NCBI GenBank assembly: GCA_011523785.1
Contig: WTFW01000163.1
Span: 4,835-68,834, forward strand
Direction: 5' to 3'
Length of the DNA stretch: 64,000 bases
From: Chloroflexota bacterium
GTDB lineage: Bacteria > Chloroflexota > UBA11872
The notes under the pieces were generated by a model. The model was not told the DNA's origin, searched no databases, and saw only the letters and a program-made list of their open reading frames with translations. Made by a program: the position numbers and the translations under genes. Position 1 is the first letter of the stretch. The number at the start of each line of letters is the position of its first letter. Positions 1 to 64,000 of the stretch are shown piece after piece.

Positions 1-464
1 GGCGGCCGACGTAAAGGTCGCCGCCGATTCCTTCGAGTAGACCTTCGGCGGCGTCAAGGTAGGTGCGAAAGGTTGGGTTGGTGGTGTGGATGTCGGATAC
101 CTCGTCGACCAGAAGGAGGCCGGCGGGTCGTAGCTGGGAGGCCCAGGTCCGCAGCGCGGCGGCGGGGTCGGCGAGGTGCGGCAGCAGCAAGTGGCAGAAG
201 AGCACGTCGGCGGCGCCGGTAGGGAAGGGCGCCCTGGTGACGTCGTGATGGAGGAAGTCAAGGCCGTCAGTGGGTTCGCTCCCGGCAATGTCCAAGAAGG
301 GCTGGGAGGTGTCGAGTCCGACGGTCTTGCGGGCGTTGAGTGTCTCGGCGATGAGGCGGGTGGTGAAGCCGGGGCCGCAGCCGAGGTCGATCACCAGCCT
401 GGGGTCGGGCGGGACGCGGCCCAGGAAGCTCTTGATCTCGGGCGCAAAGACGTAGGCGAGCATG
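1..464 (-). CDS. Class I SAM-dependent methyltransferase. C-terminus runs off the window start. Start codon uncertain: ATG at 462-464, or an upstream CTG near 608-610.
   Basis: Reverse-strand translation gives MLAYVFAPEIKSFLGRVPPDPRLVIDLGCGPGFTTRLIAE...LLLVDE. This is a Rossmann motif I (DLGCGPG) followed by an acidic loop, typical of small-molecule methyltransferases. Confidence 0.6.
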
Positions 465-662
465 CGCAGGCGTTCGGCGGCGGTGTCGTCGTCGCCGAAG
501 GCGTAGGCGGGGTTGGTCAGGGGGATAGCTTTCGTGAGAGAAGAGGGAAGAGGCTGGCGGAATTGTGCCCGAAATCGAAGCTGACTGGAGACCCGGGCAC
601 TGTGATGCAGCTTCGGGTATCGGGCCGAGCTCTTGTGCGTTCAGTTCGGATAGTCTGGCTGT

Positions 663-1022
663 ATGAAGCCCATTCGAGTCGGCGCGGCCGTCGTTCTGCT
701 GCTAGCCGTGGTGGCGTTACTGGCGCCATCGGTGGTGACGAGTGCGGCACCGGTGCTTGGGGTGGTGACGCCGCCCGGGCATGAGGGGCATGACCATATT
801 CACTTGCCGTGGACGCTGCCGGCGGCGGATGCGGAACGGGCGGATGGGACATCGGGGGAGTTCCCGGAGCAGTCGTCGCCGTTTCCGGTGGGGGTGATGC
901 CGGCGGTGCTGGTGGTGCTGCTGGCGGTGTGCATGTTTGAGCGGGTTGGATTCGATATTCGGCGGGTGCGGCTGACGGCCAATGGGCCGCCGCTGCCGCC
1001 GCCCCGGCTGGCCTTGCAGTAG
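663..1022 (+). CDS. Small exported/membrane protein with a His-rich motif (HEGHDHIH) and a C-terminal transmembrane helix. Possible metal-binding protein.
   Basis: N-terminal hydrophobic signal/TM segment (AAVVLLLAVVALLAPSVVTSA), then the motif HEGHDHIHLP, then a C-terminal hydrophobic stretch VMPAVLVVLLAVCMF. First gene of a same-strand run with 1097-2542 and 2472-4772. Confidence 0.5.
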   Translation: MKPIRVGAAVVLLLAVVALLAPSVVTSAAPVLGVVTPPGHEGHDHIHLPWTLPAADAERADGTSGEFPEQSSPFPVGVMPAVLVVLLAVCMFERVGFDIRRVRLTANGPPLPPPRLALQ

Positions 1023-1096
1023 ATGGTTTGCATCCGCGCACCGATGTGCGCGGACTATTCGCGCAAATCCGGTAGCAGCGAGGACTGCCATGCGGA

Positions 1097-2542
1097 TTGG
1101 CGCCGAAGCTGCGAGGTCTGTGTATGAGTTTCGGGAAAAGCCCGACGCGCCTTAGGCGCGGCCTGCTGGCCCTGGCCGTATCCGGGGCGGCACTGGCAGC
1201 GGCTGCGGGCATTGCGTGGGCGCACGAGGGCCGGGAGGTCCACGGGTTTACGTTTGACGTTGGGTTCCTGGTAGAGCCGGCGTATGAGGGTCAGCCGAAC
1301 GGGGTGTACCTGTCGGTGACGCGGGAGAGCGGCGTCGAGTCGGGCCACGGATCGGCCGGCGGGCACGATCACGGCGGAATGGTGGAGACCTCGGACATGT
1401 CGGTGGAGGTGACGGCGGAGGTCGACCCGATCGACGGGATCAACGTGCGCATCATGCCCAGCGGGTTTGCGTTCGCGCCGGAGCGGGTGAACCAGGCGGA
1501 CGTGGACGGCGAGGGGCACGCGCACGTTTACGTGGACGGCGAGAAGGTGGGCCGGGCCTACGGCGAATGGTTCCACCTGAAGGGTGTTGCGCCCGGGGAC
1601 CGCGAGATTCGCGTGACGCTGCAGACGAACGGCCATAGCGAATACGCGGTCGGCGGGCAGACGGTGGAGGCGGCGACGACACTCAGCGTTCCGGCAATGC
1701 CGCCGGCGCCGGAAGAGGTCGGGCAAGTTGAGGCGCCTGAAGGGATGGTCGTCGCAATCAGCCTGGAGCTGGATCCTGTGGGTGGGGCCAACCTGATGGT
1801 GATGCCGCAGGGGTTCACGATGGCTCCTGGGCAGGTCAATGCCCCGAATGTGGCAGGCGAAGGGCATCCGCATTTGTACGTGAACGGGGTGCGGCTGGGA
1901 CGGGTCTACAGTCCGTACCTGCACCTGGGGAAGCTGGCGCCGGGCATTAACGAGGTGCGGGTGACGTTGAATACGAACATGCACCAGGAGTACTCGCGCG
2001 ACGGAGAGACGATCGAAGCGGTAGCGACGATCCACATCCCGGCCGAAGGCGAAGTCCAGACGGATGACGGACACGGGGCCCGGGTTGGTGTCACGGGGCT
2101 GGCGAACAGCCTGGTGGTGGAGGTGACGCACCTGGCGGCGGACATGTCGGCCTCGGGCGTGGCGCGGCGGATGGCGCTGTCGCCGCTGCCGGGGGAGAGC
2201 GGCGGCTACGTGGCGCCGTTTATTCCAACGGTGCCGGGGCCGTACCGGTTCCGGTTTGTGGGGACGATTGACGGTTTGCCGGTCGACGAGACGTTCACGT
2301 CTGGTCCGGGCACGTTCGATGACGTGCGGTCGGCGACGGAGGCGCAGTTTCCGCGGCCGGTGCCGAGCGCGCGCGAGATTGCCGGGGTGGCCACCGCGGC
2401 GCAGTTGCAGGCGCGGGACGCATCGGACGCCTCGGCAACGGCGGTGACCGTTGCGGTTGCCGGGTTGGTGATTGGCGGGCTGGGGCTTGCAACCGGCGTT
2501 GGCCTGGCGTTGCATGCGTTCCGACGGCGTGGCGCGGGGTAG
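1097..2542 (+). CDS. Secreted protein with two tandem ~100-aa domains, each with a G-E-G-H-x-H-(V/L)-Y-V-(D/N)-G motif, plus a C-terminal TM anchor. Uncharacterised; possibly DUF4399-like metal-binding.
   Basis: Signal peptide ...AAAAGIAWA followed immediately by HEG. Internal repeat pairs: VRIMPSGFAFAPERVNQADVDGEGHAHVYVDG versus LMVMPQGFTMAPGQVNAPNVAGEGHPHLYVNG, and REIRVTLQTNGHSEY versus NEVRVTLNTNMHQEY. C-terminal hydrophobic helix VAVAGLVIGGLGLATGVGLAL. Confidence 0.55.
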   Translation: MAPKLRGLCMSFGKSPTRLRRGLLALAVSGAALAAAAGIAWAHEGREVHGFTFDVGFLVEPAYEGQPNGVYLSVTRESGVESGHGSAGGHDHGGMVETSDMSVEVTAEVDPIDGINVRIMPSGFAFAPERVNQADVDGEGHAHVYVDGEKVGRAYGEWFHLKGVAPGDREIRVTLQTNGHSEYAVGGQTVEAATTLSVPAMPPAPEEVGQVEAPEGMVVAISLELDPVGGANLMVMPQGFTMAPGQVNAPNVAGEGHPHLYVNGVRLGRVYSPYLHLGKLAPGINEVRVTLNTNMHQEYSRDGETIEAVATIHIPAEGEVQTDDGHGARVGVTGLANSLVVEVTHLAADMSASGVARRMALSPLPGESGGYVAPFIPTVPGPYRFRFVGTIDGLPVDETFTSGPGTFDDVRSATEAQFPRPVPSAREIAGVATAAQLQARDASDASATAVTVAVAGLVIGGLGLATGVGLALHAFRRRGAG

Positions 2543-4772
2543 TGCATGCGGCCCGCGGCGGGGGCCTGGGCTCCGCTGCGGGCGGCTGGCCCTGGCTGTC
2601 CTAGCCGCGTTGACGGCGCTGGCGCTGGTTGCGGCGCCGTCCGGGGCGCACGCCAACCTGGTGCGGTCGTCGCCGAGTCCAGGGACGGCGGTGGATCCCG
2701 CGCCGCCAGTGGTGTACGCGGAGTTCAGCGAGGCCATTGACCTGGGCTACAGCAGCCTGGAAGTACTGGACGCCAACGGGCAGCCGGTGACCACGGGTCC
2801 GACGGAGCCCGATCCGACTACTCCCACTGCGATGCTGGTGCCGGTGGGGGAGCTGGCGGACGGCACCTACGTGGTGGTGTGGCGGACGCTGTCGGTGGTG
2901 GACGGCCACGTGATTCGGGGGTCGTTTGCGTTTGGGGTGGGCGAGCCGGTGGCGGCGGACGTGGCGGTGGCGGTGGCGTCGATCGAGTCCAGTCCGGCGG
3001 CGGCGGTTTCGCGCTGGCTGCTGTTCGTGGGCGTGGCGGTGCTGATTGGTGGGCCGTTGCAGGCGCTGGTGCAGCGGCGCGGCGCTCAGCCGGAGCGGCG
3101 TCGGGTCGTGGAGCGGCGAACGGCGCTGCTGCTGCTGGGCGGCGGGTTGCTGGCGCTGGCGGGTCAGATCGGGTTGCTGGGGACGCAGATCCTGATCCTG
3201 GGCGGGGACTCGCTACTGGCGGGGTTTGGCGAGGTATTCAGGGCAGGGCAATGGGGCGCGCTTTGGATTGGCCGCACCGCGGCACTTGCTGTGGCGGTGG
3301 TGCTGGCCGACCAGGCGAGTTCGACGTCGGCGGGTGAGCGGCGCCAGGCGCTAGCGTTCGGCGGGGTGGCGGCGGCGGGCGTGGTGATGGCGACGAGCAT
3401 TTCGATGGGTAGCCACGCGGCGGCGCTGGTGGACGTGGGGCCGGCGCTGGTAGCCGACCTGATTCACCTGCTGGCGGTTGGCGCCTGGGTGGGCGGCCTG
3501 CCGGTGTTGCTGCTGGCGGCCTGGCAGGCGCGCGGGGCGAGAACCGGTGGAGCCGCGGCAGCCGATCTGATCGAGGTTGCGGCGCGATTCTCCGCCGTTG
3601 CGACAGTGGCCGTTGGGCTGATCGTGGTGACGGGCGCGTATAGCGCCTGGTTGCAGGTGGTGGAACCGGAGCGGTTGTGGCGTACGGCGTACGGGCTGCT
3701 GCTGGTGGTGAAGCTGGCACTGGTTGCGCCGCTGCTGGCGCTGGGCGGGGTGAACCTGGGGTGGACGCGGCCGCGGCTGGCGGGGGCTGGCGCGGCCGGG
3801 GCGCGTGCGGCGAGAGCGCTGCGGACGCTGGTGGTGGCTGAGATCGTGCTGGCGGCGGCCGTGCTTGCGGTGGTGGGCGTGCTCACGGAGCGGGAGCCGG
3901 CGCGGCAGGTCAGCGGCGACGTGCCGCTGGCGGTGGAGGGTGCCGGGGCAAGTGGCGACACGAGGGTTCGCGTGCGGGTGGCGCCGGGGCGGCCGGGCCC
4001 GAACACGCTGGAGGTTGACCTGTCGTCCCAGGACGGACGGGTCAACGACGCGGATGTTGAGTTGCAACTCAGGTATCTCGATACGGACCTGGGGACGACC
4101 GTTGAGCGTCCGGTGCGGACCGAGGAGGGGACGTTCGAGGCGGAGACCGATGCGTTCGCGCTGGCGGGGGCCTGGCAGGTGCTGGCGATCGTGCGGCAGC
4201 CGGGGGCGTTCGATGCGCGGGTGCCGGTGCGGCTGAACATCGGGTCTCCCACGGCGATTGGCGTAGCGGAAGTAGACGTGACGGTGGCGGTGCGGCTCTG
4301 GGGGCTGGCGCTGGCGGGGATGGGATTTGTGCTGGCGCTGGCCACGCTGGCCCGGCAGGGATGGGCGGCGCGGGTTCGCCAGGCGGGGACCGGAGCGGGA
4401 TTCGCGGCGATTCTGCTGGGGGCCGGGTTGCTGATCATCGGGCCGCAGCAGGGCGTGGCGCCGTCGGCGGTGAACCCGATTCGGCCGGATGATGCTTCAG
4501 TCAGCGCGGGTCGCGAGATCTTTGAGGCCGAGTGCGTGAGCTGTCACGGGCCGACAGGTCGCGGGGACGGTCCGCTGGCGGCGACGCTGGATCCGCCGCC
4601 GCTGGACCTGGTGATCCACGTGCCGCTGCATCCGGACGACGCGCTGTTTGGGTTTGTGTTCAACGGGATCGAGGGCACGGGGATGCCGGCGTTCGGGGAT
4701 CGCTATGGCGAACTGGATACGTGGCACATCATCAACTTTATCCAGACCCTGCCGGAAACGGCGCGGAGCTAG
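2472..4772 (+). CDS. Copper resistance/uptake-like fusion protein: CopC domain, CopD multi-TM domain, YtkA-like domain, and a C-terminal mono-haem cytochrome c domain. Likely start is ATG 2514 or nearby.
   Basis: CopC signature after the signal peptide (HANLVRSSPSPG...YVVVWRTLSVVDGHVIRGSFAFGV). A long polytopic hydrophobic region follows, typical of CopD. A YtkA-like beta-sandwich segment follows (TLEVDLSSQDGRVNDADVELQLRYLD...GAWQVLAIV). Then a TM helix and a CxxCH haem site (FEAECVSCHGPTGRGDG...GMPAFG) with a downstream Met ligand. Confidence 0.75.
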   Translation: MAGWGLQPALAWRCMRSDGVARGSACGPRRGPGLRCGRLALAVLAALTALALVAAPSGAHANLVRSSPSPGTAVDPAPPVVYAEFSEAIDLGYSSLEVLDANGQPVTTGPTEPDPTTPTAMLVPVGELADGTYVVVWRTLSVVDGHVIRGSFAFGVGEPVAADVAVAVASIESSPAAAVSRWLLFVGVAVLIGGPLQALVQRRGAQPERRRVVERRTALLLLGGGLLALAGQIGLLGTQILILGGDSLLAGFGEVFRAGQWGALWIGRTAALAVAVVLADQASSTSAGERRQALAFGGVAAAGVVMATSISMGSHAAALVDVGPALVADLIHLLAVGAWVGGLPVLLLAAWQARGARTGGAAAADLIEVAARFSAVATVAVGLIVVTGAYSAWLQVVEPERLWRTAYGLLLVVKLALVAPLLALGGVNLGWTRPRLAGAGAAGARAARALRTLVVAEIVLAAAVLAVVGVLTEREPARQVSGDVPLAVEGAGASGDTRVRVRVAPGRPGPNTLEVDLSSQDGRVNDADVELQLRYLDTDLGTTVERPVRTEEGTFEAETDAFALAGAWQVLAIVRQPGAFDARVPVRLNIGSPTAIGVAEVDVTVAVRLWGLALAGMGFVLALATLARQGWAARVRQAGTGAGFAAILLGAGLLIIGPQQGVAPSAVNPIRPDDASVSAGREIFEAECVSCHGPTGRGDGPLAATLDPPPLDLVIHVPLHPDDALFGFVFNGIEGTGMPAFGDRYGELDTWHIINFIQTLPETARS

Positions 4773-5251
4773 GCGCGGGCGCGGCGGCGGGCGGACCAGG
4801 TGTGGGCGGCGACGGCCGCGAAGAAGCCGCCGATGACCAGAACGCTGGGCACGACCCAGTTGGTGGGGGCCAGATCGAGCGAGTGCGAGAGTTTGGCGGG
4901 CCCGAGGGCGCTGGAGATGTCCAGGACGAGGTTCCAGTGGACTTCCTCGGGGCTTTGCTCGACGAATTCGTAGACGGAACCTGACTCAAAGGCCGTGTAT
5001 TGGGCGATGTTGACGCCGTTCTCGAAGACGGTCACGCGGACCTCGGCGCCGGGAATCCTGGCACCGGTAGAGACGTTGCGGAGGTCGACGGAGTAGTCGA
5101 GCCAGCCCTCGGCCCAGTTGGCAAAGGCGCGAACCTGGTAGGGGCCGGCGGCGCCGGTGTAGACGAGGTCGCCGCCGTGGGCCAGGACGGGTGTTGACGA
5201 CAGGGTAACGAGAGCTACAAGCACCGGCAGGAGGCGGGCGAAACCCCGCAT
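4769..5251 (-). CDS. Exported protein with His as the predicted first mature residue (HGGDLVYTG...) and a C-terminal TM anchor. CopC/YtkA-like beta-sandwich candidate.
   Basis: Signal peptide MRGFARLLPVLVALVTLSSTPVLA followed by H. C-terminal hydrophobic VVPSVLVIGGFFAAVAA plus basic tail. Its stop overlaps the stop of the converging 2472-4772 gene. Confidence 0.5.
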   Translation of the reverse strand: MRGFARLLPVLVALVTLSSTPVLAHGGDLVYTGAAGPYQVRAFANWAEGWLDYSVDLRNVSTGARIPGAEVRVTVFENGVNIAQYTAFESGSVYEFVEQSPEEVHWNLVLDISSALGPAKLSHSLDLAPTNWVVPSVLVIGGFFAAVAAHTWSARRRARA

Positions 5252-6225
5252 TAGTTCAGCGGCGGACCAGCCACGGCGGCGACGGCGGGTTCGAGTTCAA
5301 CCGCGCCGACCAGGCCCTCGAAGCGCGCGGCCACGCGCCCGGTAGAGTCGACCACGAAGACCCAGGGTTCGGTTTCGAGCTTCCACTCGCGGGCGGCGTC
5401 TGCCCATTCGAGGCGGCCCTCGGTGCGGGCGACAGCGAGATCGAAGGGCTCGATGTGGATGAAGCGCAGGCGGTCGCCAAAGTTTCGGGAGAGCTCGCCG
5501 ACGACGGCGGTAACAGGCCCGCACATGGCCGAGGTGCAGAACCCGGGGGTGCTGAAGGTCACCACCAACGGCTCGCGTCGGGCCAGCGCATCCGCGATTG
5601 AGTGATCGTAAAGAGCGGGGAGGGGCGGATCGGCGGTTGTCAGGGTTTCGAGGTTGAGTACGTCCCGGCTCGTGAGGTTAGCGAAGGCCGGCGCGGCGTC
5701 GCCGACGCGAGGAGCTGAGGTGCGGCGGCCGACCTGGAAGGCGGTCGACGTGGCGTAGGCCGAGCCGAAGGCTGGCTCCACTTCCAGGTCGGCGCGCCAG
5801 AGGCCTTCCTCGAAGTCGGCGTCGGCGACGAGGTAGTAGGAGCGCGATGCGTCGTGGACGTGGACGGCGCCGTCCGCGTGAACATGGTCGTAGCTGGCGC
5901 CGGCGACGTGCTCGCGGGCGGGCGCTTCGAAGCGAAACTCGTCGCGTTGACCGATCAGGCGGATGAAGCGCACGTTGATGTTCGCGCCGGTGACCAGCCC
6001 GCCGTCGCCGTCCACCAGGACGAAGGGAAAGCGGTGGGGTCCGGGGAGCATTTCGTTGACGGCGAGGAGGACGCTGATCCGGGGGTTGGTCGGCAGTTCG
6101 CCGCAGGCGGAAAGCCAAACGGCGAGTGCCGGGGCTCCAAGGGCCAGCACGCCGAGCAGCCTTCGTCTTGGTATCTCGCGTGCGTGGCGGGTCGGGGGCT
6201 GACTGAGAGGGTCGGGTCTGTCCAC
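5251..6225 (-). CDS. Tat-signal lipoprotein with an N-terminal His-containing beta domain and a C-terminal thioredoxin-fold (Sco/TlpA/redoxin-like) domain with a CTSAMC motif.
   Basis: RRRLLGV twin-arginine motif and lipobox LSAC. HVHADGAVHVHD His cluster. Thioredoxin-like block APAFANLTSRDVLNLETL...PLVVTFSTPGFCTSAMCGPVT. Start/stop overlap with 4769-5251 suggests an operon. Confidence 0.6.
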   Translation of the reverse strand: MDRPDPLSQPPTRHAREIPRRRLLGVLALGAPALAVWLSACGELPTNPRISVLLAVNEMLPGPHRFPFVLVDGDGGLVTGANINVRFIRLIGQRDEFRFEAPAREHVAGASYDHVHADGAVHVHDASRSYYLVADADFEEGLWRADLEVEPAFGSAYATSTAFQVGRRTSAPRVGDAAPAFANLTSRDVLNLETLTTADPPLPALYDHSIADALARREPLVVTFSTPGFCTSAMCGPVTAVVGELSRNFGDRLRFIHIEPFDLAVARTEGRLEWADAAREWKLETEPWVFVVDSTGRVAARFEGLVGAVELEPAVAAVAGPPLN

Positions 6226-6256
6226 ACAGGCAGTCTAGCCAGTCAAGGCCGGCCGC

Positions 6257-6271
6257 CAACCTGTTAGGTTG
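6257..6271. promoter_or_regulatory. Candidate DtxR/IdeR-family operator: the palindrome CAACCT-GTT-AGGTTG in the divergent promoter region between the dtxR-like gene and the 6225-4769 operon.
   Basis: The two 6-bp arms are exact reverse complements and the half-site TTAGGTT matches the classical DtxR/IdeR box half-site TTAGGTTAG. It lies 27 nt upstream of the regulator's start codon. Confidence 0.45.
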
Positions 6272-6297
6272 CGGACCCTCGCTATATTTGAGTCACG

Positions 6298-6993
6298 ATG
6301 TCAGAGCCGCGGATTTCAGCCAGCGATCAGGACTACCTGCGGGCGATCTACGACGCGGGTGGGCACGAGCGGCGTGTGGGAACAGGTGAAGTCGCCGGTG
6401 AACTGAATCTGACGCAGGGGGCGGTGACATTCGCCTTGCAACGGCTGCATGAAAAGGGGCTGGTCAACTACCGGCGCTACCAGGGGGCGCGGCTGACCGA
6501 GGATGGCGAGCGCCACGCGCTGGAAATGGTGCGGCATCACAGGCTGATCGAACGTTTCCTGGTGGAGTTTCTGGACTACGACTGGAACGACGTGCACGAA
6601 GAGGCTGACCGGCTGGAGCATGTGATTTCGGAGGAAATGGAGCGACGAATTGCGGCCAAGGTGTCCGACCCGACGACCGACCCGCACGGGGACTCGATTC
6701 CCAACGAGGCGCTGGACGCGCTGCAGGCCGACGACGCCCGGCAGTTGACAGGGGTTGCGGACGGTACGGACTTTGTGGTGGCGCGGGTGCGGGACCGCGA
6801 CCGGGCGGTGCTGGAGTACCTGACGGAAATCCAGCTCGTACCGGGGACGGAGGCCAGCGTGGTCCGACGACTGCCGTTCGATGGACCGCTGGTGGTGCGC
6901 ATTGAGTCGGAAGAGGTGGCGCTGAGCCAGACGGTGAGCGACAGCGTGTTCATTCGCGACGCAGAGCGAGGTTCGAGTCCTCAGCGCAGCTGA
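6298..6993 (+). CDS. DtxR/IdeR/MntR-family metal-dependent transcriptional regulator with a C-terminal SH3-like (FeoA) domain.
   Basis: N-terminal wHTH (DYLRAIYDAGG...VAGELNLTQGAVTFALQRLHEKGLV), dimerisation/metal-site helix (RHHRLIERFLVEFLDYDWNDVHEEADRLEHVISEEMERRI), and a C-terminal FeoA-like beta domain. Confidence 0.9.
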   Translation: MSEPRISASDQDYLRAIYDAGGHERRVGTGEVAGELNLTQGAVTFALQRLHEKGLVNYRRYQGARLTEDGERHALEMVRHHRLIERFLVEFLDYDWNDVHEEADRLEHVISEEMERRIAAKVSDPTTDPHGDSIPNEALDALQADDARQLTGVADGTDFVVARVRDRDRAVLEYLTEIQLVPGTEASVVRRLPFDGPLVVRIESEEVALSQTVSDSVFIRDAERGSSPQRS

Positions 6994-7011
6994 AGCTGAG
7001 GGCTGGTTCGG

Positions 7012-8121
7012 CTAGCGGAGCGCGGCTTGTCGGGCGGCTTCGCGCCCCGCGGCGGTGAGGCGGAGCTGGTCGTTTTCGAGGTCGATGAGACCGCGTTCGG
7101 TGGCGGTGTGGACGACGCGGTTGGCGAATTCGGGGGGCCAGCGCATGTGGCGTTGCATGTGGTCGGGGCGGCTCTCGTCGGCCTCGGTGGGCGTGCCCTC
7201 GTGGGTGGCGAGGTGGATGAGCAACATCTGGCGGGCGAAGGTCCAGCGCTGGCGGCGGCGGCGACGGGCGGTTGCGACGAGGCCGCGCTGGGGGGCGAGA
7301 AACAGGACCAGGATGAAGGCGATGCCGACCACGGTGGCCATGGACCCGGCGATGCTGGCGTCCAACAGGCGAGCCAGCCAGTAGCCGCCGACGGCTGAGG
7401 CGGCGCCGATAACGACGCTGAGACCGAGCATGCGGGGCAGCCGGTCCGTGAGCAGGTAGGCGGCGGCCGGCGGACCGATCATGAGCGCGACGACCAGGAT
7501 CGATCCGACGGCGTCGAAGGCGCCGACGGCGGTGACCGATACCACCGCCATGAGACCGTAGTGGACAAGCGCGGGCGAGAAGCCGAGCGCGGCGGCCAGC
7601 GCGGGGTCGAAGGTGGCCAGCTTGAGTTCTTTAAAGAAGAGAGACGCGCCGGCAAGGTTGACCACCAGGATGGCGCCCATGACCCAAAGCGCAATCGGTC
7701 CCAGGTCCACCCCGAATGGCGCGAATCGGTTGAACGGCGCAAAGGCGATCTCGCCAAGTAGCACGACATCGCTGTCCAGATGAACGTTGCCGGCGAGGCT
7801 GGAGATCAGAATCACGGCGATAGAAAAGAGGGCGGGGAAGACGAGGCCGATGGCGGTGTCTTCGCGAACGAGACCGGTTCGGCTGACCATCTCGACGAGG
7901 ACCACCGTCAATAGCCCGACGAGGGCGGCGCCGAGGATGAGGACCGGCGAGTTGAGATCGGCGACGACAAAGAAGGCCAACACGATGCCGAGCAGCACGG
8001 TGTGGCTGATGGCATCGCTCATCATCGCCATGCGACGCAGCACCAGGAACGTGCCGGGGATTGCGCACGCGGCGGCGACGACAACGGCCACGAGCAGAAC
8101 GTCGATCTGGGCCGACGTCAT
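7012..8121 (-). CDS. ABC-3 family (Mn/Zn/Fe chelate) transporter permease with a C-terminal cytoplasmic DtxR-N-terminal-like winged-helix extension.
   Basis: Polytopic ABC-3 permease core. After the last TM the tail TFARQMLLIHLATHEGTPTEA...RVVHTATERGLIDLENDQLRLTAAGREAARQAAL aligns with the DtxR N-terminus (TEMYLRTIYELEEEGVTP...TVARMERDGLVVV...LQMTPTGR). Confidence 0.85.
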   Translation of the reverse strand: MTSAQIDVLLVAVVVAAACAIPGTFLVLRRMAMMSDAISHTVLLGIVLAFFVVADLNSPVLILGAALVGLLTVVLVEMVSRTGLVREDTAIGLVFPALFSIAVILISSLAGNVHLDSDVVLLGEIAFAPFNRFAPFGVDLGPIALWVMGAILVVNLAGASLFFKELKLATFDPALAAALGFSPALVHYGLMAVVSVTAVGAFDAVGSILVVALMIGPPAAAYLLTDRLPRMLGLSVVIGAASAVGGYWLARLLDASIAGSMATVVGIAFILVLFLAPQRGLVATARRRRRQRWTFARQMLLIHLATHEGTPTEADESRPDHMQRHMRWPPEFANRVVHTATERGLIDLENDQLRLTAAGREAARQAALR

Positions 8122-9251
8122 AGATCGGCGGACGGCGTACGCCGCAGTCGAGCCAACCGGTCGGCTTCAGCCAGGCCGCGGGGGGTCAGCGACCAGCCGC
8201 CGGCATCGTGCCGCTGGGCCAAGCCATCGGCGGCGAGTTCGCTGAGTGCGCGATCCACGAGGGCGCGACCGCGCACCGCATGCAGGGCGGCGATATCGTG
8301 CGGACGGGTGGCGTCTGAGCTGTGTTGCGCCGCGAGCGCCGCCAAGTCCGACATCACAGCTTCGAGCGCCAGGATTCGCTGGCTGCGCCAGGCGTGCATG
8401 CGGGTCCACACGAGGCCGCGGGCCGGCGCAACGAGCAGGGATACGACCACCAGACCAGTGGCGACCAGCACGATCGTGGGTCCGGTAGACGTCTGGGCCG
8501 TGGTGCTGATCAGCGCCCCCAGCACGCCGGCCGCAGCGCCGAACAGGGCGGAGAGCGTGACCATGACCCCGAGGCGGTTGGTCCACTGGCGGGCGGCGGC
8601 CCCTGGCGCCACGACCATCGCGCTCATCAGGACCACGCCGACGGTCTTGAGACCGACGACGATGGCGATGACGAGGAGGCTGGTGAGGAGCAAATCCAGG
8701 CGCCGGGTGGGCACTCCAAGCGTGGCGGCGAAGTCCGGATCGAAACTCAGCAGCTTGAACTCTTTCCAGAGCACCAGCACCCCGAGCAGACCGACGGCGC
8801 CGACCGATGCCATGGTGATGACATCGCTTTCGAGCATGGCGGCGGCCTGTCCGAACAGGAACTTGTCGAGCCCGGCCTTGCCGGCAGCGGGCCGTCGCTG
8901 GATGAAGGTCAGTACGACCAGCCCGGCGCCAAAGAAGACGCTCAGCATGAGGGCCATGGCGGTATCGGTCTTGACGCGGGAAGCGCGAATGATGCCGGCG
9001 ATGGCCACGGCTGCGAGCCAGCCGGTGAGGGCCGCGCCAATCATCAGCACCAGCGGCGCGCGGCTGCCGGTAATCAGGAAGGCCAGGGCGACCCCGGGCA
9101 GCGCGGCATGCGACATGGCGTCGCCGAGCAGAGCCTGGCGACGGAGCACGGCAAAGGCGCCGAGAGCGCCGCTGACGATGCCAAGGGCGGCGGAGCCCAG
9201 CGCGACGGTTCGCAGCGTGTAGTCCAGGGCCATGTCGCTCAGCACATCCAC
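8118..9251 (-). CDS. ABC-3 family metal transporter permease (second permease), also with a C-terminal DtxR-like winged-helix extension.
   Basis: Polytopic permease core. Tail ...ALSELAADGLAQRHDAGGWSLTPRGLAEADRLARLRR resembles the DtxR wHTH wing and the start of the RKHRL helix. It has a 4-nt overlap with the downstream permease. Confidence 0.85.
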   Translation of the reverse strand: MDVLSDMALDYTLRTVALGSAALGIVSGALGAFAVLRRQALLGDAMSHAALPGVALAFLITGSRAPLVLMIGAALTGWLAAVAIAGIIRASRVKTDTAMALMLSVFFGAGLVVLTFIQRRPAAGKAGLDKFLFGQAAAMLESDVITMASVGAVGLLGVLVLWKEFKLLSFDPDFAATLGVPTRRLDLLLTSLLVIAIVVGLKTVGVVLMSAMVVAPGAAARQWTNRLGVMVTLSALFGAAAGVLGALISTTAQTSTGPTIVLVATGLVVVSLLVAPARGLVWTRMHAWRSQRILALEAVMSDLAALAAQHSSDATRPHDIAALHAVRGRALVDRALSELAADGLAQRHDAGGWSLTPRGLAEADRLARLRRTPSADL

Positions 9252-9287
9252 CGGTTCTGCGGTCCTAGCGACGCACGAGCGGTGGGT

Positions 9288-10067
9288 TCACGCCAACATG
9301 TCCAGAGGGGTCGCGTTGGCGCGGCCGCCGATTCCGGCAACTCGACCGCCGTAGGTGAGGCGCAGGTTCTCCTCAGTGAAGACCTCGTCGACGGGTCCCG
9401 CGGCGATGCGGCGTACGTTGAGGAGGGTGACCTGGTCGAAGTATTCGGCGACGGTTTGCAGGTCGTGGTGCACGGCGACGACCGTTTTACCGGCGGTGCG
9501 CAGAGCGCGCAGCAAGTCGACAATGGCGCGCTCGGTGGTGGCGTCGACTCCCTGGAACGGCTCGTCCATCAGGTAGATCTCGGCGTCCTGGACCAGCGCC
9601 CGCGCCAGAAAGACCCGCTGCTGCTGACCGCCCGAGAGTTGGCTGATCTGGCGGTCGGCGTAGTCCTGCATCCCCACTTGCTCCAGGGCGGCGGTGGCGC
9701 GCGAGCGCTCGGACGCTCCGGGACGCTTTACCCAACCCAGGCTGCCGTAGGTGCCCATGGTGACGACATCCAGTGCGGTGGTGGGAAAGTCCCAGTCCAC
9801 GCTGCCGCGCTGGGGGACATACGCGACCAGCCCTCGCTGTTCGAGGTAGGAGCGGCCGAACACGAGAACCTCGCCGGCAGCCGGCCGCAGCAGACCGAGC
9901 AACGTTCGCAGGAGGGTAGTCTTGCCGGCGCCGTTGGGTCCTACGATGGCCATCAGGACGCCCCGTGGAACTTCCAGGTCCACGTCCCACAGAACGGGCC
10001 GCTGCTGATAGGCCAGGGTGAGGTCGGTGGCCTGGACGGCCAGGGCGTTGCCGGTGCGAAGGCGCAC
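9288..10067 (-). CDS. Metal ABC transporter ATP-binding protein (ZnuC/MntA-like).
   Basis: Walker [13 protein letters not shown] signature LSGGQQQRV, Walker [14 protein letters not shown]-loop AVHHD. Confidence 0.92.
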
Positions 10068-10069
10068 GC

Positions 10070-11044
10070 CTATGCCTTCCGCAGCGCCGCGACGATGGTG
10101 TCGATGTTGTGGCGAATCATGCCGAGATAGGTGCCTTCCTCGGTGCCCTCCGCGCCCATGGCGTCGGAGAAAATCTCGCCGCCGATCGTCACGGTGTGAC
10201 CGCGGGCGGCGGCGGCCTCGATGACTGCCTGCACGCCCTGATCAGGCACCGACGACTCGATGAAGACCGCCGGGATCCCACGCTCGCTGATAAAACGCGC
10301 CAGCTCCTGCACGTCGGCCGTGCTGGCCTCGCTCTCGGTGCTGATGCCCTGCAGGCCGCGCACCTGCATGCCGTAGCGGTTGGCGAAGTAGTTGAAGGCG
10401 TCGTGGGCGGTGATGAGGACGCGCACACGTTCTTCGATTTCCTGCGCGCGCGCCTTGACATACATGTCCAGTTCGGCGATCTCGGCGATGTAGGCGGCGG
10501 CATTGGCGCGGTAGGCCTCGGCTCCCTCGGGGTCCATGGCGACCAGGGCGTCGCGGATGGATTCGACCGCCGTCGACCAGAGGTCCAGGTCAAACCAGAC
10601 GTGTGGGTCGTAGGCGCCGTCGAACTCGGGCGGAGCCAGGAGGCGGGTCCGGTCAATGTGGTCGGTTACGCGGATGGAATGGACACCGAGATCGACCATG
10701 CGTTCAAGGACGCCGGACATGCCGGCTTCCAGGTGCAGGCCGTTCCAGAAGACGGCGTCGGCCGATTCGAGGCGGGTAATGTCGCTTTCGCTGGCCCGGT
10801 AGAGGTGGGGGTCAACACCGCTGCCCATGAGGCCCTGGACCTCCACGCGGTCGCCGCCGACGTGGCGCACGGCGTCGGCAATCTGGCCAATGGTTGCGAC
10901 AACGCGTAGCGGGCGGCCGTCCGCGAGATCGACGGGCGCCGGCTTGCTCGCGGCTGGGACTGATTCGCCGGCCGCATCGGTCTCGCAGGCCGCCAACGCC
11001 AAGACGGCCAGCAGTAACCCGGCCACCAGCGCCACCGTCCGCAC
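10070..11044 (-). CDS. Metal ABC transporter substrate-binding lipoprotein (TroA/ZnuA/MntC cluster 9 family). The track ORF extends to 11083 via TTG; a GTG start at 11044 gives a clean lipoprotein signal.
   Basis: [20 protein letters not shown] lipobox. Family blocks [26 protein letters not shown] and [15 protein letters not shown]. It has a 4-nt overlap with the ATPase gene. Confidence 0.88.
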
Positions 11045-11189
11045 TTCTGACCCTTTCACCTGTTGGACACTGCGCAAACTCAAAGAGCGCGCCGCTTTAC
11101 AGGCACCCTGTAATCCAACTTCGCTTATCTAAACAAAAGTTTTGAGCCAGGTCAAACCAGCCGAGATGTGCGAGCGACCTGGACGATTG

Positions 11190-12437
11190 CTAGGTGGCGC
11201 CTCGGCGCCGCGCGGCTGGGGCGGATTCGCCGGCGGCGATGGCGAGGAGGGCGGAGAGGGCGGCGAAGGCGAGCATGGTGAAGGCGCTGGCGGTGAAGTC
11301 GAGGACGTCCACGGCGACGCCGAGGCCGAGGGGGGTGAGGGCGACGCCGATATCGCGCAGGAAGGCGTGGGTGCCGAGAGCCGCGCCCAGACGCTCGCGC
11401 GGGGCGCGGTCCACGACGGTTGAGGTAATGGTGGGAATCGCGCCGCCGCCGAGGCCAAAGGCCAGGCCGAACAGTACATAGGTGGCGGCGTTGCCGGCCT
11501 GGCTGACGAGGACGCTGACCAGGCCCATGGCCAGCGCGCTGGGCACGTAGACCCAGAGGCGTCCGTAGCGATCGGACATGGCGCCGGCGACGATGGCCAC
11601 GGGGAAGCGCATGAGGGTGGAAAGGGAGATGGCAATGCCGATCAGGAACGGCTGGAGGTTGAGGACCTCGCCGCCGAAGAGGGGATAGAAGAAAGCCTTG
11701 AAGCCGAAGATGGGGACCGCCAGGGCCATGGCCATGCCGTTGACGAACAGCAGACGGCCGGGCGAGTAGATCGCGCGGCGGGCGAAGCGCAGGGGGCTTT
11801 CAGGTCGGCCGGGGCTAAGTGTGGACGCCTGGGCGGGCGGCGGGTCGTCCTTTACATAACGTTTCACCATGAACATCCCGGCCAGGATGGCCAGGACGGT
11901 CAGGAGCATGCCGATGCGCCAGTGGGCCAGGGTGGCGACGGCGCCGACGACGACGGGGGAGAGGAAGCCGCCCATCATGGTGGCGGAGCTAACGGCGCCT
12001 AGCATGCGCCCGCGCTCGCGTTCGGGAGCCTGGCGGGCAACGTAGGCCTGGGCGGCAGCGCTGGCGGTGATGGACCCCGCGCCCTCGACGATGCGGCCGA
12101 GCAGGAGCAGCCAGTAGAAGGGCGCCGCAACTGTAAGTATGACGCCGAGGATGGCCAGCGCGCCGCCGCCGTAGAAGAGGGGATGCAGGCGAATCCGGTC
12201 GACCAGGGCCCCCATGGGCAGGTTGATGAGAAGGCGGGCGACGGCAAAGCTGGCAATGAGCGCGGCGAGGGCCGTTCCGGCAGTGTCCTCGAGATTGAAG
12301 TCGCGGCTGATCGGCGCCAGGACCGAGGCGATGGAGCCGTTGCCAAAAGCGACGGCCACGGTAATGGCCATGGACGCCAGCACGTCGCGCGGCAGATCCA
12401 GGACCGCGAGCCAGGGGAGGCGGCGACGGGGTGGCAT
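11190..12437 (-). CDS. MFS transporter.
   Basis: Twelve-TM-like hydrophobic profile. MFS motif-A-like GALVDRIRLHPLFYGG and a second-half repeat MSDRYGR. Confidence 0.8.
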   Translation of the reverse strand: MPPRRRLPWLAVLDLPRDVLASMAITVAVAFGNGSIASVLAPISRDFNLEDTAGTALAALIASFAVARLLINLPMGALVDRIRLHPLFYGGGALAILGVILTVAAPFYWLLLLGRIVEGAGSITASAAAQAYVARQAPERERGRMLGAVSSATMMGGFLSPVVVGAVATLAHWRIGMLLTVLAILAGMFMVKRYVKDDPPPAQASTLSPGRPESPLRFARRAIYSPGRLLFVNGMAMALAVPIFGFKAFFYPLFGGEVLNLQPFLIGIAISLSTLMRFPVAIVAGAMSDRYGRLWVYVPSALAMGLVSVLVSQAGNAATYVLFGLAFGLGGGAIPTITSTVVDRAPRERLGAALGTHAFLRDIGVALTPLGLGVAVDVLDFTASAFTMLAFAALSALLAIAAGESAPAARRRGAT

Positions 12438-12503
12438 TCAGGGCCGGTCAGGCGTTCGGATTACGTGGCCGGTACGGCGCCTCCGGTACCTGGCGAGGCC
12501 TGG

Positions 12504-13520
12504 TCAGTTTTTGACACGGACAACCTGGTTGTCGATGGCGGCATCGTAGCCGGCGAAGACGATTTGCAGGTTGCGGCGGCCCTCGTCCAGGGTGTGGAGG
12601 GGTGGAGCGTCGCCGCGGACGGCGTCGGCGAAGCGGCGGAAGATGGGCGTGAAGCCGAGCTCGTCGGCGTCCGTGCTTTCCAGCACTTCGGTTCGATCGC
12701 CGGTGTGCAGGACAGCTTCGCCGCGGTCCAGGCGGATGGAGCCGAGATCGCCGTGTACCTCGGTAAGGCCGGTTGCGCTGGTGGCGCTCCAGGCCGCCAG
12801 CACGATCGACGTGGCGCCGCTGGCGTGGCCGAGCATGAGGGCGGCGGTGTCGTCCACGTCCTGCTTCTGCACGTGGGTGCCGACGCGGGCGGACACGTGG
12901 GTGATGGGGGATTGGAGCATGGCCTCGGCGGTGTAGAGATTGTGATAGCCGTTGTCGAGGAGGGCGCCGCCGCCGGCATCTTCGCGCCGGCTGCGCCAGG
13001 TCGGGTCGTAGGCGGCCGCGCCTACGTACCAGCCGCTGCCCATGTGCTCCATGCGGAACATGAAGGGGCGGCCGATGCGCCCGGCCTCGATGGCTGTGAG
13101 CGCGGCGGCGGTGCTGGGGCGGTTGAGGTAGTTGTGCATGATGCCGGCGGGGATGTCGTTGCGTTCGACCTCAGCGATGATCTCGTCGGCCTGTTTCAGC
13201 GACGTGGCAAGGGGCTTTTCGCTGAGGAAGGGCGTGCGAGTGCGGGCGGCGCCCAGGCAGACGGGGGCGTGGAAGCGATGAGGCACGGCGATATCCACGG
13301 CGTCGACGCGGCCGGAGCGCAGGAGGTCGCGGTAGTCAGGAAAGCGGGCCTCAGCCGGTACACCGAAGCGGTCACCGATGAGGTTGAGGCGCTCGAGCGT
13401 GGGGTCGGCCACGGCGGAGACCTGCCAGACGTCCGGCAGGCGCTGTAGAACGGGGGCGTGGCCCTCTTCCTGGATGCGGCCGCAGCCTATGAGGCCGATA
13501 CGCAGGGGCGTAGCCATCAA
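12504..13520 (-). CDS. Gfo/Idh/MocA family NAD(P)-dependent oxidoreductase.
   Basis: N-terminal Rossmann LRIGLIGCGRI and EKPLATSLKQADEI motif. It has a 4-nt overlap with the upstream TIM-barrel gene. Confidence 0.85.
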   Translation of the reverse strand: MMATPLRIGLIGCGRIQEEGHAPVLQRLPDVWQVSAVADPTLERLNLIGDRFGVPAEARFPDYRDLLRSGRVDAVDIAVPHRFHAPVCLGAARTRTPFLSEKPLATSLKQADEIIAEVERNDIPAGIMHNYLNRPSTAAALTAIEAGRIGRPFMFRMEHMGSGWYVGAAAYDPTWRSRREDAGGGALLDNGYHNLYTAEAMLQSPITHVSARVGTHVQKQDVDDTAALMLGHASGATSIVLAAWSATSATGLTEVHGDLGSIRLDRGEAVLHTGDRTEVLESTDADELGFTPIFRRFADAVRGDAPPLHTLDEGRRNLQIVFAGYDAAIDNQVVRVKN

Positions 13521-14365
13521 GCGTTCTCACCGGCGAGGTCAAAGCCGAGGTTTTCGGTGAGGTAGCGGGAATTGACTTCCAGGCTCTGGCGCGGGGTGGT
13601 CTGCGAGCGGTCGAGTTCAACGGTGAGCCAGCCGTCGTAGTCGGCTTCGCGGGCCACGTCCAGCAGCGCGGGCAGATCCACGACGCCGGTACCCAGTTCA
13701 CCGAAAAAGGCGATGCGGGGGGCGTGGTCCTGAGCGCTGGCTACGTCCGGCCTGTCGCCGTCGAGTTCGGGCACGTAGTCCTTGATGTGCATGTAGGTGA
13801 GGATGTCGCGGTAGCTGGAGGCGACTTCCACCGGGTCGTCGCCGGCTTTGGCGATGTGGGCGGGGTCAAGCGCCAGCTTGACGAGGTCGGTGTCGACGGC
13901 GTCGAAGAAGCGCGTGATCTCGTCACGCTGCTCGATGACCGTGTTCCAGTGGGGGTGCATGCCGGCGACGATGCCCTTGTCGCGAGCGGCGGCGGCGACT
14001 TCGCTGACACCGCGGGCAAACCTGGCCAGGTCCTGGGCTGTCGGCGTTCCGGTGCGCTTGCCGGGACCCACTACCAGGCGGTCGGATCCCATTTCATGCA
14101 AGAAGTCGATGATGGCGAGGTTGTTGGCTATGGCCTCGGCCTGCTGGGCGGGATCGTGCAGCGGACCGCCGCCGTAGAGGGCCGATAGGCGCAGGCCGCG
14201 GGCCTCCAACATGGCCTGGAAGTCGTGGGCACGGCCGGCGAATTGGGCGACGACGGTTCCGAAGGTCTCGGTGCCGGCGTAGCCGAAGCTGCCGATGTCG
14301 TCGATGGCCTCGACGAGATTGTCGCCCCAGGTGATCTGGTGGCAGGAACAGCGAAAGACGGCCAC
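13517..14365 (-). CDS. Sugar phosphate isomerase/epimerase (xylose-isomerase-like TIM barrel).
   Basis: Family hallmarks LALDPAHI, HIKD and DGWLTVELD. Confidence 0.8.
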   Translation of the reverse strand: MAVFRCSCHQITWGDNLVEAIDDIGSFGYAGTETFGTVVAQFAGRAHDFQAMLEARGLRLSALYGGGPLHDPAQQAEAIANNLAIIDFLHEMGSDRLVVGPGKRTGTPTAQDLARFARGVSEVAAAARDKGIVAGMHPHWNTVIEQRDEITRFFDAVDTDLVKLALDPAHIAKAGDDPVEVASSYRDILTYMHIKDYVPELDGDRPDVASAQDHAPRIAFFGELGTGVVDLPALLDVAREADYDGWLTVELDRSQTTPRQSLEVNSRYLTENLGFDLAGENA

Positions 14366-14611
14366 AGGACAACCTCACGATGTGCGGGCGCGGGAAGGCG
14401 CCGACGTCGGCGGCGTGAACGTACGTTTTGTCGGGCCAGTGGGCAACTGGGCGTAGGCGCCCGTGTGTCTGGCGGACTCAGCGATGGGCAGTGGGCAGGG
14501 TATTGAAGGGCGGGTACGTGAGCTACGATCAACCAAACGGTCGGGTGGCAGATGCGACTGCCAACCGAACCGGGGGCGGTGAGATCGAAACTATTCCCAA
14601 GGAGGGACACC

Positions 14612-14788
14612 GTGAGCACCGCCTCATACGAGCAAAGACTCAGCGTCGTTGAAGCCGAGCGCAAGCACCTAGCAACGAAGGCCGACTTGCATGCCCTGGA
14701 GACCAGGCTCACCCGATGGATCGCCGGACTGGGCTTTGGCGTGGTTGGGACGCTGATTGCCGTCCTGGTGGACCGGTTTGCGGGGTAG
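14612..14788 (+). CDS. Small membrane-anchored coiled-coil protein, XhlA/DUF1640-like. Start is GTG 14612, preceded by an AAGGAGGG ribosome-binding site.
   Basis: VSTASYEQRLSVVEAERKHLATKADLHALETRLTRWIAGLGFGVVGTLIAVLV. This is a coiled-coil segment followed by one TM helix, reminiscent of the hemolysin XhlA family. The Shine-Dalgarno sequence is 5 nt upstream of the GTG. Confidence 0.55.
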   Translation: MSTASYEQRLSVVEAERKHLATKADLHALETRLTRWIAGLGFGVVGTLIAVLVDRFAG

Positions 14789-14903
14789 TTCCGGTACGTA
14801 GCAGCAGGTCCGGCCGCGTCGGGTTTCTACGCCGGTCGCGTCTGGTAGCTGACCATCGGACGCCAGCTTCCGTCACGAGCGAGGCGGCTCGACGGTTGAG
14901 AAG

Positions 14904-15758
14904 GTGAGCGTCCAGACTGCCGGCACGGCCGGGGTCTCAGATGAGGATCGCGAGTCCAGAAGCATGCGCGTGACCAGCCGTGAGCGGCTAGGCGAGCAAT
15001 ACGCGGACGACGCCCGGCTGGCCCTGCGGCAGGAAACGCATCGGCGCTACAGCGAGCGCCCGGACAACACTCCCGCGTGGGTGCTGGGGCTGTTGGCGCC
15101 GGGGATTGGCGACTTGGTGCTGGATGCGGGGGCGGGGAACGGCGCGTACCACTCGGCGGTGCAGAGCCGTGGGGCCAAGATCGTGGCGGTCGAGCGTGCG
15201 ATGGGGATGATCCGGTCGGTGTCCGAACCGGCGGCCTCGTACGTGGCGGGTGACGTAACGGCGCTACCGCTGTCCTCCGATACGGTCGATCACAGCATGG
15301 CCAACCACATGCTGTACCACGTGCCGGACATTCCGGCCGCGTTGCAGGAGCTTGCGCGCGTGACCCGTGCGGGTGGACAGGTGGCCATGACGACCAACGG
15401 CGACCGCCGGGAGTCGCCGCTGCAGCGGTTGCACGAGCGGGCGGCGCGGGAGTTGGGCATTGATGCCGACGTGCCAATCACGACGGACCGCTTCGGCGAT
15501 CACAACCTGGGGCAGGTGCGGCGCGTGTTTCCGGACGCCGCCACGCATGCGCAGGTGAATGCGCTGGTGTTTCCGACGGCGGAACCGGTGCTGGCGTATT
15601 ACGCGTCGGGACCCGTGGACAGCGTACGAGAGCCCACGGCTGACACGCGCCGCGAACTGGTGACGCGGATGGATGAACTGGTTCGACAGCGGATTGCAGC
15701 AGACGGCGAATTCCGGATTCCGAAGCGGGTTGTCTGCTACCTGGCAACGGCGCCGTAG
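14904..15758 (+). CDS. Class I SAM-dependent methyltransferase.
   Basis: Motif I VLDAGAGNG, acidic post-I AVER, motif II DVTALPLSSDTVD. Confidence 0.8.
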   Translation: MSVQTAGTAGVSDEDRESRSMRVTSRERLGEQYADDARLALRQETHRRYSERPDNTPAWVLGLLAPGIGDLVLDAGAGNGAYHSAVQSRGAKIVAVERAMGMIRSVSEPAASYVAGDVTALPLSSDTVDHSMANHMLYHVPDIPAALQELARVTRAGGQVAMTTNGDRRESPLQRLHERAARELGIDADVPITTDRFGDHNLGQVRRVFPDAATHAQVNALVFPTAEPVLAYYASGPVDSVREPTADTRRELVTRMDELVRQRIAADGEFRIPKRVVCYLATAP

Positions 15759-15825
15759 GTTCGGGCGGGTCTGGTCTCTGTGCCACTATCGGGCGGAACC
15801 GACCAGGGTCAGGTGAGGTCTAAAC

Positions 15826-16611
15826 GTGGCGAAGGGACTGAACGGCAAGGTGGCCGTGATTACCGGCGCGGGGCGGGGCATCGGGCAGGCCATTGCCGAA
15901 CGCTTCGCGGATGAGGGGGCGGCGGTGCTCGTGGCCGATGTTGATACGGAGGCTGCCGAGGCGGTTGCGGCAGGCATCGCTGCGGACGGCGGCTCGGCTC
16001 AGGCCCAGGACGCCGACGTGCGGAAGCCGGAGGACATCGTGGCCATGTTCGACGCGGCGGAAGCGGCGTTCGGTCCCGTGGACATCGTGGTGAACAACGC
16101 CGGCATCGGCGGGGCGACCTCCATCCTGGATCAGACAGTGGACGACTGGGACAACATGTTCACCATCAACGTGCGCGGCGTGTTCCTTGGCGTGCAGGAA
16201 GCGACGCGGCGGATGCTGCCCCGAGGCGCCGGGCTCATCATCAACCTGGCCTCGGCGGCCGGGAAGATCGGGCGGCCGTACATGACCTGCTACTGCGCGG
16301 GCAAGCACGCGGTGGTGGGGATCACGCGCGCGGCGGCGATGGAGTTGGCGCCGCACGGGGTGCGGGTGGTGGCGCTGTGCCCGGGCATCGTGGACACGCG
16401 GCTGTGGCGGGAGGACCTGAACCCGGACCTGACGGAGTTGGAAGGACGCGAGAACGAGTCGGCATGGGACGTGCGGGTGGCCAACATTCCGGTTGGCCGC
16501 CACCAGGTTCCCGAGGACGTGGCGAATGCGGCCTACATGCTGGCCAGCGACGACGCCTCGTATATCACCGGAATATCGCTGAGCGTGGACGGTGGGATGG
16601 TGCTGCATTGA
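15826..16611 (+). CDS. SDR family oxidoreductase (GTG start).
   Basis: TGAGRGIG cofactor motif, NNAG, and the catalytic Y at YCAGKHA. Confidence 0.88.
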   Translation: MAKGLNGKVAVITGAGRGIGQAIAERFADEGAAVLVADVDTEAAEAVAAGIAADGGSAQAQDADVRKPEDIVAMFDAAEAAFGPVDIVVNNAGIGGATSILDQTVDDWDNMFTINVRGVFLGVQEATRRMLPRGAGLIINLASAAGKIGRPYMTCYCAGKHAVVGITRAAAMELAPHGVRVVALCPGIVDTRLWREDLNPDLTELEGRENESAWDVRVANIPVGRHQVPEDVANAAYMLASDDASYITGISLSVDGGMVLH

Positions 16612-17678
16612 GCGAGGCGCTGTTTCCGACCTTCGTGGTTGGGAGCCTGCCGCGGCCGGTGTGGGTGCGGGAGCTGATCGAGCGGCGGAAGCGGGGCGAG
16701 GTGAGCGCGGCCGCGGCCGAGCGGGTGCTGGACGACGCGGTGCCGGCGGCGATCCGGATGCAGGAAGCGGCCGGGCTGGACTATGTCTCGGACGGCGAGT
16801 GGCGGCGCGAGAGCTACGTGAAGGTGTTTGCCGACGCGGTGGCGGGGTTCGAGCCGGACCTGATCGCGGGCGGCCGCGGGGCGGCGTATCCGGCGGTGAC
16901 CGAGCCGTTGCGGCAGGAGCGGGCGATCGCGCTGGACGAGGCGCGTTTCGTGCAACGGGCGACCACGCGACGGACGCTGACGGCGGTGCCGTCGCCCTAC
17001 ACGATCGCGCGTCGCATGTGGAGTCCGGAGCACTCCACGGGGGCGTATGCCGCGCGCGAGGACTTCATGGAGGCGTGCACTCCGATCATCAACGGGGAGC
17101 TGCAGCGGCTGACGTCGCTGGGGGTGGACGCGATCCAGCTGGACGATCCGTGGCTGGCGCTGCTGGTGGATGCGGAGTACCGGGCGCGGGCTGGGATCGA
17201 CGACGTGAAGCACGAGATCGAGATGGCGGTGCAGGGCGTCAACGGGGCGGTGGAGGGTGTGGACCACCCGCTGATCTCAGTGCACCTGTGCCATGCGCAC
17301 TCGAACCGGCAGCACAGCACGCGCGGGCCGTATGACCTGATCGTGGGGGCGCTGGGTCGGATGCACGTGCAGCGGTTGGCCATGGAGTTCGCGACGCCAG
17401 ACGCCGGCGGGATCGAGGTGCTGGCGCAGTTCCCGGACGACAAGCTGCTGGGTCTTGGGGTGATCGACCACACGGATATCAACGTGGAGACGCCGGAGGT
17501 CGTGGTGGCACGGGCCGAGGCGGCGATGCGTTACGTGCCGGCGGAGCGGTTGACGCTGAATCCGGACTGCGGGTTCGCGCCGTCGAGCATCAACCCGATG
17601 GACCTGGACGAGGCGTTTCTGAAATTGCGGGCGTTGTGTGTGGGGGCTGAGTTGCTGCGGGGGAGGCACGGACAGTGA
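16608..17678 (+). CDS. Cobalamin-independent methionine synthase catalytic-domain-only protein (MetE C-terminal / YxjG-like, UROD/MetE superfamily). Probable TTG start overlapping the SDR stop.
   Basis: Zn-ligand blocks VHLCHAHS and LTLNPDCGF. Substrate-binding block FVVGSLPRP. The track ORF's upstream extension is antisense-like junk until about 16608. Confidence 0.75.
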   Translation: MSEALFPTFVVGSLPRPVWVRELIERRKRGEVSAAAAERVLDDAVPAAIRMQEAAGLDYVSDGEWRRESYVKVFADAVAGFEPDLIAGGRGAAYPAVTEPLRQERAIALDEARFVQRATTRRTLTAVPSPYTIARRMWSPEHSTGAYAAREDFMEACTPIINGELQRLTSLGVDAIQLDDPWLALLVDAEYRARAGIDDVKHEIEMAVQGVNGAVEGVDHPLISVHLCHAHSNRQHSTRGPYDLIVGALGRMHVQRLAMEFATPDAGGIEVLAQFPDDKLLGLGVIDHTDINVETPEVVVARAEAAMRYVPAERLTLNPDCGFAPSSINPMDLDEAFLKLRALCVGAELLRGRHGQ

Positions 17679-17851
17679 ACGAGCAGAACTCAGATTCTCG
17701 AGAGGAAGATTGTTCGGAAAACGCAGACGAGCGTCGCCGGGCTGAGCGAGTGGCCGCTGTCGCCCGCTTCCGGCGGCGCCGGGCGAAGTTCAGGCGAGTC
17801 AAGATGACCATTGACGAGATCCTGGCTGACATAAACGAAGGACGCCTCTAG
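17675..17851 (+). CDS. Candidate 58-aa Arg-rich small ORF, GTG-started and overlapping the previous stop (GTGA). Low confidence.
   Basis: Translation: VNEQNSDSREEDCSENADERRRAERVAAVARFRRRRAKFRRVKMTIDEILADINEGRL. It is translationally coupled to the upstream gene. Codon bias in the first third is atypical for this genome. Confidence 0.25.
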   Translation: MNEQNSDSREEDCSENADERRRAERVAAVARFRRRRAKFRRVKMTIDEILADINEGRL

Positions 17852-17861
17852 CAGCGGACGT

Positions 17862-18539
17862 TTACCGCGCATTTGAGCGCGAGGTGGCCGTACGAAGTCG
17901 CCAAAGAGCCTGGGCGCTGGCGATGGCTAGGAAGGCGGCGGCGGCGGCGGCGGCGTAGTCGAGGAGGTTGAGGCCCCAGCCGAGGAAGGCGATCAGGAAG
18001 GGGTAATAGACCATCCAAGTCTTGATGCTGAAGGGTAGAGGCGTGCGGAAGCGGTCGGCCAGGTAGAGCAGGACGTTGGCGAGCGGGTAGGCGGCGGCGT
18101 AGGCCACGCCGATTTCGCCGCGCAGGGCGCCGACGGCGACGAGGCCGCCCAGCACGGTGAGCTCGCGCACGTGGTCGCAGACCTGGTCCAGCAGGGCGCC
18201 GAAGTTGGAGGCCAGGCCACGGGCGCGGGCCAGTTCGCCGTCAAGGAAGTCCAGGACCAGCGTGCCGATGAACAGCGCGAGGGCCAGGCGGGGGAAGGGG
18301 ACGATCAGAAAGGCGACGACGAACCCGAGTGGGATCTGGCTGAGGGAAAGTGCGTTGGGGTGGACTCGGGCGGCGGCAAGTGTCGTGATGACCGGCCGAA
18401 CGAGGTAGCCGCCGAGGCGTCGCAGGGGGGCTAGTAGCAGGCGTTCGAGGGTGGAGTAGGAGCCGGGAGCCGGGGGCTCAGCCGGTCGACCCTCACCCGG
18501 CCCTCCCCCGGTGGGAGAGCGTGGAGAGGGGACCGACAT
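17862..18539 (-). CDS. CDP-alcohol phosphatidyltransferase family protein.
   Basis: Signature D-G-x2-A-R-x8-G-x3-D-x3-D is seen as DFLDGELARARGLASNFGALLDQVCD. Confidence 0.85.
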   Translation of the reverse strand: MSVPSPRSPTGGGPGEGRPAEPPAPGSYSTLERLLLAPLRRLGGYLVRPVITTLAAARVHPNALSLSQIPLGFVVAFLIVPFPRLALALFIGTLVLDFLDGELARARGLASNFGALLDQVCDHVRELTVLGGLVAVGALRGEIGVAYAAAYPLANVLLYLADRFRTPLPFSIKTWMVYYPFLIAFLGWGLNLLDYAAAAAAAFLAIASAQALWRLRTATSRSNAR

Positions 18540-18548
18540 TGGCGCGGG

Positions 18549-19853
<1,305 letters not shown>

Positions 19854-19917
19854 GGGTGTCCTCGTGGGTATCCAGGGTCATGGGGATGGCGTGCGGTGCG
19901 ACGCCATGAGGTCGGAG

Positions 19918-20718
19918 TTACGCCCCGGGCACTGGCCGGGGCGCGGAACCCGCGCCCGCCCGTTCCAGGATGTGGGCGGATGAGATGTCGCGTTCGACGA
20001 CGGCGGCCGCGTAGGCCCGGAGGGCCGTGCGGAGTTCGGCGCGGGTACGCGGATCGGCGCGGAGGCGGGCGGCGCCGGTGAGGCCTTCGTGAGCGATGAA
20101 CCGCAGGGTTTTCAACGTGTCGAGGCTTAGCGGGTGGCTGGCGTTGTCGTGCGAACAGGTCGAGCAGATCACGCCGCCGGTTCGCGGGGCGAAGGCGTGG
20201 GCGCCAGGTTCAATCGTGCGGCCGCAGACGGTGCACTGCCACAGTTCGGGCGCGTAGCCGTGCGCACTCAGCAAGTTGATGGCCAGGGCGGAGAGCAACG
20301 GTTCCGGGTCGGCGGCTCGCTGGTTGAGGGCGCCAAGGAAGGCGACCAGGGCGGCGTAGGCAGCGGGCGCGGCCTCGCCGTCCTCGCTGAGACCATCCAG
20401 CAACTCGACGGCCCAGCCGGCGGCAGCAAAGGCGGCCAGGTCTTCACGGAAGCGGGGGTAGGCCTCCAGGCATTGGGCCTGCGTGAGCACGTCGAGGTTG
20501 GCGCCGACGACGCCGACCAGGCGGACGCGGCTAAAGAGTTCGATATGCGGAGCCAGCTGGCTGGTGGGCCGGCGCGAACCGCGCGCCACCAGGCGGCGGC
20601 GTCCGAACTCGCGCGTGAAGAGCGTGACGATTCGGTCGGCGTCGCCCAGGTCGCGACGGCTGAGCACCACGCCTTCGGCCTTGTAGGTGCTGGAGCGCTG
20701 CAGAACGGCCATGGGCAA
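19918..20718 (-). CDS. recO: DNA repair protein RecO.
   Basis: OB-fold N-terminus (GVVLSRRDLGDADRIVTLFT) and C4 zinc site (CTVCGR...CSTCS). Conserved recO-glyQS adjacency. Confidence 0.9.
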   Translation of the reverse strand: MPMAVLQRSSTYKAEGVVLSRRDLGDADRIVTLFTREFGRRRLVARGSRRPTSQLAPHIELFSRVRLVGVVGANLDVLTQAQCLEAYPRFREDLAAFAAAGWAVELLDGLSEDGEAAPAAYAALVAFLGALNQRAADPEPLLSALAINLLSAHGYAPELWQCTVCGRTIEPGAHAFAPRTGGVICSTCSHDNASHPLSLDTLKTLRFIAHEGLTGAARLRADPRTRAELRTALRAYAAAVVERDISSAHILERAGAGSAPRPVPGA

Positions 20719-20732
20719 GCCTAGCGTGAGTC

Positions 20733-22058
20733 TCAGTCGTCGGAGATTGCCGCGTCCGCCGGTCGGCGAATCACGTCAACGGCCTCAACGCGCGGGCCGC
20801 GCATGCGACGTACGCGCAGCAGCCAACCCTCGTGTTCCACGGTGTCACCGGGTCTTGGAACGGCGTCGAGGCGCTGCATCACGAATCCGGCAACCGTGAC
20901 AAAGTCACCCTCTGGCAGTCGGCACCCGGTGGATTCGACCAGCCGGTCGGCCCGCAACGTGCCGGCCACGACAAAGCGGTCGGGTCCGAAGTGCTGAACG
21001 TCTCGGGGTGGGGCGTCGTGTTCGTCGCGAATCTCGCCCACGACTTCCTCGACCAGATCTTCCAGGGTGACAATGCCCGCGGGCGAGCCGTGCTCGTCCA
21101 CGACCAGGGCCAGGTGCGCGCGGTCGCGGCGCATGGCCACGAGCAACTCGCCAACCAGGGCCGTGTCTGGTGAGATGTGCAGCGATCGAATCGCATCGTC
21201 CGGCAACGGCCGGTCAATGGCGTCGGGATCAATCGTCAGCAGGTCCTTCACGTGAACGAAGCCGACGATGGCGTCGGGCGAGTTGCGATAGAGCGGGAAT
21301 CGCGAGTAGCCCGTGGCAACGGCCTGGCGCTCGATTTCGCGCACGGATGAGCCCGCAGGCACGATATGCACGGCCGAGCGGGGCGCCATCACGTCCCCCA
21401 CGCGCCGCGCAGCGAACCGCAGCGCGCGGCTGGCCAATTGCTGCTGTGGCGCGCTGATCGCTCCAAGCCGACGCAGTTCGCCCAGCATCGAACCGATCTG
21501 CGCCGGTGTGTAGGCCGTGACCAACTCGTCGCGCGGCGCAACGCCGAAAGCCTGGATGGTCAGGTTGGCCAGTTCGTTCAGAACCCACAGCACACCGCGC
21601 ACGGCGTTGGCGTACCACCGATAGGGCAGCGCGAGCCACAGCAGGGTGCGCACGGGTTCGGCGATGGCGATGTTCTTGGGAGCCATTTCGCCGAGCACCA
21701 TGTGCAAGACGACCACGATGAATAGCGCGATAACGCCGGCGATCGCGTGCACCGCCGCGCCGTGCAGGCCGAAACGTTCGGCGAAGGTGGCCTCCAACAC
21801 GTCGGCGATGGCGGGCTCGGCCACGAACCCCAGGCCCAGTGACGCCATGGTGATCCCCAGTTGCGCGCCGGTGAGCATGAACGAGAGTTCGCGCATTGAG
21901 GCCACCGCCAGTTGCGCCGCCCGGCTGCCATCGGCAGCCCGGCGCTCAACTTCGCCACGACGACTGGCCGCAGCCGCGGTAATGGCGACCTCAGCGCCGA
22001 CAAAGAAGCCGTTTAGCAGCAGCAGGACGAGCGCGACGATGAGCAAGGTCAGCGTCAT
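20733..22058 (-). CDS. CNNM/CorC/TlyC family protein (DUF21 TM domain, CBS pair, CorC_HlyC). Paralog 1 of 3.
   Basis: GFFVGAEVAITAA DUF21 start, tandem CBS, C-terminal transporter-associated domain. Confidence 0.9.
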   Translation of the reverse strand: MTLTLLIVALVLLLLNGFFVGAEVAITAAAASRRGEVERRAADGSRAAQLAVASMRELSFMLTGAQLGITMASLGLGFVAEPAIADVLEATFAERFGLHGAAVHAIAGVIALFIVVVLHMVLGEMAPKNIAIAEPVRTLLWLALPYRWYANAVRGVLWVLNELANLTIQAFGVAPRDELVTAYTPAQIGSMLGELRRLGAISAPQQQLASRALRFAARRVGDVMAPRSAVHIVPAGSSVREIERQAVATGYSRFPLYRNSPDAIVGFVHVKDLLTIDPDAIDRPLPDDAIRSLHISPDTALVGELLVAMRRDRAHLALVVDEHGSPAGIVTLEDLVEEVVGEIRDEHDAPPRDVQHFGPDRFVVAGTLRADRLVESTGCRLPEGDFVTVAGFVMQRLDAVPRPGDTVEHEGWLLRVRRMRGPRVEAVDVIRRPADAAISDD

Positions 22059-23362
22059 TTCGCGCTTCCCGGCGATTTGGTCGGCCCTTCCAGGCGCACG
22101 CGTTCGATGCGTTGTCCCCGCACGGCGGTCACGCGGATCGTCCAGCCCGCCAGCGACACGACATCACCCTCGCGCGGCACGCGCTGCAGAACGGCCATCA
22201 GCAGACCCGCCAGCGTCTCGAACCGGCCGTCCGGCAAGCTGAAGCCGAGGACTTCGTGGAGTTCGTCGCGACGAATGCGCGCCGCCACGTCGAAGGCGCC
22301 GTCGTCCAGCGGCGTAACCAGCCGGGCCTCGGGCTTGTCGTACTCGTCCTCGATGTCACCCAGCAGCTCCTCGACGATGTCTTCGAGGGTGACGATGCCG
22401 GCGGGCTGTCCGAACTCGTCGTCGACGATGGCCATGGCGTGGTGCTCGGCCTGCATTTCGAGTAGCAGTGATCGCAGGTCGCGCGCGGCCGGGACGACGA
22501 GGGCGTCCTGGGACCTGGCCGCGACCGGCGTATTGGCTCGAGCCGTGGCGGGTAGCGCCAGGACGTCCTTGACGTGGGCGATGCCGATGTAGCCGCGCCC
22601 GTCCGCAGCCCGGATTGGGAAACGCGAATAGCCGGACTGGATCGACAATTGGGCAAGGTCGGCCAGAGAATCCGTTGCGTTGATGGCCACGACCTGGGAA
22701 CGCGGCACCAACACGTCGCCGGCGGTGGTACGACCAAGTCCCAAGGCGCGGTCGAGGACCTCGTACTCGACGCCTTCGATGGTGTTCTCGCGAGCTGCCC
22801 AGCGCAGGGCCTCCCGCATTTCCTCGAGGGACTGGAACCCCTCAAGTTCCTCGCGCGGCGCCAGGCCGACCAGGCGCATGGAAGCGTTGGCCATGGCGTT
22901 GAGCAGGCGGATTACGGGCGAGACAACCGTGTTGACGAACATGGCCGGGGGCACGAAGAGGCGTGCCGTGGCCATCGGGCGCGAAATGGCCAGGTTCTTA
23001 GGCCCCAGTTCGCCAAGCACCATCTGAATCACGGTGGCCAGGATGAGCGCCAAAGCGGCGGTCAACGCGACGAGCGTGCCGTCCTCAATCCCGGGGATCC
23101 AGGCAAGCAGTGGCCGCAGCAGCGGGCCGATCGCGCCATCCACCACGAAGCCCAGGACCAGCGAACTGACCGTGATGCCCAGCTGCGCGCCTGACAGCTG
23201 AAACGACAGCGTTTCGAGGCCCCGCCGAACCGCGCGGTCCCGCCGTGTGCCGCGGGCGGCGGCGGTCTCAACCTCGTAGCGGTCGACCGCCACGAGCGCG
23301 AACTGGGCGCCCGCGAAGAGGCCGTTGATGGCGATCAGGCCAAAAAAGACCAGGAGGCCCAC
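22055..23362 (-). CDS. CNNM/CorC/TlyC family protein. Paralog 2 of 3.
   Basis: Same architecture as paralog 1. It has a 4-nt overlap with paralog 1. Confidence 0.9.
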   Translation of the reverse strand: MGLLVFFGLIAINGLFAGAQFALVAVDRYEVETAAARGTRRDRAVRRGLETLSFQLSGAQLGITVSSLVLGFVVDGAIGPLLRPLLAWIPGIEDGTLVALTAALALILATVIQMVLGELGPKNLAISRPMATARLFVPPAMFVNTVVSPVIRLLNAMANASMRLVGLAPREELEGFQSLEEMREALRWAARENTIEGVEYEVLDRALGLGRTTAGDVLVPRSQVVAINATDSLADLAQLSIQSGYSRFPIRAADGRGYIGIAHVKDVLALPATARANTPVAARSQDALVVPAARDLRSLLLEMQAEHHAMAIVDDEFGQPAGIVTLEDIVEELLGDIEDEYDKPEARLVTPLDDGAFDVAARIRRDELHEVLGFSLPDGRFETLAGLLMAVLQRVPREGDVVSLAGWTIRVTAVRGQRIERVRLEGPTKSPGSAK

Positions 23363-23432
23363 CAGGATGTCGATGGCTCGTCTCCGGAACTAGCTCGTGG
23401 TGGTCAGGCCGCGGAGACCGGCGGTGGGACCG

Positions 23433-24704
23433 TCAAGCGGCATTGCCCTCTTCGTCAACGCGGGTGATTTCCAGGCGGGTTATGCGAGTTTCCTTGACCG
23501 CGTGTACGCGCAGCACCGCACCATCCACGGTGACCGATTCGCCGACTGAAGGAACGCGACCAAAGGCGCTGAAGGCCAGACCGCCCACGGTGTCCACACC
23601 GTCAGCTGTGAGCATGAGGCCGAGTTCATTGTTCAGGTCCGTGATCGGCAGGCTCGCGTCCACGATCAGGCGTCCGGGTCCCAGCGACACGATCGGGACA
23701 TCGGGGACGTCGTATTCGTCCTCGATTTCGCCCACGATTTCTTCCAGCAAGTCCTCGATCGTGACCAGGCCGGCCGTGTCGCCGTATTCGTTGACCACGA
23801 CGGCCATGTGGAGATTGTCCGCCTGCATTTCGCGCAGCAGCCGGTCGACGTACTTGGAATCGGGCACGAACAGAGGCTCGCGCACCAGCGAGCGCAGGTC
23901 GGAGGTCCGGTTGGGCTCCAGCAGTTCGGCCAGTCCGTCGCGCACGTGGATGATCCCGATGACGTTGTCGAGGTCGCCCTCGAACACCGGCAAGCGGGAC
24001 AGCCCGTCGGCGTGGGCCGTGCGGAGCGCGGTTCGCAGCGGCGTGTCAACGCTGACGGCCACAATGTCGGGGCGCGGCGTCATGACCTGACGTACCACGC
24101 GGTCGCCCAGCTCGATGACGTTGGTGATCATCTCGATGTCGGTGGCGTCGATAGCTCCCTCACGCGCGCCTTCGACCGCCTCGATGACCGCGGCGTCCTG
24201 TGGGTCTGGTCCGCGCCAGGCTTCCTGCTCCCGGGGCGAGAGCAGACGCTCGAACGGGAGGCTGGCGGGCAGAAACAGGAGGTACTGACCGTAGATCAGC
24301 CAGGAGAAGCGGCGGGCGATTCGGAGGGGCCGTCGCTGGGCCAGGATGCGCGGGGTCACTCGCGCGCCCCCCGCATGCAGCACGCTCAACACGGCAAGCG
24401 CGAGGACGACGCCGGCGGGGCGCGCGCCCATCAACTCGCCCAGCCGCTCGCCCACGGTGGTGGCCGCGAGCGCCGCTGAGGCGAAGATCAGCACGGCCGC
24501 GCCAATCCGAGCGCTGGCCCAAAACCGAAATCGGTTATCGAGCAGAGTGCGGAGGCGACGGGCGGCGCGGGGTTCGGTGCTGTCCAGGGAATCAAGCGCG
24601 GTCTGTGAGAGCTCCAGCGCGGCGTTTTCGGCCAGCACCAGCAGTGTGCTGACCACAGTCAGCACGAGAATGAGGGCAAGTCCTACCCAACTAACCGGAT
24701 CCAA
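23433..24704 (-). CDS. CNNM/CorC/TlyC family protein. Paralog 3 of 3.
   Basis: DUF21 + CBS pair + CorC_HlyC (LVTIEDLLEEIVGEIEDEYD). Confidence 0.9.
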   Translation of the reverse strand: MDPVSWVGLALILVLTVVSTLLVLAENAALELSQTALDSLDSTEPRAARRLRTLLDNRFRFWASARIGAAVLIFASAALAATTVGERLGELMGARPAGVVLALAVLSVLHAGGARVTPRILAQRRPLRIARRFSWLIYGQYLLFLPASLPFERLLSPREQEAWRGPDPQDAAVIEAVEGAREGAIDATDIEMITNVIELGDRVVRQVMTPRPDIVAVSVDTPLRTALRTAHADGLSRLPVFEGDLDNVIGIIHVRDGLAELLEPNRTSDLRSLVREPLFVPDSKYVDRLLREMQADNLHMAVVVNEYGDTAGLVTIEDLLEEIVGEIEDEYDVPDVPIVSLGPGRLIVDASLPITDLNNELGLMLTADGVDTVGGLAFSAFGRVPSVGESVTVDGAVLRVHAVKETRITRLEITRVDEEGNAA

Positions 24705-24790
24705 AAAGGATCCACTCCCCTAGCGCGCGGCACAGACGGGTGCTCACGCCCAGATGCCGGTCCCCGCTGGCAGGCGGGGCCACATCGCGG

Positions 24791-25783
<993 letters not shown>

Positions 25784-25835
25784 CCTGGCTCGCCCATGAT
25801 ATCCGGCCCCGGCGAGGGCCCGCGGCCATTGGCGG

Positions 25836-26612
25836 CTAACGGTGCCGACGCTTGCGTTCCCGGCGCTCAAATGCGGCGTTGGCGGTGGCGAGGCGATCGA
25901 GGTCGTCGCAGCCAATCGTCTCGTCCAGGTCGGTGATCTGGTACCCGGCCACTCGCCGGCCGTCGTCAATGGCCAGGTCCACGAGTTGGGTGAGGTAGCG
26001 CTCGCCCGAGGTTCGGCTGGGTCGAACGCGCGACAGCGCGCGGCGCAGCCAGGCGGCGCGGAAGGCCGCCGGGCCGGCATTCACGGTGGTCAACGCCAGC
26101 TCGTCCGCTGAGGCGTCGGCCGTTTCCACAATGCCGCGTACAAGGCCGGTCTCAGCCAAGCGGACCCTGCCAAAAGAGCCCGGATCCGGCACGTCGGCCC
26201 AGGAAACGGCCGCGACGGCGTCCAGGCTTAGCAGGGCCTTGAGGACGCCGCGCACCGTCGCCGGGCGAACCAGGGGCGAATCGCCGTAAAGCGCGACCAC
26301 AACGTCAACGTCAGACGGCACGGCGCCCAGACCGGTTTCCACAGCGAAGGCGGTGCCGCGGCCGGTGGGCGGCTGGTCCACGGTGACCGTGCCGGCGGCC
26401 GCCGATCCCATGTCCATGCCGGGCCGGATGACGACCACCAGCGGATCCAGCCCGGCGGCTCGCCCGGTGTCGACCACGTGCGCCAGCATGGGGCGTCCCG
26501 CCACGCGGTGCATAACCTTTGGCACGTCCGAGGCGAAGCGCGTGCCCTGCCCGGCTGCCATCACGATGCCGGCAGCGCCGATCGATTTCGTCGCGGGGTC
26601 ACCGGCGTTCAT
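25836..26612 (-). CDS. Sugar-1-phosphate nucleotidyltransferase matching only the GlmU N-terminal uridyltransferase domain; no LbH acetyltransferase domain. The start is probably downstream of the track ATG, which lies 3 nt from the tRNA.
   Basis: IVMAAGQGTRF (compare GlmU LAAGKGTRM), YGDSPLV, and GlmU-like core. Stop at 25836 is only 53 nt from the prs start, leaving no room for a C-terminal LbH domain. Confidence 0.7.
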   Translation of the reverse strand: MNAGDPATKSIGAAGIVMAAGQGTRFASDVPKVMHRVAGRPMLAHVVDTGRAAGLDPLVVVIRPGMDMGSAAAGTVTVDQPPTGRGTAFAVETGLGAVPSDVDVVVALYGDSPLVRPATVRGVLKALLSLDAVAAVSWADVPDPGSFGRVRLAETGLVRGIVETADASADELALTTVNAGPAAFRAAWLRRALSRVRPSRTSGERYLTQLVDLAIDDGRRVAGYQITDLDETIGCDDLDRLATANAAFERRERKRRHR

Positions 26613-26615
26613 GGG

Positions 26616-26686
26616 CTGGGGAGGAAGGGTTCGAACCTTCGATCACGGATCCAAAATCCGTTGCCTTACCACTTGGCCACTCCCCA
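26616..26686 (-). tRNA. tRNA-Gln (UUG anticodon); CCA not cleanly encoded.
   Basis: Reverse complement reads TGGGGAGTGGCCAAGTGGTAAGGCAACGGATTTTGGATCCGTGATCGAAGGTTCGAACCCTTCCTCCCCAG. 7-bp acceptor stem, GGTTCGAACC T-loop, anticodon loop TTTTGGA. Near-identical in design to E. coli tRNA-Gln. Confidence 0.9.
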
Positions 26687-26718
26687 CAGGGAAAGCGTAG
26701 GCAGGCACTGTAGGCCGG

Positions 26719-27582
26719 TCAAAGTTGACTTCCGGCCTCGTCGGGCGGGGTCATGAAGCGCGTTGTCTTGGTCCACCAGCCGTGCGATTTCACGCGGGCT
26801 TCCGCGTTCCGCGCGGCCGCCCTGGTTGCGAAGAGTCCGAAGCAGGTTGGTCCGCTGCCGGCCAGGAGCGGCGGCTCCGCTCCGGCGGACTCCAGGGCGC
26901 GAATGACCACGGCCACTTCAGGCACCAGGCGGATTGCGGCGGGCTGCAGATCATTGGTCAGCAGCTGTGGCGTGAAATGGCCGCCTCGAATGGCGTCCAC
27001 CTGCTGCAAGGTGGCGGCCCCGCCTGACCACTCGGCCGGGCGCAACTCAGCGTAGGCGTCGCGGGCAGATATCTCGGCGTCGGGCCGGACAAGCACGACC
27101 CAATGCGGCGGCCCCGGTGGTATGGGCCGCAGGTCGTCGCCGCGGGCGAGCCCCAGCGCGGTTCCCGGACGAAGGAAGAACGGTACATCCGCGCCCAGCG
27201 CCCGCGCGGTCTCGGCTACGGCGGAAGCGTCCGAACTCCACAGCCGTTGAAGGCCCAGCAGAACGGCGGCCGCGTCGGTACTGCCGCCGGCGAGACCCGC
27301 CGCAACCGGGATGCGTTTGTCGACGCGAATGTGGACGCCCTGGCGCGTACCGCTGCGAGCTTGCAGTTCGCGGGCCGCGCGGAATGCCAGGTCGGCCGCG
27401 GGGTCAAGCCCGGGCACCGCGCTTTCGCCCTGGATCGTCGGCGCCGGGGTCAGGTGCACCGTGTCGCCGAATTCAAGCGCCTGGAAGATGGTGACGATCT
27501 CGTGATACCCGTCGGCACGCCGCCCGCGAACTTCAAGGCCCAGGTTGATCTTGGCCGGAGCGGCGATCGTGAGCCTGGCCAC
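26719..27582 (-). CDS. ispE: 4-diphosphocytidyl-2-C-methyl-D-erythritol kinase.
   Basis: APAKINLGLEV...RADGYHEI and GHMP-kinase motif PVAAGLAGGSTDAAAV. Confidence 0.9.
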   Translation of the reverse strand: MARLTIAAPAKINLGLEVRGRRADGYHEIVTIFQALEFGDTVHLTPAPTIQGESAVPGLDPAADLAFRAARELQARSGTRQGVHIRVDKRIPVAAGLAGGSTDAAAVLLGLQRLWSSDASAVAETARALGADVPFFLRPGTALGLARGDDLRPIPPGPPHWVVLVRPDAEISARDAYAELRPAEWSGGAATLQQVDAIRGGHFTPQLLTNDLQPAAIRLVPEVAVVIRALESAGAEPPLLAGSGPTCFGLFATRAAARNAEARVKSHGWWTKTTRFMTPPDEAGSQL

Positions 27583-27584
27583 GG

Positions 27585-28082
27585 TTAGCGAACAGGCTGG
27601 TCGTCGCGCGCGAGTCCGACGGCGGCCATGACGGACTCTTCCACGTGGCGCATTTTGCGCTGATCAGCGTTGTCGTCGTGACCGAAGCCGGCCAGATGCA
27701 GCAGGCCGTGCGTGAGGAGGTACCCGAACTCGCGTTCGATGCTGTGTCCGTAGGCATTGGCCTGCGAGCGGACACGTTCGAGCGAAATGGCCACGTCGCC
27801 CGGACACTCCCGGTCTCCGCTGGGGAAAGCAAGGACATCCGTTGCGCGGGGCTTACCGGCGAAGGCGCCGTTGAGCCGGGCAATCTCGGCATCGTCGGTC
27901 AGGCGCAGCCCCACCACGCCGGTCATGCCGGTGATGTCGTGCACGACAGCCGCGATCGGGTGAATCAGTCGGGCAAGCCCGGGTGGCAGGGGGGCACCCT
28001 CGCCGGCTTGAACCTGTAAGCGGGCCGACCCGTCCGCGCGGACTCGCGCCTTAGCCGCCGAGCAGTTTGCCAACGAGGGCAT
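27585..28082 (-). CDS. ybeY: rRNA maturation endoribonuclease YbeY. Start uncertain; the track start overlaps yqeY by 32 nt.
   Basis: TDVLAFP and Zn-binding HGLLHLAGFGHDD motif. Confidence 0.88.
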   Translation of the reverse strand: MPSLANCSAAKARVRADGSARLQVQAGEGAPLPPGLARLIHPIAAVVHDITGMTGVVGLRLTDDAEIARLNGAFAGKPRATDVLAFPSGDRECPGDVAISLERVRSQANAYGHSIEREFGYLLTHGLLHLAGFGHDDNADQRKMRHVEESVMAAVGLARDDQPVR

Positions 28083-28503
28083 TCACGGCGCGTCCGTCGA
28101 CCGTGCCCTGCTCACGCAGCCGCGCCATCAGCGGGCGCATGACCTTGCCCATGTCGCGGCGGCTGGTTGCGCCGACTTCGCTGATCACTTCGCGCGCGAT
28201 GGCTTCCATGGCGTCGCTGTCAAGCTCGTCGGGCTGATAGGCGCTGACGATGGCGCGCTCGGCGCGTTCAGCATCGGCTTGTGCAGGGCGGTCGCCCTTG
28301 ACATAAAGTTGAATGGCTTCGTCGCGGCGGCGGATGTCGCGTTGAACGACGCGTACCACCAGGGCGTCGTCCATTGACGCGCCGGATTCCTTGGCCTCGT
28401 ACTTGATTTGGGAGATGAGCGTGCGCAGGACACGGACACGATCGGCATCGCCGCCACGCTGCGCCGTTCGCAGATCCCCGGTGAGGCGGTCGATTAGCGC
28501 CAT
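28051..28503 (-). CDS. GatB/YqeY domain-containing protein.
   Basis: Typical YqeY sequence (LTGDLRTAQRGGD...LISQIKYEAKE) and the conserved adjacency to rpsU. Confidence 0.8.
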   Translation of the reverse strand: MALIDRLTGDLRTAQRGGDADRVRVLRTLISQIKYEAKESGASMDDALVVRVVQRDIRRRDEAIQLYVKGDRPAQADAERAERAIVSAYQPDELDSDAMEAIAREVISEVGATSRRDMGKVMRPLMARLREQGTVDGRAVNALVGKLLGG

Positions 28504-28524
28504 GCGGGGTTGGGACTGAGTTGG

Positions 28525-28740
28525 CTAGAGGGCGCGGGCCTCGGCTTCGGCCGCCTTCATGGCTGCCCGCCGGGCCTTGCGGCGCTTGGTGGCTTCCTTC
28601 TTCTTGCGCAGCACGCTGGGCTTGTCGTACGCCTTCCGGCGCCGGGTCTCCGTGATAATGCCCTCTTGCTGCACCTTTTTATTGAAACGGCGTAGGGCCG
28701 CATCAAAACTCTCGTTCGCGCCGATCGTGATATGAACCAA
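28525..28740 (-). CDS. rpsU: 30S ribosomal protein S21. The second in-frame TTG, at 28740, is the likelier start.
   Basis: VHITIGANESFDAALRRFNKKVQQEGIITETRRRKAYDKPSVLRKKK matches the S21 family core. Confidence 0.88.
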   Translation of the reverse strand: MVHITIGANESFDAALRRFNKKVQQEGIITETRRRKAYDKPSVLRKKKEATKRRKARRAAMKAAEAEARAL

Positions 28741-28762
28741 TGAACCCCCCAATTCGGACGGG

Positions 28763-28789
28763 CAACAAAAAACCCGCCGTGCGGGCGGG
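28763..28789 (-). terminator. Intrinsic-terminator-like hairpin (CCCGCC-N5-GGCGGG) followed by a U-tract on the minus strand, inside the rpsU 5' leader.
   Basis: Minus-strand RNA CCCGCCCGCACGGCGGGUUUUUUGUUG, lying about 25-50 nt upstream of the rpsU start. Confidence 0.5.
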
Positions 28790-28871
28790 TGCTGGCGGGT
28801 TGGTCAACCGGGCCGCGCGATTTCGGTCAGGCGCCTCCTGATGATGACCCGCCACCCCACGAGTTGCCGAG

Positions 28872-28901
28872 ATTATATGCGGCGCCGAAATACCAGGTCA
28901 A
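28872..28901 (-). promoter_or_regulatory. Near-consensus sigma70-type promoter (TTGACC-18 nt-TATAAT) reading toward rpsU.
   Basis: Minus-strand -35 TTGACC (28896-28901), 18-nt spacer, -10 TATAAT (28872-28877). Confidence 0.55.
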
Positions 28902-28922
28902 CCGCAGCCGGCCGCGCGGCAG

Positions 28923-29945
28923 GTGTCCTTCGTGACTGACCTCAACTGGCTGGCGCTGGCCCTCGGCGCGCCGCTGGCGCTGGTCTTAACCCTCGGCGTG
29001 CGAACGCTGGCCGCCCGCCTGGGCTGGATGGACCAACCCGGAGCGGCGCGAATCCACGTGGTGCCGGTGCCCCGGCTGGGCGGGGTGGCCATGTATGCGG
29101 CGTTCGTCATCACCGTGCTGGTGGTGGCCTGGCCGCTGGATCGGCAGACCGTGGGGTTGCTGCTGGGCGCCACGCTGCTGGTGGTCTTCATCGTGGTGGA
29201 CGACCTGCGCGGGATGCGTCCACGCAACAAATTCCTCGCGCAGCTCGCGGCCGCGGCGGTGCCGTTGCTGTTCGGCGTCCGCATCGATGTGGTCAGCAAC
29301 CCGTTCGAGGCCGGCGTGGTGCTGCTGCATGCGGCGATCGTGATTCCGTTCACGCTGTTCTGGATCACGGGAATGATGAACGCTATCAACTTCGTGGACG
29401 GACTCGATGGGCTGGCAGGTGGTGTCGTCACCATTGCCGCGATCGTACTGATAGCCCTGTCGCTGCGGCTGGGCCTGCCCGAGACCGCCACGCTGGCCCT
29501 GGTGCTGGTGGCCGTGGTTCTCGGATTCCTGCCGTTCAACGTCTACCGGTCGAGCATCATCATGGGCGACGCCGGCTCGCACTTCCTGGGCTTCGTGCTG
29601 GCGGTCATCGCCATCATGGGCCCGGCCAAGCTGGCTACCGCGATCCTGGTGCTGGGCGTGCCGATTCTGGATATCGCCTGGTCGATCGGGCGCCGTCTGG
29701 CCGGCGGCCGCCGCTTCGCCGACCGGGATGCCGAGCATCTGCATCACCGGCTCTGGGAGGCGGGCGTGCCGCAACCCGCCATCGCGCTGATGTATTACGC
29801 GCTGGCGGGCGTGCTGGGCGTTATTGCGCTGTTGGTCGAGCGGCTGGACAAGATCTTCGCGTTCCTGGGCCTGGCGGTGTTCCTGGGGGCGCTCCTGGCC
29901 GTTCTGAGTCGGGCGCCCAGGCGTCGGGGAGTCCCGCGGCGATAG
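28923..29945 (+). CDS. Glycosyltransferase family 4 (MraY/WecA-like) undecaprenyl-phosphate N-acetylhexosamine-1-phosphate transferase.
   Basis: NAINFVDGLDGLAGG motif, polytopic profile, DDLRG. Confidence 0.88.
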   Translation: MSFVTDLNWLALALGAPLALVLTLGVRTLAARLGWMDQPGAARIHVVPVPRLGGVAMYAAFVITVLVVAWPLDRQTVGLLLGATLLVVFIVVDDLRGMRPRNKFLAQLAAAAVPLLFGVRIDVVSNPFEAGVVLLHAAIVIPFTLFWITGMMNAINFVDGLDGLAGGVVTIAAIVLIALSLRLGLPETATLALVLVAVVLGFLPFNVYRSSIIMGDAGSHFLGFVLAVIAIMGPAKLATAILVLGVPILDIAWSIGRRLAGGRRFADRDAEHLHHRLWEAGVPQPAIALMYYALAGVLGVIALLVERLDKIFAFLGLAVFLGALLAVLSRAPRRRGVPRR

Positions 29946-30018
29946 GACGGTTCCCACCTGTAGGAGGTCGCACCAGCCGCCTCTATACTAGGGCCGTGAC
30001 CGACGGAGGCCCCAAACG

Positions 30019-30225
30019 TTGAATCCCGAAATCCATCCCGACTACATGGAGTGCCGCGTGACCTGCTCGTGCGGCAACATGTTCGAAACGCGCGCCACGA
30101 CATCCTCGATCCACGTGGATGTGTGCTCCAGTTGCCACCCGTTCTACACGGGTCAGCAGCGGCTGGTGGACTCGACCGGCCAGGTGGAGCGGTTCGAGCG
30201 GCGCCGGCGCAGGTCCCGCGCCTAA
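30019..30225 (+). CDS. rpmE: 50S ribosomal protein L31 (TTG start, GGAGG ribosome-binding site).
   Basis: MNPEIHPDYMECRVTCSCGNMFETRATTSSIHVDVCSSCHPFYTGQQ is the L31 zinc-ribbon form. Confidence 0.9.
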   Translation: MNPEIHPDYMECRVTCSCGNMFETRATTSSIHVDVCSSCHPFYTGQQRLVDSTGQVERFERRRRRSRA

Positions 30226-30282
30226 CCAGCCGCACCGGCGGCCAGACGCCGCTGCGGCCCAAGGCTAAGCGGCACGATCTAC

Positions 30283-31245
30283 ATGTCCGCGTCCTCTAAC
30301 GGCAGCAACGAACTTCGCATCAACTATGGCGGCCAGGCCGTACTTGAGGGCGTGATGATGCGTGGCCGCCGCGCCGCGGCGACGGCGGTGCGGCACCCGG
30401 CCGGGCATATCGTGCTCAAGACGGAGGAGCTGGATCCCAACCGGCTTTCGCAGCGGCTGCGCCGCGTGCCGTTCGTGCGCGGAGTCGTCGCGCTCTGGGA
30501 AATGCTGGCCGTTGGACTACGCGCGCTGAACTTCTCAGCCAACGTGCAGCTTGCCGAGGAGGAAGACCAGGACGAAGGCCCCGGCGGCGCGGCCGGCGGC
30601 ATGATGACGGGCAGCCTGGTGATCGGCCTGGTGGTGGGTATTGCGCTGTTCTTCGTGCTGCCGCTCGTGTTGACGTCATTTACCGACGGTCTGGTTGAAT
30701 CCGACTTCGTCAGCAACGTGATCGAAGGCGCCGTGCGGATGGCGGTCTTCGTGACCTATATCGCGCTCATCGGCCTGATGCCCGACATCCGGCGCGTGTG
30801 GATGTATCACGGCGCCGAGCACAAGACGATCAACACGCTGGAGGCCGGCGAGCAACTGACCGTGCCCAACGTGCGTCGCTTTGGGCTGGCCCACCCGCGC
30901 TGTGGCACGTCGTTCATCGTGACGCTGGTGGCGATCTCGATCATCGTGTTTGCGTTGCTGGGGCGCCCGCCGATGGCGATTCGCGTGGTGTCTCGCATCG
31001 TCTTGCTGCCGCTGATCGCCGGCGTGGGCTACGAGTACATTATGCTGACGGCCCGCTACCAGGGGCATGCGCTGGCTCGCTGGGCCTCGAAGCCCGGCAT
31101 GTGGTTCCAGAAGATGACCACGCGCGAGCCGGACGACGAGCAGGTCGAAGTGGCGGTCGCGGCGATGGATCACGTGCTGGCGCGCGAGGACGCCCTGGCG
31201 GAATTGCGGCCGGCCGCCGTGAACGCGGTCGTCGTCGATGATTGA
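30283..31245 (+). CDS. DUF1385 (YqhQ-like) membrane protein.
   Basis: [16 protein letters not shown] and CGTSF blocks. Conserved position between rpmE and prfA. Confidence 0.75.
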
Positions 31246-32317
31246 CCGGCTGGCGGAGGCCCGACGGCGCTACGACGAGCTGACGGCGGAGCTTGCCGGT
31301 GCGGGCGGCGCCCTGGACTCGCGGCGCCTGGCGAGCCTTGGCCGCGAAATGTCGCAGTTGGAGACCACGGCCCGTCTGCATGACGAGCTGTCGGACGCTC
31401 GGGAACGCCTGACCGAGGCGCGCGACCTGCTGGACTCGTCCGATCCTGAACTGGTGGAACTGGCGCGCGAGGAACTGGACGAGGTGCAGGCCGAGATCGC
31501 TGAGATCCAGGCCCGCGCCATCGATGTGCTGGTCAGCGACGACCCCGACGACGCGCGAAACGCCATTGTGGAAGTCCGTGCCGGGACAGGCGGAGAAGAA
31601 GCGGCCCTGTTCGCCGGCGATCTGCTCCGGATGTACACCCGCTATGCCGAGCGCCTGCGTCTGAAGGCGGAGCCCATGACCGTCAACGGCACGGACCGCG
31701 GCGGGGTCAAGGAAGGCATCCTGCGCATCGTTGGCGCCCGGGCGTTCGGTGCCTTCCGATTCGAGAGCGGCGTGCACCGCGTGCAACGCGTGCCGGTCAC
31801 CGAGGCCGGCGGGCGCATTCACACGTCGGCGGCCAGCGTGGCTGTGCTGCCGGAAGCCGAAGAGATCGATATTGAGATTCCCGAGTCCGACGTGCGGGTT
31901 GATGTCTTCCGCTCGAGCGGCCACGGCGGCCAGAGCGTCAACACCACGGACTCGGCGGTACGGGTTACGCACCTGCCCACCAACACCGTGGTCAGCATCC
32001 AGGATGAGAAATCGCAATTGCAGAATCGCGTGAAGGCCATGCAGGTCTTGCGGGCCCGCTTGCTGGAACAGGAACGCGAGCGCCAGGCGGCGGAGCGCGG
32101 GCAGGCTCGGCGCGACCAGATCGGCAGCGGGGATCGCAGCGAAAAGATCCGTACGTATAACTTCCCGCAGGACCGGATTACCGATCATCGCGTGGGTCTG
32201 ACGGTCCACAATTTGCCCGCGATCCTTGACGGAAACCTGGACCGGGTGATCGATTCGCTGCGGCAGGCCGAGCGAGACCGCGAACTGGCGGGCTTTGCCG
32301 ACGTCGGCGCCGCCTGA
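31238..32317 (+). CDS. prfA: Peptide chain release factor 1.
   Basis: RF1 PVT tripeptide (RVPVTE) and GGQ motif ([11 protein letters not shown]). Confidence 0.93.
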
Positions 32318-33155
32318 CACGCTCGCCGAGCTGCGCCGCGCGGTCATTGCGCGCCTGCGCACGGCTGGCGTCGATACGCCGGTCCTGGACGCAAACATGC
32401 TGATCGGGCATGTACTGGGGATCGCGCCCGAGCGGGTGGCGATGGGGCTCGGAGCCGAGTTGGGCGACGACGACGTAGGACGAATTGAAACCGCATCGAG
32501 GCGACGCGAGCGTCGCGAGCCGATGGCCTACATCACCGGTTTCAAGGCCTTCCGCCATCTCGACATCGCGGTGACGCGGGACGTGCTGGTCCCCCGGCCC
32601 GAGAGCGAGTTGCTGGTTGACGTTGGGCTGGAGCTGTGGGACGCGAACCCTGGCTCAACCGCGGTAGACATTGGGACTGGCAGCGGCGTGATTGCCCTGG
32701 CGCTCGCCAGCGAACGCCCGGGCCGTCGCGTGATCGCGACAGACTGTTCCCACGCGGCCCTGCAGGTGGCTGCGGCCAATGCACGGCGACTGCAGCTGGC
32801 GGATCGGGTGAAAAGTCGCTTCGCGGCTGGAGCGACCGGGGTGGACCTGGGTGAATCGGTGGTCGTGGCAAACCTGCCGTATATCCCATCGGCGGCGCTG
32901 GATGCGCTCGAGCCGGAAGTCGCGCGCTGGGAGCCGAGACTCGCTCTCGACGGCGGACCCGACGGCCTGGCCGTAATTCGTGAAGTCGTGGGACAGGTTG
33001 GTCGGGGACGGGCACGGGCCGCCGCGTTCGAGATTGGAGCCGGGCAGACCGAGTCGGTTGCGGCGCTGCTGCGCCAGGCAGGGTTTGCGCAGACGGCCGT
33101 GCATCGCGACCTCGCCGGGCATCCACGCGTCGTAACGGGCTCCCGCGTAAGCTGA
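32295..33155 (+). CDS. prmC: Release-factor glutamine N5-methyltransferase PrmC/HemK.
   Basis: [11 protein letters not shown] motif I and NPPY-type VVANLPYI. Confidence 0.9.
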
Positions 33156-33191
33156 GCCTAGGCGGCGGCTTGCGGCCGTCCGCTCGGGAGG

Positions 33192-33848
33192 ATGCCGCGA
33201 CGCGTGTCACCTGCGACTGATTCGCCGCGCAGCGGCCTGCTGTTTCTCGTGACCGCTCCCTCGGGCGCCGGCAAGGACTCGGTGATCGGCGTGCTGAGAG
33301 ACCGTGGCGCTGACGTGGGCTTTGCGATTACCGCCCTGACGCGCGAGCCTCGCGAGGGCGAGCGGGACGGCATCGACCACTTCTTTATCAGCGACGCGGA
33401 GTTCGAGCGGCGGCTGAGCGACGGTTGGTTTCTGGAGACGGCCAGTGTCTACGGGCGGCGCTACGGCACGCCCATCCACCAGGTGCGCAAGCCACTGCTG
33501 GAGGGACGGGACGTGATGCTGCGCCTGGATGTCCAGGGCGCCCGCGAACTCAAGCGGCGCTACCCCGGCGCGATCGCGATATTCGTTGAGCCGCCCTCGC
33601 CGGAGGAGGCCGAGCGACGCATGCGGTCCCGTGCCACCGAGTCGCCACAGGAAATCGAACGCCGGATTGACGCCATGCGCGCATACGAATTGTCGTTCGC
33701 CGCGGAGGCCGACTTTCGAGTCGTGAACGCGACTGGCGACCTCGCGCGGGCGGCCGACCGCGTATGGGACATCGTCACCTCGGTCCGCCGGACCCCCGAG
33801 CGAATGGCGGTGGCGGCTGAGCTGACCCCGGTTCGACCCCTGGACTAA
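33192..33848 (+). CDS. gmk: Guanylate kinase.
   Basis: P-loop APSGAGKDS. TREPREGERDGIDHFF and the downstream family block. Confidence 0.85.
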   Translation: MPRRVSPATDSPRSGLLFLVTAPSGAGKDSVIGVLRDRGADVGFAITALTREPREGERDGIDHFFISDAEFERRLSDGWFLETASVYGRRYGTPIHQVRKPLLEGRDVMLRLDVQGARELKRRYPGAIAIFVEPPSPEEAERRMRSRATESPQEIERRIDAMRAYELSFAAEADFRVVNATGDLARAADRVWDIVTSVRRTPERMAVAAELTPVRPLD

Positions 33849-33853
33849 CGGCC

Positions 33854-36292
33854 GTGAACGCGACGGCGCCCGCGTATGCCGAGGTCATCGTGGCGGCCGG
33901 TGACGTGCGCGGCGACCAGACGTTTCACTACAGCGTGCCGGATGACTTGCGGGGTGCCGTGCGGCCCGGCCAGCTGGTGATGGCGCCGTTCGGGGCGCGG
34001 CAACTGCCCGGGGTGGTGACGGCGCTGGCCGACGTTTCGCCGGTAGACGCGACGCGAGATCTCCTGCAGCTGGTCTGGGAGCCACCCTTGATCGGACCTC
34101 GGCAGCTTGCGCTGGCACGCTGGGTGGCCGCTCGCTATGGAGCCCCCTTGCGGTCGGCCCTGGACCTGGTCGCGCCGCCACGCCTGGCGCACCACTTGCA
34201 CGCCGTGTATGCGGCGGCAGGAGCGAGTGAGCCGCGTCAGGGGATCTCGGGCGGCGACCGGCGCGTGCTCGAACTCCTTCGCGAACGCGGCGGGCTAACC
34301 GAGGCCGCGCTGCGGACCGAGCTTGGCAAAACTGCCGCAACGCGTGGTGTGGCGCGGCTGGTTCGCCACGGCCTGGTGACGCGGCATGTCAGTCTTCGCT
34401 TCCCCGAGCCGCCCGCGGAACGTCTCGTCGAGTCGCTACCGCCGCCGGATGGCCAGTCGCCGGCCGAGTTGTTGCAGCGTGCGCCCAAGCAACGTGCCCT
34501 CTGGGAGCACCTGCGAAGTCTTGACGGGCCGATGCCCGTGGCCCAGGTGCTCAGGCAGGTTTCGGCGTCACGGCCATCGCTGCAGGGGCTGGTGGATCGT
34601 GGCCTGGCGCGCATCGAGAGCCGCTGGTCGGCCTCCTACATCGTCGCCGGATTGCGGGATGGGGTTGCCTGCGCCCAGGCAGGCGATGCCTGGGCCTGGC
34701 CTGAACTGGCGGCGGCCCTCGCACGCCGGCCGCCGGATCCGGTGGTTGTGCAGGGCCGCGAGTCCGATCGCTGGCCAATGTACGCCAAGGCCATCGAGCG
34801 GGTAGCGACCGAGCGGCGCCAGGCTCTGGTGATCGCTCCCGAAGCCGCGACCGCGGCCGAATTGGCCGAATGGCTGGCCGCGCGGGTAAGCGTGACGCCG
34901 GCAGACGCCACCCGGGCTCGCACGCCGGCGCAGCGCGTGGCGTTGTGGCGCGCGCTGCGCGCCGGCGAAATCGATCTGTTGGTGGGAACGCGTGACGCGA
35001 CCTTCGCGCCGCTGACGCGCCTGGGTCTCGTGATCGTGGAACGCGAGGAAGATTCGGGCCACAAGAGCCGCGTTGCGCCCAGGTACCACGTGCCGGTCTG
35101 CGCCGCCAGGCTGGCGGAACTCTTTGGTTGCCCCCTTCTGTTGGGCACGGAAACCCCGCGCGTCGCCACCTTTCATGCAGCCGAGACCGGCCGCGCGCAG
35201 CTGGTGATCGCCGGATCCCCGCTGCTCTTGCGCCAGCCGGAGGATGAAACGGGCGGTGGCCGGTTCGTGCGGCGGTCGTCGCGCGATGCGGAAATCGTGG
35301 ACACGCGCCGGGCGCCAACCGTGGGCCGCTACGGAGCGATCTCGCGAGCGCTCTACGAGGCGTTGCGCGAGACCCTGTCTGAACAGGGCCGTGCCGTGTT
35401 GTACGTCAACCGGCGCGGCCTGGCCGCCCTGACCATCTGCCGCACCTGTGCCCACGTCTTCGAGTGCCCGCGCTGCAGCACCGGGCTGGTCCAGCATCGC
35501 CAGACACGGCAGAACGTCTGCCACATCTGCAACTGGCGGGGACCGGTGCCCCGCTGGTGCCCGGTCTGCGAGGGCGACCGCCTGCGCCTCTGGGGCTACG
35601 GCAGTGAGGCCGTCGCCGAGGCGGTCGCGCACCTGCTGCCGCGATCGAAAGTGGCCCGCATAGACAGCGACCGGCCGGCACACGAAATGGACGCCGACGT
35701 GACGGCCTTCGAGCGAAGTGAAGTTCAGGTCCTGGTTGGCACGCAGCGTTTGCTGGGATTCGGCAATCGGCTGCAGTCCGACCTGCTGGGCATCGTACAG
35801 GCCGACATCGGGCTACAGTTTCCCGACTTTCTGGCCCCGGAGCGCGTGTTTCTGACGCTCTCGCGTCTGCGGCTGGTGGCCACCGGCAGCCAGGCGAGGG
35901 CGCGTACAGTAGTGCAAACGATCATGCCCAATCATCACGTCGTGCAGGCATTGCAAACGGCTAGCTACCTGCGTTTCTTCGAACCCGAGATGGAGCAGCG
36001 CCGCAGCGAAGGCCTGCCGCCCTTGCGCCCCCTGATCAAGGCATCGTTCGGCCATGCCGACGAGTCACGAGCCGAAGCCGAGGCGCGGCGCGCGCGGCTG
36101 GAGCTCAACACCGTGCTGACCGCCGGTCCGCCGCTGGACCTGGACGTGCTTGGGCCGGCCCCCGCCTTCATTTACCGGCAGCGCGGCCAGTATCAGTGGC
36201 AGTTGCTGTTACAGGGCCAGGACGCCGAAAAAGCGCTCCCGTTGTTTCACGGCGGCTGGACGCTCGACGCCGATCCTCTCGATTTGACGTAA
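33854..36292 (+). CDS. priA: Primosomal protein N' (PriA) with degenerate Walker A and B motifs.
   Basis: 3'BD N-terminus, and the PriA zinc-binding Cys cluster CRTCAHVFECPRCSTGL...CHICNW...CPVCEG. The expected GxxGSGKT position reads QGRESDRWPMYAKAIE and the DExH position reads EREEDSGHK. Confidence 0.85.
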   Translation: MNATAPAYAEVIVAAGDVRGDQTFHYSVPDDLRGAVRPGQLVMAPFGARQLPGVVTALADVSPVDATRDLLQLVWEPPLIGPRQLALARWVAARYGAPLRSALDLVAPPRLAHHLHAVYAAAGASEPRQGISGGDRRVLELLRERGGLTEAALRTELGKTAATRGVARLVRHGLVTRHVSLRFPEPPAERLVESLPPPDGQSPAELLQRAPKQRALWEHLRSLDGPMPVAQVLRQVSASRPSLQGLVDRGLARIESRWSASYIVAGLRDGVACAQAGDAWAWPELAAALARRPPDPVVVQGRESDRWPMYAKAIERVATERRQALVIAPEAATAAELAEWLAARVSVTPADATRARTPAQRVALWRALRAGEIDLLVGTRDATFAPLTRLGLVIVEREEDSGHKSRVAPRYHVPVCAARLAELFGCPLLLGTETPRVATFHAAETGRAQLVIAGSPLLLRQPEDETGGGRFVRRSSRDAEIVDTRRAPTVGRYGAISRALYEALRETLSEQGRAVLYVNRRGLAALTICRTCAHVFECPRCSTGLVQHRQTRQNVCHICNWRGPVPRWCPVCEGDRLRLWGYGSEAVAEAVAHLLPRSKVARIDSDRPAHEMDADVTAFERSEVQVLVGTQRLLGFGNRLQSDLLGIVQADIGLQFPDFLAPERVFLTLSRLRLVATGSQARARTVVQTIMPNHHVVQALQTASYLRFFEPEMEQRRSEGLPPLRPLIKASFGHADESRAEAEARRARLELNTVLTAGPPLDLDVLGPAPAFIYRQRGQYQWQLLLQGQDAEKALPLFHGGWTLDADPLDLT

Positions 36293-36297
36293 CCCGA

Positions 36298-36798
36298 ATG
36301 GCCGTTCTCACCGTGCTACCGGTCGACCACCCCATGCTGCGGCGCAAGGCCAGCCGCGTTCGCGGCGTATCGGCTGGACTGCGCACGTTTGTGGACGACA
36401 TGTTCGAGACCATGCAGGCGCATCGAGGCGCCGGACTGGCGGCGCCGCAACTCGGCCGTCCCTGGCGGGTGATCGTGGCCGATACGGGATCCGAACGCTT
36501 TGCCCTGGTAAACCCCGAAGTTGTTCGCGCCAGCGGCGCCGCCGTGGCCGAGGAAGGCTGCCTGAGCCTGCCCAACTGGTATGGCCCCGTGGAGCGGGCC
36601 ACCGACGTCACTGTGAAGGGCCTCGGCCTGGACGGAACGTCGGTGCGCCGCCGCTTGCGCGGCCTGGCCGCCCGCGTAGTGCTGCACGAAATCGACCATC
36701 TGGACGGCGTGATCTTTACCGACCGCCTGGTGGATTCCGAGAAGCTGCGCTTCGTGGACCCACGCTCGCAGGAAGCGCAGGAACTACGCGCGTCGTAG
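36298..36798 (+). CDS. def: Peptide deformylase.
   Basis: GAGLAAPQ, EGCLSLP and HEIDHLDG motifs. Start taken at MAVLTV immediately after the priA stop. Confidence 0.92.
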   Translation: MAVLTVLPVDHPMLRRKASRVRGVSAGLRTFVDDMFETMQAHRGAGLAAPQLGRPWRVIVADTGSERFALVNPEVVRASGAAVAEEGCLSLPNWYGPVERATDVTVKGLGLDGTSVRRRLRGLAARVVLHEIDHLDGVIFTDRLVDSEKLRFVDPRSQEAQELRAS

Positions 36799-36803
36799 GG
36801 CCC

Positions 36804-37757
36804 ATGCGCGTCGTCTTCTTCGGCACCCCCGACTTTGCAGTCCCCTCGCTGCGCCGGTTGACGGAACGGTTCGACGTGGCGCTGGTTGTTACGCGCCCTG
36901 ACCGACCGGTGGGGCGAGGTGGCCGGCTGACGCCGCCGCCGGTCGCGACAGTGGCTCGCGACCTTGACCTGGATTTGTTCCAGCCTGCCAATCCCAACAA
37001 GCTGGAGGCCGTTGAAGCCATTGCGTCCTATGAGCCCCAGGCGGTGGTATGCGTGGCCTACGGCCGGCTGCTGGGCACGCGGCTTCGCCGGCTGGCGACG
37101 CCCGGGATCGTCAATGCCCACCCGTCGTTGCTGCCCGCCTACCGCGGAGCGTCGCCGATCCAGGGCGCCTTGCTGGATGGCGCTGGCGAAACCGGCGTCA
37201 CGCTGATTCGGCTTGTCCGCAAGCTTGACGCCGGACCGATCGTCGCGGTCGAGCGAAGCCAGATCGATCCCGACGAAACGGCGGCCCATCTGCACGGGCG
37301 GCTGGCCGACCTCACGGCTGAGTTGCTGATCCGCGTCCTGCCCGCCTGGGCCGCCGGCGAACTGACCGAAGAGTCGCAGGACGAAGCGAAGGTCACGCTC
37401 ACGCGGCCCCTTGAGCGCGCGGACGCCGACCTGGATTTGCGCCGATCCGCCGCTGAGCTCTACAACCGCTGGCGGGCATTTCAGCCCTGGCCCGGCGTGC
37501 GGGTACGCGCGGGCGACACGATCTGCGGGCTGACGGACGTGCGACTCGGCATGGAACAGCTGGATCCCGGCCAGGTGCGCCTTTCCGGCGAAGCGCTACT
37601 GCTCGGCTGCGGCGACGGCTCGCTGGCGATTCGTGCGCTCCAGCCGGCCGGTCGCAAGCGCATGACGGCGGCCGCATTTGCCCGCGGCTATCAAGGCGTG
37701 CTGCATGTGCCCTGGGGCCATCCCTATCCCGAAGCGAGGCCGCCGCTCATCGAGTAA
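36804..37757 (+). CDS. fmt: Methionyl-tRNA formyltransferase.
   Basis: MRVVFFGTPDFAV, NAHPSLLPAYRGASPIQ, C-terminal domain. Confidence 0.92.
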   Translation: MRVVFFGTPDFAVPSLRRLTERFDVALVVTRPDRPVGRGGRLTPPPVATVARDLDLDLFQPANPNKLEAVEAIASYEPQAVVCVAYGRLLGTRLRRLATPGIVNAHPSLLPAYRGASPIQGALLDGAGETGVTLIRLVRKLDAGPIVAVERSQIDPDETAAHLHGRLADLTAELLIRVLPAWAAGELTEESQDEAKVTLTRPLERADADLDLRRSAAELYNRWRAFQPWPGVRVRAGDTICGLTDVRLGMEQLDPGQVRLSGEALLLGCGDGSLAIRALQPAGRKRMTAAAFARGYQGVLHVPWGHPYPEARPPLIE

Positions 37758-37854
37758 CTGGAAGCTCCACTACGGTGCCGAAGCGGCCCGGTGATACGCT
37801 TGATTCCAAGACGCGTCGCGTACCCCAGCGACTGCGCGAATAGGCTCGCTAATC

Positions 37855-38580
37855 GTGTTCTTCCCCTTCTTCGACCCGCTGTACCTGCTCCTGATCGGCC
37901 CGGCCTTCATCCTTGCCATGTGGGCTCAGAACCGCGTCAAGGGCACGTACCGCAAATACTCCCAGGTCATGTCCAGTTCGGGCATCCCGGCCCACCTGGC
38001 GGCGCGGCGCCTGCTGGACGCCGTGGGGCTGTACGACGTCGAGGTCAAGCGCGTGCCGGGCGAGTTGACGGATCACTACGACCCGACAAAAAAGGTCTTG
38101 CGCCTGTCCGACGGCGTCTTCGACAGCAACTCGCTGGCCGCCGTGGCCATTGCCGCGCACGAGGCTGGCCATGCCATGCAGGACAAGATTCGCTACCCCT
38201 TCCTGGTGTTGCGAACGGCCATGGTGCCCATCACCACGTTCGGTTCGCGCTTCGGCTACTTCATGCTGATCGGCGGGTTTTTGCTGGCGCTCTTTTCGGG
38301 TGGAAGCCCGTTGGGCCTTGCAGTGGCCTGGATAGGTCTGGCGCTCTTCGCCACGGCGTTCGTATTCGCCCTGATCACGCTTCCGGTCGAGTTTGACGCC
38401 AGCCGGCGTGCAATCCAGATGATGGAGAGCGTGTACGTCATCAGCGGCGCCGAGCGCGTCCACGCAAAGAAGGTGCTGGACGCCGCGGCGCTGACCTACA
38501 TCGCCGCCATGTTCATCGCCCTGATGCAGGTGCTCTATTTCGCGCTGCGCCTGCTCGCCCTTTCCGGCAGCCGCGACTAG
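37855..38580 (+). CDS. YugP-family membrane zinc metallopeptidase.
   Basis: HEAGHAMQ zincin motif plus flanking TM helices. Confidence 0.8.
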   Translation: MFFPFFDPLYLLLIGPAFILAMWAQNRVKGTYRKYSQVMSSSGIPAHLAARRLLDAVGLYDVEVKRVPGELTDHYDPTKKVLRLSDGVFDSNSLAAVAIAAHEAGHAMQDKIRYPFLVLRTAMVPITTFGSRFGYFMLIGGFLLALFSGGSPLGLAVAWIGLALFATAFVFALITLPVEFDASRRAIQMMESVYVISGAERVHAKKVLDAAALTYIAAMFIALMQVLYFALRLLALSGSRD

Positions 38581-38595
38581 CTCACCGGCGCTCGC

Positions 38596-39660
38596 ATGAG
38601 CGGTTCTCCGGACGCCGCGCCGGGCCGTCCGCCGATTACCGGAGTCTCCGTGCCCGCGCTGCGTCAGATGCTGGCTGGCGAACCGCGGTACCGCATCGAT
38701 CAGCTGCGGCGCGCGGTCTACCGGGAATCGGCCACCGAATTCGAGCAGATTCTGACCTTACCGACGTCATTGCGCTCGGCGCTCGCGCATCAATTCCGCT
38801 TCGAGTCGCTGGATTCGGTCCGCTCGGAAACGTCGTCCGATGGAACGCGCAAGACCCTGTTTCGCACCGCCGACGGCGCGCCGGTTGAAACGGTGCAGAT
38901 GCCGACCGAGCGGGCTGGCGCCACGACCATCTGCCTCAGCTCGCAAGCCGGCTGCGGCATGGGTTGCACGTTTTGCGCCACCGGAGCCATGGGGCTGACC
39001 CGCAATCTCACCGGCAGCGAGATCGTGGACCAATTCCTGCACTACCGGCGGCGCTCCGCGGCGAATCGGACTCCCGACCGGGCGGTGTTCATGGGCATGG
39101 GCGAACCGCTGGCCAACCTGCGGGAGGTCAAGTCGGCCGTACGTCTGCTCGTCGATCCGCAGGCCGTCGGGCTCAGCCCGCGCCGCGTAACCGTGTCCAC
39201 CGTGGGTCTGCCACGAGGCATCCACGCCATGGCTGGCTGGGGGCTTCCAGTAAGCCTGGCGATTTCGCTCCACGCACCTGACGACCAGGTTCGAGCCGAG
39301 CTTGTGCCCGTCGCCCGCCGCTTTCCGCTCGACACGCTCATGGATGCCAGTCGCCGCTACCAGCAGCAGGCGCGCCGGCGCGTGACCTACGAATACACCC
39401 TGCTTGATGGCGTGAACGACTCGCTGGCCCAGGCAGCCGACCTAACCCGGCTGCTACGCGGCCAGCGCTGTCACCTGAACCTGATCCCGTTCAACGCCTA
39501 TCCGGGAGCGCGCTACCGCCCTACGCCGCGCGACGGAATCCGAGCATTTCGCGACGCCCTGCGCGCGCGTGGTCTGCGGGCCACGATTCGGCGCACTCGT
39601 GGTCGTGACATCTCCGGCGCCTGTGGGCAATTGCACGCGGGGGCGCTGACGGGCGGATAG
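38596..39660 (+). CDS. rlmN: 23S rRNA (adenine2503-C2)-methyltransferase RlmN (radical SAM).
   Basis: CGMGCTFCATG radical-SAM cluster site, MGMGEPL, NLIPFN. Confidence 0.9.
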   Translation: MSGSPDAAPGRPPITGVSVPALRQMLAGEPRYRIDQLRRAVYRESATEFEQILTLPTSLRSALAHQFRFESLDSVRSETSSDGTRKTLFRTADGAPVETVQMPTERAGATTICLSSQAGCGMGCTFCATGAMGLTRNLTGSEIVDQFLHYRRRSAANRTPDRAVFMGMGEPLANLREVKSAVRLLVDPQAVGLSPRRVTVSTVGLPRGIHAMAGWGLPVSLAISLHAPDDQVRAELVPVARRFPLDTLMDASRRYQQQARRRVTYEYTLLDGVNDSLAQAADLTRLLRGQRCHLNLIPFNAYPGARYRPTPRDGIRAFRDALRARGLRATIRRTRGRDISGACGQLHAGALTGG

Positions 39661-39789
39661 CGGCGTGCGCGTCCGACTGGCGCGCCGTATCTTCGGGGCA
39701 ATCGAGTCCCCAGGGGCGAGGCGCGCAATGCAATTCGGCACGACGCAGTCAGCGCCCCGACTGCCGCCTGGCTGTGGTGAAATGACGCC

Positions 39790-40455
39790 GTGAGCCAGGT
39801 GTTGATCGCTCCCTCTATTCTCTCGGCCAACTTCGCCTCGCTTGGGAGCCAGGTCCGTGAGGCCGAAGCCGGTGGGGCCGACTGGATCCACGTGGACGTC
39901 ATGGACGGCCACTTCGTCCCGCAGATCAGCTTCGGGGAGCCTATCGTCCGCGCCCTGCGCCCGGTCACGAGACTGCCGCTCGATGTTCACCTGATGATCG
40001 AGCCGGTAGATCCGCACCTGGAGGCGTTCGCGGCGGCGGGCGCCGACTCGATCACAATTCACGTGGAGGCCACGCCGGATCCGGCCCGCACGCTTCAGGC
40101 CATCAGCGACCTGGGCGTTCGCCCTGGGCTCACCTTGCGGCCCGGCACCCCCGTCTGGGCGATATGGCCCTACCTGGATCTGGCGGAAGTCGTGCTGGTA
40201 ATGACCGTGGAGCCCGGACGCGGCGGCCAGGCCTTCATGCCGGACATGCTGCCGCGAATCGCACAGGTGGCCGAGCGGCTGGCTGCGCTCGACGGCGAAC
40301 GCTGGCTTCAGGTCGACGGCGGGTTAAACTCTGCAACCACTGGCGCGGCCGTGCGGGCCGGGGCGCAGGTCATCGTGGCCGGATCGGCCGTATTTGGCCG
40401 TGAGGGAGGCGTCGCGGCCGCGATTGACGGCCTGCGCGGGGCGGCCGCCGGCTAG
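39790..40455 (+). CDS. rpe: Ribulose-phosphate 3-epimerase.
   Basis: APSILSANF, HVDVMDGHFVPQISFG, VMTVEPGRGGQAF. Confidence 0.92.
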   Translation: MSQVLIAPSILSANFASLGSQVREAEAGGADWIHVDVMDGHFVPQISFGEPIVRALRPVTRLPLDVHLMIEPVDPHLEAFAAAGADSITIHVEATPDPARTLQAISDLGVRPGLTLRPGTPVWAIWPYLDLAEVVLVMTVEPGRGGQAFMPDMLPRIAQVAERLAALDGERWLQVDGGLNSATTGAAVRAGAQVIVAGSAVFGREGGVAAAIDGLRGAAAG

Positions 40456-40658
40456 CCCAGGCGGTCGACTGTGCGAATACAGCGCGTACAAATCTTCACG
40501 CGCTGGTAGCGGCCATCGATCATCAGCCGCTTACGCTGGACGTTCACGGACCACATCTTCTGTTTACGAGGAGCTTTCCGCTCCCAGCGACCGGACGCCG
40601 AGTGGCGAATGTGCCGGCCGAACTGGGGACCCGCATCGCAAACTTCACAACGTGCCAA
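40452..40658 (-). CDS. rpmB: 50S ribosomal protein L28.
   Basis: MARCEVCDAGPQFGRHIRHSASGRWERKAPRKQKMWSVNVQR...KICTRCIRT matches the L28 family pattern. Confidence 0.85.
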   Translation of the reverse strand: MARCEVCDAGPQFGRHIRHSASGRWERKAPRKQKMWSVNVQRKRLMIDGRYQRVKICTRCIRTVDRLG

Positions 40659-40744
40659 TGGCGTACCTACTCCGTTGACGCAATCCCGACCGCGTCTCTA
40701 AGATCAAGCTTCACCATGCTAGCACCGCGAGAGCGTGGCCCCGT

Positions 40745-42385
40745 ATGACGCTGGCAGACTCCCGGACCGAGGCCTCGGACGCGCGCGACGGCCGTCGCTT
40801 CATGCACGCGATCGAGTACAGCCTGCGCTGGCTCGAAATCAACGCCGAGGCGATCGACCGCCTCAACGTCTATCCCGTGCCCGACGGCGATACCGGCACC
40901 AACATGGTCCTTACGCTGCGCGCCGCCATCCGCGAGGCGACGGATAACCCCTCCACCAACGTGGACGCGGTGGCTGCGCACTTGGCGCGGGGCGCCTTGC
41001 TCGGTGCGCGGGGAAACTCCGGTGTCATCTTGTCCCAGATCATTCGCGGCCTTGCCGAGGGCCTCGACGGCCACCGCGAGTTCGGCATCGCCGAATTCAG
41101 CACCGCCCTCGAACGTGCCTACCAGGTTGGCTACAAGGCCGTCACCAATCCCGTCGAGGGCACCATCCTCACCGTGGCCCGCGACGCCGGCGAAGCCGCC
41201 CAGGCCGCGCAGACCCAGGTCGAGTCGGTGGAGGAACTCATCGCGCAGGTCGTGGATGCCACCCGCGAGTCCGTGGCCAACACGCCCAACCTGCTGGACG
41301 TCCTGGCTGAAGCTGGTGTGGTGGACGCCGGCGGCCAGGGCCTGCACGTCATCTACGAAGGTCTGCTGCGCTCACTCCGCGGCGAGCCGCTGCCCGAGTC
41401 GGCGGACCTCGACCGGGCGACCGATGTGTTCGCCGCCTTCGCGGAAACCCACCAGGCCGACGAGCACGGCTTCTGCACCGAATTCGTGGTGCACGGCACC
41501 GACCTGGACGCCAATGCGATGCGAACCGAGTTCGCCAAGATCGGCGAGTCGCTTCTGGTGGTGGGCGACAACAGCCTTGTGCGTGTGCATATTCACATCG
41601 AGAGGCCCGGCGACGTCTTTAACGCGGCCATGTCCTACGGCGAGATCGACCAGCTCAAGGCCGACAACATGGACCTGCAGCAGGCACGAAACTTCGAGGG
41701 AGCGCTGGCCGAGGCGACCGAGCCGCCACCGCCAGCCAACGGCGTGATCGCGGTGGCCAGCGGCGAGGGCCTGGAAGAGGTCTTCCGCAGCCTGGGCGTG
41801 GACGTCGTGCGCGGCGGCCAGAGCATGAATCCCAGCGCGGGCGAACTGCTGGAAGCCATCGACCGCACGCCCGATGACTGGGCGGTGGTGCTCCCCAACA
41901 ATTCCAACATCTATCTCACGGCCCGCCAGGCCGCCGAGCAGTCCGACAAGAACGTGCACGTCATCGCCACGCGCACGCTGCCCCAGGGCTTCTCCGCCGC
42001 CCTGGCGTTCAATCCCGCCGACGCCTCCGAAAGCAACGCCGAGGCCATGAGCGAGGCTGCTGGTGACGTCACCACGTTGGAAGTCACCAAGGCGGTGCGC
42101 GACGCCGTGCTGGACGGCAACCCCGTCGCCGAAGGCGAATTCATGGGCCTGCTGGACGACAAGTTCGTCGCACGCGGCGAGATGCCGCACCCGGTCATCA
42201 TGCAAATGCTGGAACAGGTCGCCGAAGACGAACCGGAAGCCCTCACGATCTACGTGGGCCAGGCCACGCCGGATTCGGCAGCCCGCGAACTCGCCGCGGA
42301 GATCAGCGAGCGGTACCCGGACATGGATGTACAGACGGTGGCGGGCGGCCAGGACCACTACGACTACATCATCGCGGCTGAGTAG
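40745..42385 (+). CDS. DAK2 domain fusion protein (YloV family).
   Basis: DGDTGTNM, RGNSGVILSQI, and the C-terminal domain. Conserved rpmB/yloV-recG neighbourhood. Confidence 0.85.
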   Translation: MTLADSRTEASDARDGRRFMHAIEYSLRWLEINAEAIDRLNVYPVPDGDTGTNMVLTLRAAIREATDNPSTNVDAVAAHLARGALLGARGNSGVILSQIIRGLAEGLDGHREFGIAEFSTALERAYQVGYKAVTNPVEGTILTVARDAGEAAQAAQTQVESVEELIAQVVDATRESVANTPNLLDVLAEAGVVDAGGQGLHVIYEGLLRSLRGEPLPESADLDRATDVFAAFAETHQADEHGFCTEFVVHGTDLDANAMRTEFAKIGESLLVVGDNSLVRVHIHIERPGDVFNAAMSYGEIDQLKADNMDLQQARNFEGALAEATEPPPPANGVIAVASGEGLEEVFRSLGVDVVRGGQSMNPSAGELLEAIDRTPDDWAVVLPNNSNIYLTARQAAEQSDKNVHVIATRTLPQGFSAALAFNPADASESNAEAMSEAAGDVTTLEVTKAVRDAVLDGNPVAEGEFMGLLDDKFVARGEMPHPVIMQMLEQVAEDEPEALTIYVGQATPDSAARELAAEISERYPDMDVQTVAGGQDHYDYIIAAE

Positions 42386-42400
42386 CGGCCAGCGGCGCTG

Positions 42401-44704
42401 ATGTCGGCCGACCCGGAGGCGGCGCTGGCGCGGGAAGCGCGGCGGCTGCTGGAGGCCGAGGCGTCGGCTGGATTCGACGACTCCTCGACTCCCGGCGGGA
42501 TCTCGCGCTGGGTTGCCAGCGAGGGCCGGAATACGAGGGCCCTGACGCGCCTGTCACAGTACTCACGGCTGCGGCCACGCACCCGCGAGGACCTGGCGCG
42601 TGCCGTCCTCGCCGATCTGGGAACGGCCGCTCCGGCTCCCTCCCGCGGACGCGATGCTGATGCCTCCGTGACCGCACTGCCGGGGGTGGGCGCCGCCGCT
42701 GAGAAGCGGCTGGCTGCGCTTGGTATTCAGACGGTCAGCGATCTGCTCCATCACCGGCCGCGTCGCTACATCGATCACTCGTCCGTCGTTGCGATCGCCG
42801 AAGCGGAACCGGGACGCGAAGTCACGGTAATCGGCGAAGTCGTCGAAATCCGCGCCAGACCGGCTCGCTCAGGCCGCGTGCGCGTGGTCGAGGCGGCCAT
42901 CGCGGACGAAACGGGACAGATCCTCGCGGTCTGGTTCAACCAGGTCTACCTGGTCAAGACCTTGCGCGGTCGGCGCAACGTAGCGTTCGCTGGCCGCGTG
43001 GAATCGGCGGCCTACGACCGCCAGCTCACCAGCCCTGAGTATGAGCTGGATGTACACCGCATGGTGCATGCCGGACGGCTGGTGCCGGTTTACCCGCTTA
43101 CGCGCGGGCTCTCGCAGCGGCAGTTGCGCCGCTGGATGTCGCTGGCGGTTGACGACTACGCCGCGTCCGTCCCGGAAACGCTCGGTGCGCAGCAGCGCCG
43201 GACGCACGGGTTGCCGGACGTCGCGACGGCCATCCGCAATCTTCACTTTCCGGTTGATTCGGCCGCCAGAGATGCCGCCGCGCGGCGCTTTGCATTCGCC
43301 GAATTGCTGGTCTACCAACTGGCGATCCTGCGCCGCCGCCAGACCTGGCGTGAAAGCCAGCCCGGACGGCCCGTGCAAATCCACCGCGACGCACTGGCGG
43401 CCTTCGGCGGGCAGTTGCCATTCAAGCTGACCGACGGACAGCGCGTGGCCGTCGCCGAGGTGCTGACCGACCTGCGGCGCGAGCGTCCAATGAGCCGGCT
43501 ACTCCAGGGCGACGTCGGCTCCGGCAAGACCGTGGTGGCCGCGGGGGCATTGCATGCCATCGTCGGCGACGGCTGGCAGGGCGCCATCATGGCGCCAACT
43601 GAAGTCCTGGCCGAACAGCACACCGCAACCCTGCGCGAGCTGCTGGCGCCGCTGGGCGTCCGCGTGGAACTCGTCACCGGCAGCGTTCCGGCCGCCGACA
43701 AGCGCCGCATCTGGCGCGATGTGGAACGCGGCGGCGTGAACGTGGTCGTCGGGACGCAGGCCATCATCCAGCGCAGCGCCCGTTTCGATCGTCTGAACCT
43801 GGCGGTCGTGGATGAGCAGCACCGGTTTGGCGTGCAGCAGCGCGGCGAGATTCGCGCCAAGGGTTACAACCCGCATTTGCTGGCCATGTCCGCCACGCCC
43901 ATTCCGCGCACGCTGGCCCTCACCGTCTACGGCGATCTGGACATCAGTGTTCTGCGCGAGTTGCCGCAAGGGCGGCGCCCGGTGGAGACGTCATTCGTCC
44001 CCAACCACCGCCGCGGCGACGCCTATACCTTCATTCGGCGTGAGGTCGCGGCGGGCCGGCAGGCCTTCATTGTCTTTCCGATCATCGACGAGTCGGAGAG
44101 CCTTAACGCCCGCGCCGCGACCGAGGAGCACAAACGGCTCACGCGCGGCGCGTTTGCCGACTTGGCGGAGGAGGTCGGGCTCTTGCACGGCCGCCTGAGC
44201 GGCGCGGCCAAGGATCGGGTCATGCGAGCCTTCCGCGACGGCCAAATCAAGATCCTGGTCAGCACGTCCGTGATCGAGGTTGGGATCGACGTCCCGAACG
44301 CCACCGTGATGCTGATCGAAGGGGCGGAGCGATTTGGATTGGCGCAGCTGCATCAGCTCCGCGGGCGTGTGGGTCGCGGGGATCACCCGTCGCACTGCCT
44401 GCTGATGAGCGAGACGACCGACCCACGGGAAAACGCGCGGCTGCGAACGCTCCAAACGGTGCGCGATGGCTTTACGCTCGCTGAAAGGGATCTCGAACTC
44501 CGGGGTCCCGGGGATGTGCTGGGAACCAGGCAGAGCGGGGCGCTGGGATTCCGCTTCGCGTCGGTGACCGACCTTCCCACGATTCAGTCGGCGCGCATCG
44601 ACGCCGAACAGTTGATGAGTGCGGACCCCGGGCTGAACCGGCCCGAGCACGCCGGATTGGCCGCCGCCGTGGAGCGGCTGCTCCAGCGCAACGAGTGGAA
44701 CTGA
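42401..44704 (+). CDS. recG: ATP-dependent DNA helicase RecG. The first ~90 aa are low-complexity, so the true start is possibly later.
   Basis: Wedge/OB domain, Walker A LQGDVGSGKT, DEQHRFGV, TPIPRT, and the C-terminal TRG motif region. Confidence 0.9.
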   Translation: MSADPEAALAREARRLLEAEASAGFDDSSTPGGISRWVASEGRNTRALTRLSQYSRLRPRTREDLARAVLADLGTAAPAPSRGRDADASVTALPGVGAAAEKRLAALGIQTVSDLLHHRPRRYIDHSSVVAIAEAEPGREVTVIGEVVEIRARPARSGRVRVVEAAIADETGQILAVWFNQVYLVKTLRGRRNVAFAGRVESAAYDRQLTSPEYELDVHRMVHAGRLVPVYPLTRGLSQRQLRRWMSLAVDDYAASVPETLGAQQRRTHGLPDVATAIRNLHFPVDSAARDAAARRFAFAELLVYQLAILRRRQTWRESQPGRPVQIHRDALAAFGGQLPFKLTDGQRVAVAEVLTDLRRERPMSRLLQGDVGSGKTVVAAGALHAIVGDGWQGAIMAPTEVLAEQHTATLRELLAPLGVRVELVTGSVPAADKRRIWRDVERGGVNVVVGTQAIIQRSARFDRLNLAVVDEQHRFGVQQRGEIRAKGYNPHLLAMSATPIPRTLALTVYGDLDISVLRELPQGRRPVETSFVPNHRRGDAYTFIRREVAAGRQAFIVFPIIDESESLNARAATEEHKRLTRGAFADLAEEVGLLHGRLSGAAKDRVMRAFRDGQIKILVSTSVIEVGIDVPNATVMLIEGAERFGLAQLHQLRGRVGRGDHPSHCLLMSETTDPRENARLRTLQTVRDGFTLAERDLELRGPGDVLGTRQSGALGFRFASVTDLPTIQSARIDAEQLMSADPGLNRPEHAGLAAAVERLLQRNEWN

Positions 44705-44711
44705 GGACGGC

Positions 44712-45308
44712 GTGGCGGCGCGCGGCCGTGGTCTGACGATCACAGCCGGCATCCATCGCGGTCGGCGGCTGCACGTCCCGCCTGGCGTTCGCCCCACGAC
44801 GGACCGCGTCAGAGCGGCCACATTTGACGCCTTGCAGGGCCCGCCGCCCGAGCGTGTGCTGGATCTCTACGCCGGCTCCGGCGCGTTCGGCATCGAGGCG
44901 TTGAGCCGGGGCGCGGGCTACGCGTGCTTTATCGAGCGCAGCCGCCGCGCCGCTACTGTCATCATGCAGAACCTGGACCTCCTGGATCTCAGCGCACAGG
45001 GCGAAGTCGTGGTCGCAGACGCGCGGCGGGTCACCCTGGCCCGTGGAGCGCCGTTCGGGCTGGTCTTCGCTGATCCGCCGTACGCAAACGATCCGTGGGC
45101 GGAGCTGTTCGACGCCCTGGAGACGCCCGGCGTGCTGACAGATGAGGCCGTGGTCGTGACTGAGACCAGCAGCCGGATCGGCGCCCCGCTCGCTCCCTTC
45201 GGCTGGCGACGCATGAAGGAGCGTCGTCATGGTGACACGACGTTCGCGGTCTTTGTCCGAGAGGCGCCGCTGGACAGGAATCTTCGGTTCGAGGCGCCGT
45301 CGCTATAA
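44712..45308 (+). CDS. rsmD: 16S rRNA (guanine966-N2)-methyltransferase RsmD.
   Basis: LDLYAGSGAFGIEALSRGA and DPPY (FADPPY). Confidence 0.88.
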   Translation: MAARGRGLTITAGIHRGRRLHVPPGVRPTTDRVRAATFDALQGPPPERVLDLYAGSGAFGIEALSRGAGYACFIERSRRAATVIMQNLDLLDLSAQGEVVVADARRVTLARGAPFGLVFADPPYANDPWAELFDALETPGVLTDEAVVVTETSSRIGAPLAPFGWRRMKERRHGDTTFAVFVREAPLDRNLRFEAPSL

Positions 45309-45336
45309 TGCGCGGGGTGTCTTGGAAGGGCAGGCC

Positions 45337-45828
45337 GTGCGCGCGCTGTTTCCCGCGACCTTCGACCCGGTTACCAACGGTCACATGGACATCCTGTGCC
45401 GGACGGCTAGTGTCTGCGACAGCGTGGTGGTTGGCGTATTCGAGAACGAACGCGGCGACACGCTGTTCACGGCGGACGAGCGTTTGGCGCTGCTTGAAAC
45501 GGCCGTGGCTCACCTGCCGAACGTCGAGGCGCGCATCTACTCGGGGTTGACCGTAGACTTTGCGCGGCAGATTGAGGCTAGCGTGCTGGTTCGAGGCCTG
45601 CGGGCCGTGTCAGACTTCGAGTATGAGTTCGCGCTCTCGGCCATGAATCGCCGCTTGCACCCGGATATCGACACGATGTTCTTTCTCTCCGCGCCCGAGC
45701 ACGCGTTCGTCAGTTCATCGCTGATTCGTGAAATCGGGGCACTGGGCCGTTCGGTCGAGCCGTTCGTCCCGCCAAACGTCGCGGCCGCGGTCGGCGCCAA
45801 GTTCGCCGTACACCCTGAGCGGAGGTAG
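45337..45828 (+). CDS. coaD: Phosphopantetheine adenylyltransferase (GTG start at 45337).
   Basis: FPATFDPVTNGHMDI (T/HxGH motif), SSSLIRE. Confidence 0.9.
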   Translation: MRALFPATFDPVTNGHMDILCRTASVCDSVVVGVFENERGDTLFTADERLALLETAVAHLPNVEARIYSGLTVDFARQIEASVLVRGLRAVSDFEYEFALSAMNRRLHPDIDTMFFLSAPEHAFVSSSLIREIGALGRSVEPFVPPNVAAAVGAKFAVHPERR

Positions 45829-45951
45829 TTCGCCATCGATCTCATAAACCTGATTGAGCGACTTGAGACGCTGCTGCGTCATGCCCAGCGCGTTCCGCTG
45901 ACGCACAAGATCCTCGTTGACGAACGCGCCCTGCTGACCATCGTCGATGAG

Positions 45952-46314
45952 ATGCGCATTCGTATTCCCGAGGAAATCCGCGAGGCGCGTCGGGTCATGC
46001 GCCAGCGCGACCAGATTCCACAGTCGGCCCAGATGGAGGCCGAGCGCATCGTTCAGCAGGCGCAGGAGCAGGCCGAACAGATGATTCGCGATGAAGAAAT
46101 CGTCAAACAGGCCGAGGCGCATGCGCTGCAGCTCGTCGAGGAAGCGGAAGAGCGTACGGACGCCTCCCGCGAGGAAATGGACCTCTACGCGCTGAGCATG
46201 CTCCGCGACCTGGAGAGCCGGTTGGAATCCCATCTCACCAGCATCCGCCGCGGGGTTGCCGCGCTTGACCAGAGCGACGCCGAACCCGTCGAGTTCGACG
46301 AAGAGCCTGCCTGA
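45952..46314 (+). CDS. Hypothetical coiled-coil protein. The ORF is open from the coaD stop at 45829 with no canonical start before ATG 45952; a CTG at 45850 is possible.
   Basis: EQAEQMIRDEEIVKQAEAHALQLVEEAEERTDASREEMDLYALSMLRDLESRLE shows charged heptad-like character. Coding-like sequence (LIERLETLLRHAQRVPLTHKILVDERALLTIVDE) runs directly from the coaD stop. Confidence 0.5.
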   Translation: MRIRIPEEIREARRVMRQRDQIPQSAQMEAERIVQQAQEQAEQMIRDEEIVKQAEAHALQLVEEAEERTDASREEMDLYALSMLRDLESRLESHLTSIRRGVAALDQSDAEPVEFDEEPA

Positions 46315-46355
46315 GCCGAGTTGAACCGCTCGCGGGCCTGACCTGAAGGTGGCCT

Positions 46356-46877
46356 GTGGCCGATTACATCTTCAACGTCGCGCGCTTGCTCGCGCAGACG
46401 TCCGGGCCGAGCCGCATGGTCGACGTGGACGCACCGGCACGTGCGGTGGACGTTCCGGAACTCAGCGGGTCCATACGGGGCACGGCGCACTTGACGCGGC
46501 TGTCCGACGCCGTCCTCGTCACCGGACAGATGCGAGCCCGGGCGTTGGTGCCTTGCGCCCGCTGCACGGACGACGTGGAGATAGAGCTTGCGTTCGAGTT
46601 GGACGACCAATTTGTGCCGCGTATCGATCCGGTACGCGGCGGTTTGGTCGATCCCGGTGACCGCTGGCAGCTTGATCCTGGACACAACCTCGATCTGTCG
46701 CAGGTACTTGCCGAAGGCGCGATCAGCGCGCTGCCTCCGCGTGTTCTCTGCGCCGGACCATGCGAGGCGCCGTGGGACGGTCCGGCTGCGAGCCCGCCCG
46801 CGGTGGATCCGCGGCTGGCGCCGCTGGAACGCATGCGCCGCCAAATGCTCCACAAAGACGACGAATCTCATGGATAA
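46356..46877 (+). CDS. YceD/DUF177 family protein (large ribosomal subunit accumulation protein).
   Basis: Paired Cys motifs (CARCTDDV...CAGPCEAPWDG) and the conserved position immediately upstream of rpmF. Confidence 0.8.
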   Translation: MADYIFNVARLLAQTSGPSRMVDVDAPARAVDVPELSGSIRGTAHLTRLSDAVLVTGQMRARALVPCARCTDDVEIELAFELDDQFVPRIDPVRGGLVDPGDRWQLDPGHNLDLSQVLAEGAISALPPRVLCAGPCEAPWDGPAASPPAVDPRLAPLERMRRQMLHKDDESHG

Positions 46878-46886
46878 TGGCGGGTT

Positions 46887-47087
46887 ATGACTCCTCTGCC
46901 CAAACGTCGGCTCACCCGTTCGCGCTCACGTGCCCGACGCCATTCGGCCCGCGCGCGCCGACCGAACCTCGGGCGCTGTCCGACCTGCCATCGCCTGGTG
47001 GTCAGTCATCAGGTATGCCCCTTGTGCGGGAACTACCGCGGCAACCTGGTCATCGAGCCTTCCGAACAAGCCGTCAAATACCGCTAG
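46887..47087 (+). CDS. rpmF: 50S ribosomal protein L32.
   Basis: PKRRLTRSRSRARR...CPTCHRLVVSHQVCPLCGNYRG zinc ribbon. Confidence 0.88.
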   Translation: MTPLPKRRLTRSRSRARRHSARARRPNLGRCPTCHRLVVSHQVCPLCGNYRGNLVIEPSEQAVKYR

Positions 47088-47111
47088 CCGGGGAATCCGG
47101 AACCACGCACC

Positions 47112-48110
47112 ATGGCGCCTGAACGGGCCCGGGCCGCTTTTGTGTTTCCGGGCCAGGGTTCCCAGGCGCCGGGGATGGGTCGCAGCCTCCGTGCGTCATC
47201 GGCTGCCGCGCGCGCGGTCTGGCAGGCGGCGGATGCCGGCTATGGCGCATCCCTCAGCAACCTGACCGGGGCTGGCAGCCAGGACGACCTCCAACCCACG
47301 GACGTTCAGCAGCCGGCCATTGTCGCTGCGTCCGTCGCCGCCTTCGCGGCCTTCAACGAAGTGCTCGGCGTCTGCGGGGCCGCGGTCACAGCCTCGGGCT
47401 ATCCCGTGAACGTGGCCGCCCTTGCCGGCCACAGCGTTGGCCTGGTGTCCGCCGTCGTGGCCGCCGGCTGCACGCCGGTTGGCGAGGCGGTCGCCCTGGT
47501 GCGAGACCGCGGTCGTCTTATGGCGGCCGCGGCCTTCGAGAAACCGGGGCGCATGGCTGCCGTCCTGGGTTTGGATGAGCCTGCGGTCGAGGACTTGACG
47601 GCGGCGATTCGGTCCCGGACTCCTGGGAGCTATCTCACGGTCGCCAACATCAACGCACCTGGCCAGATCGTGGTCGCGGGTGATCTCGCCGCTATTGATC
47701 GCATCGTCAACGAAGGCCGCAAAGCCGGCGCCCGCCGCGTGATTCCGCTCAACGTCAGCGGCGCATTCCACTCCGTGGCCATGCTGCCGGCCCAGGCCGC
47801 CATGCGCGAACGCCTGTTCGCTGTCGGAATCGACCCCCCGGCGGCTCCCGTGATCAGTAACATCGACGCCGGACAGCTTGTTGACCCGCCGGTTCTGCGG
47901 GCCGAGTTGGCGAATCACATCGCGGCTCCCGTCCGCTGGCTGGATGGCATCCGGGCAATCGAGGCGTTAGACGTGCAGCACATTGTGGAGTTTGGACACG
48001 GTTCGGTCCTTACCGGCATGCTGCGGCGCACGGTGAAAGGCATCGAGTTGCATAACGTGAGCGATCTGGCCTCGGCCCGCGCGACCGCCGCCGCACTGAT
48101 CAATGAGTAG
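47112..48110 (+). CDS. fabD: Malonyl CoA-ACP transacylase.
   Basis: FVFPGQGSQAPGMG, GHSVGL active-site serine, GAFHS. Confidence 0.92.
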   Translation: MAPERARAAFVFPGQGSQAPGMGRSLRASSAAARAVWQAADAGYGASLSNLTGAGSQDDLQPTDVQQPAIVAASVAAFAAFNEVLGVCGAAVTASGYPVNVAALAGHSVGLVSAVVAAGCTPVGEAVALVRDRGRLMAAAAFEKPGRMAAVLGLDEPAVEDLTAAIRSRTPGSYLTVANINAPGQIVVAGDLAAIDRIVNEGRKAGARRVIPLNVSGAFHSVAMLPAQAAMRERLFAVGIDPPAAPVISNIDAGQLVDPPVLRAELANHIAAPVRWLDGIRAIEALDVQHIVEFGHGSVLTGMLRRTVKGIELHNVSDLASARATAAALINE

Positions 48111-48861
48111 CGTCAGGCGCCTGACCGGGGCGCGCACGCTCGTCACTGGCGCCTCAGGTGCGCTTGGTCGTGCGTTTGCGCGTCGTCTGGCTGCCGACGG
48201 CGCCGACCTGGTTCTGCACTACAACTCCAACGCCAAGCAAGCCGACGAGTTGGCCTCCGAGATTCGCGGCAGTGGCGGCAGCGCGGTCGTTATGGCCGCC
48301 GACTTGTCCACGGTCGAGGGCGCGGAGCTGATTGTGGACCAGGCCCAGGAGGCGCTCGGCGGCCTGGACGTTCTGGTCAACAACGCCGGCACCACCCGGG
48401 ACAACCTGCTCATGCGTATGTCCGACGAGCAGTGGGATACGGTCATGAATACGAACCTGCGCTCCGCCTTCGTCTGTTCACGCCGCGCGGTCAGAGCGAT
48501 GATTCGCCAGCGCAGCGGACGCATCATCAACATCGCCTCCGTCGTCGGGATCAAGGGCAACGCCGGCCAGGCAAACTATGCTGCGGCCAAGGCTGGCTTG
48601 ATCGGCTTTACCCGGGCGTTGGCCCAGGAAGTCGGCAGCCGCAACATTACGGTGAACGCCGTGGCGCCCGGTTTCGTCATCTCACCGCTGACTGACGTCA
48701 TCCCCGACCAACTGCGCGACAGAGCGTTGAATTCGATTCCGCTGGGCCGCTTTGCCGACCCGGACGACATTGCCGGAGCCGTGGCATTTCTCGCGTCTGA
48801 CGACGGCGCCTACGTCACCGGGCACGTGCTGACGGTTGACGGCGGCCTCGCCATGAGCTGA
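48103..48861 (+). CDS. fabG: 3-oxoacyl-ACP reductase.
   Basis: TGASGALG, NNAG, YAAAKAG catalytic YxxxK, PGFVISPL. Confidence 0.9.
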   Translation: MSSVRRLTGARTLVTGASGALGRAFARRLAADGADLVLHYNSNAKQADELASEIRGSGGSAVVMAADLSTVEGAELIVDQAQEALGGLDVLVNNAGTTRDNLLMRMSDEQWDTVMNTNLRSAFVCSRRAVRAMIRQRSGRIINIASVVGIKGNAGQANYAAAKAGLIGFTRALAQEVGSRNITVNAVAPGFVISPLTDVIPDQLRDRALNSIPLGRFADPDDIAGAVAFLASDDGAYVTGHVLTVDGGLAMS

Positions 48862-48863
48862 GC

Positions 48864-50222
48864 ATGTTTGAAAGGGTGCTCGTCGCCAACCGGGGCGAGA
48901 TGGCCGTCCGAATCATCCGCGCCTGCCGCGATCTTGGCGTCCGCACGGTTGCCATCTACTCGGAAGCCGACAACGACAGCCTCCCCGTTCAGATGGCCGA
49001 CGAATCGGTTTGTATTGGCCCCGCGCCCGCGGCCGCCAGCTACCTCAACGTGCCGCACATCATTGCCGCCGGGCTCAACACGGGTTGCGACGCCGTGCAT
49101 CCCGGCGCTGGTTTTTTGGCCGAGAATGCCTACTTTGCCGAAGCCTGCGAGCGCTACCGCATCACCTTCATCGGCCCTACCCCCGACAACATGCGCATGA
49201 TGGGCGAGAAGACTCGGGCCCGCGAAGCCGCCCTGGCGGCTGGCCTGCCAGTCATCCCCGGCTCTAACGGCCCCGTGGCCGACATCAACGAGGCCAAGTC
49301 CATTGCGCGCGAGATCGGCTTCCCCGTCATGCTCAAGGCCGCCGGTGGCGGTGGCGGTCGCGGTATTCGTCGTGTGAGTGATGTCGACGACCTGGTCACC
49401 CTCTTCCCGCTGGCCCAGGCCGAGGCTCGCAGCTCGTTCGGCAACGCCGACCTCTATGTCGAGAAGCAGATCGAACGCTCGCGTCATGTTGAGGTGCAGG
49501 TGCTGGGCGACGGCTCCACCGTCCTGCACCTGGGGCACCGCGAGTGCTCCATTCAGCGCCGCTTCCAAAAGCTCATCGAAGAAGCGCCCGCCCCAAGCCT
49601 CGGCGGACGCCATGGTGACCGCGTCGCCCGCGCCGCCGTGCGCCTAGCCGAGTCCATCAACTACCGCGGTGCCGGCACCGTCGAATTCCTCCTGGACGAT
49701 GAGAACCGCTTCTACTTCATTGAGACCAACACGCGTATCCAGGTAGAGCATCCCGCCACCGAGGAAGTGACCGACGTCGACATCGTTCGCGCCCAACTTC
49801 AGATCGCGGCCGGCGAGCCCACCGGCCTGCGCCAGCGCGACGTCCGGCTCACCGGCCACGCCATCGAATATCGCCTGCTGGCCGAGGACCCCGAGCGCGA
49901 CTTCCGGCCTGACGCCGGCACTGTTACCGACCTTCGACTCCCGGGCGGTCCCGGCGTGCGTGTGGACACCCACCTTTATGCCGGCTGCGAGGTGTCGCCC
50001 TTCTACGACTCGCTGCTCGCCAAGCTGATTGTCTACGGCGACACGCGGGCCGAGGCGATCCGGCGTTCCCGTCGGGCGCTGGCCGAGACCCGGATCGAAG
50101 GTCCGGCAACCAACCTGGACCTGCACCGAGCAATCCTCCAGGACCAACGCTTCGTCTCGGCCGAATACGACCTGGACTACGTCACCGGCACGCCCGTCCC
50201 ACTCGCGGAAGCCGCCGGCTAA
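48864..50222 (+). CDS. accC: Biotin carboxylase (acetyl-CoA carboxylase AccC-type); no BCCP gene adjacent.
   Basis: ATP-grasp blocks MLKAAGGGGGRGIRRV, EVQVLGD, FIETNTRIQVEHP. Confidence 0.92.
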   Translation: MFERVLVANRGEMAVRIIRACRDLGVRTVAIYSEADNDSLPVQMADESVCIGPAPAAASYLNVPHIIAAGLNTGCDAVHPGAGFLAENAYFAEACERYRITFIGPTPDNMRMMGEKTRAREAALAAGLPVIPGSNGPVADINEAKSIAREIGFPVMLKAAGGGGGRGIRRVSDVDDLVTLFPLAQAEARSSFGNADLYVEKQIERSRHVEVQVLGDGSTVLHLGHRECSIQRRFQKLIEEAPAPSLGGRHGDRVARAAVRLAESINYRGAGTVEFLLDDENRFYFIETNTRIQVEHPATEEVTDVDIVRAQLQIAAGEPTGLRQRDVRLTGHAIEYRLLAEDPERDFRPDAGTVTDLRLPGGPGVRVDTHLYAGCEVSPFYDSLLAKLIVYGDTRAEAIRRSRRALAETRIEGPATNLDLHRAILQDQRFVSAEYDLDYVTGTPVPLAEAAG

Positions 50223-50226
50223 GCGG

Positions 50227-50679
50227 ATGGCTGCGCGACGGCGACGGCGACGGCGTGGCCGCCGATTGGCGCGAGAGACCGCAATGCGACTCATCTACGA
50301 GGCCGACATGGCTCAACGCCCCGCGCTCGAACTCTTGGATTTTCGCGAACGCGAGTTGAGCCTGGACGCCGAAACCGCCGCCTACGCCCGCACGCTGGTT
50401 GCGTCGGTAAGCGCCAATCGGGATGACCTCGACGCCGCCATCGGCCTGCTGACACCCGCCTGGCCCGTCGACCAGATGGCCCGTCTCGATGTCGCCATCA
50501 TGCGCATTGCGCTCACTGAAATCGGCTCAGGCGAAACACCCGTGGCCGTGGCCATCAACGAGGCCGTGGAGTTGGCCAAGCGTTACTGCGCCGCCGGCGC
50601 CGCTCCCATGATCAACGGGGCGTTAGGATCGTACGTGCGAAGAGGCGTGGCCTCCGCTGTGCCCGAACATCAAGGCTGA
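50227..50679 (+). CDS. nusB: Transcription antitermination factor NusB.
   Basis: MAARRRRRRRGRRLARETAMRLIYEAD... and INEAVELAKRY...INGALG. It starts 4 nt after the accC stop. The track's 50029 ORF is the correct frame but over-extended upstream. Confidence 0.85.
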   Translation: MAARRRRRRRGRRLARETAMRLIYEADMAQRPALELLDFRERELSLDAETAAYARTLVASVSANRDDLDAAIGLLTPAWPVDQMARLDVAIMRIALTEIGSGETPVAVAINEAVELAKRYCAAGAAPMINGALGSYVRRGVASAVPEHQG

Positions 50680-50683
50680 CTGA

Positions 50684-51508
50684 ATGGCCGAAGCCGACCA
50701 GGCGCTGACCGACCCAACGCAACCGCAGGAAGAGCTCGGCGGCGTGATGTCGCTGCGCGAGCACCTGGACGAATTGCGCAAGCGGCTGACGGTGGCGATT
50801 CTGGCGATCATTCTCGCCAGCTTTGTGGTCTGGCCGTTCAAGGACTTTGTCTTTCACTTCGTCCAGCTCCCACTCCCCCGCGGCGCCGTGCTGCAGCAAA
50901 TAGCCGTCACTGAGACGCTCTTCACATTCGTCAAGATTTCGTTCATCGTCGGCTTCGGCCTGGCCAGCCCCATCGTCGTCTACGAGGTGCTCGCCTTCGT
51001 AGCCCCGGGTCTGTATCCCCACGAGCGACGCTGGATCTTCATGAGCATTCCGGCCATCGCGCTCGCCTTCCTGGCCGGGGTTGCCTTCGCCTGGTTCATC
51101 GTGCTGCGCTTTACCGTCGGGTTCCTGGCCGGATTCGCGCCCGCCACCATCAGCACGGAGTTCACCGTCGACGGCTGGGTGTCGTTCGTCTTGCGCATCT
51201 TGCTGGCTGTTGGCCTGGCGTTCGAAACGCCCTTCATCATCTTTGCCTTGGCCAAAATCGGCATCGTCACGGCCGACAGCTTGGCCCGCCAGCGGCGCTA
51301 CGCCATCGTCGCCATCGCCGTCATCTCGGCCATCATCACGCCCACACCCGACCCGTTCACCCAGGCCTCGGTCGGAATTCCGCTCTACGCCCTGTACGAA
51401 GTCGGCGTCGTCCTGGCCCGTGTGGCCGCGCCCGCCGACCGGCCCGATGACGATACGGAGCCGGAAGCGGGGCCCGAAGACGACGGCTCGGTTCCCACCA
51501 CCGCCTAG
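50684..51508 (+). CDS. tatC: Twin-arginine translocase subunit TatC.
   Basis: MSLREHLDELRKRL N-terminus and a six-TM profile. Confidence 0.9.
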   Translation: MAEADQALTDPTQPQEELGGVMSLREHLDELRKRLTVAILAIILASFVVWPFKDFVFHFVQLPLPRGAVLQQIAVTETLFTFVKISFIVGFGLASPIVVYEVLAFVAPGLYPHERRWIFMSIPAIALAFLAGVAFAWFIVLRFTVGFLAGFAPATISTEFTVDGWVSFVLRILLAVGLAFETPFIIFALAKIGIVTADSLARQRRYAIVAIAVISAIITPTPDPFTQASVGIPLYALYEVGVVLARVAAPADRPDDDTEPEAGPEDDGSVPTTA

Positions 51509-52452
51509 CGGGCCTCCAGCCCTGAGGCCGGCGTGTCCGGCAGTGTGAGGCCCAGCTCCGCCGCCGTTCGCTGAAAGTCCTCCGGCGGCGGGGCTGCGGC
51601 GAGCCAGCGGTCCCCCGCGTTGTCTCGGAAGCGCAGCGTCCACGCGTGCAACATGACACGTCGGACTGCCGGCACCGATCCACCGTACGTCGCGTCGCCC
51701 CTGATCGGATGACCGATCGCCGCCATGTGCACCCGGATCTGGTGCGTGCGTCCCGTCGTCGGGCTGGCTTCAACCAGTGCCGCGTCGCCGGCCCGATCCA
51801 GCACGCGGTAGTTGGTTTCGGCTGGCCGCCCGCGCCGCGCCACCGCCATTCGCGTCCGCTGCGTCGGGTGTCGCCCGATCGGCCCATCGATGCGTCCCCG
51901 CGGAGGATCTGGCGTCCCCCGCGCGATCAATAGGTACCGCTTCTGAACCTCTCGATGCTCGAACGCCCGCGCCAGGTGCGCGTAGACCGCCGGTGTGCGC
52001 GCGATCATCACCACTCCCGACGTGTCCTTGTCCAGCCGATGCACGATCCCAGGCCGCCGCGGATGCCCCACCGCCACAAGCTCCGGAAAGTGCGCCAGCA
52101 GCCGGTGTGCCAGCGTCCCGCGAAGCGCCCCGGCGCCCGGGTGCATCACCATCCCTGCCGGCTTGTCCACCGCCACGAAGCCATCCGTCGTCAGCAGCCG
52201 ATCCAACGCCCCCGGCTCGCCCGCAAGCTCCGCTGCTACCCCCGGCAGCTCGCCGCGCACAATGTCTCCGTCTCGCAGCCGCCGCGACGGCGCAGCCGCC
52301 TGGCCGTTCAGCGTGACCTGCCCGTCCCGGATCAATCGCGCCGCCCGCGATCGCGAAACGTCGGCCAACGACTCCGCCAGGAACACGTCCAGCCTCGCCC
52401 CACGCGCCGCGCCCGCATAGGTCAACTCGAAGCGCTGTGCCGGGACGGCCAT
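51505..52452 (-). CDS. RluA-family pseudouridine synthase (RluD-like, with S4 domain).
   Basis: S4-like N-terminus, HRLDKDTSG catalytic Asp motif, HQIRVH. Confidence 0.9.
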   Translation of the reverse strand: MAVPAQRFELTYAGAARGARLDVFLAESLADVSRSRAARLIRDGQVTLNGQAAAPSRRLRDGDIVRGELPGVAAELAGEPGALDRLLTTDGFVAVDKPAGMVMHPGAGALRGTLAHRLLAHFPELVAVGHPRRPGIVHRLDKDTSGVVMIARTPAVYAHLARAFEHREVQKRYLLIARGTPDPPRGRIDGPIGRHPTQRTRMAVARRGRPAETNYRVLDRAGDAALVEASPTTGRTHQIRVHMAAIGHPIRGDATYGGSVPAVRRVMLHAWTLRFRDNAGDRWLAAAPPPEDFQRTAAELGLTLPDTPASGLEAR

Positions 52453-52495
52453 CTCGGCTCGGGACTAGCTGACGTGCAACCGCGGAGGGCCTCGC

Positions 52496-53404
52496 CTACC
52501 CATCACGCTCCGCCCGCGACCGCACCTCGACTTCCCCAATCGACACATACCCCGCATGTCCGCCATTTGCCAGCAACCGCAGCACCACGTAGCGCGTGAC
52601 CTCGGTCGGAAACTCAATCCGCACGCTCGGCGCGGCTTCCAGCTCCGCCTGCCGAATGAACTTCAGCCCGGACGGGTCCTCGCGCGGATCAACCTCGCGC
52701 GAAGTGAAGACCTGCACGCGCCGCGCATAACTGTCCGCCGGCTCGCTCGGGTGGTTCAGTACGTCAATTGTCGCGATCGGCGTGCGCAGGTTCATCTTCA
52801 AGACCACGTCCTGCGGGAATACGGCATTGGCCGAGCGCCAGGCCGGAAAGTCCGCTTCCACCAGACCATCCACCAGCGCCTCCGCACCGTGTCCCTCTTG
52901 CGCTCCGGCTGGCGAGTACGCTTGCCCTCCAACGGCTGAAGCTGAAACCAGTGCCCCGCGGCTGCGGTCCGCGCCGTCAAACAGCAGCCGCATCTTGACT
53001 GCCAGGTCGCCCCGCAGATCGCTGCCATTGGACACGATGAACAGCTGTACCGCCATCATCAACGACAGGCCCAGCACAATCCCCACCGGCAGCCAGTTCC
53101 AGGAAAACACGTTGCGTCGCAGCGCCGTACGGTCCAGCTCGACCCGCCGTTCCAGCTGCCCCTGGCAGACTTCGCACACGTATCCCCAGTCCGTGTCGTT
53201 CAGCGCCTCGTCGCAGAACAGCCGGGCGCAGTGGTCGCAGCGCTGCGTGGCCACCCGCGTCGGATAGACGGTGCAGCGGTACAGTGCCAGTTCGCGCGCG
53301 CTCTCGGCAAAGATGCGACGGCTGGGCGGACGTTTCGCCGGCTCGCCGACCCGCATTGCTGGACCCATCCGCCGCCGTTTCTCTGCGCGTGTCTCGGTGT
53401 CCAC
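52496..53404 (-). CDS. Hypothetical membrane protein: N-terminal Cys-rich zinc-ribbon-like region, one TM helix, and a C-terminal F5/8 type C (discoidin)-like domain.
   Basis: CTVYP...CDHCARLFCDE...YVCEVCQG, then TM WLPVGIVLGLSLMMAVQLFIV, and a discoidin-like ending RYVVLRLLANGGHAGYVSIGEVEVRS. Confidence 0.55.
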   Translation of the reverse strand: MDTETRAEKRRRMGPAMRVGEPAKRPPSRRIFAESARELALYRCTVYPTRVATQRCDHCARLFCDEALNDTDWGYVCEVCQGQLERRVELDRTALRRNVFSWNWLPVGIVLGLSLMMAVQLFIVSNGSDLRGDLAVKMRLLFDGADRSRGALVSASAVGGQAYSPAGAQEGHGAEALVDGLVEADFPAWRSANAVFPQDVVLKMNLRTPIATIDVLNHPSEPADSYARRVQVFTSREVDPREDPSGLKFIRQAELEAAPSVRIEFPTEVTRYVVLRLLANGGHAGYVSIGEVEVRSRAERDG

Positions 53405-53662
53405 GACCCGGCATCGCGGCGGCGCGGGTTACGCACGCGCCGCAAAGCGCAGCCTCACCTCAATATACTTGTGCTATTCACTTCGCCGCTGCTGCGAACG
53501 GTCTGGTGGCCGGTCACACTCGTCGGGCCCATCGGTGGCGGAAGACCATCTCGTTGCCCGTTCCCTTCGGTAGTCGGGTGCGCTGAGGGTCTTTCGTCCT
53601 GAGACCCATGCGTACCGCACGACCAGCCGTCCCCGCATGACGGCCTGGAACCCGAAAGTCTG

Positions 53663-54253
53663 ATGTTCAGGCGTAACAGCAACATCCTGCTCGAGATCGC
53701 CGAAACGGTGCTCCTGGCCGCCCTGATCTTCTTCGGCACCCGCCTGCTCGTGCAGAACTTCCTCGTCGAGGGCCCCAGCATGTCCCCCAACCTGGCCGAC
53801 TCCGAGTTCCTGCTCGTCAACAAACTCTCCTACCTCACCGAAGATCCGCAGCGCGGCGACGTTATCGTCTTCCGATCCCCTCGCAGTCCCGACGAGGATC
53901 TGGTCAAGCGCGTCATCGGACTACCAAACGACGAGGTCGAAATTCGCGCCGGACAGGTTCTCGTCAACGGCCACCTCATCGACGAGTCCAGCTACTTCAG
54001 CGGCCCGATCGGACGCGACACGCCCGCCAGGCGCGTGCCTGAAGATTCCTACTTCGTTATGGGCGACAACCGCCTGCAGAGCCGCGACTCCCGCGACATC
54101 GGCACGGTGCCTCGCGCCTCAATTGTCGGGCAGGTTTGGCTCGTGTACTGGCCGCCCGGCAAACTCGGATTCCTGCCTGAAGCCGCGCCGGCTTTGGTCC
54201 CAGTCCCCCAGCGCGCGCCCGACCTCCTGCCCGCCGGAAGCGCCGGCCGCTAG
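53663..54253 (+). CDS. lepB: Signal peptidase I.
   Basis: GPSMSP catalytic Ser box, KRVIGLPND general-base Lys box, GDNRLQSRDSR. Confidence 0.9.
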   Translation: MFRRNSNILLEIAETVLLAALIFFGTRLLVQNFLVEGPSMSPNLADSEFLLVNKLSYLTEDPQRGDVIVFRSPRSPDEDLVKRVIGLPNDEVEIRAGQVLVNGHLIDESSYFSGPIGRDTPARRVPEDSYFVMGDNRLQSRDSRDIGTVPRASIVGQVWLVYWPPGKLGFLPEAAPALVPVPQRAPDLLPAGSAGR

Positions 54254-54744
54254 GTGGGCCAGGCCTCGACCAGGCGCCGCTTCGTCTGATCGAGCGTTTC
54301 CGGCATCACCTTGACGTCGCCCGTCACCGGCATGAAGTTCGTATCGCCTGCCCAGCGCGGCACCACGTGAAAGTGCAGGTGGCTCGGAATCCCGGCGCCC
54401 GCCGCTGAACCCAGGTTCATGCCCACGTTGTAGCCGTCGGGCGCGAAGGCCGCCTGCAACGCCACCCGCGCCTGCACCACCAGCGACATCAACTCAGCCG
54501 CCTCGTCCTCTCGAAGTTCATCCAGGTCCGCTACGTGGCGGTACGGCAGCACCAGCACGTGCCCGTTGTTATACGGATACAGATTCAGCGTCACGTACCC
54601 CAACTGCCCCGCCTGAACCAGCAACTCGGGTAACTCCTGGGCCTCCGCCACCGGCACGCAAAACGGACAAGCCCCGTCGTCCCGCTTCTCGCCACTCACG
54701 TACGCCATCCGCCAGGGACTCCACAACCGCTGCGAAGGCACCAA
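54250..54744 (-). CDS. HIT family hydrolase.
   Basis: Histidine triad HLHFHVVPR. Confidence 0.8.
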   Translation of the reverse strand: MVPSQRLWSPWRMAYVSGEKRDDGACPFCVPVAEAQELPELLVQAGQLGYVTLNLYPYNNGHVLVLPYRHVADLDELREDEAAELMSLVVQARVALQAAFAPDGYNVGMNLGSAAGAGIPSHLHFHVVPRWAGDTNFMPVTGDVKVMPETLDQTKRRLVEAWPT

Positions 54745-54855
54745 CCGCTCCGACCCGTCCGGCGGCTACAAATCCGCCCCAAATGCTGGCCGTGATCTTA
54801 CCGACGGGCGGCCTCGCAACGGCTCGGCTGACTCGCCGCTAGCGAGTCTGCGCGT

Positions 54856-56091
54856 GTGCGGTTGCTACGATTCGCACCCATGAGCCTCCAAGCCCACTAC
54901 AGCCCCGTCGCCCAGGCGATGGAGCAGAACCCGTTGCGGCCCAGTTGGACCATGCAGCGGCCCGGCCTGATCAGCCTCGCCTACGGCTTCCCCGACTCGG
55001 CGAGCTTTCCCTACGACGAATTGGCCGAGACAACCGCCGCCCTCATGGCCGACCACAACGCCGAGGCCCTCCAATACGGCCCCGTCTCCGGCCCCGAACC
55101 GCTGCGCAACTTCCTGGCCGACTGGGTCGGCGCCACCGAGGGCCTGGACGTCGGCCCCGACAACATCATGATTACCAGCGGGGCCTCGCAGGGCATCGCG
55201 CTGGCCGCGCGGCTGCTGGTGCCGCCCGGCGGAACCGTGATCGTCGAGTCGCCCACCTTCATTGGCGCCCTCTGGTTCTTCCGCGGGCTCGGCATCAACG
55301 TCGTCGGCGTCGACACCGACGAGCTCGGCATCGTCCCCTCCGCGCTGCGCGAAACGGTGACTCGCCAGCGCCGGGCCGGAGCCCACGTCTCCCTCGTCTA
55401 CACCATGCCCACCGTCCACAACCCCGTCGGCTTCAACGCCCCCGTGGAACGCCGCCGCCAGCTTGCCGAGGTCGCCGAGGAACTTGACCTGGTCTTTCTC
55501 GAAGACGACGCCTACGGCGATCTCATCTTCGAGGGCGCCCGCCCACCCGCCCTTTACGCCATCGCCGGCCGCGAGCGCGTCATCAAGCTGGGCACCCTCT
55601 CCAAGCTGGTCGCCGGCGGCATGCGCCTGGGCTGGGCCATCGCCGAGCCCGACGACATCTCGCGCATGTGCGGCCTCAAGGCCGACAGCGCCACCAGCCC
55701 CTTCGCTGCCTGGGTCACCGGCGCGTACCTGCAAAGCGGCGCGCTCGCCAGGCGCCTGCCCACCCTGCTGGACCTCTACCGCGGGCGTCGCGACGCCATG
55801 CTCGAGGAACTGGCGCCGCTTCGTGACCTCGGCTGCGACTGGATCACACCCGTCGGCGGCTTCTTCATCTGGCTGGAGCTACCCGAAGGCGCCGACAGCG
55901 AGGCCATCCGCGAACGTGCCGAAGAGAACGGTGTCACCTACTTGGCCGGCCACCACTGCTTCGCCCACGACAGAAATCGCCGCTGCATCCGCCTCGCCTA
56001 CAGCTACATCCCCGAAGACCAGCTCCGCGAAGGCACCCGCCGCCTCGTCCAAACCCTCCAGGCCGAACTTACGGCAGCCGCCCCAAGCTAG
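54856..56091 (+). CDS. PLP-dependent aminotransferase (class I/II fold; 2-aminoadipate/aromatic aminotransferase-like).
   Basis: Fold-type I blocks and LGTLSKLVAGGMRLGW PLP-lysine region. Confidence 0.8.
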   Translation: MRLLRFAPMSLQAHYSPVAQAMEQNPLRPSWTMQRPGLISLAYGFPDSASFPYDELAETTAALMADHNAEALQYGPVSGPEPLRNFLADWVGATEGLDVGPDNIMITSGASQGIALAARLLVPPGGTVIVESPTFIGALWFFRGLGINVVGVDTDELGIVPSALRETVTRQRRAGAHVSLVYTMPTVHNPVGFNAPVERRRQLAEVAEELDLVFLEDDAYGDLIFEGARPPALYAIAGRERVIKLGTLSKLVAGGMRLGWAIAEPDDISRMCGLKADSATSPFAAWVTGAYLQSGALARRLPTLLDLYRGRRDAMLEELAPLRDLGCDWITPVGGFFIWLELPEGADSEAIRERAEENGVTYLAGHHCFAHDRNRRCIRLAYSYIPEDQLREGTRRLVQTLQAELTAAAPS

Positions 56092-56138
56092 CGTCCATTC
56101 CTGGGGCGTCGTCCACGGTCGGTGCCTCGCTGCATCCC

Positions 56139-56471
56139 CTACGCCTCGTCAACGCTGTACCTGGCCGCCCGCTCCCGAAACGCCAGCACCGCCTCCGGCA
56201 AGTCAAGCCGGATTTCCCCGGCCCGCCGCATCGCCTGCGCCATTTCATAGGCCGCCTGCAACTGATACCACGTGCTGGCGCCGCCCCCGAAGGCCTTGTC
56301 CAGCCGAATTGCCATCTCCGGCGAAATCCCTGCCCGCCCGTTCACCAGCGCCGACAGTTGCTTCCGGCTCACGCCCAGCACGCGCGCACCGTCAGTCACG
56401 CTCAGGCCCAGCGGTTCCAGGCAGTCATAGCGGACCGACGACCCCGGATGGGGCGGGCTGTGCATAGGCAT
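56139..56471 (-). CDS. higA: HigA-family antitoxin (XRE-type HTH). Start at MPMHSPP with a GAAGGAG ribosome-binding site.
   Basis: [62 protein letters not shown]. Confidence 0.85.
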
Positions 56472-56496
56472 CGCAATCTCCCTCACTCCTTCGACC

Positions 56497-56775
56497 TTAG
56501 TGGTAGTCCACCAGGTCCACATCCCGGACGTTTTCCGCCTCGAAGCGGAAGATGATGCGCCAGTTCCCCGAAAGGCTGACGGCCCAGAACCCGGCCAGGT
56601 TGCCCCGCAGCGGGTGCAGGCGGAAGCCTGGCAGATTCATGTCGGCCGGCACTTTCGCCACGTCCAGCCGCGCCAGGATCCGCTCGATCCTGCTGACGCT
56701 GCGTGACGGAAGGAGCCGCCGATCGCCTCTCTCGTAGAGCCGCCGCAGCCCTTTGTGTCGGAACTGCACGATCAT
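56497..56775 (-). CDS. higB: HigB toxin (RelE/ParE superfamily).
   Basis: [18 protein letters not shown]...[43 protein letters not shown] is the canonical HigB pattern ending in DYH. Confidence 0.88.
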
Positions 56776-56781
56776 CCCGGG

Positions 56782-56810
56782 ATTGTAACCCGATACGTAT
56801 CAGGTGGCAA
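56782..56810 (-). promoter_or_regulatory. higBA promoter (TTGCCA-17 nt-TACAAT) with an embedded perfect palindrome GATACGTATC at 56792-56801; near-leaderless higB.
   Basis: The -10 ends 6 nt before the higB ATG. The 10-bp self-complementary sequence sits in the spacer, as expected for a HigA/HigBA autorepression operator. Confidence 0.5.
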
Positions 56811-56913
56811 GCCTTCGCCAACTCGGCAAGCATTCGCGCTCGTTGAGCCACGCGGGTAGCGCAATCCGACATGTCCCCAGCGGCCCTGGTCAGGGCGGTC
56901 CGATCTGCAGTGG

Positions 56914-58134
56914 TTAGGAAGCCGCTGCCCGCAGCACCCGAAACCCCAGGTTCTCCTCCGTCCGCTCGGCCACCGGCAGGACTTCAATCAACACGTGCGA
57001 GATGCCGGTCACGTCCCCGTGCTCGTCAAAGCTGTAGTCGTCGCCGATCGCCCCGCTCCAGATGAGGTCGTGCAGACACGCCCTGAAGCCCTCGGCGTCC
57101 TGGTCGTCGTTCGTCTGCCGCAGGCATTCCGCGGCAATGTAGACGCCGTCGTATGCCGACCCCTGGTACCAGGGCCACGGGGCGAGGCCGTGACGTTCGT
57201 TGAAACTCGCCAGAAAGTCTCGTCCGGTGGTGGTGTTCAGCTCGGGGTCCGGGACGATGGCTTTCAGCCCGGTCGCGTGTTCGCCGGCAATCTCCAGGGC
57301 GTTGGACCCCGTGGGCACCACCTCGGAGTAGATGGGACCGTCGTAGCCCAACTCGCGGGCTTGCTTGATGATGGTGCCGCCGGAGATCTCGCCTTGCGCG
57401 GCCAGGAAGATCGCGTCGGCGCTGACACGCAGCAGCTTCGAGAGCTGGCTACGAAAGTCGATCGCGTCCGAGGGATAGCTCTCCGCCGCCGCCACCGTGC
57501 CGCCCAGCTGCTCGAATTGCGCCACGGCCGCGCGGCGACTCCCCTCCGCGTAGTCGGTGGCCTCGCTGATCGTGACGATCGTCCGCACGCCGTCCGCCCA
57601 CAGCAGGTTGCCCACGTCCGTGCCCGCTTTCTGCGAGCTGATGGCCGTACGGAAGACATAGTCGCCGGCGTGCGTGATATCGGGACTCGTCGACGATGGC
57701 GAAAACAGGATCACGCCGTCTTTCTCCGCCAGCGGAGCCACCCCCAGCGTGGCGCCGCTGCAGGTCGCCCCCAGCACGATCTTGATGCCCTCCACGTCCG
57801 TCAGCCGCTGGTACGCGGTAATCGCATCCGTGGATGTGCACTTGGAGTCCTCGATCACCAGCTTGAGCATCCGCCCGTTGATGCCGCCCGCCGCGTTGAT
57901 TTCCTCCACGGCCAGCAGCTTGGACCGCGACAGCGGAACCCCGTACGACTCCCCAATCCCCGTCAGCGAGACCAGCGCCCCAATCACAAACGGCTCTTGC
58001 GCGGTGGCCTGTGCAGCATTTACGGCGTCGGCCGACCCGCGTGCCGGTTCCGACGCGGCATCCTCGCCGCACGCGATCGCCAGCAGCGCGCACAGACCAA
58101 GCAGGACGGTTCGCGTCCAGCACCTAAGCTTCAT
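56914..58134 (-). CDS. Orphan Leu/Ile/Val-binding-protein-family (type I periplasmic binding fold) lipoprotein. The track ORF is over-extended; the start is at MKLRCW.
   Basis: Lipobox LLAIACG; then FVIGALVSLTGIGESYGVPLSRSKLLAVEEINAAGGINGRMLKLVIEDSKC, typical of LivJ/LivK/AmiC-like proteins. No ABC permease or ATPase genes nearby. Confidence 0.8.
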   Translation of the reverse strand: MKLRCWTRTVLLGLCALLAIACGEDAASEPARGSADAVNAAQATAQEPFVIGALVSLTGIGESYGVPLSRSKLLAVEEINAAGGINGRMLKLVIEDSKCTSTDAITAYQRLTDVEGIKIVLGATCSGATLGVAPLAEKDGVILFSPSSTSPDITHAGDYVFRTAISSQKAGTDVGNLLWADGVRTIVTISEATDYAEGSRRAAVAQFEQLGGTVAAAESYPSDAIDFRSQLSKLLRVSADAIFLAAQGEISGGTIIKQARELGYDGPIYSEVVPTGSNALEIAGEHATGLKAIVPDPELNTTTGRDFLASFNERHGLAPWPWYQGSAYDGVYIAAECLRQTNDDQDAEGFRACLHDLIWSGAIGDDYSFDEHGDVTGISHVLIEVLPVAERTEENLGFRVLRAAAS

Positions 58135-58292
58135 GTCACCTTGCCGGCCGGCCGCGATCCGCCCGCGACTGATCATTCTATTGAGTGCCCTGACTACGGA
58201 ACCTGGCCCAACGCCACGATCCGTGGCGCTCAAGCTCGCCATGTACCCTGCGGGCAACCGTGGCGCACTCAGATGCCCCGGAGGCGGCAGAC

Positions 58293-58889
58293 ATGGAGAC
58301 GGAGGCGGATGGCGTTCTGATCGTCGTGGGCGACGCCGCCGAAACGGTGGACACGCTCTACCCAATCCTGCGGCTGCAGGAGGATGGCTTTCGCCCGGTG
58401 GTTGCTGCGCCCCAAAGGCGCCGCTACCAGATGGTCCTGCACGAGATTCCCCAAACCGGCTGGGAAATCACGCGCGAGTACGAGGGCTACACCATCCAGG
58501 CCGACGTGGCCTTCGCCGACGTGCAGCCCGAGGCGTATGTGGGGATCTTCTTTTCCGGCGGACGGGCGCCCGAGTACATCCGCTACGACCCCGACCTGGT
58601 CCGCATCACGCGCTACTTCTTCGAGCACGACAAGCCGGCGGCCTCCGTCTGTCACGGCGTGGAAATCCCGGCGTACGCGGGCGTCGTGGCGGGGCGCAAC
58701 ATGGCCTGTGTCCCTAAGTGCAGGTTCGACCTGGAAGTCTGCGGCGGGATCTACTCCGAGGAGACCTGGGCGATCGACCGCAACCTGGTCTCCGGCCGAA
58801 CCTGGCACGACCACGGGCGGTATATGAAGCACTGGATCGAGCTGCTGAAAGCCGAGCGCCAGCGCATGCTCAGGGCTACCGAAGCATGA
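58293..58889 (+). CDS. DJ-1/PfpI family protein.
   Basis: Nucleophile-elbow region AASVCHGVEI and the class-I glutamine amidotransferase-like fold pattern. Confidence 0.75.
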   Translation: METEADGVLIVVGDAAETVDTLYPILRLQEDGFRPVVAAPQRRRYQMVLHEIPQTGWEITREYEGYTIQADVAFADVQPEAYVGIFFSGGRAPEYIRYDPDLVRITRYFFEHDKPAASVCHGVEIPAYAGVVAGRNMACVPKCRFDLEVCGGIYSEETWAIDRNLVSGRTWHDHGRYMKHWIELLKAERQRMLRATEA

Positions 58890-59728
58890 GCCACATCAAG
58901 TTGGGCGCCGGAACCTACGCCTTTCGCGACGTGGACGTCTTCGAGGCCTTGCCGCGCGTGCGCCGGATCGGCTACGAGGCCATCGAGATTCTGGCCGGCG
59001 AAGGCTGGCCCACCGCGCCGGCGCGCCTGAACCGAGCCGATCGGGCCCGGCTGTCGAGTGCGATTCGCGATCAGGGTTTTGAGTCGCCCGCGCTCATGGC
59101 CTTGCTGCCGCTGTGCGAGGAAGGGGCTGGCGCGCAAAACGTCGAAGCCGAGTTTCGCGCCGTCTGCCAGCTGGCCCGCGATCTCTCCTTTTCGGATGCC
59201 CCCGCGGTTCTCAGCTCGCCCATTGGGCACCAGGGTCCGCCCTGGGACAGCGGCCGCACGCGCATCGCCGACCGACTTTGTGAGCTGGCCGACATCGCGC
59301 AGGAGCACGGGGTCATCCTGGCGGCCGAGCCGCACGTCGGAAATCCGTTGGACAGCCCGGAAAAGGCCGTCTGGCTCATGCAGCAGACCAACCATCCCGC
59401 GTTGCGGCTCAACTTTGATATGAGCCACTTCCACGTGCAGAAGATGGATTTGCGCCACTGCATCCAGGCGTGCCTGCCGTATGCCGTGCACATCCACGTC
59501 AAGGACGGCTTCATCGACGCCGACGGCGAGGTTGTCTTTCAGCTTCCCGGCGAGGGGAGCCTGGACCTTGGCGCGTACTTTCGGATCCTGGCGGAGCACG
59601 ACTCAACCATTCCCGTCACCGCCGAGGTCAGCGCCATGATCTGGCGACGTCCCGACTACGATCCCTGGGCGGCGGCCGAACAGTCGTTCGCCGCCCTGGA
59701 TGCGGCTCGGCGGGCTGCTGGCAGCTAG
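58886..59728 (+). CDS. Sugar phosphate isomerase/epimerase (xylose-isomerase-like TIM barrel). The start overlaps the DJ-1 stop (ATGA).
   Basis: GYEAIEI, LAAEPHVGNPL, HIHVKD and related blocks. Confidence 0.8.
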   Translation: MSHIKLGAGTYAFRDVDVFEALPRVRRIGYEAIEILAGEGWPTAPARLNRADRARLSSAIRDQGFESPALMALLPLCEEGAGAQNVEAEFRAVCQLARDLSFSDAPAVLSSPIGHQGPPWDSGRTRIADRLCELADIAQEHGVILAAEPHVGNPLDSPEKAVWLMQQTNHPALRLNFDMSHFHVQKMDLRHCIQACLPYAVHIHVKDGFIDADGEVVFQLPGEGSLDLGAYFRILAEHDSTIPVTAEVSAMIWRRPDYDPWAAAEQSFAALDAARRAAGS

Positions 59729-59872
59729 CCCACACGCCTACGGGTTCTAGGTCCCGGACTGCCGGATTAGGCCTCCCGGATCACGCCAGACACCAAGACC
59801 TCCGCTCAATGGCCGCTCGGCAGGACCCCCGACGATCTCAGCCGTGCGACAGCTTGGGGCGAGGCGGGACGG

Positions 59873-60757
59873 CTACGCCTCAAGCCGTCCGTTGGCCCGC
59901 AGGGTCAACAGCGCCTCGACGGTGACGCTGCCGCGCCACTCCAGCTCACAAGCGCGGCTCAGCGGCTCCCATGAAATATTCCATCCGCCGTCCGGCTGCT
60001 GACCCGCCACGAGCAGGTCCAGATTCGCGGCGACGTCCTCAGGTCCAACGTGTTCTCGCAGCGGATGTTCGGGCGTGGGGGCCCAGTCAAGCGGTTTGAA
60101 GACATAGCCTTCCGCATTGACATCCGCAACCAGGTCGCTCGAGAGCAGCAGGCCGACCACGCGCGTCAGCTCCGCGTCCGCCCTGGCACGATCGGGGACG
60201 TTGTAGAGGAACTTGAGGACGACACCTGCGTCGTGAGGATCGGTGAGCTCCAGCTTGGCGATCTTGGACCAGCAGAACTTCGTGGCGACCTCCAGCCACT
60301 CGTGTCGAAAGCCGTTCTGGTGCAGCAGGCCGGCAATGGCGGCCGTCGGATTGACGGCTGCTGCGGGCGCGTCGCCGGTCTGCCACCAGGGCGCCCGCGG
60401 ATACTTCAGCGCGGAAGGCAAGAGCCACGGCACGCCGCCTTCCGCGGTCGTGATGGTCAGCAGGTAGTCACACGCATCCTTCACCATCTCGCCGTCGAAC
60501 CCAACCGTGCTGAGAAGCTCGAGCGCGTGCTGCACCGGCACGGGCTGACTATCGGGACAGCGAATGTCCGGTTCAAGGGCGTTGCCGAATCCACCATCGG
60601 CGTTCTGGTAGGGGCGCAGCGCGTCCACGACTGCAGCTGGCGAGCCGTCCTTGAAGTGAAACTCAAACAGCCGCCGCTCCAGCAGCCGGGCGTTCTTCCA
60701 AATGAAGTCTTCGGCGCGCTCCAGGATTGATCGACCCATCGGATCCTCCGAAGTCAC
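59873..60757 (-). CDS. Hypothetical protein with prenyltransferase/terpene-cyclase-like (alpha/alpha toroid) repeats.
   Basis: Two Q-x2-DGG(F/W) repeats (YQNADGGFG, GQQPDGGWN). Confidence 0.45.
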   Translation of the reverse strand: MTSEDPMGRSILERAEDFIWKNARLLERRLFEFHFKDGSPAAVVDALRPYQNADGGFGNALEPDIRCPDSQPVPVQHALELLSTVGFDGEMVKDACDYLLTITTAEGGVPWLLPSALKYPRAPWWQTGDAPAAAVNPTAAIAGLLHQNGFRHEWLEVATKFCWSKIAKLELTDPHDAGVVLKFLYNVPDRARADAELTRVVGLLLSSDLVADVNAEGYVFKPLDWAPTPEHPLREHVGPEDVAANLDLLVAGQQPDGGWNISWEPLSRACELEWRGSVTVEALLTLRANGRLEA

Positions 60758-60854
60758 AGGGCGCTAGGGCCCGATCTGATGCGCTGCCGAAGCCCGGTTC
60801 GCGACCGGCACGGCTCAAGCGTCCGCCTGCGAATGCCGCCCCTTGTCGGCAGCG

Positions 60855-61730
60855 TCAGTCCCACGCATCCAGGCCCAGCAGTTTCCTGCCCAGGTCGGTC
60901 AGGACGGCCGGCGCCTGGGTCCGGTGTTCCCAGTCCCGTGGATCGTGGGGCCAACCGGCCCCACCGCCTGGCGACCTGGCCGGCCGGCGCTCCCGCCACG
61001 ACTCGATGCGCAATTGCCGCAACTCCTCGTCGTCTTCCGCCGGCTGCATGGTGATGTACTGGGCCAGGCGCGGCCTGTGGGACGTGTTGTGACCGTTGCC
61101 GTGCGCCAGCAGTCGGTCCCAGATAATCAAGTCGCCGGCCTTGCCGGCAATTTGCTTGACCTCAAGCCCTTCCAGGTCGGGGTTCCAGGGATCGCGGTCG
61201 GCGGGCTGTGTCTGCACCCATGCGTCAAAAGCCCGGTGGAAGCCCGGCACGCACTGGAAGCCGCCCTGGTTCTCCGACGTGTCAGTCAGGCAGAGCACCC
61301 CCTGCACCCCGAATGGGATCGTTGGGCGTGACGTGTCCACGTCCCAGTGGATCATTCCCGTATGACCCCACTCCGGCCGGTCGGCTCGCACAGGAGGCTT
61401 CATGTTCACTCGGTCAAGCGAGACCCACAGCCGCTCGCTGCCAAAGATCTGCGCGAAGGCTTCATGCATCCGCGGGTACTGCCGGTTGTCCCACAGGGCC
61501 TGGTGCTGGTACATCGACACCATGCCGGCCGCGGAAATCGGCGTTTGCGGATCGTTCCGGTCATACGGCGCCCACTTGTACCAATCGTCCGGCCTGCCCG
61601 GGTCCATCTCCAGGAAGTCCCAGATAGCCTCGACCAGCCTCGTCAGCTGCTCCCCCGGCACCGCATTAGGCACCACGACATATCCGTGTTCGTCCCAATA
61701 CGCCAGGTCGCGTTCGCTGAGTACCGGCAT
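60855..61730 (-). CDS. Phytanoyl-CoA dioxygenase (PhyH) family Fe(II)/2-oxoglutarate oxygenase.
   Basis: HWDVD (HxD) and the distal His in LLAHGNGHN. PhyH-like N-terminus DLAYWDEHGYVVVPNAV. Confidence 0.75.
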   Translation of the reverse strand: MPVLSERDLAYWDEHGYVVVPNAVPGEQLTRLVEAIWDFLEMDPGRPDDWYKWAPYDRNDPQTPISAAGMVSMYQHQALWDNRQYPRMHEAFAQIFGSERLWVSLDRVNMKPPVRADRPEWGHTGMIHWDVDTSRPTIPFGVQGVLCLTDTSENQGGFQCVPGFHRAFDAWVQTQPADRDPWNPDLEGLEVKQIAGKAGDLIIWDRLLAHGNGHNTSHRPRLAQYITMQPAEDDEELRQLRIESWRERRPARSPGGGAGWPHDPRDWEHRTQAPAVLTDLGRKLLGLDAWD

Positions 61731-62057
61731 TTCACTCCACCACGTCCAAGCTGCCGTTGCACTCTAGCGGCTCACGAATGCCCAATACCCTCGCGCCGGC
61801 TGCGCGGCAGCGCTTGGCCGCCAGCGATATGTGTACAGTGTGGGTCCGGACGTATGCGCCGTGCATCAACGGCAATTTCGAACGCCTAGTCTCAGGCCTT
61901 TGGTGCAGGCAGTCCTACCCCTTCTCCTGGCCCTTGAGCATGGCCTGCGCGGGCCCTCGCCCGCTCGCTCGGGCCGGTAGAACCGTCATCGTTCTCACAA
62001 CTCGCGATGCGGTCTTGCCGTCCGCCAGCCAAGTCTCACACTTCGAGGTCACGTCGG

Positions 62058-64000
62058 CTAGGGAGACTCGCAGGCGGGCAACCCAAGCTCGGCCAGGTCA
62101 TGCTCCGCCACGTCACTCAGGGGTGTGGGCACGCATCCCGTGAGCCCGGGGTTGCCCGCGAGGCGCAACTCTTTGAGATTGGCGAGCTGGCCCAATTCTG
62201 AAGGGATTGTGCCGCTGAGCTGGTTCGCGTCGAGCCACAGTTCAGCCAGCTTGGTGAGCCGGCCAAGCTCAGCCGGAATCGGACCTGACAGTTCGTTCCA
62301 CGACAAAGCCAGATACTCGAGGTTGGTGAGTTGGCCCAGTTCGGTAGGAATTCTGCCGCCAAGCGGGTTCACCATCAGTCGCAGCGTCCGCAGGCGGGAG
62401 AGCGAGCCTAGCTCCGGCGGAATCCCTCCGCTCAGCTGATTCCACGAGAGCAGCAGATACTCAAGGTTGGCGAGCTGGCCCAACTCGGGCGGGATTTCGC
62501 CGCTCAGCTGGTTCACCATTAGGCGCAGCCCTTCCAGATGGGTAAGCGAGCTCAGCTCCGGCGGAATCCCGCCGCTCAGCTCGTTCCATCCGAGACTCAG
62601 CCTGGTCAGCTTCGTCAGCGAGCCCAACTCCGGCGGAATCGCGCCGCTCAGCTGGTTATCGTCGAGATCCAGCCAAGTCAGGTTGACGAGTTGGCTCAGT
62701 TCAGGCGGAATCGCGCCGCTTAGCTGGTTGCCCGAAAGGTCCAGTGCAGGCAGGTTGAACAGCTGACCCAGAGCGGGCGGAATCGCGCCGCTCAACTGGT
62801 TGTTCTGAAGACTGAGAGATGTTAGGTCGGTGAGCTGGCCCAGGGTCTCGGGAATAGCGCCACTCAGCTGGTTGTGCATGAGGCTGAGCAACGTCAGGCC
62901 CGTGAGCGCGCCCAACTCCGGCGGAATCGTGCCGGTGAGCTGATTGTTCGAGAGGTCCAGCGAATGCAGGTTGACGAGTTGACCCAGCGTGGGCGGGATC
63001 GTGCTGGTCAACTGGTTGTTTCGAAGACCTAGCCGCGTCAGGCTGGTGAGTTGGCCAAGCTCCGAAGGAATGGCGCCGCTGAGTTCATTGTCGGAGAGGT
63101 TCAGCAACGTCAGGTTGGTCAGTTGGCCCAACTCGGGCGGGATCGCGCCCTGCAACTGGTTGCCCTGCAGCGAAACCGCTTCCAGGTTTGCGAGCCCTCC
63201 GATTTCCGGCGGGATCACGCCGCTGAGTTGGTTCTCCGCCATGTAGAGCGCTGTGAGCATGCTGAGTTGGCCGAGTTCCGCGGGCAGTTGGCCTCGCAGC
63301 CCGTGCCCGGCGAGTTCAAGGTGAATCACTCGCCCGCGGCGATCCACGATGACGCCGCTCCACTGATCGATTGGTAGGTCGCTCAGCCAGTTGCCGCTGT
63401 CGTTCCAGTTCGCGCCGTCCGTGGCGAGGTACAGGGCCACCAGCGCGGCCCGCTCGGCGGGGTCGGCGGCGCCGCAGTAGGGCAAACCGAGATCCCACAC
63501 GTCGGCGCCTGACACATATCGCAAGCGCTCTGGAATGCACCCGGTGAGACCATCGTTTGGCGTGAGGTGCAACGCCCGCAGGTTGTCGAGCCACGTCAGC
63601 TCTGCGGGAATCGGACCGCTGAACCGGTTCTTCTCGAGGTCCAGCGTCTCCAGGCTGGTCAGTTGCACGAGTTCCGCTGGTATCGGGCCCTCCAGGTGGT
63701 TCGCCCCGAGGTGCAACTCCGTCAGGTTGGTCAGCCGGCTCAGTTCCGTCGGGACCTGGCCGCTCAGCTGATTTCCCCGGAGATTCAATTCGGCGAGCCT
63801 GCTCAGTTCGCCCAGTTCCGCCGGGATCTCGCCGCTGAGGACATTCTCGGCCAGGTTCAACTCGGTGAGGTTCGCGAGCCGGCCCAGCGCCGCCGGGATC
63901 ACGCCGCTGAACGCGTTCTCGCGCAGGTTCAACACTCTGAGGCTGCCGAGCTCGCCCAGGTCCGGCGGCAATTCGCCGCTGAGGGCATTCCCGGACAGGT
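62058..64000 (-). CDS. Large plant-type (24-residue, LxxLxxLxLxxNxLSGxIPxxLGxL) leucine-rich-repeat protein with two LRRNT-capped repeat modules. N-terminus is beyond the window end.
   Basis: More than 20 consecutive 24-aa LRRs (for example LTNLTLLNLSDNELSGAIPSELGQ). Two module ends of the form N(D/P)GLTGC(I/V)P...LGLP(Y/A)C. An internal cap ERAALVALYLATDGANWNDSGNWLSDLPIDQWSGVIVD resembles the plant LRRNT_2 cap. Confidence 0.85.
   Translation of the reverse strand, partial: LSGNALSGELPPDLGELGSLRVLNLRENAFSGVIPAALGRLANLTELNLAENVLSGEIPAELGELSRLAELNLRGNQLSGQVPTELSRLTNLTELHLGANHLEGPIPAELVQLTSLETLDLEKNRFSGPIPAELTWLDNLRALHLTPNDGLTGCIPERLRYVSGADVWDLGLPYCGAADPAERAALVALYLATDGANWNDSGNWLSDLPIDQWSGVIVDRRGRVIHLELAGHGLRGQLPAELGQLSMLTALYMAENQLSGVIPPEIGGLANLEAVSLQGNQLQGAIPPELGQLTNLTLLNLSDNELSGAIPSELGQLTSLTRLGLRNNQLTSTIPPTLGQLVNLHSLDLSNNQLTGTIPPELGALTGLTLLSLMHNQLSGAIPETLGQLTDLTSLSLQNNQLSGAIPPALGQLFNLPALDLSGNQLSGAIPPELSQLVNLTWLDLDDNQLSGAIPPELGSLTKLTRLSLGWNELSGGIPPELSSLTHLEGLRLMVNQLSGEIPPELGQLANLEYLLLSWNQLSGGIPPELGSLSRLRTLRLMVNPLGGRIPTELGQLTNLEYLALSWNELSGPIPAELGRLTKLAELWLDANQLSGTIPSELGQLANLKELRLAGNPGLTGCVPTPLSDVAEHDLAELGLPACESP

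What the first reader, a model, noticed from the sequence alone, without database searches (positions are those of the whole stretch)
62058..64000. Large bacterial protein made of plant-type leucine-rich repeats in two LRRNT-capped modules
The reverse-strand ORF, which is truncated by the window end, encodes at least 22 consecutive 24-residue repeats of the plant-specific class (LxxLxxLxLxxNxLSGxIPxxLGxL). They are organised as two modules, each closed by N(D/P)GLTGC(I/V)P...LGLP(Y/A)C. The second module is preceded by a cap (ERAALVALYLATDGANWNDSGNWLSDLPIDQWSGVIVD) resembling the LRRNT_2 cap of plant receptor-like proteins. At the DNA level this yields degenerate ~72-bp periodicity, and several spurious plus-strand ORFs. 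Plant-type LRR ectodomains are uncommon in bacteria, and no kinase or effector domain is visible in the portion seen. Its neighbours are a PhyH-family dioxygenase and a terpene-cyclase-like repeat protein.
Basis: seen in the sequence. Interest (0 to 1): 0.55.

Follow-up and report, generated by a model that had tools for sequence, protein, structure and literature searches.

The report
Secreted multi-solenoid plant-type LRR protein
This is the C-terminal 646 residues of a roughly 1,730-residue secreted bacterial protein made only of plant-style leucine-rich repeats in capped blocks; it is a real gene, but one ordinary member of a very large bacterial family, here in a probably sponge-associated Chloroflexota genome.

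Summary
The minus-strand ORF 62058..>64000 is open to the window edge. It encodes 23 full and one partial 24-residue repeat with consensus LxxLxLxxNqLsGxIPpELgqLtn, the plant-specific LRR class. The repeats form two blocks, each closed by a two-cysteine C-cap, with a cysteine-free LRRNT-like N-cap between them.

The claim that such proteins are uncommon in bacteria does not hold. The 108-residue cap junction alone matches 19,052 protein clusters, and most top homologues share the same cap/closer architecture.

A related contig (L097, 92% nt identity over 1,185 bp) supplies the missing 5' end. It shows a signal-peptide-like N-terminus and a further capped LRR block, with no kinase, effector or other domain. 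The four cysteines of this composite protein all lie in the two C-caps.

The gene sits in a ~6-kb lineage-specific segment between two conserved PhyH-family genes. Its codon composition is native, and dN/dS is about 0.27.

Best reading: an exported multi-solenoid binding protein of the "eukaryotic-like protein" kind known from sponge symbionts. The ligand is unknown. It is a new member of a known kind, of low to moderate interest.

The parts
62058..64000 (-). 3' part (646 codons plus stop) of the LRR gene; the 5' end lies beyond the window
   Evidence: Open frame to the window edge; Pfam LRR families; 92% nt identity to L097 4284-5468
63582..63998 (-). Last repeats of the middle LRR block (residues 1-139): one partial and five full 24-residue plant-type LRRs
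   Evidence: Register and sequences. In L097 this block starts with its own N-cap about 270 residues upstream.
63474..63581 (-). C-cap of the middle block (residues 140-175): LRALHLTPNDGLTGCIPERLRYVSGADVWDLGLPYC, with a Cys pair at residues 154 and 175
   Evidence: G-C-x-P and the second Cys are invariant in 43 aligned junctions. These are two of only four Cys in the composite protein (L097 N-terminal part joined to the window part).
63330..63473 (-). Short linker and cysteine-free LRRNT-like N-cap of the last block (residues 176-223): GAADPAERAALVALYLATDGANWNDSGNWLSDLPIDQWSGVIVDRRGR
   Evidence: Aligns with plant cap regions. Three Trp, G16 and G36 are invariant in 36 bacterial caps. hhalign against plant caps is in register, P=5.9e-4. 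The junction model has pLDDT 95.1, with a helix at model residues 63-75, i.e. window residues 180-192. There is no Pfam LRRNT_2 hit.
62178..63329 (-). Last LRR block (residues 224-607): 16 consecutive 24-residue plant-type LRRs
   Evidence: The single-sequence AF2 model is a solenoid (pLDDT 81.9, pTM 0.80). All top 50 Foldseek PDB hits are plant LRR receptor ectodomains. TRF periods 72/144/216.
62061..62177 (-). Closing repeat and C-cap of the last block (residues 608-646): LKELRLAGNPGLTGCVPTPLSDVAEHDLAELGLPACESP, followed by the stop codon at 62058-62060
   Evidence: Cys pair at residues 622 and 643
61801..62057 (.). Lineage-specific 3' flank of the LRR gene. Homology with all related Chloroflexota loci starts only at about 61770-61800.
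   Evidence: blastn end points; three-way junction alignment A4; no terminator-like, promoter-like or inverted-repeat feature found

Best explanation
The ORF is the C-terminal third of an exported protein of about 1,730 residues. The protein consists of an N-terminal signal peptide followed by three LRR solenoids built from about 60 plant-class 24-residue repeats.

Each solenoid begins with a cysteine-free LRRNT-like cap: a helix, then the W..NW...WxGV motif. The last two solenoids end in a C-cap that carries the protein's only four cysteines, which probably form two disulfides.

The protein has no catalytic or signalling domain. It most likely acts outside the cytoplasm as a multivalent binding protein, using the variable concave faces of the solenoids. 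It is an accessory gene of a Chloroflexota lineage whose closest relatives are, by their isolate names, metagenome bins from marine sponges. That places it among the LRR-type 'eukaryotic-like proteins' thought to mediate contact with host cells or host matrix.

Shown: the repeat class, the caps, the module architecture, the family size, the accessory location and purifying selection.
Shown only in a related contig: the signal peptide and the first block.
Inferred: export, the disulfides, the sponge habitat and the binding role.
Unknown: the ligand.
For: Repeat class and fold.

Caps and junction. Seventy distinct closer-linker-cap junctions occur in the top 120 homologues. Residues G36, C37, P39, C58, W81, W87, W96 and G98 are invariant. 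The junction model has pLDDT 95.1 and superposes on plant SERK1, BAK1 and FLS2 N-termini over about 124 columns at rmsd 1.7-2.6 Å.

Missing 5' part. L097 overlaps window 64000-62819 at 92% nt identity. Upstream, bridged over four one-base frameshifts, it reads MVRRPKVWLASLSIAVLLLLRVGAQD, then a cap, then LRRs. 1,085 residues precede the window, and only LRR Pfam families hit them.

Export. Cysteines occur only at the four cap positions. By a crude heuristic, 71 of the 120 top homologues have an N-terminal hydrophobic segment. A signal peptidase I-like ORF, identified by eye, lies at 53663-54253.

Binding surface. Concave positions 3, 5, 7 and 8 are the most variable (2.9-3.3 bits), while scaffold positions are nearly invariant.

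Constraint. dN/dS is about 0.27 against the L097 orthologue.

Lineage. The flanking genes are 83-94% identical to Chloroflexota bins named RHO, COS and SB. LRR proteins are reported as enriched eukaryote-like repeat proteins of sponge symbionts, and among sponge Chloroflexi in the SAR202 and Caldilineae genomes studied (PMC8163846; PMC6306507).
Against: The N-terminus was not seen in this genome. It comes from a 2x-coverage contig of a related organism and needed four hand-made frameshift corrections.

No signal-peptide predictor was available. The N-terminal segment could be a membrane anchor instead.

The disulfides are inferred from conservation only, because model coordinates could not be read.

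The sponge origin rests on the isolate names of relatives, not on metadata for this window.

The family also occurs in free-living bacteria such as Desulfonema ishimotonii and in assorted metagenome contigs whose habitats were not checked. Host interaction is therefore not implied by the fold.

No experiment has assigned a function to any member of this bacterial family that I could find.
Confidence: 0.62

Rival explanations
1. It is an injected host-targeting effector of the Xanthomonas XopL/XopAE/XopAC kind, in which a plant-type LRR domain targets a catalytic domain to host proteins inside the host cell.
For: NCBIfam's best matches are XopAE (238 bits), XopAC (191 bits) and XopL (108 bits). 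These use similar LRRs.
Against: All scores are far below the curated cut-offs of 600, 450 and 500, and they come from the repeats alone. No E3-ligase, Fic or other domain occurs in the window part or in the reconstructed upstream 1,085 residues. The N-terminus looks like a Sec signal peptide. Conserved cysteine pairs suggest an oxidising extracytoplasmic site. Few sponge-symbiont lineages encode the injection systems (PMC8163846).
Confidence: 0.05
2. It is a recent horizontal acquisition of a plant receptor ectodomain gene.
For: The best solved-structure matches are all plant receptor kinases. Plant LRR receptor kinases appear among the database hits at 560-590 bits. Transfer of plant-specific LRRs between plants and bacteria has been proposed (Miyashita et al. 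2013, seen only as a reference).
Against: Bacterial homologues score far higher (938 bits for the best bacterial hit against 589 for the best plant hit) and share the bacterial cap and closer. The cap lacks the plant cysteine pair. GC3 and codon use match the neighbours. There is no kinase or transmembrane segment after the LRRs. The junction type occurs in more than 19,000 clusters.
Confidence: 0.03
3. It is a membrane-anchored sensor or co-receptor. The N-terminal hydrophobic segment is an uncleaved anchor, and ligand binding by the solenoids is relayed to a separate signalling partner.
For: The N-terminal segment could serve as an anchor as well as a signal peptide. Plant proteins with this fold are receptors.
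Against: The reconstructed protein has no cytoplasmic domain: only 6 residues precede the hydrophobic segment. No signalling gene is conserved next to it. The gene lies alone in a ~6-kb insert.
Confidence: 0.15
4. It binds non-host targets (other microbes, phage, or polymers in dissolved organic matter) and has nothing to do with a host.
For: The family occurs in free-living bacteria and in many metagenome contigs whose habitats were not checked. Relatives fuse LRR blocks to peptidase, fn3, beta-propeller-like or helicase domains.
Against: Nothing here speaks directly against it. The published enrichment of LRR proteins in sponge-associated over seawater genomes (PMC8163846) favours a host-related role on average.
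Confidence: 0.15

Closest known systems
Bacterial multi-module plant-type LRR proteins (unnamed 'leucine-rich repeat domain-containing proteins', e.g. P0001, P0006, P0010, P0079 from Chloroflexota and other metagenome bins)
   Same: Identical building plan: a DRxALVALYNATxGxNW...NWLSDxPLxxWxGV cap, then 24-residue LRRs, then an NxLTGC(I/V)P...LGLPxC closer, repeated 2-5 times or more, after an N-terminal hydrophobic segment.
   Different: Identity is only 35-57%. Many carry extra fn3-like or other domains at the N-terminus, which the reconstructed protein lacks. The first block of the L097 orthologue has no cysteine closer.
Plant LRR receptor-kinase ectodomains (GSO1 6s6q, PEPR1 5gr8, FLS2 4mn8, ERL1/2, BRI1) and SERK/BAK1 co-receptors
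   Same: Repeat class, length and fold. The N-cap has the same register and superposes. The C-cap has two cysteines, like the plant LRRCT (the plant feature is from my own knowledge).
   Different: There is no transmembrane helix or kinase after the repeats. The N-cap lacks the CxWxGVxC cysteine pair and does not hit Pfam LRRNT_2. Several solenoids are strung together in one chain.
Arabidopsis TMK1/TMK3 ectodomain ('LRR protein with two solenoids', 4hq1, 7brc)
   Same: A plant-type LRR protein with more than one solenoid in a single chain. It is the top Foldseek hit of the junction model (E=2.1e-8).
   Different: The superposition is poor (rmsd 12.7 Å, TM 0.56). The junction here is a C-cap directly followed by an N-cap.
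Xanthomonas type III effectors XopL, XopAE and XopAC
   Same: Bacterial proteins with plant-like LRRs. They are the best NCBIfam matches.
   Different: All scores are below the family cut-offs. There is no XL-box or Fic domain. The N-terminus looks like a Sec signal rather than a type III signal.
LRR-class eukaryotic-like proteins (ELPs/ELRs) of sponge symbionts
   Same: An LRR Pfam-domain protein in a Chloroflexota lineage related to sponge metagenome bins. This is a category reported as enriched in sponge symbionts and present in SAR202 and Caldilineae genomes.
   Different: That category is defined only by Pfam hits and habitat, and no LRR member has a demonstrated function. The sponge origin of this window is inferred.

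Membership tests
Plant-specific (PS) LRR class (Kobe/Kajava/Matsushima classification) | Repeat length of 23-25 residues | tested here: met
   18 of 19 spacings are exactly 24 residues. In the composite protein (L097 N-terminal part joined to the window part), 59 regex-matched repeats are spaced by 24 except at two islands and two junctions.
Plant-specific (PS) LRR class (Kobe/Kajava/Matsushima classification) | Consensus LxxLxLxxNxL(t/s)GxIPxxLGxLxx | tested here: met
   The consensus of 23 repeats is LxxLxLxxNqLsGxIPpELgqLtn. The definition is in PMC2946307.
Plant-specific (PS) LRR class (Kobe/Kajava/Matsushima classification) | Occurrence in extracellular plant proteins (original 1990s definition, quoted in PMC2244805) | tested here: not met
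   The host is a Chloroflexota bacterium. This criterion is already outdated: the title of Miyashita et al. 2013 reports PS-LRRs in bacteria.
Pfam LRRNT_2 (PF08263) N-terminal cap | Score above the Pfam gathering threshold | tested here: not met
   No LRRNT_2 hit at E<=10 for the cap alone or with its flanks. The only hit is sub-threshold LRR_10 at 13.7-16.1 bits, against a cut-off of 30. The same holds for caps of homologues.
Pfam LRRNT_2 (PF08263) N-terminal cap | Conserved cysteine pair CxWxGVxC | tested here: not met
   The window has DQWSGVIV. Among the 120 homologues of the first search, only 8 show CxWxGVxC, including the five plant receptor kinases.
Pfam LRRNT_2 (PF08263) N-terminal cap | Same position and fold: a helix followed by a strand that leads into the first LRR | tested here: met
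   Sequence alignments to GSO1, PGIP, TDR and TMK3 caps. hhalign is in register, P=5.9e-4, probability 29%. The model has pLDDT 95 with a helix at model residues 63-75. Foldseek alignments of about 124 columns to SERK1, BAK1 and FLS2 give rmsd 1.7-2.6 Å; the aligned ranges were not shown.
Xanthomonas XopL / XopAE / XopAC effector families (NCBIfam) | Score above the curated NCBIfam cut-off | tested here: not met
   Scores against cut-offs are 107.7 vs 500, 238.3 vs 600 and 190.9 vs 450.
Xanthomonas XopL / XopAE / XopAC effector families (NCBIfam) | Catalytic or effector domain next to the LRRs | tested here: not met
   Only LRR families hit the window part and the upstream 1,085 residues.
Internalins (NCBIfam internalin_A, internalin_K) | Score above the curated cut-off; 22-residue repeats with an inter-repeat Ig-like region | tested here: not met
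   Scores are 140 vs 1600 and 37 vs 1100. The repeat length is 24.
Plant LRR receptor-like kinases | Transmembrane helix and kinase domain C-terminal to the LRRs | tested here: not met
   The stop codon comes three residues after the C-cap. There is no kinase Pfam hit.
Sponge-symbiont eukaryotic-like (LRR) proteins | LRR Pfam domains in a bacterial protein | tested here: met
Sponge-symbiont eukaryotic-like (LRR) proteins | Encoded by a sponge-associated symbiont | tested here: inconclusive
   The flanking genes are 83-94% identical to Chloroflexota bins whose isolate names (RHO1, RHO3, COS2) seem to match the sponge species of PMC8163846. More distant relatives of the PhyH gene are in Poribacteria and Latescibacterota bins. 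No metadata exist for the window itself.
Sponge-symbiont eukaryotic-like (LRR) proteins | Role in host interaction, such as evasion of phagocytosis | not testable with these tools
   Shown experimentally only for ankyrin-repeat proteins, according to PMC6306507 and PMC8163846.

The most novel reading that the evidence does not exclude
The cysteine-free N-cap, the two-cysteine C-cap and their direct C-cap-to-N-cap joint may define an uncurated bacterial domain pair, found in more than 19,000 protein clusters. Such a joint could lock successive LRR solenoids into a fixed geometry, giving rigid multivalent 'rods'. Caps that combine the bacterial ALYNxTxGxNW motif with the plant CxWxGVxC pair (P0066, P0195, P0228, P0237) might then be evolutionary intermediates. 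In that case the plant receptor ectodomain and this bacterial family would share a direct ancestry whose direction (bacteria to streptophytes, or the reverse) could be resolved. In this lineage the protein would bind sponge-derived ligands.
Probability: 0.12. Interest if true: 0.55.

Novelty: new member of a known kind. Interest (0 to 1): 0.22.

Why it matters
For this window it matters little. The gene can be annotated with confidence as a secreted, multi-solenoid, plant-class LRR protein. It is an accessory gene of a probably sponge-associated Chloroflexota lineage, and it is not a rarity or a plant transfer.

The Pfam copy used here does not capture that module above threshold. The family is therefore a reasonable target for domain curation. 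It could also inform the open question of how plant and bacterial plant-type LRRs are related, and experiments on what LRR 'eukaryotic-like proteins' of sponge symbionts actually bind.

Tried and rejected
- Exact search for the last 140 bases of the window found nothing in genome contigs or metagenome contigs.
- Exact look-up of the PhyH neighbour found nothing on record, so the source genome is not in the collections.
- The search for related loci with the LRR protein in metagenome contigs gave only 33-52% relatives and no orthologue.
- The related loci found through PhyH do not carry the LRR gene next to it, so they could not supply the N-terminus.
- The listing of cluster members returned no names.
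- A word-index search with the single 108-residue junction returned nothing. The same search with alignment A1 did find the orthologue fragment P0357.
- PF26769, frequent in the precomputed domain lists, turned out to be a faint HAMP_PhoQ hit and is irrelevant.
- Pfam LRR_10 was considered as the cap family but stays below threshold on all seven caps tested.
- The single-sequence AF2 model of the last block gave low confidence for both caps. It was replaced by the alignment-based junction model.
- Promoter, terminator and inverted-repeat scans of the 3' flank were empty.
- No tRNA or other RNA gene lies near the gene.
- No target-site duplication was visible at the insert borders.
- A functional link with the PhyH gene and the neighbour at 59873-60757 was rejected because synteny breaks between them and the LRR gene.
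Full report

Translating the minus strand from 63998 to 62058 gives 646 sense codons and then a stop. The frame is open to the window edge and starts in mid-repeat, so the gene is cut by the window. The TTG start that the ORF listing gives at 63971 is the Leu of a GxLP repeat position.

An LxxLxLxxNxL pattern occurs 20 times, and 18 of 19 spacings are exactly 24 residues. In register there are 23 full repeats and one partial repeat. Their consensus is LxxLxLxxNqLsGxIPpELgqLtn. This equals the published consensus of the plant-specific LRR class, LxxLxLxxNxL(t/s)GxIPxxLGxLxx with a length of 23-25 (PMC2946307).

Pfam LRR_1, LRR_8, LRR_4 and LRR_14 hit at E=1e-47 to 1e-73. Tandem Repeats Finder sees degenerate periods of 72, 144 and 216 bp. 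Repeats are on average 60% identical at the DNA level, with a maximum of 76%. They are therefore old and diverged, not an assembly artefact.

The short overlapping ORFs exist.

The PhyH neighbour is confirmed. The 'terpene-cyclase-like' label of 59873-60757 has no support from Pfam or from PDB sequences.

**2. What the repeats and caps are**

By sequence, the best solved structures are plant LRR receptor-kinase ectodomains: GSO1 at 5.9e-178, PEPR1, FLS2, BRL2 and MIK2.

A single-sequence AlphaFold model of the last block is a solenoid (pLDDT 81.9, pTM 0.80). Its top 50 Foldseek PDB matches are all plant receptor ectodomains, with TM up to 0.81.

The cap aligns in register with the N-terminal cap regions of GSO1, PGIP, TDR, TMK3 and HPCA1. 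However, it has DQWSGVIV where plants have CxWxGVxC. It gives no Pfam LRRNT_2 hit even at E<=10, only a sub-threshold LRR_10 hit.

A profile of 36 bacterial caps against five plant caps aligns over the full length in the expected register. The signal is weak: P=5.9e-4, probability 29%.

I then modelled the closer-linker-cap junction with an alignment of 43 homologous junctions. This gave pLDDT 95.1 and pTM 0.76, with a helix over ERAALVALYLATD followed by strands leading into the first repeat. Foldseek aligns about 124 columns of this model to SERK1, BAK1 and FLS2 at rmsd 1.7-2.6 Å. The aligned ranges were not shown; 124 is the number of residues from the cap start to the end of the model. The top hit is the two-solenoid plant protein TMK1, but with a poor superposition.

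So the cap works like a plant LRRNT but fails the membership tests for Pfam LRRNT_2.

**3. How common is it?**

The best is only 46% identical. The few that carry names are Chloroflexi bins, Desulfonema ishimotonii and plant receptor kinases, and the plants score well below the best bacterial proteins.

Among the top 120:
- 101 carry the cysteine-free cap motif;
- 84 carry a GC(I/V)P closer;
- 79 carry both;
- 71 have an N-terminal hydrophobic segment, by a crude heuristic;
- only 8 have the plant cysteine pair.

Seventy distinct closer-linker-cap junctions occur in these proteins. G-C-x-P, the second Cys and the three Trp of the cap are invariant among them.

An exhaustive HMMER search with the 108-residue junction alone found 19,052 cluster representatives at E<=1e-3, 7,477 at E<=1e-10 and 1,227 at E<=1e-30. 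One protein had up to 31 matched stretches. Part of the weak tail will be due to the flanking LRR residues in the query.

That plant-specific LRRs occur in bacteria is also in the literature (Miyashita et al. 2013), which I saw only as a reference.

**4. The missing N-terminus**

The source genome is not in the searchable collections, and metagenome contigs held no orthologue.

A profile search with the junction alignment found P0357, a 250-residue fragment 94% identical to the window junction. It lies on a 5,468-bp ENA contig assembled at 2x coverage, held here as L097.

Window 64000-62819 aligns to L097 4284-5468 at 92% nucleotide identity. L097 therefore carries 4,283 bp of the region beyond the window, from a closely related organism.

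Joining five reading-frame segments across four one-base frameshifts gives a continuous LRR protein. The segments abut at 2388|2388, 3239|3241, 3525|3527 and 4474|4476, as expected for indel errors at 2x coverage. In order, the protein contains:
- MVRRPKVWLASLSIAVLLLLRVGAQD: a basic N-region, a hydrophobic core and a small-residue site, which is signal-peptide-like;
- a cap (ADREVLVALYTAANGPGWYDSTNWLSDRPVGEWHGV);
- a block with 27 regex-matched repeats and two 21-residue islands, without a cysteine closer;
- a Pro/Ala-rich linker;
- a second cap;
- the block whose end is visible in the window.

1,085 residues precede the window's first residue. The 291-residue overlap is 93.1% identical. Only LRR families hit the upstream part.

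The composite protein (L097 N-terminal part joined to the window part) is about 1,731 residues long. It has 59 regex-matched repeats (27 + 16 + 16), three caps and two closers. Its only four cysteines are the two pairs in the closers. That pattern points to two structural disulfides and hence to an extracytoplasmic location.

These points are inferred for the window genome by orthology. They depend on my frameshift corrections.

**5. Genomic setting and evolution**

The genes downstream of the LRR gene run in this order: PhyH, the unassigned 294-residue protein, a xylose-isomerase-like TIM-barrel protein, DJ-1/PfpI, a periplasmic binding protein and an aminotransferase. They are 80-97% identical to those of Chloroflexota bins L001-L017, and the order is kept apart from the 294-residue gene, which several relatives lack. 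One of these bins is labelled Dehalococcoidia.

Nucleotide homology to every relative stops at window 61770-61800, which is 40-70 bp upstream of the PhyH start. None of the relatives has the LRR gene there.

The first 505 bp of L097 are a PhyH-like paralogue. In L008 this paralogue lies directly next to PhyH. A three-way alignment shows that about 60 bp of L008 are replaced by about 6.0 kb in the window lineage. The only gene recognised in this segment is the LRR gene. No transposase, tRNA, inverted repeat or target duplication was seen.

Other relatives carry different cargo between the two PhyH-family genes. Other LRR genes sit at other places in L007, L008 and L016. Two homologue loci are flanked by transposases.

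GC3 is 0.80, against 0.77-0.89 for the neighbours, and codon choice is native. dN/dS against the L097 orthologue is about 0.27, with dS 0.14.

The gene is thus an accessory gene that is resident and under constraint. It is not a recent import from a differently composed donor.

**6. What it most likely does**

The protein has no catalytic or signalling domain. It has a signal-peptide-like N-terminus and cysteines only in the caps.

Its variability is concentrated at repeat positions 3, 5, 7 and 8, which form the exposed face of the beta-sheet. These positions carry 2.9-3.3 bits of entropy, while scaffold positions are nearly invariant.

The most likely mechanism is an exported protein, either surface-retained or released, that binds ligands on the concave faces of three solenoids.

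The lineage's nearest relatives have isolate names (RHO1, RHO3, COS2) that seem to match the sponge species of Robbins et al. 2021. More distant relatives of the PhyH gene are in Poribacteria and Latescibacterota bins. LRR proteins are reported as enriched 'eukaryote-like repeat' proteins in sponge symbionts, and among sponge Chloroflexi in the SAR202 and Caldilineae genomes studied.

I therefore rate a role in contact with host cells or host matrix as the best guess. It is not demonstrated for any LRR member, and the family is also found outside sponges.

**7. Rivals**

- An injected XopL/XopAE/XopAC-like effector. The NCBIfam scores are far below the cut-offs and there is no effector domain.
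- A recent plant-to-bacterium transfer. It conflicts with the composition, the cap type and the much closer bacterial relatives.
- An anchored sensor. This cannot be excluded, but the protein has no cytoplasmic part.
- A non-host binding role. This remains open.

**8. Verdict**

The protein is a new member of a known and very large kind. Nothing about it is surprising beyond the fact that the standard cap/closer module of this family has no above-threshold Pfam model in the copy used. Interest: 0.22.

Noticed in passing
window 61770-61800 and L097 about 505; L008 9879-9947: The space between two conserved PhyH-family genes is a variable slot. It is about 60 bp in L008 and about 6 kb with the LRR gene in the window lineage. 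L002, L003, L004 and L006 carry other genes upstream of PhyH there (by eye, sulfatase-like and oxidoreductase-like).
   Followed up: partly
window 59873-60757 (-): This 294-residue protein is conserved next to PhyH in L001-L006 and L020 (78-92% identity). It is absent between PhyH and the TIM-barrel gene in several other relatives (e.g. L007-L009, L011-L017). It has no Pfam hit at E<=10 and no PDB sequence hit; only short DGG(F/W) motifs recall prenyltransferase or terpene-cyclase repeats.
   Followed up: partly
L008 16344-18521 (-); L016 3-3638 (-); L007 3-6515 (-): Related Chloroflexota carry other plant-type LRR proteins with a different, cysteine-bearing cap (…DCxxLIxLxxxL…NW…WxG[VI]). In L008 the LRR part is fused to a region that by eye looks like a TolB-type beta-propeller. 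In L016 it is fused to long arrays of ~100-residue repeats; L007 carries a comparably long (>2,100-residue) ORF whose sequence was not inspected.
   Followed up: no
L097 about 2430-2492 and about 2853-2915 (orthologue residues ~467-487 and ~608-628): Two 21-residue insertions ('islands') interrupt the first LRR block at the same repeat position. They may be real loops or artefacts of the 2x-coverage assembly.
   Followed up: no
P0066, P0195, P0228, P0237 (homologues): These caps combine the bacterial ALYNxTDGxNW motif with the plant-type CxWxG(V/I)xC cysteine pair. They are possible intermediates between bacterial and plant caps. Their source organisms are unknown.
   Followed up: no
P0036, P0097, P0120: In these homologues the plant-type LRR blocks are fused to DEAD/ResIII helicase domains (precomputed PF00270, PF00271, PF04851). 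That implies cytoplasmic members of the family.
   Followed up: no
L080 412-1508 and 9990-11125; L081 13582-14463: The closest full-length homologues (P0001, P0006) are flanked by transposase genes (DDE_3, rve, DDE_Tnp_1). This suggests the family moves with mobile elements in some genomes.
   Followed up: no
window 52496-53404 (-): This conserved 302-residue protein has, by eye, an N-terminal Cys-rich segment and a transmembrane stretch. It also has a weak, sub-threshold F5/8 type C (discoidin) hit (21.7 bits against a cut-off of 28.2). It could be another surface-binding protein.
   Followed up: no
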